Part shown: positions 1 to 24,000 of the stretch, one piece after another
Numbering within the stretch: position 1 is the stretch's first letter
How the letters are laid out: each line of letters begins with the position of its first letter
NCBI GenBank assembly: GCA_002729595.1
Contig: PBYL01000160.1
Location: forward strand, 11,957 to 35,956
Reading direction: 5' to 3'
From: Thalassovita sp.
GTDB taxonomy: Bacteria; Bacteroidota; Bacteroidia; Cytophagales; Flammeovirgaceae
DNA length: 24,000 nucleotides
Notes under the pieces: model-generated
Database searches by the model: none
The model's input: the letters and a program-made list of their open reading frames with translations, nothing else
Told to the model about the DNA's origin: nothing
Made by a program: the position numbers and the translations under genes

Positions 1-1
1 T

Positions 2-1906
2 TTTGAAGATCTACCGGGAAATAACACTGTAGAATCTTTGCGTAGAGACTTTAGCTTCGGCAGTAATGATAACTTTCTGGTTTTTATCGACCCATTCGAT
101 GACCAAACAAATGGTTTCTCTTTTGGAGCCAATGCTGCTGGTGCGCAATGGGATGGTCTCATGGCAAATGGAGGTTCTGTAGAGCTTAGTTGGGATAACA
201 AATGGTATTCAACTGTAAAACAGTATACAGATAAATGGGTGTTTGAGGCGGCAATTCCTTTTAAGACGATTAGATATAAAAAGGGGATAACCAAGTGGGG
301 AATCAATTTTAGCCGATTAGATTTAAAGCGAAATGAAAAATCTTCTTGGGCACCAGTGCCAAGGCAATTCCCAAGCGCTTCTTTGGCATATACAGGTATT
401 TTGCAATGGGATGCACCTCCGCCAGAAGCCGGAATGAATGTTTCGGTAATTCCTTATGTGCTTGCAGATGTACAAAAGAATCATGAATCTGGTGAAAACA
501 CCAAAACAGGTATGGAAGTAGGCGGGGATGCAAAAATTTCGATCACTTCTTCATTGAATTTAGATTTAACTGTAAACCCAGATTTTTCGCAGGTAGAAGT
601 TGATAGGCAAGTAACTAACCTAAGCCGTTTCGAATTATTCTTTCCGGAACGCAGGCAGTTCTTTCTAGAAAACAGTGATTTGTTTGCCAATTTTGGAACA
701 GATAATCTTCGTCCATTTTTCTCGCGAAGAATAGGATTAAATAGTCCGATTAGGTTTGGTGCCAGATTAAGTGGCAAGCTGAATAAAAACTGGCGTATTG
801 GTGCAATGAATATCCAAACTGAAAAAGTGGATAGCCTTGGAATGCCCGCTTTCAATTATGCAGTAGCTGCTATTCAGAGACAAGTTTTTGCACGCTCTAA
901 TATTTCTTTAATCTATATAGATAAAGCAGCATTAAATTATACACCTGCTGCAACAGATGAGAATCAGTTTTCTAAATACAATAGAAACTTGGGTTTAGAA
1001 TATAACTTGGCTTCTGCGAACAATTTCTGGACGGGTAAAATGGTCTTGCATAAAAATTTTAGACCAGATGTAGATACAGCTACATTTATGCATGCTACAG
1101 AATTGAATTACGATTCGAAGAATCTATCGGTAACATGGCAACATGAGTATGTTGGAGAAAACTACAATCCTGAAACCGGCTATATTCCCAGAAAAGATTA
1201 TATAAAAGGGCAGCCGGAAGTATCGTATCGTTTCTTCCCACAAAATTGGAAAGGTGTAGTAAGTCATGGGCCTTTTGCGGGTTCGTCTTTGTACTTTACA
1301 CCAGATGTAGATTATACAGAATCGGAGTCTTATGTGGGTTATGGAATTAGTTTTCTTAATAGAAGTAGTTTTGATTTTTGGGTAGCAAACAATTATTTAA
1401 AGTTACGTCAAGATTTTGACCCTACAAACAGTGGTGGTGATGTGCTACTTGCCGGAACAGATTATTCGTGGAACTCGGTTGGGTTTACATATGCTTCTAA
1501 ACCTTATAGTCTTTTAACTTATGAGTTACTTTCTGGCTATGGAGGCTATTTTGAAGGAGACCGTTTAAATTTTGACCTAACACTTGGGTATCGTTTTCAG
1601 CCTTATGTGAGTCTTTCATCTAAAGTTTCTTACAACAAGATATCGCTACCTGCTCCATTGAATAGTGCAGACTTTTGGTTGGTAAGCCCAAGGCTCGATA
1701 TCACATTTACTAATAAGATGTTTTTAACTACATTTTTACAGTATAACAGCCAAGCAGATAATACGAATTTGAATGTACGCTTTCAGTGGAGGTACCAGCC
1801 AGCCTCAGATTTATATATAGTATATACAGATAATTATTTCCCAGAAGATTTTACTTCTAAGAATAGAGCATTGGTTTTAAAATTTACCTATTGGTGGAAT
1901 ATTTAG
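2..1906 (+). CDS. DUF5916-type outer-membrane / CBM9(DOMON)-like carbohydrate-binding protein, 5'-truncated by the window edge
   Basis: The frame is open from nt 2, with no stop before the TTG at 38 used by the ORF track, so the gene begins upstream of the window. The N-terminal part (FGANAAGAQWDG...SWDNKW...WVFEAAIPF) resembles a CBM9/DOMON-like sandwich. The block NPDFSQVEVDRQVTNLSRFELFFPERRQFFLE and the aromatic-rich C-terminus ending LVLKFTYWWNI (beta-barrel-like last strand) fit my recollection of the Bacteroidota DUF5916 family. The family name is from memory, not a search. Confidence 0.75.
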   Translation, partial: FEDLPGNNTVESLRRDFSFGSNDNFLVFIDPFDDQTNGFSFGANAAGAQWDGLMANGGSVELSWDNKWYSTVKQYTDKWVFEAAIPFKTIRYKKGITKWGINFSRLDLKRNEKSSWAPVPRQFPSASLAYTGILQWDAPPPEAGMNVSVIPYVLADVQKNHESGENTKTGMEVGGDAKISITSSLNLDLTVNPDFSQVEVDRQVTNLSRFELFFPERRQFFLENSDLFANFGTDNLRPFFSRRIGLNSPIRFGARLSGKLNKNWRIGAMNIQTEKVDSLGMPAFNYAVAAIQRQVFARSNISLIYIDKAALNYTPAATDENQFSKYNRNLGLEYNLASANNFWTGKMVLHKNFRPDVDTATFMHATELNYDSKNLSVTWQHEYVGENYNPETGYIPRKDYIKGQPEVSYRFFPQNWKGVVSHGPFAGSSLYFTPDVDYTESESYVGYGISFLNRSSFDFWVANNYLKLRQDFDPTNSGGDVLLAGTDYSWNSVGFTYASKPYSLLTYELLSGYGGYFEGDRLNFDLTLGYRFQPYVSLSSKVSYNKISLPAPLNSADFWLVSPRLDITFTNKMFLTTFLQYNSQADNTNLNVRFQWRYQPASDLYIVYTDNYFPEDFTSKNRALVLKFTYWWNI

Positions 1907-2176
1907 CTTGGTTAACAATTCTCAACAATACAGCCTAAAAACAGGAATTTTTCATAAAAAATAAACTTAATTTTGCGGTTTGCGTTTCTCTTGCGGTACT
2001 GAAAAGTATTTCTGGGCAATGCGAAATATTTATGTAATTGCGGGTTTACTTTCGGGTATCAAAGACATTACAATAAACACATAAACATGAACTTTAGGTG
2101 AAATTTGCTGGGAGACGGTAATTTTTGCCACAAAAGTCGATTAATACATAAACCAAGACAAGTGTCAGAACAACCA

Positions 2177-2503
2177 ATGAAACAATTAGATTATCCTGTA
2201 GTAAGCAGGCTGTTTCCTTACTACGGAGTTACTTGTAAAATCAGTTTCGGCTGTTACGATGATGGAATGATTAGAGGATTTATCGCTATTCCATTTGATG
2301 AGCCAGTTTACCGATTTTCTTTTACAAGCAGCATCGTTTATAACAAGTTTAAGAAGAAAGTACTCGAATTTTCTGATACAGAAATTCAGAATTATGTAGA
2401 TAAAATCATAAAGTCCAATAAGACGGATGGTCAACCGGGCTTTTTAGAATTGAAAGATGTAATTATACCTTTCTTACAAATTAGAAGATATACCTGCCAA
2501 TAA
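2177..2503 (+). CDS. hypothetical protein (about 108 aa from the ATG)
   Basis: The ORF track gives 2105..2503 from a TTG. The first in-frame ATG is at 2177 (MKQLDYPVV...). I recognise no motif. A strong hairpin plus T-run follows immediately at 2491-2522, which supports a real transcription unit. Confidence 0.45.
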   Translation: MKQLDYPVVSRLFPYYGVTCKISFGCYDDGMIRGFIAIPFDEPVYRFSFTSSIVYNKFKKKVLEFSDTEIQNYVDKIIKSNKTDGQPGFLELKDVIIPFLQIRRYTCQ

Positions 2504-2522
2504 ATATGGCAGGTATTTTTTT
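2491..2522 (+). terminator. rho-independent terminator
   Basis: A perfect 9-bp stem TACCTGCCA / TGGCAGGTA (2491-2499 and 2507-2515) encloses a 7-nt loop and is followed by a run of seven T. It overlaps the stop of the 2177..2503 ORF and sits 2 nt from the stop of the convergent sulfatase gene. Confidence 0.8.
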
Positions 2523-2523
2523 G

Positions 2524-3963
2524 CTATTGGCTTTCCTCCGTATTAAATAGAGGCCAGTTGGGGTCGTGAACATGAGCCGAGTTTGCAATATCAACTAAAG
2601 TTTTAAGTACTTCCGGTTCTTGGTTTGCCAAGTTAGTTTCTTCTGATGGGTCAGTATCGAGATTGTAAAGTTCCCAGTCACCATTAGGATTTTTGTAAAC
2701 ATCAGTTCTTACAGCTTTCCAATTATCTTTTCTTACAGCTTGGCTTTTTCCTCCTTCATAAAATTCAAAATACAGGAATTCTTTAGCTTTTTGTTGCCCA
2801 CCTTTTAATGCGGCTAGGTAAGAAGTACCATCAGTATTTTCGGGAGCAGGTACGCCACCAATTTCACAAGCTGTTGGTAGAAAATCGACAAAGCTAGAAG
2901 CATGTGAAGAAGTGCTTCTAGCTTTTATAGTTTCTGGCCAGCGAGCAATAAACGGAATTCTGATGCCACCCTCATACAAATCTCTTTTACCGCCACGATA
3001 AATACCATTGCTATCAAAAAAGCGCGTAAAACCAACTGTTTCTTGCATTGGTCCATTATCGCTAGTGAAAATAATTAGGGTGTTTTCTCCTAATCCTAAT
3101 GAGTCAATTTTTGCAGTAATTTTTCCCACATAGTTATCAAGTCTTTCTATCATGGCAGCATAACCTAAACTGTCTGATGCCCAGTCTTCATTTTTGTAAC
3201 TACCGTAATCTGGTACCTCTTGTTTTTGCCCTTCGGGAGCTTCGCCATTGTTATGAGGGACAGTATAAGGGAGATATAGAAAAAATGGGGAATTATGGTT
3301 AGCATCAATAAATGAAAGTGCTTCATTTGTAAAAAGATCATTAGAATATTCTTTCTTTACAGTGGAATAACTGCCTAATCCACCGTGCCATTCTGTGCTA
3401 TCTAAATAATTTACTTCATTGTCGAGATAGATTTTTTCTTCATTCTTGATCAAGTATTCAGGATAGTAATTATGTGCTAAAACCTGATCGGTGTAACCAT
3501 AAAAATAATCCCAACCTTGTTTGTTTGGGCTGCCTTCTGTTTCCACATTACCCAATCCCCATTTACCGATCATTCCGGTTGTATATCCACCTTGTTTCAT
3601 TAACTCTGCAACAGTAACCATTTGAGATGGCAAAGGCATTTGACCAGAAGGTTGCCATTGTTTGTTACCACGCACAGCCGCATGGCCCATATGCATACCT
3701 GTCATCAACACACAACGAGAAGGTGCACATACAGAAGTACCTGCATAATGATCTGTAAATCGCATGCCTTGATTGGCCAACTTATCTATGTTAGGTGTTT
3801 TAATGAGTTGTTGACCATAGCAACCAACATCGGCATAGCCCATGTCGTCGGCCATAATGTAGATAATATTCGGCTTGGTGCTTTTTACTTCCTTAACAGT
3901 TGTATTTTCATTCTGGCAAGCGGCCAGTATAAATAGAAATATCAGGTATGCTAAATTTTTCAT
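2524..3963 (-). CDS. arylsulfatase (type I, formylglycine-dependent sulfatase family), predicted lipoprotein
   Basis: The N-terminus MKNLAYLIFLFILAAC has an SpII-like lipobox (LAAC). The metal-binding start is IIYIMADDMGYADVGCYG. The sulfatase signature CAPSRCVLMTG carries the C-x-P-x-R formylglycine motif. The C-terminal part has FTSDNGP and GGKRDLYEGGIRIPF, typical of S1 sulfatases. Confidence 0.92.
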   Translation of the reverse strand: MKNLAYLIFLFILAACQNENTTVKEVKSTKPNIIYIMADDMGYADVGCYGQQLIKTPNIDKLANQGMRFTDHYAGTSVCAPSRCVLMTGMHMGHAAVRGNKQWQPSGQMPLPSQMVTVAELMKQGGYTTGMIGKWGLGNVETEGSPNKQGWDYFYGYTDQVLAHNYYPEYLIKNEEKIYLDNEVNYLDSTEWHGGLGSYSTVKKEYSNDLFTNEALSFIDANHNSPFFLYLPYTVPHNNGEAPEGQKQEVPDYGSYKNEDWASDSLGYAAMIERLDNYVGKITAKIDSLGLGENTLIIFTSDNGPMQETVGFTRFFDSNGIYRGGKRDLYEGGIRIPFIARWPETIKARSTSSHASSFVDFLPTACEIGGVPAPENTDGTSYLAALKGGQQKAKEFLYFEFYEGGKSQAVRKDNWKAVRTDVYKNPNGDWELYNLDTDPSEETNLANQEPEVLKTLVDIANSAHVHDPNWPLFNTEESQ

Positions 3964-4086
3964 CTATCATATTTTAAAATAATAATCCTAGAAATTTACA
4001 AAATTGCACACCTGATTCTATCCTGCTCTGGGCTGATGCCAGAAAAAACACAGATCAAAAGGAATAATCTTTCACGAAAATATTTT

Positions 4087-5085
4087 TTAAGGCTCGTTAC
4101 TAGCTACTGTGTTAGGCGAAGTAAACTTTTCAACCTGATGCTCAATCGGATCAAGACTCATTAAATAAGCATACATATCTGTAAGGTCTCGTTCTGAAAG
4201 TCCCGCATAGTAAGTCCACGGCATAAAGCTGTTAAATTCTCCTTGTTGAACTTCATAAGCGACAAAACTAGAATCTTGAAATTGTTTAAATCTATCAACA
4301 AACTGGGCTTCTGACCATTTGCCTATACCAGTTTCTTGATCAGGAGTAATGTTTGCAGAGCGAACAACTCCACCAGTAGGCACAGGAAATTCAAATCCAC
4401 CAGCATAAGCCATGTCTTCTAAATACTGACCCTGCTCTTGCATGGTGTGGCAATCGAAACAAGCAGCAGCGGTAATCAAATACTTTCCTCTACTTATTGC
4501 ATCTTGCCCTTCGTATTTAAGTGAGTGTGTACCTTGTTGAGGCATTGTATGTACAATAATATCTACCGGAAAATCTAATTCTCTTGCAGGAGTTGCTTTG
4601 GCAATAGGGTCTAAAGTTTTGATGTAGGCAATGATAGAGTAAATATCTTCTTTTTCAAGTTGACCATAACTTGTGTAAGGCATAATCGGGAATAATGGGC
4701 TTCCATCTTTGCTTACACCAGCAGTTATTGCTCTGTAAAGTTCGCCATCTGTCCAGTCTTTAAGTGTATGTTGTGTAATATTAGGGGCTATAAGGTGGCC
4801 GGGGAAGTTTAATTCTGGGCTCCACTTTTCACCGCCACTGCCTTTGCTATGCTCAAAAGTTGGCCCGGTGTATTTTGTCCAATCTCTTTCGGCATGGCAG
4901 TCTAAACAACCCATTACATTGTTAGCAAGATATTCTCCTCGTGCTAATCTCTCGGGAGTAGCTTCAATAGTTAGTTCAGGTGCTTCAATGTCTGGTAAAC
5001 CGGTTTTTATATAGGTGATAGCACAAACCACAATTAGCAATAGAACTGTAACAAACAGTGCAGCAATCTTTATTATGTTTTTCAT
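4087..5085 (-). CDS. membrane-anchored di-heme c-type cytochrome
   Basis: There is one N-terminal TM helix (IIKIAALFVTVLLLIVVCAITYI). Two CxxCH heme-binding motifs (CLDCH and CFDCH) are each followed at a distance by a candidate axial Met (PIMPY, SFMPW). This is the typical third subunit or electron acceptor of membrane-bound molybdenum hydroxylases. Confidence 0.85.
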   Translation of the reverse strand: MKNIIKIAALFVTVLLLIVVCAITYIKTGLPDIEAPELTIEATPERLARGEYLANNVMGCLDCHAERDWTKYTGPTFEHSKGSGGEKWSPELNFPGHLIAPNITQHTLKDWTDGELYRAITAGVSKDGSPLFPIMPYTSYGQLEKEDIYSIIAYIKTLDPIAKATPARELDFPVDIIVHTMPQQGTHSLKYEGQDAISRGKYLITAAACFDCHTMQEQGQYLEDMAYAGGFEFPVPTGGVVRSANITPDQETGIGKWSEAQFVDRFKQFQDSSFVAYEVQQGEFNSFMPWTYYAGLSERDLTDMYAYLMSLDPIEHQVEKFTSPNTVASNEP

Positions 5086-5594
5086 TTTTAATTAAATTGA
5101 ATAAGAATTCGTCTAACAGGCTAGTCTATGATTGCAAGTTGAAAGAATGGTTCGTTTGGGAAGATTGGATATTGCAATTAAGAATGACACTAATTCTTTG
5201 TTAGGTATGTATTGTGAATATATAAAAAATGTAACCTTCTAATGCTTTGTTTGAGGAGTTTGTAGCAGCTTTATAGCTAATTTAGAATTAGTTTAATTTT
5301 TTTTTAGACAGCATGAAACTCAAATAAAAGGCTCTTGTGTTGAGGGTATAAGTTCAACCATCTAATTTTCTCCCACCCATACAAGGTGATTTTAAATATT
5401 TAATCCAGATTTTTTCTTTATTGAATAATAATCTTTTTAAGTTTATTAACCTATATTAAGACTAAACGATTTAGGAGAAAACCAGGGCGGTTTTTAGTTA
5501 TGTGACCATCGATAATTAAACTTGTAAAATCGCTAGTATGCGGTGTTATTTATAAGTTAGCAACTAGAATCATTTGTATACATAAAACTTGAAT
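5086..5594. promoter_or_regulatory. long divergent control region between the cytochrome c gene and the Mo-hydroxylase operon
   Basis: About 500 bp contain no ORF of 60 aa or more on either strand. The region is AT-rich and flanked by two divergent starts, so both promoters must lie here. I could not identify specific boxes with confidence. Confidence 0.35.
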
Positions 5595-6056
5595 ATGGCT
5601 ACTTACAAAATCAAAGTAAACGGAAAGGTGCATCAAGTAGACGTTGAACCAGATACGCCAATTTTATGGGTTTTGCGAGACAATCTCGATCTCGTAGGAA
5701 CTAAGTTTGGCTGTGGTATAGCTCTATGTGGTGCGTGTACTGTACATTTAAATGGTAATGCTGCTCGCTCTTGCTCACTGCCTATAAGCGCAGTAGGTGA
5801 ACAAGAAATTGTTACTATCGAAGGTTTGTCAGAAAAAGCAGAACATGCTGTTCAACAAGCATGGCTGGAACACGATGTTCCTCAATGTGGATACTGTCAG
5901 GCAGGTCAAATTATGAGTGCTGCTTCTCTACTTTCTCAAAATCCTAATCCTACCGATCAGGATATTGATGATGCTATGAATGGAAACATTTGTAGATGTG
6001 GTACTTATGTGCGCATAAAAGCTGCCATTAAAACAGCAGCATCAAAAATGAGCTAA
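5595..6056 (+). CDS. (2Fe-2S)-binding small subunit of a molybdenum hydroxylase (IorA / aldehyde oxidoreductase small-subunit type)
   Basis: The plant-ferredoxin-like cluster motif is [12 protein letters not shown]...C, and the second cluster motif is [10 protein letters not shown]...CRCGTY. The size (about 153 aa from the ATG at 5595; the track uses the TTG at 5589) and the large-subunit gene 19 nt downstream fit the family. Confidence 0.92.
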
Positions 6057-6074
6057 CACTAAAAACCCGAATTT

Positions 6075-8267
6075 ATGACATTAATAAAGACAAAATATAA
6101 CAGAAGATCATTTCTGAAGGTATCATCTGCTGCTGGTGGCGGATTAATGATAGGCTTTAACTGGCTGGCTTCTTGCCAACCGGCAGACAAGCCTGTTACA
6201 AAAGCTCCTCCGAAAGAGTGGTTTGAGATTAATGCCTTTGTGAAAATAGGAGATAATGGACAGGTAACTATCATGTCGCCCAATCCAGAAATTGGCCAGA
6301 ATGTGAAAACATCTATGCCAATGATTGTGGCTGAAGAACTAGATGTAAACTGGAGCGATGTAATTGTAGAACAAGCTCACCTTAGCACGATAAAATATAA
6401 GCGTCAGATTGCTGGTGGTAGCCAGTCTATTAGAGCAGGGTGGGAAAGTTTAAGAATGGCAGGTGCAACCGCCAAAAGGTTGTTGATGGAAGCTGCTGCT
6501 AAACAGTGGGAAGTTCCCGTAACTGAACTTACTGCTGAAAATGGCGTGATTTCTCATGCTGGTTCTGGTAAATCAATTGGTTATGGTGAAGTAGCAAGCG
6601 CTGCTGCTAAAATTGAAATTCCAGAAAAAATTGAGCTTAAAGATCCGAAAGATTTTAAAATTATAGGTAAAGCTACCAAGAATGTTGATGGTAAAAAGAT
6701 TGTTACTGGTCAGCGGCTATTTGGATTAGACTTCAAAAAAGAAGGAATGCTTTACGCAATGATTATTCATGCCCCTGCTTTTGGTATGAAGATCAAAGAC
6801 TATGATGCATCTGAGGTAAAAAGTATGCCGGGTATTAAAGATGTATTCACTGTACAGACTGCACCAGAAGAACCGCAATGGTCAGATGTAAATGGTTTCC
6901 CTGAATTGGTAGCCATCGTTGGTGAAAGCACTTGGCAGGTAATGAAAGCCAAAAAAGCATTAAAAGTTAACTGGGAGCAAGATTCTGCACCAGATAGCAC
7001 AGACGATTATGTAGCCAGACTAGACAAAGCTGTAAACTCTGGTGAAATGGAAGTTGCCAGAAAAGATGGTGACCCAGAAACTGCTTTTAAAAATGCGGCT
7101 AAGATTGTTGAGAAAACATACAGTGCGCCATTCCTTCCTCATAATACCATGGAGCCAATGAACTTTTTTGCTGATGTTACCAGTGAAAAAGCAGATTTAA
7201 TTGGTCCAATCCAAACTCCAGAAAGTTTGAGAAAAAGTGCTTCTATGTTGTTGGGTTTATCAGAAGACAACATCAACGTAGAGATGACAAGAATGGGTGG
7301 TGGTTTTGGTAGAAGACTTTACGGAAACTTCGGATTAGAAGCGGCTGCTATTTCTCAAAAGATGGGTGCACCTATCAAGATGATTTACACCCGAGAAGAC
7401 GACATGACCCAAGGTACTTACAGACCTGCCTACAATGTAAAATACAGAGCTGCTTTAGATGCCAACAACGAGTTGATCGGTTTCCATATTAAAGCGGCTG
7501 GTATTCAAGATTCTCCATTGTTTGCAAACAGATTCCCTGCGGGCGCTGTAGAAAACTACTTGGCAGAAGGCACCAGAATCGATTCTAATATCTCAACTGG
7601 CGCATGGCGTGCACCAAGATCAAACTTTGTGGCTGGTGCAGAGCAATCGTTTTTAGATGAAGTAGCAGAAGCTGCTGGTAAAGACCCAGTAACTTTTAGA
7701 CTAGAGTTATTCGAAAAGTCTATCAACAATCCGGTAGGTGAGAAGAATGACTACGAAGCAGAAAGATACGCAGGTGTTTTAAAATTACTTAAAGAGAAAG
7801 CCAACTGGGGTAAAGAAGCTCCGGGAGTTTATAGAGGTATTTCTGCTTATTTCTGCCATAACTCTTATGTTGGGCAAGTGGTAGATGTAGTAATTGAAAA
7901 CAATAAGCCTAAAGTGCAAAAAGTTTGGTGCGCTGTAGACTGCGGTATCGTAGTAAACCCAGAAGGAGCACTAAACCAGATCGAAGGTGGTATTGTAGAC
8001 GGTATCGGTCATGCGATGTATGGTGCAATTACTTTTAAAGGTGGTTCAGCAGAGCAAAGTAACTTTGATAAATACAGACTGATTAGACATAGTGAAGCAC
8101 CAGCAGAAGTAGAGGTGTTCTTCGTAGAAAATGGCTTACATCCAACTGGTTTGGGAGAACCATCCCTACCACCGGTTATGGCTGCTTTGGCAAACGCTAT
8201 GTATAAAGCTACTGGCAAAAGATTGTATAGCCAGCCTTTCGCACAGAAAGATATTGTAACAGGCTAA
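6075..8267 (+). CDS. molybdopterin-binding large subunit of a molybdenum hydroxylase (IorB / xanthine-dehydrogenase family), TAT-exported
   Basis: The twin-arginine signal NRRSFLKVSSAAGGGLMIGF matches S/T-R-R-x-F-L-K. The protein also has MGGGFGRRL (Moco-binding GGGFG box) and WRAPRSNF, is 730 aa, and follows the 2Fe-2S subunit directly. Confidence 0.9.
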   Translation: MTLIKTKYNRRSFLKVSSAAGGGLMIGFNWLASCQPADKPVTKAPPKEWFEINAFVKIGDNGQVTIMSPNPEIGQNVKTSMPMIVAEELDVNWSDVIVEQAHLSTIKYKRQIAGGSQSIRAGWESLRMAGATAKRLLMEAAAKQWEVPVTELTAENGVISHAGSGKSIGYGEVASAAAKIEIPEKIELKDPKDFKIIGKATKNVDGKKIVTGQRLFGLDFKKEGMLYAMIIHAPAFGMKIKDYDASEVKSMPGIKDVFTVQTAPEEPQWSDVNGFPELVAIVGESTWQVMKAKKALKVNWEQDSAPDSTDDYVARLDKAVNSGEMEVARKDGDPETAFKNAAKIVEKTYSAPFLPHNTMEPMNFFADVTSEKADLIGPIQTPESLRKSASMLLGLSEDNINVEMTRMGGGFGRRLYGNFGLEAAAISQKMGAPIKMIYTREDDMTQGTYRPAYNVKYRAALDANNELIGFHIKAAGIQDSPLFANRFPAGAVENYLAEGTRIDSNISTGAWRAPRSNFVAGAEQSFLDEVAEAAGKDPVTFRLELFEKSINNPVGEKNDYEAERYAGVLKLLKEKANWGKEAPGVYRGISAYFCHNSYVGQVVDVVIENNKPKVQKVWCAVDCGIVVNPEGALNQIEGGIVDGIGHAMYGAITFKGGSAEQSNFDKYRLIRHSEAPAEVEVFFVENGLHPTGLGEPSLPPVMAALANAMYKATGKRLYSQPFAQKDIVTG

Positions 8268-8290
8268 TATCTAAATTTTGTACATATTTA

Positions 8291-8326
8291 AAAGCAGGTT
8301 TATATTATATAAACTTGCTTTTTTTA
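8291..8326 (+). terminator. rho-independent terminator after the Mo-hydroxylase operon
   Basis: The stem AAAGCAGGTTTATA / TATAAACTTGCTTT is about 14 bp with one G-T wobble and a 3-nt loop. A T-run through about 8325 follows. It lies 24 nt after the large-subunit stop. Confidence 0.75.
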
Positions 8327-8339
8327 TGTGGTTTTTCAT

Positions 8340-8552
8340 TTATTCTTCCTTTTTATCCACCTTATCTACAATAGATTTAAACTTGTCGTCAAACTTTTGG
8401 TTGAGCCATTCGTCTATTACATCTCGCCTAAATCTCCACTCTTTGCCTAACTTAACTGCGGGAATACTTCCTTTTTGCGCCCAAGTATAAATAGTCTGCG
8501 GTTTCATTTTCAGATAATTTGCTACTTCTTCTAGTGTCATAATATTATCCAT
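8340..8552 (-). CDS. excisionase-family (HTH_17 / MerR-like) helix-turn-helix DNA-binding protein
   Basis: The 70-aa protein contains LTLEEVANYLKMKPQTIYTWAQKGSIPAVKLGKEWRFRRDVIDEWL. This is the classic pattern of short excisionase-type HTH proteins (T/S-x-x-E-x-A-x-x-L...TIY.W...G.(I/L)P..K(I/L)G..WRF....(I/L).W(I/L)). Confidence 0.85.
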   Translation of the reverse strand: MDNIMTLEEVANYLKMKPQTIYTWAQKGSIPAVKLGKEWRFRRDVIDEWLNQKFDDKFKSIVDKVDKKEE

Positions 8553-8589
8553 ATGTTGATTGAATTTTAGATAAAACCGATTATTCTAT

Positions 8590-9411
8590 TTACTCCCGCT
8601 GCAAATCTATACTATCTGCTTTTACTATCGTATCTGGTGCTGGTTTTTTCAAGCTATCTGCCATATCTTCCTGCTCATGAGACATATTCTCATTGTTAAA
8701 GTTTACTGGTTCTTTTTTGTCTTTTTCAATTCCGAGTAGACTACCTATAGAAGAAAATACAGTTTGGTAAAAATTACCTCTGGTTTCTGTTCTGAATAGT
8801 TGAAAAGGCATATCTTTCGTGCCTACAAAAGGTCTCATGTTCCATGAAAGTTGGATGCCCACAAATGCAAAAATGATTACCCAAATCTTAAAAACAATGA
8901 GTCCGATTTTAGGATAAATTTCTTTGCCTTCAAAAATGGCGGTAAGGGCATCTAAGACCACCTTCATTCCGAATACGCCAGAGAAACCAAATACAAACAC
9001 ATGCAGCAATTGCAAGAAATGGTAATTATCGCCAGAAAGCTGGAAAAACAAAACGATAGGTGCAAATGCCAACATGGTGATGGAGAGCATTACAAAACCC
9101 GCCAGCAGAATAATAAACAACTGCCCAATTTTAATTTTGGAGCCTAGTATAAGTTGCACAATGTAAAAGGATGGAAAACAGATAATCAAGGTCATCATAA
9201 TGAGTAACCATAGTTTTAAGCCTGTGGCAAGTGCTTGGGGTAAACTGTTGTAGCTACCCATAATTACTCCATAGAAAAAAGTGAAGCAAAAAATAAGGAT
9301 TACCTGAGCGAAAATAATTCCGGGTTTATAACCTGTATCGCTTAATCTGTTTAAAAATGTTTCCCGATTTTGAAGCACTTCCATGGCTTCTTTAAAATTT
9401 AGCGCTTTCAT
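8590..9411 (-). CDS. multi-pass (5-6 TM) membrane protein of unknown function with an acidic cytoplasmic tail
   Basis: Five to six hydrophobic segments (e.g. GIIFAQVILIFCFTFFYGVIMG, LKLWLLIMMTLIICFPSFYIV, IGLIVFKIWVIIFAFVGIQLSW) are followed by a charged tail (EKDKKEPVNFNNENMSHEQEDMADSLKK...). I see no catalytic motif. The HTH gene starts 38 nt downstream on the same strand. Confidence 0.7.
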   Translation of the reverse strand: MKALNFKEAMEVLQNRETFLNRLSDTGYKPGIIFAQVILIFCFTFFYGVIMGSYNSLPQALATGLKLWLLIMMTLIICFPSFYIVQLILGSKIKIGQLFIILLAGFVMLSITMLAFAPIVLFFQLSGDNYHFLQLLHVFVFGFSGVFGMKVVLDALTAIFEGKEIYPKIGLIVFKIWVIIFAFVGIQLSWNMRPFVGTKDMPFQLFRTETRGNFYQTVFSSIGSLLGIEKDKKEPVNFNNENMSHEQEDMADSLKKPAPDTIVKADSIDLQRE

Positions 9412-9612
9412 AGTATTAAAAAATTGACTGATGTTACACTATGAATATACTTATATTTTATTGTTTATTACTGTTTGTTGGTGTTTTATGAAATTTAATA
9501 ATAGTTAATAGGCTATTTTGTTGTAATTAATAGAATAATTCAAGTTTTTAATTTGATTATATTTAGGTAATATTTTAAAAGTTAGTTATACATTTTTAAT
9601 CTTGATCGAAAT

Positions 9613-10446
9613 TTGCGAATAATAATCATAGTCATATATCTTCTCTCATTTGGAACTTTGAGTGCTCAGACACTTAGCGATTTTGGAGGAATTCCAAATA
9701 AAATTCAAGACACTATATCAGTGATGGAGCTTTTGGCTCAGCTAAAGTGGGATTCAATCGATGAATTTTGTAAAGAAAATAATGGGTTTCACTTGTACGT
9801 AAATGAAAAAGGACTTCTAAGGGAGTTTAGGTACATAAAACAAGGAAATGTTGAATCTTTTAAAATACTTAGCTATCAAGGTCAAGTTTTAGAATTTCGC
9901 TTTAATATACCAGAGTTAAAGAGAACAAATGAATATTTTTTTGATAAAAAATTATGGCTTCAATATGTGAATGAAATAATTCCAGACTTGCCAGATAGTC
10001 TTTTGCTAACAGAAGATGAACCGATAAATTTATTGAAAGGATTCTACTGGTTACTTGGGGTAGATGCTGTAGATGAATATGGTTGGGTTTGTGAATATTC
10101 AGCAATTGGAATGTTACCAACACGAAGAAAAGGTGTGATTACTTTAATTGAAAACAATCGAATTGACTTGCTTAGAAAACTAATGAGTCACACCAATCCT
10201 CAAATTAAACTTTATGCTATTGATGCTCTGATATATATGGATAAAATTGACAATATTTTAAGCGAACAAGATTGGCAATATATCTTTGGCTTTAGAGATA
10301 GCGGTACAATTATAAAAACCTGTGGAAATATGGGTTCCTACAAAATTTACGAAACACCAATTGCAGAACTTCTTTCTAAAAAAGCAATTAAAAGAATTCC
10401 CAAGAATTACAAGTTGCTAAATAGCAGAGTTTATTTCAGTAAATAG
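9613..10446 (+). CDS. secreted hypothetical protein
   Basis: The ORF has a TTG start per the track. The N-terminus MRIIIIVIYLLSFGTLSAQ has an SpI-like signal peptide. I recognise no motif. The C-terminal part (NPQIKLYAIDALIYMDK) is vaguely HEAT/ARM-like. AT-rich non-coding DNA flanks it on both sides. Confidence 0.6.
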   Translation: MRIIIIVIYLLSFGTLSAQTLSDFGGIPNKIQDTISVMELLAQLKWDSIDEFCKENNGFHLYVNEKGLLREFRYIKQGNVESFKILSYQGQVLEFRFNIPELKRTNEYFFDKKLWLQYVNEIIPDLPDSLLLTEDEPINLLKGFYWLLGVDAVDEYGWVCEYSAIGMLPTRRKGVITLIENNRIDLLRKLMSHTNPQIKLYAIDALIYMDKIDNILSEQDWQYIFGFRDSGTIIKTCGNMGSYKIYETPIAELLSKKAIKRIPKNYKLLNSRVYFSK

Positions 10447-10473
10447 AGTAACTATTCAATTTTAAATAATTCA

Positions 10474-10503
10474 TTATTATGTATACTTTAATACACATAA
10501 TAA
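10474..10503. terminator. AT-rich hairpin in a convergent intergenic region (possible bidirectional terminator)
   Basis: TTATTATGTATA / TATACACATAATAA-type inverted repeat of about 12 bp with one mismatch and a 6-nt loop. It lies between the stops of the 9613..10446 (+) and 10579..11214 (-) genes. The stem is all A/T except one G-C pair, so it is weak. Confidence 0.3.
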
Positions 10504-10578
10504 GCTAAAGGATCAGAAATATACTTTCTGGAAGTACAACTCAATAGAATAAGAGATAGGCTAATAGATAAAATTATT

Positions 10579-11214
10579 TTATTCATGTTCAACTTTCACT
10601 TTAGATGATTCTTTTAGTTTTTTGATCGTCTTTTCTAGTTCTGATAGTAAAACTTTTTCACTATTCATAAAGTCAGAAGTGAGGAGTTCAAGCGTTCCGA
10701 GTACATCAATTACTTTGGTTTCGGAGTTAATGGAAATCATTTTATTGAGAATGGTTTTACCAAATTCTGCATTAAAATCAAGGTGTTTATAGGTTTTAGA
10801 AATGAGATGAACCAACTCTATATCTGCTTCTTGCAAAGTACCTGTAATCTTAGAACTCTCAAAAGCAATATCTTCAGAATTTGTGATCACTATACCCTGC
10901 CAGCCTTCAATGCTCATATGATGGAATTTATCATTTGAGATATAGGGCAAAAACATGTCTTGCTCGGTTAGCTTGCTTTTTAGACTATCGATACTAACAC
11001 TTATTTGTTGATGATATTGATAAGATTTTTCTAAACTCGCTTTATTCGTTTCCAACTCTTCAAGAATATAAGAAAGTGATTTATTTACATTCTTATTTAC
11101 CTTCTGTTGCGCTTTCCATTCAGATACATACATACCCAGAAAAACACCAAATGCCACAGTGATTAATTCTAAAGCGTATTTTCCAAGTTGCTTTTTAATG
11201 CTGGTTAGATTCAT
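10579..11214 (-). CDS. N-terminally anchored coiled-coil membrane protein, unknown function
   Basis: One TM segment (YALELITVAFGVFLGMYVSEW) is followed by heptad-like charged stretches (LSYILEELETNKASLEKSYQYHQQISVSIDSLKSKLTEQD; LLSELEKTIKKLKESSK). It is the last gene of the minus-strand run that starts at 14192. Confidence 0.6.
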   Translation of the reverse strand: MNLTSIKKQLGKYALELITVAFGVFLGMYVSEWKAQQKVNKNVNKSLSYILEELETNKASLEKSYQYHQQISVSIDSLKSKLTEQDMFLPYISNDKFHHMSIEGWQGIVITNSEDIAFESSKITGTLQEADIELVHLISKTYKHLDFNAEFGKTILNKMISINSETKVIDVLGTLELLTSDFMNSEKVLLSELEKTIKKLKESSKVKVEHE

Positions 11215-11281
11215 ATAATAGGCAATTTTGACCTATTATAGTTAAAAAAACTGGTTTATCAATGGTTTGAGAATTTGTGCT

Positions 11282-11476
11282 TTAAAAAAACGAACCACAT
11301 ACACCTGCACCAATTACAAAGTATATACCTGCAATAATAAATAATACTTTCGCTGCTTTTGGCTTACTCTTTTTAAGTGCAAAACCGATAATAAGCAGAA
11401 GTATAGCAGGAGAATGCCCAATGAGGTATAGAATGAATATATCCAGAAATTGTATCGAAATCTCTAAAAATTGCAT
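11282..11476 (-). CDS. 64-aa two-TM mini-membrane protein
   Basis: Two hydrophobic helices are separated by the basic loop KKSKPKAAK, and the C-terminus is GAGVCGSFF with the only Cys in the protein. The ATG lies 2 nt after the radical SAM stop (TAA-AC-ATG), which implies translational coupling. Confidence 0.6.
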   Translation of the reverse strand: MQFLEISIQFLDIFILYLIGHSPAILLLIIGFALKKSKPKAAKVLFIIAGIYFVIGAGVCGSFF

Positions 11477-11478
11477 GT

Positions 11479-12873
11479 TTAGCTATGTTTTAGTTCTTCA
11501 AGATAAGCTTGCTTTTCATCTCGGTAAAAGAGATTCATGGTTTCGAATGGTATTATCTTGTTGTCTTTATTTACAATATGCACACAAGATTTTTTAATAG
11601 ACCTCACATCAAAATTATAAGCATCTACAAATTGCATAATAATTACCCTGAACAAATTATCGTAACTCAGGCTTGGTGCTTCAATTTTTGGTAAGCAACA
11701 AAGAATAGAATGCAAACCTTCTGAAGCAGCCTCAGAGGATGTTCCTGTACTAAACAACTCAAACATTTTATTTCTTAAATGTTCATCTTGTTCATATACT
11801 ATGGTATTTTTACTATTGTCTAATAGGTCAGCCGGATTAATGTAACGGGTAAGCGGCAGCACCATTCCACCAAGCTTTAAGGCATAGCCCATCGCCAAAG
11901 CATCTGGGTTGCAAGGCACTGGAATTATATCATCTTGATTAAAAACCTTGGCTTGCTCTAGTATTTTTCGGCGCACTTCGGTAAGGGTAATTCTATCTGT
12001 TTGAGCATCAAAATTATCTAACCTGCCTGCAATTTGTGTTGGTTGGAAAGTGACACCCCGCACACATTTTTGCTTAAGGGCAAAATCGATTGTTTTACCA
12101 ATCTCATCATCATTTAAACCTTTTTGCAAAGTAACCACTAAGGTAGTAGAGAGATTTAACTCATTAAGGTGTTGTAGTGCCTGCTCTCTTATCTTAAGTA
12201 AATCAGCCCCACGAAGCGATTGTAGCACTTCTTCTTTAAAAGAATCGAACTGCAAGTAAATTTCGAAATCGGGTGTATAGCTTTTTAGTCGCTTAGCAAA
12301 GTCGAAATCTTTGGCAATTTTAAGCCCATTGGTGTTTAGCATTATATGCTTAATGGGTAATTGCTTGGCATAATCGAGTATCTCAAAAAATTGTGGATGT
12401 AATGTAGGTTCGCCACCACTAATTTGCACTACGTCGGGTTCTTTCTCATTAGCAACAATAGTATCGAGCATCGTTTTTACCTCTTCTAAAGTGCGATGCC
12501 TGCCATAGGTAGGAGAGGAGCCTGCATAACAAGTAGGGCAAGTAAGATTACAACGATCGGTAATTTCTACCACGGTAAGGCAAGAGTGCTGCTCGTGGTC
12601 TGGGCACAGTCCACAATCGTAAGGGCAGCCATAATGGGTTTTGGTATTAAACTTATAGGGCATCTCAGAAGGCTTATTGTAATTCCTGATGTTTTTGTAA
12701 TACTCCACATCATCGGCAATGAGCACTTTGGAGTTACCATGCTCCGGACACCTTTTGAGCATGTATACCTTGTTGTTTTCAAATACAATTTTGGCATCAA
12801 TCCGCTTTAAACACTCTGGGCAGAGGCTTAGGGTAAAATCATAATAGGTGTACTTTCTGGTAGGCATGCTCAA
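11479..12873 (-). CDS. radical SAM enzyme with N-terminal zinc-ribbon/rubredoxin-like module and an auxiliary Cys cluster (class-D rSAM / Tes-like architecture)
   Basis: CPEC...CPEH (C18, C21, C42, H45) forms a zinc-ribbon-like motif. CPYDCGLCPDHEQHSC (C83, C87, C90, C98) is a candidate auxiliary Fe-S motif. The canonical CNLTCPTC (C108-x3-C112-x2-C115, nt 12529-12552) is followed by ISGGEPTL (GGE SAM-binding box). The C-terminal block is FRVIIMQFVDAYNFDVRSIKKSCVH. There is no C-terminal SPASM-type CxxCxxxxxC array. The TTG start overlaps the upstream gene by 35 nt. Confidence 0.88.
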   Translation of the reverse strand: MSMPTRKYTYYDFTLSLCPECLKRIDAKIVFENNKVYMLKRCPEHGNSKVLIADDVEYYKNIRNYNKPSEMPYKFNTKTHYGCPYDCGLCPDHEQHSCLTVVEITDRCNLTCPTCYAGSSPTYGRHRTLEEVKTMLDTIVANEKEPDVVQISGGEPTLHPQFFEILDYAKQLPIKHIMLNTNGLKIAKDFDFAKRLKSYTPDFEIYLQFDSFKEEVLQSLRGADLLKIREQALQHLNELNLSTTLVVTLQKGLNDDEIGKTIDFALKQKCVRGVTFQPTQIAGRLDNFDAQTDRITLTEVRRKILEQAKVFNQDDIIPVPCNPDALAMGYALKLGGMVLPLTRYINPADLLDNSKNTIVYEQDEHLRNKMFELFSTGTSSEAASEGLHSILCCLPKIEAPSLSYDNLFRVIIMQFVDAYNFDVRSIKKSCVHIVNKDNKIIPFETMNLFYRDEKQAYLEELKHS

Positions 12874-13600
12874 AAAATTTTACGATTGTTTTCCTATAAT
12901 ATATCCAACAGATAATGCATAACCATTGGATGCTACTAAGCCCAAGTATAAAGAAAAGATTTGGTTTAATGAATTCTATATTGAACCTGAAACCAAAATA
13001 GGCAATCATAAAAATAATAAAGAGCTCTCCGTTTTTAAGTGAGTTTTTAGATTTTAAGTGCTGAATTACAAAAAACAGAATAAGTAAAAACACCAGTTCA
13101 TACAAGGCAATAGGATGCCTTAATACACCATCGCCCAGATTTATGCCTGTAAAAAAGTGAGTTTCTGAACCGTAAGTGAATTCGTTGGTACCGCTTAAAA
13201 AGCAGCCAATTCTACCTATAAAAATACCTACAATAATTGGTAGGGTAAACAGATCACCAGAAGATTGCTCTTCGCCAATTATTTTCTTGGCGATTTCTAC
13301 ACCTATAAGCCCGCCAAACAGGCCGCCCATAATGGTTTTAACATTAAGCAGGTGTATAAAGCTTTCTGATGAAAAATTGATAACCGGATTTTCTAAGAAA
13401 CCAAATAAACGTGAGCCCAGAAAAGAACCGATAATGGCTCCCAAAATAATAGACAAACGATTCCCACCTGAGATATGATCATTCGATTTCTTCCTCAGAA
13501 ATACATAATATCTGAAAGCCAGAAAGAATGATAAATACTCAGTAATTAAATGGATATTGATTTTTATCCCAAAAAATACTGGTTCGAAGGGGATGTTCAA
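12839..13600 (-). CDS. prolipoprotein diacylglyceryl transferase (Lgt) family membrane protein, possibly a divergent paralog
   Basis: The polytopic protein has blocks that align by eye with E. coli Lgt. GGLFGGLIGV matches GMSFHGGLIGV. GRIGCFLSGTNEFTYG matches GRLGNFINGELWG. RHPIALYELVFLLILFFV matches RHPSQLYELLLEGVVLFI. FGFRFNIEFIKPN matches GAFRIIVEFFRQPD. It has a TTG start per the track and is 253 aa. Confidence 0.8.
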   Translation of the reverse strand: MNIPFEPVFFGIKINIHLITEYLSFFLAFRYYVFLRKKSNDHISGGNRLSIILGAIIGSFLGSRLFGFLENPVINFSSESFIHLLNVKTIMGGLFGGLIGVEIAKKIIGEEQSSGDLFTLPIIVGIFIGRIGCFLSGTNEFTYGSETHFFTGINLGDGVLRHPIALYELVFLLILFFVIQHLKSKNSLKNGELFIIFMIAYFGFRFNIEFIKPNLFFILGLSSIQWLCIICWIYYRKTIVKFFEHAYQKVHLL

Positions 13601-13676
13601 GGTTGTGTGTTTTAGGCAAAGATAGGTCTCGATTGGATAACAACCCCCTAAAGTTTAGTTAATCTGTAACTACGAA

Positions 13677-14192
13677 TTACTCAGAAGCATAAATATCTTG
13701 CATATTTTTACCTGCTCCCAATACGCATTTCTTATTCACATAATCTACAATAATACCATAATCTCTCATGGCATCTGAGCCAATTATACCGCTTATTTCG
13801 TAGCCTGTTTTGCTCTTAATAGATGCTCTCAATTGTTGAAGAGGGGCACCAGCATAAGGAGTAGAAATGTTTTTTCCTCCAATGTTTACATTTACATCGA
13901 ATAACATCCAAAGATTTAAGTTTTTGCCACCAAATCCATTAATGTTACGAGAGAGTTTTTTGTAAACATTAAAAGCATAGTCTCTTTTTTGAGTTAAGTC
14001 TAGCAATGTTATGCTTGAGCCGGTATCAATTAAAAAGTATGCTTTTTTGTTGTTAAGTGTTCCTTCGACTACTGGTAATTTTGTGCTCAGTAAATCAATA
14101 TGAACGGGCTTGCCAGGAAATGAAACAGTAAATTTTTGTGCACTTAAATGTGAAAAAGTTACTAGAAGAAAAATAGTAATTAAAAATCTCAT
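13677..14192 (-). CDS. secreted retropepsin-like (clan AA) aspartic protease
   Basis: The signal peptide is MRFLITIFLLVTFSHLSAQ. The catalytic-type triad context is YFLIDTGSSITLLD (D56, nt 14025-14027). The downstream ISGIIGSDAM resembles the (I/L)-(I/L)-G-x-D box of single-domain retropepsin-like proteases that act as homodimers. The protein is 171 aa. Confidence 0.75.
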   Translation of the reverse strand: MRFLITIFLLVTFSHLSAQKFTVSFPGKPVHIDLLSTKLPVVEGTLNNKKAYFLIDTGSSITLLDLTQKRDYAFNVYKKLSRNINGFGGKNLNLWMLFDVNVNIGGKNISTPYAGAPLQQLRASIKSKTGYEISGIIGSDAMRDYGIIVDYVNKKCVLGAGKNMQDIYASE

Positions 14193-14489
14193 TAATACTA
14201 CATGTTTCTGATAAATTAAGTTGAGGCTCTGAAATGGAGCTCTGTTAGTGAAGGCTCATATTTAACTTAAATATCAAACATCGAAGTCTGAATACCATAA
14301 AAATAACATATTTGATATGTAAATAAAAGCTAGAATTCGCTGAAAGTATATTTGACCTATCTTAATTAGGTAAAGTTCAAGTAAGGTTTATGGCCTGAAA
14401 CGAGAAAAATATGTAGTACATAACATAGCGTTTTTTTAGTGATATTGAAGTACTCATAAAATAGCTGCTAAATCCACAAAGTATTTAGA

Positions 14490-14497
14490 TAAATTTG
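14490..14497 (+). promoter_or_regulatory. candidate Bacteroidota -7 promoter box (TAnnTTTG)
   Basis: TAAATTTG matches the TAnnTTTG consensus of Bacteroidota sigma-A promoters exactly and lies about 50-75 nt upstream of the TPR gene starts (14547 TTG, 14574 ATG). I see no clear -33 TTG element, so this is tentative. Confidence 0.3.
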
Positions 14498-14573
14498 GGA
14501 AAAAGTACATCTACATTGCTGATTTTTAAAAACTAGTAAAATATTATTGAGCCAAAATTGGTATAAGATTAAA

Positions 14574-15626
14574 ATGAGAAAAAACTGGATTTTATTTATA
14601 ATTTTTTTGCTTTCAAGTCTAAATTTACTCGCTCAAGGTGCAGATGAATACAATTACAAGGGAGTGGTTTTGTATAACAAAGAGAAGTATGAGGCTGCTA
14701 TTTCTGCTTTTGATAATGCTATAAAAATTGATAGTCGACATGCTGATGCATATTTACACCGTGCTGATGCGAAAGCTGAACTTGATGACTTTGAGGCTGC
14801 AATTAAAGATTACAATAAAGCAATTGAACTTAATCCCAAAAGTAGTTATGCTTATGCACGTCGAGGTTTTGCAAAATACAATTTAGATGATTTTAACGAA
14901 GCTTGGTTAGATTATAAAATTGCTCTAAGTATAGACCCAGAAAATGCATACGCTTACTATTACCGTGGTTTATATTTTTCGGCAGAAAGTGAAAATGGGA
15001 AAGCATTGCAAGATTTAAACAAGGCGCTAAAATTAGATCCAGAATTAACAGATGTATATGGTGATAGAGCATATGTTAAAGATGATTTGATAAAATATAA
15101 AAGTGCTGTAAAAGACTATGATAAAGCTATAAAGTTCGACCCAGACAATGCCGATTTATATTTCAATAGAGCTTATAGTAAACATAATTTGGGGAAGTTT
15201 GAGGCAGCGATTAAAGACTATTCTAAAGTAATAGAGTTGACTCCTTTAGACCATAAAGCCTATAATAACAGAGGTTTAGCTAAATACAAATTGAAAAGAT
15301 TTAAGGAGGCCATTATGGATTTTGAAAAATCTTTACAATTAGCTCCTGATACTACATCTCAACCTTTATATAATCGAGGTTTGGCAAAACATTCATTAGA
15401 TCAGTTCGCCGCTGCTATTGAGGATTACAACATAGCCTTGGAGTTAGCGCCACACAATGAGGCAGAGGTTTATAGATTTAGGGGCTTGGCAAAATCAGCA
15501 CTTAAGAATTATGAAGGCGCAATTGATGATTTACAAAAAGCACAAGAAATAAAACCTGAAAGTAACACGATTAGGAAAAACCTTCGATATGTAGAGTATT
15601 TAAAAGAGTCTGAAAGCGAAGAGTAG
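14574..15626 (+). CDS. secreted tetratricopeptide-repeat (TPR) protein
   Basis: From the ATG at 14574 the protein reads MRKNWILFIIFLLSSLNLLAQG (signal peptide). About nine consecutive 34-aa TPR units follow (recurring A-Y-x-x-R-(G/A)-x-A-K-x-x-L-x-x-(F/Y)-x-x-A-I-x-D-(Y/F)-x-K-A-(I/L)-x-(I/L)-(D/N)-P). The track start at TTG 14547 adds nine residues. Confidence 0.9.
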   Translation: MRKNWILFIIFLLSSLNLLAQGADEYNYKGVVLYNKEKYEAAISAFDNAIKIDSRHADAYLHRADAKAELDDFEAAIKDYNKAIELNPKSSYAYARRGFAKYNLDDFNEAWLDYKIALSIDPENAYAYYYRGLYFSAESENGKALQDLNKALKLDPELTDVYGDRAYVKDDLIKYKSAVKDYDKAIKFDPDNADLYFNRAYSKHNLGKFEAAIKDYSKVIELTPLDHKAYNNRGLAKYKLKRFKEAIMDFEKSLQLAPDTTSQPLYNRGLAKHSLDQFAAAIEDYNIALELAPHNEAEVYRFRGLAKSALKNYEGAIDDLQKAQEIKPESNTIRKNLRYVEYLKESESEE

Positions 15627-15652
15627 GGAGGGGTTTTACTTTGCTATTTGCT

Positions 15653-15692
15653 AAACCTCTTTCTATAATTCCTTTATAGAAAGAGGTTTTTT
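15653..15692 (+). terminator. rho-independent terminator
   Basis: A perfect 16-bp stem AAACCTCTTTCTATAA / TTATAGAAAGAGGTTT has a 5-nt loop (TTCCT) and runs into a T tract. It lies 27 nt after the TPR gene stop. Confidence 0.85.
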
Positions 15693-15760
15693 GTTAAGTA
15701 TAGATCAGGTTGATGTACTTTTTCTCTTAATAAAAGCACATTAATCAATCCCAACCAACA

Positions 15761-16966
15761 TCAAGTATGACTGGCAAAGAAAGCTTTTTTTCTGGCTACA
15801 ACTAGAACCGCAAAGCAAATAAGACCAATTACTAAATACCCAGCGGCTATTTCTAGCTGATGTGAAGGTTGAAATAAAGCTACCAATCCATAGCTTAGCA
15901 TTGAGGTAACAAGAAACGTTACTCCTCCGACCAATCCGCTGGCAATGCCTGCTGAGCTAGGGAACCTACTGAGTGAATAGGTGAAATAGTTATTAAAGGT
16001 AAAGCCTGCTGCTAGGTGAACCAGAAAGGCAAATGCTAATAGGCTCGCCAAATTAGCCACCATAAAAGAGGTTGCTAACATGGTAACGATGGTAAACAAC
16101 TGTAAAAAATTGGCTAATCTCAGTTTTGGAATAAAGGGTTTATTAATTAAAAATCTGCCTGCAAATCCGCCGCACATCCAAGCTATTCCCATAGCCAAAG
16201 AAGCATAGCCAGTTACCATAGGTGAGTAATCTAAGGTATGCTCGATTATAAAAGGGCCTGTGAGACTATAGAAAATAACAATGCCATAACTTAAACCACA
16301 CATTAAAATGCCTATGGAGAAGTCTGGTGTTTTTAGCATGTTGGAAAACTCCTTCACCAAAAACTCGGGTTTAAAAGAGCTTCTTGTTTTTAAGGTTTCA
16401 CCAGAAAAGAAAACTTCTAAGATAAACAGTAACAAACAGTATACTGCCAAAACTAAAAAGTTAGCTTGCCAACCGTAGTTTTCTTGTAAAAAACCGCCTA
16501 AAAATGGAGCTACAATTGGACCTAAAGACCATACAATCGTCATGATGCTGAGGTAATGTTTACGCTCTTCGCCTTCGTAAACGTCTACAAAAAATGTTCT
16601 TTTCGCTACTACAACTCCACCAGAAAGCACACCATGAAAAGCCCTCATTGCGTAGATAACATAAATATTTTCGGTATTGGCGGTAATCCAAAAGGTGATG
16701 GCAAATAATAGGAGAGACCATGTAGATAATTTGTATCTGCCAAATGCATCAATTAAAGCACCTGCAAAAAACTGAGTAATTCCATAACTAATTAAGAAAA
16801 TGCTGATAGTTAACTGTATGCTAGATTCTGGTAAATTCAGTTCGCTAGCCATGCTAGGCATGGAAGGAATATAAATATCTGTAGCTAATCCAGAAATTGG
16901 TATAATGGCAAAAGCCAAAAAAGTTGCCACACTCCGATGAGCCGGCTTTAGAAATTTGCTTAACAT
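15761..16966 (-). CDS. MFS transporter (Bcr/CflA-type drug-resistance subfamily)
   Basis: The 401-aa protein has about 12 TM segments. GALIDAFGRYK fits MFS motif A (G-x-x-x-D-x-x-G-R-(K/R)) in the loop between TM2 and TM3. Overall organisation resembles Bcr/CflA exporters. Confidence 0.85.
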   Translation of the reverse strand: MLSKFLKPAHRSVATFLAFAIIPISGLATDIYIPSMPSMASELNLPESSIQLTISIFLISYGITQFFAGALIDAFGRYKLSTWSLLLFAITFWITANTENIYVIYAMRAFHGVLSGGVVVAKRTFFVDVYEGEERKHYLSIMTIVWSLGPIVAPFLGGFLQENYGWQANFLVLAVYCLLLFILEVFFSGETLKTRSSFKPEFLVKEFSNMLKTPDFSIGILMCGLSYGIVIFYSLTGPFIIEHTLDYSPMVTGYASLAMGIAWMCGGFAGRFLINKPFIPKLRLANFLQLFTIVTMLATSFMVANLASLLAFAFLVHLAAGFTFNNYFTYSLSRFPSSAGIASGLVGGVTFLVTSMLSYGLVALFQPSHQLEIAAGYLVIGLICFAVLVVARKKAFFASHT

Positions 16967-17221
16967 AGTTTGTTATGAAAAAACTGGGAAAGATTTTAAT
17001 TTAAAGCACTGTCAGACTGTAACTGAATAATATATTGAAAAGTTTCGATATATTGAGAGAGGGTGAAATTATGAATGTCAACGCTTTAAACTTAACATAA
17101 TCATATTTAAGGAGATTTTGTAAATTTCCTAAATATATAGATTAGAAGGGAATAGTTATTCCAGTATTTTAATCGAAGAAAGAATTATATTTCAATTGCT
17201 TAGCTAGAGTGCTGTGATATG

Positions 17222-17602
17222 CTACAAGTTTGTAGAGTTATTTATTTTGAAGGTTTTACCTTTAAATAATATTTTTTTACTATTGAAAATTTTAGCGGTG
17301 TCAATTTTTTGATAAAAATCATCTGGAACATCTGGAACCGCAAAATATGTTTCTTCGCGCAATGTATTCAAAATAATATTTTCACCAATTAAAATATACA
17401 CACCAGAAACTGAGAATTGAGTTCCTTGAATAGTTTGTCCATATATAAATATACTATCAGATTTAAATCTTAAATAACTCTCATCCCTAAAAGGAACATG
17501 ATCTACAATAGAAGTATATGTGCCATTAATAGATTTATATTTAGTTATTTCTTTATTACAACCAATACAAATAAGAATAATAACTACTAATTTTAATTTC
17601 AT
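17222..17602 (-). CDS. small lipoprotein, unknown function
   Basis: MKLKLVVIILICIGCNK contains a lipobox-like sequence (CIGC). The rest of the 126-aa protein has no recognisable motif. Confidence 0.55.
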   Translation of the reverse strand: MKLKLVVIILICIGCNKEITKYKSINGTYTSIVDHVPFRDESYLRFKSDSIFIYGQTIQGTQFSVSGVYILIGENIILNTLREETYFAVPDVPDDFYQKIDTAKIFNSKKILFKGKTFKINNSTNL

Positions 17603-17839
17603 CTTCTAGCAATATGTCTTTTATCAGAATTAGATTTCTTTTTTGAGCATTTAACTTTTAATTAAAATCCCTTTTATCAAGTTTTTTTGAATTTTAATTT
17701 TTGTGCTTTTTTCCCTGTTACCTTTATAAATTTTAGCTTTAACAAAGACATAATCAGCTTTTATTTGCTTTAGCACCATTTCTTTTATCTCAATGTACTT
17801 TTGCAGATCGTCTGGATGTGTACTTATTGTGCTGTATCT

Positions 17840-18466
17840 CTACTCCGTCGAGACTTCTAGTTTTATAGTTGTTAATGTTCTTGTCTTTTTATTTTCAAAA
17901 GTTTTGAGAGTTACATAATACCATTGATTTTCAGGAATATCAATTTTGAAAACCTCATCTACTTTATGGTCACGCACTGCATTCTCAAATTCTGATACCA
18001 TATCTCCTTCTTTGAACCAACCTAAGTCTCCATTACTAGGATTTCTATCCATATTATATTTTTTATGTAATTCAGAAAAAGGTACGCCATTGCTTAATTG
18101 CTTTATAACCAGATCACGCAAAGAATCAATTTGTGTCACTTCTAATCTATTTCCATCGAAAAATATATAGCTTACTCTAAATTCAAGTGCTGTATTTTCT
18201 TCGATAGCTTTGTAGTAGATTATTTTTGTTGGCTCTTTTATTTTTAAAGTTTCACCTATCTGCAGATCTCTAAGTGATTTCTCGAAAGTGGAATCATTGG
18301 AGTTTACTTCATAAATTTCAACATCCCAATCAGGCTGTTTTTCTTGTAACTTTAAAGCATCTTCTATTGATGAGACTTGTTTGAATTGCGTTTTAATCTC
18401 TTTTTTGTTTTGGCCTAAGAGTGTTAAATATGAGAATAGTAATACAAATATTAGGATACTTTTCAT
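17840..18466 (-). CDS. secreted parvulin-type peptidyl-prolyl cis-trans isomerase (PpiC/SurA-like rotamase domain)
   Basis: The signal peptide is MKSILIFVLLFSYLTLLGQ. The C-terminal GDLGWFKEGDMVSEFENAV matches the parvulin core signature (G-D-L-G-W-F-x-x-G-x-M-V-x-E-F). Confidence 0.8.
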   Translation of the reverse strand: MKSILIFVLLFSYLTLLGQNKKEIKTQFKQVSSIEDALKLQEKQPDWDVEIYEVNSNDSTFEKSLRDLQIGETLKIKEPTKIIYYKAIEENTALEFRVSYIFFDGNRLEVTQIDSLRDLVIKQLSNGVPFSELHKKYNMDRNPSNGDLGWFKEGDMVSEFENAVRDHKVDEVFKIDIPENQWYYVTLKTFENKKTRTLTTIKLEVSTE

Positions 18467-18533
18467 GCTTGATTATTTATCTGGTAACTTAACTAAAAAG
18501 CAGTTTTCTCTTATTGTGAAATTATTGATGGAT

Positions 18534-19061
18534 TTAAATTCGTTCTTTTGTTAAATAAAAGAATTCTCTTTCTAATTCGTGTTTAAGTTTAGTTATACTC
18601 TTACGCATCATTATATAGGGCATTCCTAGCATAAACAAACTATGAAATAGTATAAATGGAAATACAAATTCTTGTGCATTACCATTAATTTTTTCTGCTG
18701 ATAGAATAGCGAAAACAATAGAGGTATAAATGATTATACAAAAGATATAGTATGGTATCATTAAATTATTAAAGCCATTTATTTCAGTATTTATAAACAG
18801 TAGTTTATCTTTTTGAATAAATACACCACTTGCTTGAGCCATACTAATATTTGAATCAAAAAACTTTCTTTTGGGTTTGATTTTAAAACCGTCTGAGTTT
18901 ACATATCCCCTATATTCTTTTTTACTAGAAAACATATCTAAAAATGAGCTGTTCCCCTCGTCAACAGTTTCTTTTAATCGATTCGCAAAAGTCGATTGCG
19001 GTATTTCTAACTCAGTTTGGAGAAAATCTATGAGTTTTAATTTCAATAATAGCTTTTTCAC
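18534..19061 (-). CDS. hypothetical membrane protein (soluble N-domain plus two C-terminal TM segments)
   Basis: The 175-aa ORF has hydrophobic segments MIPYYIFCIIIYTSIVFAILS and FVFPFILFHSLFMLGMPYIMM. I recognise no motif. Confidence 0.5.
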   Translation of the reverse strand: MKKLLLKLKLIDFLQTELEIPQSTFANRLKETVDEGNSSFLDMFSSKKEYRGYVNSDGFKIKPKRKFFDSNISMAQASGVFIQKDKLLFINTEINGFNNLMIPYYIFCIIIYTSIVFAILSAEKINGNAQEFVFPFILFHSLFMLGMPYIMMRKSITKLKHELEREFFYLTKERI

Positions 19062-19133
19062 AATGGAAGTAGCTTGTTAGGACTGTAATTAGTATTTCTG
19101 CTTTATAAGAAACTGCTTTCTTTTTTAATCTTT

Positions 19134-19511
19134 TCAGATATCATTTTTATTAAATTTGTTCCTATTATAAGAAATAATGATTAATAAAATTGATGAGCAT
19201 GTAAATACAAAAATACCTAGAATGTTTATATTATATTTATTTAATCCAAGCGTACCTAGTCCATAAAATGAAACTACAAAAAATATTTTTTGTAACTTAT
19301 CTCCATTCTTATCAATTGAAAATAAGAAATACATAATAGCAGTAATGGTTAGAAAGCCAATTGATGGTTTAATATATGAAAAATCATCATATTCTGAATC
19401 ATTATAAAATGAATGATAAGTTTCTACTAAATATGTAAAAGTATAATATACTCCAATCAATGAAAGAAACTTCACAATATAATCTAATATTAAAAATAAT
19501 TTATTTTGCAT
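19134..19511 (-). CDS. hypothetical small polytopic membrane protein
   Basis: The 125-aa ORF has three to four hydrophobic segments and no recognisable motif. Its codon usage is very AT-rich. Confidence 0.5.
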   Translation of the reverse strand: MQNKLFLILDYIVKFLSLIGVYYTFTYLVETYHSFYNDSEYDDFSYIKPSIGFLTITAIMYFLFSIDKNGDKLQKIFFVVSFYGLGTLGLNKYNINILGIFVFTCSSILLIIISYNRNKFNKNDI

Positions 19512-19692
19512 TTTTAATGAAGCCCAAGTTTTGTTCCGTAATTAGCTTTGTATTTTACTGTAAAAGTTGACAATTTTTTGCTCTATATATCTACAGGTAT
19601 GACTCTAACTTTCACAGTTCTAACCATATTATCATTATAAGCATATTCTTTGGTTTTATTATTCTTAATCAATATTATTCTTGTAATCAACT

Positions 19693-20694
19693 TTATTCAA
19701 GTAGTGCTACGATTGTTTTTCTTTTAAGCTTTCCTTGTAGCATTAAGTCAATTTTAGCTTGTAAACCATCAAGTTTAACCTCATTATATGTTTCTGTAAG
19801 ATTAGCAGGCTTCCAATTATTAGCTAGTTGTTCCCAAATTTTTGTTCTGTATTGCATGGGGAAATTTTGAGAATCAATTCCAATAAGCGTAACTCCACGC
19901 AGGATTAATGGAAATACTGTTAAATCTAGTTTTGGTGAAGCCACATTTCCGCAGCAGGTTACAGCTCCCATCGCTTTAGTAGATTTAATGATGTTTTCTA
20001 AAATTACTCCGCCCACAGTGTCGATAGCTCCGGCAAATACTGTTTTAAGTAAAGGTTTTTTATCGAAGTTTTCAATCTCGCTACGTAGCAAAATTTCTTT
20101 AGCTCCCAAGTTCATTAAATGGTCTTTTTCAGATTCCTTACCGGTTATGGCCACAACTGAATAGCCCAACTTACTCAATATAGAAACACTTAATGCCCCT
20201 ACTCCACCAGTTGCTCCAGAAACAGCAATCTTTCCATCTTCTGGTTTTACTAATTGAATCAGTCTTGAAACAGACATGCCAGCGGTTAACCCGGCAGTAC
20301 CATAAATCATGGCGTCTTTCATGCTCATTCGTTCTGGTAGTTTTACAGCCCATTCGACAGGTACCTGAATGTACTCTGCAAAACCTCCATCGGTGTTCAT
20401 GCCCAAATCATAACTGGTTACAATTACTGCATCGCCCACATTGTATTGGCTGCTGGTAGACTCCTCTATCACCCCAACTGCATCGATACCTGGTGTATGC
20501 GGATAGTTTCTAGTGACCCCTTTGTTGCCCGAAGCAGATAAGGCGTCTTTATAGTTTAATGAGCTGTAATGTACTTTTACACGAATTTCATTTTCTTTTA
20601 AAGAGCTAAATTTCATTTCTTTAATTGAACTCATGTAATTACCATTTTCTTCTTCTACTCGAAAAGCTTTAAATGTTGATTTTGTATGTTGCAT
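19693..20694 (-). CDS. YhdH/YhfP (AcuI-type) NADPH:quinone/acrylyl-CoA reductase, MDR superfamily
   Basis: [37 protein letters not shown] matches E. coli YhdH [37 protein letters not shown] closely. [13 protein letters not shown] is the nucleotide-binding loop. GAIDTVGG and [22 protein letters not shown] also parallel YhdH. Confidence 0.92.
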   Translation of the reverse strand: [333 protein letters not shown]

Positions 20695-20831
20695 CTTTGG
20701 TCTATTTATTTTTGCTTATTTTTATCTAAAGTTTATGATAAATAGGCTATAAATCAACAACTTACAAAAAGTTGGCTTACGAACATTTGTTTCTGAATTA
20801 GTGGTTTTCAGTGAGTTAAGAGATTAAAAAA

Positions 20832-21158
20832 ATGAAAAAAAGTTATTGTCCTATCGATACGTTTATTAATGTGTTTAAAGGAAAGCGCAAAGCGACAATT
20901 ATTCTACATTTGTTTCAGGGAGATAAGCGATACAACAAATTAGCAAAACTATTGCCCGATATAAGTGAGCGTATGCTTACAAAACAATTGAAAGAATTAG
21001 AGACTGATGGCTTAATTAAGCGTACTGTTTTTCCTGAAGTTCCTCCCAGAGTAGAATATAGTTTAACAGACTTGGGCAGAGAAATCCATCCTGTTTTAAA
21101 AGGTATGTATAAAGGTGGAATGCTCTTCGAAAAAGTAATTGAGGATTATCAGGATTGA
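20832..21158 (+). CDS. HxlR-family winged-helix transcriptional regulator
   Basis: The 108-aa protein has CPIDTFINVFKGKRKATIILHL...RYNKLAKLLPDISERMLTKQLKELETDGLIKRTVFPEVPPRVEYSLTDLG, the HxlR/DUF24 pattern. It is divergent from an oxidoreductase, the usual context for this family. Confidence 0.9.
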   Translation: MKKSYCPIDTFINVFKGKRKATIILHLFQGDKRYNKLAKLLPDISERMLTKQLKELETDGLIKRTVFPEVPPRVEYSLTDLGREIHPVLKGMYKGGMLFEKVIEDYQD

Positions 21159-21163
21159 TTTCT

Positions 21164-21991
21164 TTACTCCCCAGAACCCACTCTTAAATTTTGCTTTCTA
21201 AACTCTGCCGGGCGTATGTGCACCACTTGCTCAAATACATTGCTAAAGGCGGCAACATTGCTGTAGCCACATCCATATGCAATCTCGCTAATGGTTTGGT
21301 TGGTTTCCAACAGCATTTCAATGCTTTTAATAATTCTGGTCATTTTTACATATTGCAGAAAAGAAACATCAATTTCTTTGCGAAACAAGCGTGATAATGT
21401 TCTTGAACTCAGCCCAAAAGTTCTGGCAACTTCGTTAAGTTTTAAGGTATCATCTATGTTTTGGTGGATATGTCTTAAGATAAGTCTTAATTGAGCATTT
21501 TTTGTTGTGGGCAAAGCCAGTGGCAGCGGTGTTCTAGAAACTGCCAAAAGTACATTTCTAATAGCAATTAAAAATTGATATTGCTGCTCATCAGTATTTG
21601 TAAAACCACCACGCCAGTTTTCTGTGTATACAATCATTTCCATTATTAGATTGGTAACAGGGTAAATCCCCATTTTTCTAAGCCGCTCATCTTGTGGAAA
21701 TAATTCGGGTGGAAAATACAGATTCCGAACCATTACGATCGAAGTACGCAATTCAACATTGTGTCGCATACCAGCCGGAACCCAAACAAAATGTCGTGCC
21801 GGCAAGAAGTAAGAATTAGTAGGTGTATTTAAAAAAGCAATACCTCCTTCCACATAGCTTAACTGGTGCTTGTTGTGCGAATGAATGGGTAATTGTTCTT
21901 CTATCTTGGTGTGATGCACATAAATACTCTTTGCATCAGTATCTACATTATTAAGAAATTTTAAACCCCCAGAGCTGATATCCATATCCAT
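21164..21991 (-). CDS. AraC-family transcriptional regulator (N-terminal cupin, C-terminal HTH)
   Basis: The cupin-like N-terminal half is HSHNKHQLSYVEGG...WVPAGMRHN. The C-terminal AraC HTH pair is LNEVARTFGLSSRTLSRLFRK...ISEIAYGCGYSNVAAFSNVFEQVVHIRPAEFRK. Confidence 0.9.
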   Translation of the reverse strand: MDMDISSGGLKFLNNVDTDAKSIYVHHTKIEEQLPIHSHNKHQLSYVEGGIAFLNTPTNSYFLPARHFVWVPAGMRHNVELRTSIVMVRNLYFPPELFPQDERLRKMGIYPVTNLIMEMIVYTENWRGGFTNTDEQQYQFLIAIRNVLLAVSRTPLPLALPTTKNAQLRLILRHIHQNIDDTLKLNEVARTFGLSSRTLSRLFRKEIDVSFLQYVKMTRIIKSIEMLLETNQTISEIAYGCGYSNVAAFSNVFEQVVHIRPAEFRKQNLRVGSGE

Positions 21992-22080
21992 TGGCTCAAA
22001 TTAATAAATATTTGACTATTTACATAAAACAAGACGAGTGAATTCTCTCGAACTTTGCACAAAACCCATGAATCACTAAA

Positions 22081-23412
22081 ATGAAAAAATATATTTATTT
22101 ACTATATGGTATACTTCTGATCAGTTACCATATATCTACAGCACAAATAACGAATACCGATACAGTTCTAATTAGCATAGATGAGGCTTGGCAAAAGGCT
22201 TACAATAATAGCAAAGAGTTAAAAGAACAAGATTTAAAAACAGCTATTGGAGAAGAAAATATTAAGGATGCAAAGATGCAGATTTTGCCGCATGTTGGCG
22301 TAGAGGCTCAATATGGTAAGCTAGCGAATATTCCCATTTTCGTAGATGGTATAACAAACGTCCCTGAATATGTACCGCTTACAGACCATAGCATTTATCA
22401 TGTAAATGCAGAAGCATACTTTAATATATATAGCGGTGGAGCGACCAAAACTGCGATTAAAACTGCCGAAGCCAAACAAGCACTTTTAGAACATATAAAA
22501 GAAGAAACTACAGATCAACTTCATTTAGAGGTAATTCAACATTATCTGGATTTGCAACGCTTTTTTAAGTTTAAAGACCTCATAAAACATAACATAAAAC
22601 AAAGTGAAGAGCGCCTGCGACTGATTACAGAATTGCATAAAAACGGAGTGGTTTTAAAGAGTGATTTGCTTAGAGCACAATTACAACTTTCTAAGCAGCA
22701 GACTCAATTGGTTACAATGGATAATAACATTGTTTTGGCTACTCAATCTTTAAATATTTTGATGGGAAATGACGATGATATTCCGCTCATGCCTGCAGAT
22801 AGTATTGAGCTGAAAAACATTTCAGTATCTAAAGATTACTACAGTTATGTAGATGCAAGTTTCACGCATTCTCCATTAGAAAAAATGGCTGAAACCGAAA
22901 TTACACTTAGTGAATTAAATTCAGCAGCACTAAAGGCAGACAAGAAACCGAAAATAGGTTTGTTTGGTACTTATAGTTATTCCTATCCGCAAATTATGCT
23001 TTACCCCTACGAGATGTCACCTTACTTATTAGGTATGGCAGGGGTTAGATTGACCTACGATATTTCAGCACTTTATCACGATAAGCACAAAGAAAGAGCA
23101 GCTGAAATTGCAATAGAGCATCAAAGAGTAGCGAAAGAAAATGTAGAAGATGCTATCAGAAAAAAGATTAAAACTGCTTACAAACGATTCGAAGAAGATT
23201 TGCAAAAGGTAGAGGTTTCTAAAAATAACATTGAACAGGCACAAGAAAACTACCGCATTGTAGACCAGACTTACTTTAACCAACTGGCATTATTAACCGA
23301 CTTATTGGATGCAGACAATCAATTATTACAAGCCAGATTTGAACTGATTGACAACCAGATCGCAGCAAAACTTCACTACTACCAATTAATAAAAACATCA
23401 GGAGAATTATAA
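22081..23412 (+). CDS. TolC-family outer-membrane efflux protein
   Basis: The signal peptide is MKKYIYLLYGILLISYHISTAQ. Two internally repeated coiled-coil/beta halves typical of OEP/TolC are present (…LLRAQLQLSKQQTQLV… and …LLDADNQLLQARFELIDNQ…). The stop overlaps the next gene start (TAATG). Confidence 0.88.
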   Translation: MKKYIYLLYGILLISYHISTAQITNTDTVLISIDEAWQKAYNNSKELKEQDLKTAIGEENIKDAKMQILPHVGVEAQYGKLANIPIFVDGITNVPEYVPLTDHSIYHVNAEAYFNIYSGGATKTAIKTAEAKQALLEHIKEETTDQLHLEVIQHYLDLQRFFKFKDLIKHNIKQSEERLRLITELHKNGVVLKSDLLRAQLQLSKQQTQLVTMDNNIVLATQSLNILMGNDDDIPLMPADSIELKNISVSKDYYSYVDASFTHSPLEKMAETEITLSELNSAALKADKKPKIGLFGTYSYSYPQIMLYPYEMSPYLLGMAGVRLTYDISALYHDKHKERAAEIAIEHQRVAKENVEDAIRKKIKTAYKRFEEDLQKVEVSKNNIEQAQENYRIVDQTYFNQLALLTDLLDADNQLLQARFELIDNQIAAKLHYYQLIKTSGEL

Positions 23413-24000
23413 TGAACGCACAGCTAAACACATACGAAAAAACAGATAGAATTGTAGTGAGAATTACCTATCTGATTGCATTGCTTATCTTAATCGGGTT
23501 GATTATTTGGGGCGCAAGAACTGCTTATCACCATTGGAAATACGAGTATACCAACGATGCTCAAGTGCAAGAATACATCAATCCGATACTGAGCAGAGCA
23601 AATGGTTATGTACAAGAAATCAGATATAAAGATCACCAGCAGGTGGCTAAAGGAGATACCTTGGTGATTCTCGATCGCGACGAAGCATTGGTGCAAAAAG
23701 AATTGGCAAAAGCTGCCTTAAGTGCTGCCAATGCACAGCTTAGAGTTTTGGAAAGTAATGTAAATACTTCTTCAAACAACTCGGGTATAAACAAAGCGAA
23801 GATTAATGCTGCCGAAGCACAATTATGGCAACAGCAAGAAGAGTTTAAACGCTACAAAAATTTGTTGGAAAATGAAGCCGTAACCCAACAGCGCTTCGAA
23901 GATATTAAAACAAAACTCAAAGTGGCAGAGGCAAATTTTGAGTCGATGAAGCAAACATATCAGACTTCTTTAAGCCAAACCAAAGATGTAAAAGCCCAAA
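23412..24000 (+). CDS. HlyD/EmrA-family membrane-fusion (periplasmic adaptor) protein, 3'-truncated by the window edge
   Basis: This ORF is not in the track because it has no stop inside the window. My hand translation from the ATG at 23412 is MNAQLNTYEKTDRIVVRITYLIALLILIGLIIWGARTAYHHWKYEYTNDAQVQEYINPILSRANGYVQEIRYKDHQQVAKGDTLVILD..., followed by coiled-coil sequence. That gives a TM anchor, the T-(N/D)-(D/N)-A-x-V lead-in and a lipoyl-like hairpin, as in EmrA/HlyD adaptors. Confidence 0.85.
   Translation, partial: MNAQLNTYEKTDRIVVRITYLIALLILIGLIIWGARTAYHHWKYEYTNDAQVQEYINPILSRANGYVQEIRYKDHQQVAKGDTLVILDRDEALVQKELAKAALSAANAQLRVLESNVNTSSNNSGINKAKINAAEAQLWQQQEEFKRYKNLLENEAVTQQRFEDIKTKLKVAEANFESMKQTYQTSLSQTKDVKAQ

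Follow-up and report, generated by a model that had tools for sequence, protein, structure and literature searches.

Five minus-strand genes fill positions 10579–14192 of this stretch of Thalassovita sp. DNA, and they raise the question of which of them belong together and what they might do. The original prediction had suggested that all five could be a system for tailoring membrane lipids or lipoproteins. The idea of tailoring stands insofar as the radical SAM enzyme (rSAM) encoded here belongs to a lipid-modifying family, but the scope of five genes does not. Rather, the conserved unit consists of three genes, for an Lgt-like membrane protein, the rSAM and a 64-aa membrane protein (the mini-protein), whose products most likely act at the membrane, modifying lipid tails by radical chemistry.

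Organization of the locus

Minus-strand ORFs of 171, 253, 464, 64 and 211 aa were found among the ORFs of the window (the whole 24,000-nt stretch analyzed) exactly where they had been placed originally, and independent annotation of Tara Oceans contigs carrying an identical rSAM gave these five genes as well (171/253/462/64/211 aa). With TTG 12873 as the rSAM start, the Lgt-like and rSAM ORFs share 35 nt; with ATG 12867, the start given in databases and the probable one (462 aa), they share 29 nt. The ATG of the 64-aa ORF lies two nucleotides from the rSAM stop. Upstream of the cluster, the gap is 354 bp if measured to the longest ORF on the plus strand and 381 bp if measured to the independently called start. 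The hairpin described for the convergent intergenic region is real, with a 13-bp AT-rich stem and a folding z-score of -2.1.

A candidate Bacteroidota-type -7 element, TATCTTTG (13617..13624, minus strand), ends 16 nt before the TTG start of the Lgt-like gene and could provide the core genes with a transcript of their own. Originally reported as a near match to TAnnTTTG, it is in fact an exact one, but it is weak evidence for a promoter because the window shows no enrichment of the motif (31 occurrences versus 38 expected). The 67-nt gap between the core and the 211-aa gene holds a sigma-70-like match, and no terminators were predicted in the gaps between the five genes.

A conserved three-gene core

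Gene neighborhoods were compared at 80 loci in 80 genomes from the Flavobacteriia, Cytophagia, Chitinophagia and Saprospiria of the Bacteroidota. The Lgt-like gene lay beside the rSAM gene in every one of the 80 genomes and the mini-protein gene directly downstream of it at 77, with no other recurring neighbor in the set. The stop codon of the Lgt-like gene overlaps the ATG of the rSAM gene at 66/80 loci, and the median distance from the rSAM stop to the start of the mini-protein gene downstream is 3 nt. An Lgt-like protein, a Tes-like rSAM and a Cys-tailed protein of ~60 aa are thus co-encoded, mostly in overlapping or abutting frames, across four Bacteroidota classes. The physical coupling that had been proposed for this core is therefore matched by an evolutionary one, and its gene order, the conservation of which had been set beforehand as a test, is kept far beyond related genomes. 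Very probably, the three genes form one functional module.

Outside the Bacteroidota, Lgt-like and rSAM genes are paired in Fibrobacterota, in Thermincola and in one MAG of Pacearchaeota (a DPANN archaeon); pairs also occur in an uncultured clade at 59% identity and in one further clade. In Planctomycetota and Verrucomicrobiota, the two make up a single polypeptide, with the LGT part N-terminal and the rSAM part C-terminal. Fusions of LGT, Zn ribbon and rSAM include P0123 and P0255; P0123 and 56 further 90%-identity clusters (656–825 aa) bring the fusion clusters to at least 57, with named members from Tepidisphaerales and Verrucomicrobiota. For two rSAM relatives at ~41–42% identity, an LGT neighbor was not found. 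Our literature searches returned no paper characterizing the module and, as had been stated at the outset, no characterized pathway that combines these parts.

The three proteins

The 253-aa Lgt-like protein (12839..13600, minus strand, TTG start) occurs at all 80 related loci with 60–72% identity. Its domain call holds, with a Pfam LGT score of 84.4 bits, and the only significant PDB match of its AF2 model is E. coli Lgt (5AZB), with which it shares the LGT domain and the 7-helix fold. The protein falls below every lgt equivalog cutoff, including that of TIGR00544 (40.7 bits, cutoff 118.9). Equivalents of E. coli D129, R143, E151, H196, Y201, E202, Y235, R239 and E243 are kept; H103 is changed to an invariant Phe and N146 to an invariant Cys (GRIGC signature), those of Y26 and G154 are not conserved and are probably absent, and the periplasmic head domain is missing. 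H103, N146, Y26 and G154 are said, in work ascribed to Pailler (2012) and Mao (2016), to be important or essential in E. coli Lgt, so the protein may lack transferase activity altogether. We regard it as a paralog of prolipoprotein diacylglyceryl transferase and not the sole housekeeping lgt, as the original prediction had allowed it might be, since a canonical lgt (141 bits, cutoff 118.9) is present besides it in one genome (L003).

The rSAM (11479..12873, minus strand, 464 aa from TTG 12873) starts with a rubredoxin-like domain, carries an auxiliary cluster motif in its N-terminal part as well as the CX3CX2C motif of radical SAM enzymes, and ends in a divergent C-terminal domain; it has Pfam matches to Radical_SAM (94 bits) and Zn_ribbon_HMPTM (74 bits). 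As had been suggested, it belongs to a multi-cluster family that modifies unactivated lipid carbons: it matches Tes/GDGT-MAS (M. jannaschii MJ0619, 7TOL/7TOM, NF045702) with an E-value of 2e-72 against 7TOL, and its AF2 model (pLDDT 88.7) shares the four-domain fold with a TM score of 0.81, versus 0.38–0.44 for the next folds. Spacing in the motifs C18X2C21X20C42X2H45, C83X3C87X2C90 and C108X3C112X2C115 is that of the published Tes ligand motifs, namely those of the rubredoxin-like site, the N-terminal cluster (where a His is likewise shared) and the radical SAM motif, and M413 aligns with the labile Met439 of Tes. Across classes, 277/464 positions and all 15 Cys are invariant in 77 Bacteroidota sequences, which indicates extreme purifying selection.

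Identity to Tes over the structural alignment is nevertheless ~30–32%, and the rSAM scores below the cutoffs for both Tes (303 versus 450 bits) and TrsS (338 versus 490 bits). Its region 322–403 is shorter than in Tes and gives no sequence alignment to it; three of the four C-terminal-domain Cys of Tes (Cys438, Cys455 and Cys470), plus the archaeally conserved Tyr459, are replaced, and Cys321, Cys392 and Cys393 are new and invariant. The C-terminal cluster region is rewired relative to Tes, and the substrate and outcome may therefore differ. As to whether the family has an established but unrelated function, the authors of the Tes structure could not corroborate its old “pterin methyltransferase” role; a pterin-type substrate was judged unlikely to fit the active site of Tes, which forms a long hydrophobic tunnel.

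The mini-protein (11282..11476, minus strand) is a membrane protein with two predicted helices and a basic loop, ending in GAGVCGSFF. Its G-x-C motif is invariant, and at the Bacteroidota loci the Cys lies 3–9 residues from the C-terminus; it falls 16–24 residues past the last Lys or Arg. The family profile matches the Pacearchaeota counterpart (E 7e-4), and Cys-tailed small proteins adjoin pairs or fusions at L086, L087, L089, L094 and L095. Comparable proteins occur at the Thermincola and PVC loci, where the homology of the PVC proteins to the family was not detectable and the short motif alone is held in common. The residue at -1 is Ile or Val, a mismatch to the canonical lipobox.

Proposed function

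To a membrane module of these three genes, working as set out below, we would give a probability of about 0.5 on the basis of sequence comparison. The Lgt-like subunit would be a 7-helix inner-membrane protein. With its equivalents of R143, R239, E151, E243, Y235 and H196 retained, it would still bind the head group of a phosphoglycerolipid, and its C-terminus, cytoplasmic in E. coli Lgt, would dock on the cytoplasmic rSAM or be fused to it. The rSAM, with its Tes fold kept, would use a 5'-deoxyadenosyl radical to abstract hydrogen from a hydrocarbon tail at an unactivated carbon, and its C-terminal Fe-S cluster would then form a C-C or C-S bond, as in Tes. That the substrate is the hydrocarbon chain of a lipid seems to us somewhat more likely than not, and the product may be either a free membrane lipid or a protein carrying one.

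The invariant Cys of the mini-protein would sit at the periplasmic end of the helix that follows the basic loop. Because this geometry matches that of a lipobox Cys after the h-region of a signal peptide, the residue is the favored candidate for a lipid acceptor or carrier, reached either through S-diacylglyceryl transfer by the Lgt-like enzyme or through radical thioether formation; its role as the lipid attachment site is put forward tentatively. Counting against the mechanism, the Lgt active site would by homology belong to the periplasmic leaflet, whereas the rSAM must be cytoplasmic, so that a single lipid would need some way of reaching both. We also know of no unusual lipids reported from well-studied Flavobacteria.

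Alternative readings

A tailoring system of all five genes, with a protease resembling signal peptidase II and a role for the coiled-coil protein, would fit the single strand, the short gaps, the lack of predicted terminators between genes and an arrangement that is identical on several Tara contigs. It is largely refuted by comparative genomics, and we regard it as very improbable. The genes for the protease (13677..14192, minus strand) and the 211-aa protein (10579..11214, minus strand) were found neither at any of the 80 related loci nor at any distant locus examined, and the protease gene is present only on near-identical Tara contigs. Both are lineage-specific, unrelated neighbors outside the conserved module. 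The likeness drawn between Lgt with an aspartic protease and Lgt with signal peptidase II is for this reason without comparative support. The 171-aa product is a putative secreted retropepsin-like protein, with a visible DTGS motif and an N-terminus resembling a signal peptide but a sub-threshold PF13650 score (21.1 bits, cutoff 24.3); the 211-aa protein, which has a TM helix at its N-terminus and a helical region, matched no Pfam or NCBIfam profile. The exact -7-type motif between the protease gene and the core also speaks against a five-gene unit. At the other extreme, an ordinary housekeeping lgt might stand by chance beside a functionally unrelated rSAM, in keeping with the database name “prolipoprotein diacylglyceryl transferase”. 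This is hardly credible and, for practical purposes, refuted by the equivalog cutoffs, the invariant changes at H103 and N146, the canonical lgt alongside in L003, the fusion clusters and the archaeal pair; archaea, to our knowledge, do not use the Lgt pathway.

The rSAM could instead be a bacterial equivalent of Tes, a bulk membrane-lipid synthase that joins two iso-branched acyl chains at their terminal carbons into membrane-spanning or macrocyclic lipids of the iso-diabolic acid type, with the Lgt-like protein merely extracting or presenting phospholipid and the mini-protein as a structural subunit. The retained Tes fold and cofactor motifs, the phospholipid-binding residues kept in the Lgt-like protein and the standing of iso-C15:0 as a major Bacteroidota fatty acid all agree with this. 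According to a proposal by Zeng et al., bacterial Tes homologues are synthases of brGDGTs and iso-diabolic acid; these authors also pointed to the resemblance of iso-C15 tails to phytanyl termini. We nonetheless consider such a synthase unlikely: it leaves the invariant Cys of the mini-protein and that at the N146 position without explanation, the C-cluster Cys and Tyr459 of Tes are replaced, archaeal Tes works without an Lgt-like partner, and Tes homologues occur in only 3/14 Acidobacteria that produce iso-diabolic acid. Many Flavobacteriia with the module are in culture, and we know of no membrane-spanning lipids from them. A substrate other than an acyl chain, whether another phosphorylated or membrane-embedded isoprenoid tail (polyprenyl phosphate, menaquinone) or a non-lipid cofactor, is to our mind improbable. 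Isoprenoid termini are the native target of Tes, the two conserved Arg in the Lgt-like protein would serve to bind the phosphate of any lipid, the phyla with the module, one archaeon included, differ greatly in their acyl lipids, and JGI labels relatives as 7,8-dihydro-6-hydroxymethylpterin dimethyltransferase. That pterin function is the uncorroborated one, however, and ill suited to the Tes tunnel; genes for pterins, quinones and polyprenols are absent from the conserved neighborhood of the 80 loci, and the membrane partner argues against a soluble substrate.

Relation to known systems

Unlike Tes, the rSAM is bacterial and has an Lgt-like partner, to which it is fused in some organisms, and we know of no biphytanyl or membrane-spanning lipids made by organisms with the module. 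Likewise, the Lgt-like protein differs from E. coli Lgt in being genetically tied or fused to an rSAM and in its lack of a head domain. The best full-length profile match of the rSAM is TrsS (NF045646; 338 bits, rSAM 14–457 against profile positions 3–440 of 441), a radical SAM (seleno)protein that is also an uncharacterized Tes relative and for which the literature searched gave no function or partner; the rSAM and ten of ten sampled relatives fall below its cutoff of 490 bits.

Mss of Thermotoga and Thermoanaerobacter is a bacterial rSAM for which tail-to-tail coupling of acyl chains has been proposed, a reaction type that a bacterial Tes-like enzyme might perform. It belongs to a different rSAM family, has no described Lgt-like or mini-protein partner, and Tes homologues were not detected in these producers. 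Sactipeptide-type maturases resemble the module in setting an rSAM with auxiliary clusters beside a small Cys-containing protein, the Cys of the module being invariant and near the C-terminus. Radical SAM enzymes are known to form thioethers at an auxiliary cluster. Unlike the precursors of such maturases, the mini-protein is an integral membrane protein with subunit-like conservation and without leader and core organization, and the rSAM has no SPASM or twitch domain by profile; SkfB reaches a TM score of just 0.38 against the rSAM model, whose fold is that of Tes.

A conserved three-gene core

Five minus-strand ORFs, coding for proteins of 171, 253, 464, 64 and 211 aa, occupy 13677-14192 (protease-like), 12839-13600 (Lgt-like), 11479-12873 (radical SAM enzyme, rSAM), 11282-11476 (mini-protein) and 10579-11214, just where the original prediction had placed them. 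The same five genes were independently called on Tara Oceans contigs, whose rSAM protein is 100% identical to that of the window. The Lgt-like and rSAM frames overlap by 35 nt if the latter begins at the TTG at 12873; with the ATG at 12867, the start used in databases, the overlap is 29 nt. The 64-aa gene begins 2 nt from the rSAM stop.

Conservation of this arrangement was assessed by scanning one genome per species, which yielded at least 571 genomes with a close rSAM relative. Among the best 80 loci, where the rSAM is 81-86% identical and the hosts are Flavobacteriia, Cytophagia, Chitinophagia and Saprospiria, an Lgt-like gene was always present (80/80; 60-72% identity) and the mini-protein gene lay directly 3′ of the rSAM in 77. 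The stop of the Lgt-like gene overlaps the rSAM ATG by 11, 29 or 41 nt in 66 of the 80, and a median of 3 nt separates the rSAM stop from the start of the mini-protein gene. Neither the protease gene nor the 211-aa gene was found at any of these loci (0/80 each), and both genes flanking the cluster were likewise not conserved. Clustering of all flanking ORFs from the 80 loci revealed no additional recurrent neighbour; LepA, Dus, LolE-like and RbfA genes recur within sub-lineages only. The conserved unit therefore consists of three genes, coupled mostly through overlapping or abutting frames, and not of five.

This outcome narrows the earlier reading of the locus as a five-gene lipid- or lipoprotein-tailoring cluster: the observation itself, the three-gene core and the direction towards lipid chemistry stand, while the five-gene scope and the likening of the protease to signal peptidase II do not. 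Apart from its absence at the related loci, the 171-aa protein scores only 21.1 bits against the retropepsin-like family PF13650, under the cutoff of 24.3, although its translation shows the motif IDTGSS and an N-terminus resembling a signal peptide.

The radical SAM enzyme resembles tetraether lipid synthase

The 464-aa protein clearly belongs to the radical SAM superfamily, as it matches PF04055 at 94.4 bits (threshold 29.5) and carries an invariant CX3CX2C motif (C108-X3-C112-X2-C115), spaced as in the published ligand motif of Tes (GDGT-MAS), the archaeal tetraether lipid synthase. In addition to the Radical_SAM domain, it has an N-terminal ‘HMPTM’ zinc-ribbon domain. Among NCBIfam models it scores highest with TrsS, an uncharacterised Tes relative (NF045646, 337.8 bits), and with Tes itself (NF045702, 303 bits, matching residues 14-322 only), both under the curated cutoffs of 490 and 450 bits, respectively. 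The same was true of 10/10 sampled relatives, which fell under both cutoffs. The closest solved structure is that of Tes (PDB 7TOL, E 2e-72), and an AlphaFold2 model of the protein (pLDDT 88.7) matched it in Foldseek over the whole length (TMq 0.81, 495 columns), whereas the next folds reached 0.38-0.44. The predicted fold thus has the four domains of Tes, namely rubredoxin-like, N-cluster, RS and C-cluster.

The spacing of two further motifs, C18-X2-C21-X20-C42-X2-H45 and C83-X3-C87-X2-C90, is identical to that in Tes (C9X2C12X20C33X2H36 and C73/C77/C80), and M413 aligns with Met439, the labile cluster ligand. The kept cofactor motifs and the modelled Tes fold point to lipid chemistry, as originally proposed. 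Unlike Tes, residues 322-403 have no sequence alignment, Cys438, Cys455 and Cys470 of Tes are replaced by Ile, Ser and Glu, and the archaeally conserved Tyr459 is replaced by Ile433. New invariant cysteines occur at C321, C392 and C393, and these, with the likewise invariant Cys430, are alternatives to the replaced ones. Across Flavobacteriia, Cytophagia, Chitinophagia and Saprospiria, 277 of the 464 positions never vary, nor do any of the 15 cysteines; as read from sequence, purifying selection on the enzyme across Bacteroidota is unusually strong. An annotation of the family as ‘pterin dimethyltransferase’ was set aside, as the authors of the Tes structure could not corroborate it.

Other Tes-like rSAM domains occur in different fusions among the 50%-identity representatives, including an 861-aa protein (P0242) that joins a MobA-like NTP transferase and an HD domain to the rSAM, and a 688-aa protein from Clostridia (P0238) that joins the rSAM to DUF5714. 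The Tes-like family has apparently branched out into a number of functions.

The Lgt-like protein is a paralog

The 253-aa protein matches the Lgt family PF01790 at 84.4 bits (threshold 24.9), yet reaches only 40.7 bits against the lgt equivalog TIGR00544, under its cutoff of 118.9. For its AlphaFold2 model (pLDDT 76), E. coli Lgt (5AZB) was the sole significant match among solved structures. Residues were aligned to an E. coli Lgt sequence consistent with printed fragments of that protein. Equivalents of D129, R143, E151, H196, Y201, E202, Y235, R239 and E243 are kept. In the subfamily, H103 is replaced by Phe and N146 by Cys, both invariantly (motif GRIGCFLSG), Y26 and G154 are not conserved, and the periplasmic head domain of E. 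coli Lgt is missing from the protein. Residues that mutagenesis studies report to be essential or important in E. coli Lgt comprise Y26, H103, R143, N146, E151, G154, R239 and E243; of this set, only R143, E151, R239 and E243 are retained.

A rival possibility would be that the Lgt-like gene is the sole housekeeping lgt of its host. At a Cyclobacteriaceae locus (L003, chromosome OZ245814.1), however, a canonical lgt lies about 3 kb upstream of the module (L003:2358-3260). It exceeds the TIGR00544 cutoff with 141 bits and has retained equivalents of H103, N146, E151 and G154, whereas the Lgt-like gene beside the rSAM scores 51 bits. The presence of both genes in one genome argues that the Lgt-like gene is, judged by its sequence, a paralog and not the housekeeping lgt.

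In most orthologs the Lgt-like ORF ends after ‘...AY’, leaving an 11-nt overlap with the rSAM, while in the window (12839-12873) it extends by eight residues (QKVHLL...), as seen on comparison with L003 and a second related locus, L004. Conservation in frame past the stop is only apparent, because this region overlaps the highly conserved rSAM N-terminus.

A membrane mini-protein with an invariant cysteine

The 64-aa and 211-aa proteins had no family match in Pfam and NCBIfam searches. Members of the mini-protein family are 56-70 aa long and are built from a pair of hydrophobic helices and a basic loop. In their invariant G-x-C motif, the Cys comes 3-9 residues before the C-terminus and 16-24 residues past the last Lys/Arg. 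By the positive-inside rule, this Cys would lie where helix 2 meets the periplasm, in a geometry that would parallel that of a lipobox Cys following the h-region of a signal peptide. It would also share a membrane face with the Lgt active site.

Pairs and fusions beyond Bacteroidota

Full-length rSAM relatives at 31-59% identity came from an exhaustive search of representatives clustered at 50% identity. Two of these (P0123 and P0255) are single polypeptides in which LGT is followed by a zinc ribbon and then the rSAM. Such LGT::rSAM fusions of 656-825 aa form at least 57 distinct 90%-identity clusters (P0123 and 56 more), and the named members belong to Tepidisphaerales (Planctomycetota) and to Verrucomicrobiota (PVC). 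Unfused relatives with an immediately adjacent LGT-family gene occur in Fibrobacterota, in an uncultured clade (59% identity) and in one further clade. In a Pacearchaeota MAG the LGT-family gene adjoins the rSAM in the overlapping upstream arrangement of Bacteroidota, and in Thermincola it lies 3′ of the adjoining rSAM. Two relatives at ~41-42% identity had no LGT neighbour. The motif GR[IVL]GC of the Lgt-like subfamily recurs in the proteins from Fibrobacterota, Pacearchaeota and Thermincola and in the fusions.

The C-terminus of E. coli Lgt is reported to be cytoplasmic. The order of the fusions, with LGT N-terminal and the rSAM C-terminal, fits this topology, and it would therefore place the SAM-dependent domain in the cytoplasm.

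Among 472 small ORFs, the top match to the mini-protein profile was a 104-aa gene 3′ of the Pacearchaeota rSAM (E 7e-4), aligned through the G-x-C. Small membrane proteins with a similar Cys-end context are also found beside the Thermincola pair and directly 3′ of two PVC fusions. These share only the motif, as homology to the mini-protein family was detected by HMM for the Pacearchaeota protein alone.

A different family of 430-475 aa is translationally coupled to the fusions at PVC-type loci (L094:2580-4004, L095:2703-4001, L083:4686-6065 and L089:8632-9422). Its members carry a rhodanese-like domain at the N-terminus and a membrane part that is multi-pass and rich in Cys (C-x4-C-x2-C-x6-C). 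A role in sulfur trafficking or insertion was considered and dropped: the rhodanese catalytic Cys is not kept (CNGGIQS, STAGIQS, DDVGWAS), and the family was not found in the Bacteroidota loci or the window, so its presence was not taken to support sulfur insertion. In a Thermincola MAG, the region 3′ of the rSAM/LGT pair (L087:6173-7818) encodes a SaoE/ArsP-like permease and a protein that combines a part resembling YedE (sulfur/selenium transport) with one resembling an isoprenylcysteine methyltransferase; every one of these matches falls below its curated cutoff.

A possible lipidation and crosslinking machine

The module draws on familiar kinds of protein, namely lipid rSAM enzymes of the Tes family and proteins with the Lgt fold. 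The chemistry proposed here goes a step beyond what was observed directly, that is, the genetic coupling, the fusions, the folds and the kept or altered residues. The Lgt-like subunit would bind a phosphoglycerolipid, and the tethered Tes-like rSAM would abstract hydrogen at an unactivated carbon of the tail and use its C-terminal cluster to form a C-C or C-S bond, as described for Tes. The favoured lipid acceptor or carrier would be the mini-protein Cys. To our knowledge, no unusual lipid has been described from the many cultured carriers, and the invariant cysteines are otherwise without a role; for these reasons a protein-linked or low-abundance product is favoured over a bulk lipid. The module could conceivably be a protein-lipidation and lipid-crosslinking machine, found from Bacteroidota and PVC to DPANN archaea, in which the Lgt paralog and the Tes-like rSAM would jointly make a mini membrane protein that carries lipid covalently, a reading to which we assign a chance of roughly one in four. 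Its product could be a thioether at the invariant C-terminal Cys of the mini-protein or an S-diacylglyceryl group with radical-coupled tails. The main weaknesses of this tentative proposal are that the two active sites would sit on opposite membrane faces, that the residue at -1 of the mini-protein Cys is Ile/Val, unlike a lipobox, and that the Lgt-like protein is without residues needed in E. coli Lgt.

The Tes discovery papers (Zeng et al., Lloyd et al.) noted bacterial homologues in organisms without biphytanyl lipids and explicitly left their function open, and a 2026 review describes such homologues only as ‘detected bioinformatically’. Full-text searches returned no paper that characterises this kind of bacterial Tes homologue or mentions an LGT-rSAM module, nor, for Flavobacterium and Riemerella, anything published on mutants or annotations; TrsS appeared in table entries only, with neither function nor partner. 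The present work shows that a large clade of bacterial Tes homologues does not stand alone: gene overlap and, in two phyla, fusion link it to an Lgt paralog, and it is further tied to a Cys-tailed mini-protein. This suggests a second, non-lipoprotein role for the Lgt fold, and bears on the question of which bacteria can produce brGDGT-type proxy lipids. It also offers a concrete three-gene target, whose carriers are related to the genetically tractable Flavobacterium and Riemerella.

Other features of the locus

The predicted hairpin at about 10474-10503 is real, with an AT-rich stem of 13 bp. The TAnnTTTG element, originally described as a near match upstream of the Lgt-like start, is in fact an exact one (TATCTTTG) that ends 16 nt 5′ of that start, but the motif is no commoner in the window than chance (31 versus 38 expected). 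A strong sigma-70-type match (TTGATA-16-TATAAT, 11/12) occurs on the minus strand at 11235-11262, within the gap of 67 nt ahead of the 211-aa gene; the promoter consensus of Bacteroidota normally differs from this type. Rfam gave no match to a riboswitch or other RNA regulator within 10300-14700. In PADLOC, the 171-aa protein (13677-14192, minus strand) matches PDC-M08B, a candidate family for defence (E 2e-7, 29 bits). A defence-system reading of the core was rejected, as PADLOC gave the rSAM only generic rSAM-core (pVip) matches.

Database proteins 100% identical to those of the window (P0001/P0319; 11479-13600) are labelled ‘MAG: Thalassobius/Thalassovita sp.’ (Alphaproteobacteria). The contig is probably mis-binned, because its relatives are all Bacteroidota and the closest isolate, Chondrinema litorale, whose rSAM is 99% identical, also provides the nearest named genome. 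Another of the loci from other genomes (L011) is similarly labelled Comamonadaceae.

Follow-up and report, generated by a model that had tools for sequence, protein, structure and literature searches.

A radical SAM enzyme of the tetraether synthase superfamily is co-inherited with an Lgt paralogue and a one-cysteine mini-protein in bacteria

Background

What does a radical SAM enzyme that carries the metal-binding motifs of an archaeal lipid synthase do in a member of the Bacteroidota, and why is its gene coupled to a gene of the lipoprotein transferase family? The question is raised by a locus in a 24,000-nucleotide stretch of DNA (the window). An initial annotation had compared the enzyme, by the layout of its cysteine motifs, to the tetraether-lipid synthase Tes (GDGT-MAS), and had suggested unusual lipid chemistry such as the formation of membrane-spanning, methylated or cross-linked lipids. 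Tes-type chemistry, the joining of two unactivated methyl termini, has so far been established only for archaeal tetraethers. Bacterial homologues of Tes have so far been discussed only as candidates for the synthesis of brGDGTs, lipids whose origin underlies widely used palaeoclimate proxies. Here the radical SAM gene, its partners and their distribution are described, and the possible functions of the resulting three-gene cassette are weighed.

Results

The radical SAM gene is real and lies on the minus strand. When the TTG start is included, the ORF extends over positions 11479..12873 and encodes 464 amino acids. The likely start codon is, however, the ATG at 12867 (gene 11479..12867, minus strand, 462 amino acids), because the homologues are 461-465 amino acids long and the consensus of 77 sequences begins with MPxRxYxYYD. 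Residue numbers in this paper refer to the 464-residue form used in the initial annotation; the numbers of the 462-residue form are lower by two. The upstream ORF of the Lgt family overlaps the radical SAM gene by 29 nt if counted from the ATG and by 35 nt if counted from the TTG, and an overlap of similar size was found in the closest relatives. This agrees with the coupling of the two genes that had been proposed earlier. No clear island signal was seen in the base composition around the cassette. A promoter and terminator scan of positions 10400-14700 yielded fewer sites than shuffled sequences did, and the promoter type scanned for was the wrong one for Bacteroidota.

Among solved structures the best sequence match of the radical SAM protein was GDGT-MAS (PDB 7TOL, E 1.9e-72). 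Its AF2 model (pLDDT 84.6, with low confidence for residues 348-397) pointed to the same protein in a Foldseek comparison (7TOM/7TOL, E 7e-39, TM 0.82), the next best match being SkfB with a TM of 0.38. Pfam recognized the HMPTM zinc ribbon and the Radical_SAM domain. Peptide maturases with SPASM or twitch domains reached TM values of only 0.31-0.40 against the model, so that an unrelated radical SAM subgroup as the best match could be dismissed: sequence and fold both favour GDGT-MAS. Judged by sequence and predicted structure, the protein belongs to the Tes/GDGT-MAS superfamily. It is, by profile scores and phylogeny, not an orthologue of Tes, because it missed the NCBIfam cut-offs of both Tes and TrsS and falls into a separate clade. 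The Tes profile NF045702 gave 303 bits against a cut-off of 450, and the TrsS profile NF045646 gave 337.8 bits against a cut-off of 490, the latter being the best NCBIfam score and a full-length match (residues 14-457). Representatives of the Tes clade (P0250, P0266 and P0241) passed the Tes cut-off, and true TrsS members (P0235, P0189 and P0236) scored 545-652 bits. The clade of the Tes representatives excludes the window protein, and the proposed grouping with Tes therefore holds for the superfamily and fails for the Tes clade itself.

The N-terminal metal sites of the enzyme are those of Tes. A rubredoxin-like zinc-ribbon domain (residues 10-53, positions 12715..12846, minus strand; PF23545 Zn_ribbon_HMPTM, 74.5 bits) contains C18, C21, C42 and H45, which align to C9, C12, C33 and H36 of the Methanocaldococcus enzyme MjTes in a common CX2C-X20-CX2H pattern. 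It is followed by an auxiliary [4Fe-4S] motif, C83-X3-C87-X2-C90-X2-H93, and by H96 and C98, which are conserved in the clade (positions 12580..12627, minus strand). The auxiliary motif GCPYDCGLCPDH aligns to GCPYDCGLCPNH of MjTes, where C73, C77 and C80 are accompanied by a His. The core barrel (residues 102-265, positions 12079..12570, minus strand; PF04055, 94 bits) contains the SAM cluster motif C108-X3-C112-X2-C115 (positions 12529-12552, minus strand) and an SGGEPT box. All of these residues (C18/C21/C42/H45, C83/C87/C90, H93, H96, C98 and C108/C112/C115) and the SGGEPT box were invariant in 77 homologues from Bacteroidota, Bacillota, Pseudomonadota, Acidobacteriota, Planctomycetota, Cyanobacteria and other groups. 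Such invariance is far beyond chance. The ribbon site and the SAM cluster named in the initial annotation were thereby confirmed, and the extra cysteine motifs are conserved among orthologues. The assignment of the auxiliary site has to be modified: its three cysteines stand, but C98, which had been taken for the fourth ligand, is Ile in MjTes and Val or Ile in five of six Tes-clade sequences examined, and it is the His that completes the site. The absence of a SPASM domain was corroborated, as no SPASM or twitch model matched the protein in a Pfam search; NCBIfam matches to SPASM-family proteins and maturases did not exceed 60 bits and were confined to the core barrel (residues about 95-265).

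The C-terminal domain (positions 11578..11913, minus strand) differs from that of Tes. The columns occupied by cysteines in Tes read A325, S429 and E444 in the window protein, S429 and E444 corresponding in the alignment to C455 and C470 of MjTes; that these three cysteines are ligands in Tes is itself inferred from conservation, not from coordinates. Instead, the window clade has C321, C392, C393, C430 and H432, a set that is not that of Tes and is invariant in the 77 homologues. The initial annotation had recognized a conserved C-terminal block, correctly so for C430/H432, but had missed this fourth cysteine set. The loop with C392 and C393 is modelled with a pLDDT below 50. M413, which lies in a conserved FxDAYxFD block and is part of the rewired site, aligns to M439, the labile ligand of MjTes. 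Tyr459 of MjTes aligns to Ile433; this tyrosine is strictly conserved in 1,000 archaeal homologues, yet it is not essential for activity (PMC9433317).

The first gene of the cassette (positions 12839..13600, minus strand) starts with TTG and encodes a 253-residue Lgt-family paralogue (PF01790, 84 bits), which scored 40.7 bits with TIGR00544 against a cut-off of 118.9. The sole significant fold match of its AF2 model (pLDDT 93.7) was E. coli Lgt (5AZB, E 2e-6, TM 0.59). Sequence and model thus agree that this protein has the seven-TM Lgt fold. According to the alignment to 5AZB, the equivalents of R143, Y235, R239, E243 and R246 of E. coli Lgt are R130, Y201, R205, E209 and K212. The equivalents of R143, H196, Y235 and R239 were kept in all 74 paralogues compared, E243 was always E or D, and R246 was always K or R. 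Other features set the paralogue apart from the E. coli enzyme. H103 of the HGGL box is replaced by Phe95 in the window protein and by L, F, A, I or V in the 74 paralogues, never being His; N146 of the signature motif is Cys in 74/74 and corresponds to Cys133 of the window protein; and the periplasmic head is shorter by about 20 residues. The same genome has two canonical Lgt genes, both of which keep the His and the Asn. The Cys in place of Asn146 was considered as a hallmark of the cassette paralogue and rejected, because a stand-alone paralogue in the same genome (L130, GRLGCFFAGCCYG) also has it. In E. coli Lgt, none of the tested substitutions of H103 left an active enzyme (PMC4728403), and for this reason the paralogue may not be a transferase. 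The earlier description of the upstream partner as a lipid transferase is thus upheld for family and fold, its activity being a prediction.

The third gene (positions 11282..11476, minus strand) starts 2 nt after the stop codon of the radical SAM gene. It encodes a mini-protein of 64 amino acids, which has a basic loop (KKSKPKAAK) and two TM helices. Its only Cys, Cys60, is lipobox-like and stands in the sequence ...VIGAGVC-GSFF, four residues from the C-terminus. Across loci the motif reads [LIV][IVL][GS][LFV][GSA][AIVL]-C-[GAS]. The mean net charge is +2.3 in the 14 residues before the Cys-proximal helix and +0.3 in the tail after the Cys. In Paenibacillus, in Fictibacillus and in a gammaproteobacterial MAG the motif is L-x-A-[AS]-C (L-N-A-A-C, L-N-A-S-C and L-V-A-A-C), near the canonical lipobox, and in Burkholderiales the Cys follows the first helix. 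The mini-proteins are present in most loci in one to four tandem copies and evolve fast apart from the Cys motif; one copy (L077) has Phe instead of Cys. The relatives are too diverged for dN/dS, and the small ORF is supported by its conserved position, the hairpin, the charge pattern and the Cys motif. By these features the mini-protein is a candidate substrate for lipidation.

The cassette thus has the order Lgt paralogue, Tes-like radical SAM enzyme, Cys mini-protein. When 19 Bacteroidota loci were compared, their flanks proved unrelated except for two recurrent genes, the Lgt paralogue (17/19) and the small ORF (16/19). Among 80 named loci from about eight phyla, 75 had an Lgt paralogue nearby on the same strand, in nearly all 75 immediately upstream, and of the five loci without one three end at a contig edge. 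Some loci (L034, L040, L100 and L112) either had no detectable mini-protein or had their Lgt paralogue at another place. When 300 Bacteroidota genomes were sampled, 23 were found to have a cassette-type radical SAM gene, and the Lgt paralogue was present in those 23 and in one more. The identity matrices of the two proteins correlate (Mantel r 0.89, a value reached in 0/999 permutations), and the mean identity of the radical SAM enzyme, 63%, is far above that of its partners. Two database proteins from different clades (P0123 and P0255) are fusions of an Lgt-like and a radical SAM part, although, as protein sequences alone, they may be frameshift artefacts. From the published seven-TM topology of Lgt, with the periplasmic head between TM4 and TM5 (PMC4728403), we infer that the C-terminus of the paralogue is cytoplasmic, which fits the orientation of the fusions. 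These observations show that the three genes travel together across phyla and occasionally occur as fusions. Carriers include the cultured genera Flavobacterium, Tenacibaculum, Chryseobacterium, Pedobacter, Sphingobacterium, Paenibacillus and Massilia, and no description of the cassette was found in a literature search.

No other neighbour genes recurred beside the cassette across lineages in the examined loci. A 171-residue protease-like gene (13677-14192) and a 211-residue gene (10579-11214) are neighbours in the window and not members of the cassette. An interpretation as a five-gene operon, from an aspartic protease to a coiled-coil protein, was rejected since the flanking genes stand beside the cassette in no other locus. 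A divergent five-gene variant (L043 and L044) adds an ICMT-family methyltransferase and a 165-residue membrane protein. The ICMT-like gene is confined to this variant, and a link between ICMT and the window cassette was therefore discarded.

Discussion

With regard to known systems, the enzyme has most in common with Tes (MJ0619; 7TOL, 7TOM; NF045702): the four-domain fold, the rubredoxin-like site, the N-terminal [4Fe-4S] site of three Cys and one His, the SAM cluster and the aligned Met. The two differ in that identity is about 30%, that Tes keeps the three C-terminal cysteines and Tyr459 where the window clade has Ala, Ser, Glu and Ile, that the invariant cysteines, H432 and the H96/C98 pair described above are peculiar to the window clade, and that the window host is, unlike the hosts of Tes, a bacterium with ester lipids. 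Moreover, the one Tes-type locus examined had neither an Lgt paralogue nor Cys mini-proteins, whereas the window cassette has both. TrsS is similar in length (441 positions), shares C98 and matches over its full length, but its clade keeps the Tes-type C-terminal Cys triad and the Met, and the window clade is without the triad. TrsS is a radical SAM (seleno)protein, and a list of selenoproteins is the only place where it appears (PMC13188914). Bacteria also have another radical SAM enzyme for joining fatty-acyl tails tail-to-tail, the membrane-spanning lipid synthase Mss of Thermotoga and Thermoanaerobacter, which is known so far from anaerobes alone. Mss is not a Tes homologue: in the organisms that have it, BLAST searches with Tes as the query yielded no homologue (PMC13159169).

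For the cassette as a whole we consider it an even bet, on the gene content and motifs described above, that it makes a lipid-modified protein, the Lgt paralogue lipidating the Cys of the mini-protein and the radical enzyme remodelling the acyl tails. The mini-protein would insert with its basic loop in the cytoplasm, so that its lipobox-like Cys would lie where the second helix ends on the outer side. The Lgt paralogue, in which the Arg/Tyr/Glu network for the activation of phosphatidylglycerol is kept and the acceptor site is altered (His to Phe), would move a diacylglyceryl group onto this Cys. The Tes-like enzyme would dock in the cytoplasm on the C-terminus of the paralogue, and its 5'-deoxyadenosyl radicals would take hydrogen from the terminus of an acyl tail. 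The tails might then be coupled or otherwise functionalised, with the rewired C-terminal Cys/Fe-S site holding the first radical. The order may also be reversed, with remodelling of the lipid preceding its transfer. The scheme would yield a small membrane protein whose unusual lipid anchor may be macrocyclic, cross-linked or membrane-spanning. A more specific version, in which the mini-protein is S-linked via its Cys to a diacylglycerol whose tails are radically coupled, either with one another or with a lipid from the other leaflet, is tentative and appears less probable. If it were true, a protein-anchored macrocyclic or membrane-spanning lipid would exist in ordinary aerobic bacteria, and the lipoprotein pathway would be merged with tetraether-type chemistry.

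Two features constrain this scheme. The Cys is predicted to lie on the outer face of the membrane and the radical SAM enzyme in the cytoplasm, and therefore the enzyme could not touch the Cys; it would have to reach the tails through the bilayer or act before the transfer. Furthermore, in Tes the C-terminal cluster parks the first lipid radical, and since its cysteines are not conserved in the window clade, C-C coupling of the Tes type is not assured.

The mini-protein bears a resemblance to lipoproteins: its Cys stands at the outer end of a helix after a basic segment, as in the n-region, h-region and lipobox of a signal peptide. Its motif has G or S at -2 and a hydrophobic residue or Ala at -1, unlike the standard lipobox [LVI][ASTVI][GAS]C. 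The Cys of a lipoprotein precedes the mature domain, whereas that of the mini-protein is near the C-terminus or, in Burkholderiales, after the first helix. The MYXO-CTERM/myxosortase and CaaX/ICMT systems also have an invariant Cys by a TM helix, for which Lgt-like lipidation has been proposed (PMC11980579). MYXO-CTERM differs in its inverted topology, its large secreted targets, its CPBP protease and the absence of a radical SAM enzyme, and the window cassette has no ICMT or CPBP gene.

An alternative, in our estimate unlikely, is that the enzyme is a bacterial synthase of membrane-spanning lipids that acts on free phospholipids, for example joining iso-C15 tails to iso-diabolic acid or brGDGT-type lipids, with the Lgt paralogue as a dock that binds phosphatidylglycerol and the mini-protein as an accessory. 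Bacteroidota often contain such iso-branched acids, and if the lipid substrate were invariant, the radical SAM enzyme would be expected to be better conserved than its partners, as it is. The window protein matches GDGT-MAS in its fold and N-terminal metal sites. GDGT-MAS binds whole phospholipids, those of E. coli included, and takes hydrogen from the terminus of a tail (PMC9433317). A role in brGDGT synthesis has been put forward for Tes homologues of bacteria, with iso-C15 tails, which end like phytanyl chains, as the suggested substrates (PMC8941075). However, the cysteines inferred to bind the Tes-type [4Fe-4S]C cluster and Tyr459 are not conserved, and the protein misses the cut-off of the Tes HMM and falls outside the Tes clade. 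Such a synthase would also leave unexplained why a dedicated Lgt paralogue co-evolves with it and why the Cys motif is kept in fast-evolving, often tandem mini-proteins. Moreover, we know of no report of membrane-spanning lipids from Flavobacteriia or Bacillales that carry the window-type enzyme, which counts against this alternative. The expectation of unusual lipid chemistry thus stands as far as the Tes superfamily and the Lgt partner are concerned, but the mini-protein makes a lipid-modified protein a likelier product than a free membrane-spanning lipid.

If the mini-protein is the substrate, it could also be modified directly, as in RiPP maturation, by a radical SAM enzyme that forms a cross-link (thioether or other) at the Cys or a neighbouring residue, with the Lgt-fold protein as scaffold or exporter. 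Small, fast-evolving, tandem ORFs with one Cys beside a radical SAM enzyme with auxiliary clusters are a classic RiPP layout, and the second-tier matches are to maturases of the SkfB, AlbA, SuiB and PqqE types. C321, C392, C393 and C430 could leave an iron site open for a substrate thiolate, as in sactisynthases (PMC10177961). We regard this alternative as improbable too, since the likeness to peptide maturases is limited to the common core barrel (see above), SPASM, twitch and RRE domains are absent, and the whole four-domain architecture of the lipid enzyme is kept. In addition, the mini-proteins have no leader-core layout but are hydrophobic hairpins, and by their charge distribution the Cys lies on the outer side of the membrane, at a distance from the cytoplasmic enzyme.

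The loss of H103, a residue essential in E. coli Lgt and never His in the 74 paralogues, could mean that the paralogue is a dead lipid-binding anchor and that the enzyme modifies some other hydrophobic membrane molecule (a quinone, carotenoid, hopanoid or polyprenol). The mini-protein would then be a structural or regulatory subunit whose Cys either coordinates a metal or cluster or works as a redox thiol. The mini-protein copy that is without Cys and the presence of two canonical Lgt genes in the genome speak for this reading. This possibility seems to us quite improbable. The residues that bind phosphatidylglycerol and activate its glycerol C3-phosphate bond are kept (the equivalents of R143, Y235 and R239 in 74/74, and E243 as E or D), which would be odd for a dead scaffold, and genes for isoprenoids or quinones are not recurrent beside the cassette. 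The old 'class D methylase' annotation of MJ0619, by which the enzyme would be a pterin methyltransferase and which some databases still give to homologues (JGI names some that are 83-85% identical in this way, and the Pfam ribbon domain bears the HMPTM name), can hardly be right for the window protein, as to our knowledge methanopterin biosynthesis is not expected in Bacteroidota. For MJ0619 itself the annotation (7,8-dihydro-6-hydroxymethylpterin dimethyltransferase) is refuted: its structure and the assays revealed an enzyme that acts on lipids and has a hydrophobic tunnel (PMC9433317).

Conclusions

As the window clade shows, the 'bacterial Tes homologues' collected in BLAST screens include a large share of enzymes whose C-terminal site is rewired and whose genes go together with those of an Lgt paralogue and a Cys mini-protein. 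It is therefore probably wrong to count such homologues as producers of tetraethers or brGDGTs. The cassette points instead to a putative, so far undescribed route to a lipid-modified protein. If the function proposed here is true, it would be a new route of protein lipidation, encoded by three small genes in common cultured genera, and the radical SAM enzyme would add to the Tes active site a second variant that is informative about mechanism.

Sequence and fold of the radical SAM protein

The sole long open reading frame of 11479-12873 lies on the minus strand, the plus strand there being riddled with stop codons. Read from the TTG at 12873 it encodes 464 amino acids, and from the ATG at 12867, two codons inside, 462; the ATG form agrees with database homologues in length and N-terminus (MPxRxYxYYD). 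Residue numbers follow the 464-residue form of the initial annotation (minus 2 for the ATG form). The motifs listed there were all found: C18/C21/C42/H45, C83/C87/C90 followed by C98, C108/C112/C115, the SGGEPT box and the block IIMQFVDAYNFDVRSIKKSCVH. Pfam profiles detected an HMPTM N-terminal zinc ribbon (74.5 bits) and a Radical_SAM domain (94 bits) and, as had been noted, no SPASM domain.

A resemblance to the archaeal tetraether synthase (Tes, GDGT-MAS) had been suggested from motif layout, and it holds for sequence and fold. The closest solved structure by sequence is GDGT-MAS of M. jannaschii (MjTes; 7TOL, E 1.9e-72), aligned over residues 13-321 and 404-455; the runners-up, MoaA and SkfB, have E values of ~1e-5. 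An AlphaFold2 model derived from 77 homologues (mean pLDDT 84.6, pTM 0.86) matched 7TOM/7TOL with a TM score of 0.82 (E 7e-39), whereas the runner-up, SkfB, scored 0.38, indicating that the predicted structure comprises the four-domain GDGT-MAS architecture in full.

The resemblance does not extend to orthology: the protein is not a Tes orthologue. It scored below the NCBIfam cut-offs for both Tes (303 bits, cut-off 450) and the radical SAM (seleno)protein TrsS (337.8 bits, cut-off 490). With a threshold of E <= 1e-30, a HMMER search of the full library returned 713 cluster representatives. When 114 full-length sequences were placed in a tree and 20 representatives labelled by NCBIfam, a Tes and a TrsS clade were resolved, the tested members of which scored above the cut-offs of their own NCBIfam models; the window protein fell into a third, unnamed clade.

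Metal sites

Published GDGT-MAS ligands (PMC9433317; review PMC13459092) were mapped through the alignment with 7TOL. The rubredoxin-like Fe site of Tes (C9/C12/C33/H36) corresponds to C18/C21/C42/H45, and its [4Fe-4S]N site (C73/C77/C80 and a His) to C83/C87/C90/H93. C98, initially proposed as the fourth ligand of the auxiliary cluster, loses this role, MjTes having Ile at the aligned position. In the 77 homologues, which come from many phyla, C98 is invariant together with H96, C321, C392, C393, C430 and H432, and M413, which aligns with the labile [4Fe-4S]C ligand Met439 of Tes, is not invariant.

In the C-terminal domain, three Cys and the Met are common to the Tes clade, the TrsS clade and most of the remaining bacterial clades; two of these Cys are C455 and C470 of MjTes in the 7TOL alignment. 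In contrast, the three columns read Ala325, Ser429 and Glu444 in the window clade, which keeps a complementary set, C321, C392, C393, C430 and H432; both sets coexist in many bacterial clades. Tyr459 of MjTes is replaced by Ile433. Conservation suggests that the three Cys are the [4Fe-4S]C ligands of Tes; the text of PMC9433317 names only Met439 as such. Since [4Fe-4S]C of Tes is the proposed site for parking the first lipid radical (PMC9433317; review PMC13459092), the rewiring touches the core of the coupling mechanism.

A cassette with an Lgt paralogue and a Cys mini-protein

In line with the supposed coupling to a lipid transferase, an upstream Lgt-family gene (12839-13600, minus strand; PF01790, 84 bits) overlaps the radical SAM start by 29 nt. 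A 64-aa mini-protein, annotated as a gene in public data, is encoded at 11282-11476 (minus strand), starting 2 nt past the radical SAM stop. The gene of a 171-aa secreted protein (13677-14192, minus strand; weak retropepsin-like Asp_protease_2 match, E 5e-4, below cut-off), lying 76 nt 5' of the Lgt paralogue gene, adjoins the cassette in no other locus and is therefore probably not part of it. Beyond a 67-nt gap 3' of the mini-protein, a 211-aa membrane-anchored, coiled-coil-like protein (10579-11214, minus strand) has no family match and is not conserved beside the cassette elsewhere. Unrelated to the cassette, the plus strand at 5589-8267 encodes a 155-aa ORF and then a protein of 730 aa bearing a signal of the twin-arginine type.

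Cassette-type radical SAM genes were present in 23 of 300 sampled Bacteroidota genomes, and the Lgt paralogue in the same 23 and one other. The distribution is patchy: the cassette was absent from all nine same-order genomes of the sample, was found in only 4 of 11 species of one genus, and the nearest radical SAM relatives (84% identity) belong to a different family within the same class. Such a pattern suggests that the cassette has spread horizontally as one unit. Weaker matches occurred in two more genomes, one divergent (G144, 36% identity) and one Tes-type (G169). The latter (locus L046, 8864-10321) is a true Tes-type enzyme, which groups in the Tes clade, keeps the Tes-type Cys triad and has neither an Lgt paralogue nor a mini-protein in its neighbourhood; it represents a lineage of its own among bacterial Tes homologues.

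At 19 Bacteroidota loci compared over 18.5 kb, with unrelated flanks, the genes that recurred were the Lgt paralogue, at 17/19, and the small ORF, at 16/19 (some in two tandem copies), and no others. A scan of named species genomes yielded 80 loci, in Chitinophagaceae, Sphingobacterium, Pedobacter, Chryseobacterium, many Flavobacteriaceae and Lewinella, and also in Paenibacillus, Fictibacillus, Heyndrickxia, Bacillus, Planctomycetota, Longimicrobium, Massilia, Pelomonas, Oleiagrimonas, Chloracidobacterium, Vicinamibacteria, Bryobacterales, Fischerella and Myxococcota. The Lgt paralogue was close by on the same strand at 75 of the 80, in nearly all directly upstream (three of the other five loci are truncated by a contig end). 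Most loci carry one to four Cys mini-proteins, located 3' of the radical SAM gene or, in Sphingobacterium and Chryseobacterium, between the two enzymes; those of Massilia, Pelomonas and Acidobacteriaceae are encoded upstream instead, and their Cys follows the first helix. No further neighbour recurred across lineages at the examined loci.

The matrix of pairwise identities for one enzyme correlates with that for the other (Mantel r 0.89, reached by 0 of 999 permutations), a value to which shared species phylogeny contributes; the radical SAM protein is far more constrained than the Lgt paralogue (mean identity 63% vs 43%). Two database proteins, P0123 (733 aa) and P0255 (671 aa), known here from protein sequence alone, are fusions with the Lgt-like domain N-terminal and the Tes-like domain C-terminal. 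The clade of P0255 retains the Tes-type C-terminal Cys triad, thus the link to Lgt reaches beyond the window's clade. A divergent, five-gene variant exists in two Bacteroidota genomes (L043, 8481-11951, in G031; L044, 9883-12088, in G178). Its radical SAM gene is 40-42% identical, and it further comprises genes for an ICMT-family methyltransferase, for a Cys-rich membrane protein of 165 aa, for an Lgt paralogue that reads GCCYG and for a mini-protein whose end reads ...GGCLLII or ...LFGAC.... The presence of the ICMT gene is a hint that a lipidated Cys close to a C-terminus is processed.

Residue patterns of the Lgt paralogue and the mini-protein

The partner gene scored 41 bits with the Lgt equivalog model (cut-off 119), and the sole significant fold match of its model (pLDDT 93.7) was E. 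coli Lgt (5AZB, TM 0.59), whose periplasmic head is ~20 residues longer. Mapping covered the residues that E. coli Lgt needs for complementation (PMC4728403): in 74 paralogues the counterparts of R143, H196, Y235 and R239 were invariant, E243 was E/D and R246 K/R. The equivalent of H103, the HGGL-box residue proposed to bind the acceptor peptide (PMC4728403), was never His, and that of N146 always Cys. The organism's own genome has five LGT-family genes: two canonical copies (His and Asn), the cassette paralogue, a stand-alone paralogue (GRLGCFFAGCCYG) that lacks the His and shares the Cys, and one of 366 aa that contains a long insertion. The further loci are L128 (contig C233), L129 (C33), L130 (C477) and L132 (C342); some copies could reflect bin heterogeneity (487 contigs, 78% complete).

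The mini-protein has a pair of hydrophobic helices, a loop reading KKSKPKAAK and only one Cys, within ...VIGAGVC-GSFF; the motif common to mini-proteins is [LIV][IVL][GS][LFV][GSA][AIVL]-C-[GAS]. Those of Paenibacillus, Fictibacillus and a gammaproteobacterial MAG have L-x-A-[AS]-C (L-N-A-A-C, L-N-A-S-C, L-V-A-A-C), which comes close to the canonical lipobox. The mean net charge is +2.3 over the 14 residues preceding the Cys-proximal helix and +0.3 in the tail past the Cys; this helix would therefore run from inside to outside, with the Cys at the outer face, where the Lgt active site lies (PMC4728403). In a strain with a 99% identical radical SAM protein the mini-protein is 86% identical, the differences being confined to the first 14 residues. 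One Flavobacteriaceae MAG locus (L077) has tandem copies, of which 2976-3182 has Phe for Cys (LGIFGAL) and 3217-3426 keeps it (LGICGSM).

Possible function of the cassette

Starting from the observed family, fold, metal-site residues, cassette, fusions and Lgt-paralogue residue pattern, we give roughly even chances to the following mechanism. The Lgt paralogue would use phosphatidylglycerol to load a diacylglyceryl group onto the mini-protein Cys, and the Tes-like enzyme, at the cytoplasmic side, would perform radical chemistry on the acyl-tail termini, preceding or following transfer. With the seven-TM topology, the C-terminus of Lgt is cytoplasmic, in keeping with the orientation of the fusions. 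The main weaknesses are that the essential Lgt His is absent, that the Cys and the radical SAM enzyme are at opposite membrane faces, and that the C-terminal site of the latter is rewired and poorly modelled.

Two alternatives seem improbable to the same degree: a synthase of membrane-spanning lipids acting on free lipid, and a RiPP-like modification of the mini-protein peptide itself. Slightly less probable still is another hydrophobic substrate with the Lgt paralogue as a dead scaffold. The obsolete reading as a pterin methylase, despite the HMPTM ribbon, can practically be dismissed.

Bacterial Tes homologues have been treated solely as possible brGDGT enzymes (PMC8941075, PMC11868695), and our literature search found no mention of the Lgt paralogue or the mini-proteins. 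For the proposed lipidation of a non-N-terminal Cys, the nearest conceptual precedent is the MYXO-CTERM model of Lgt-like lipidation (PMC11980579). The cassette joins the Tes superfamily to the Lgt pathway, and there is a real chance that its product represents a new type of protein lipidation.
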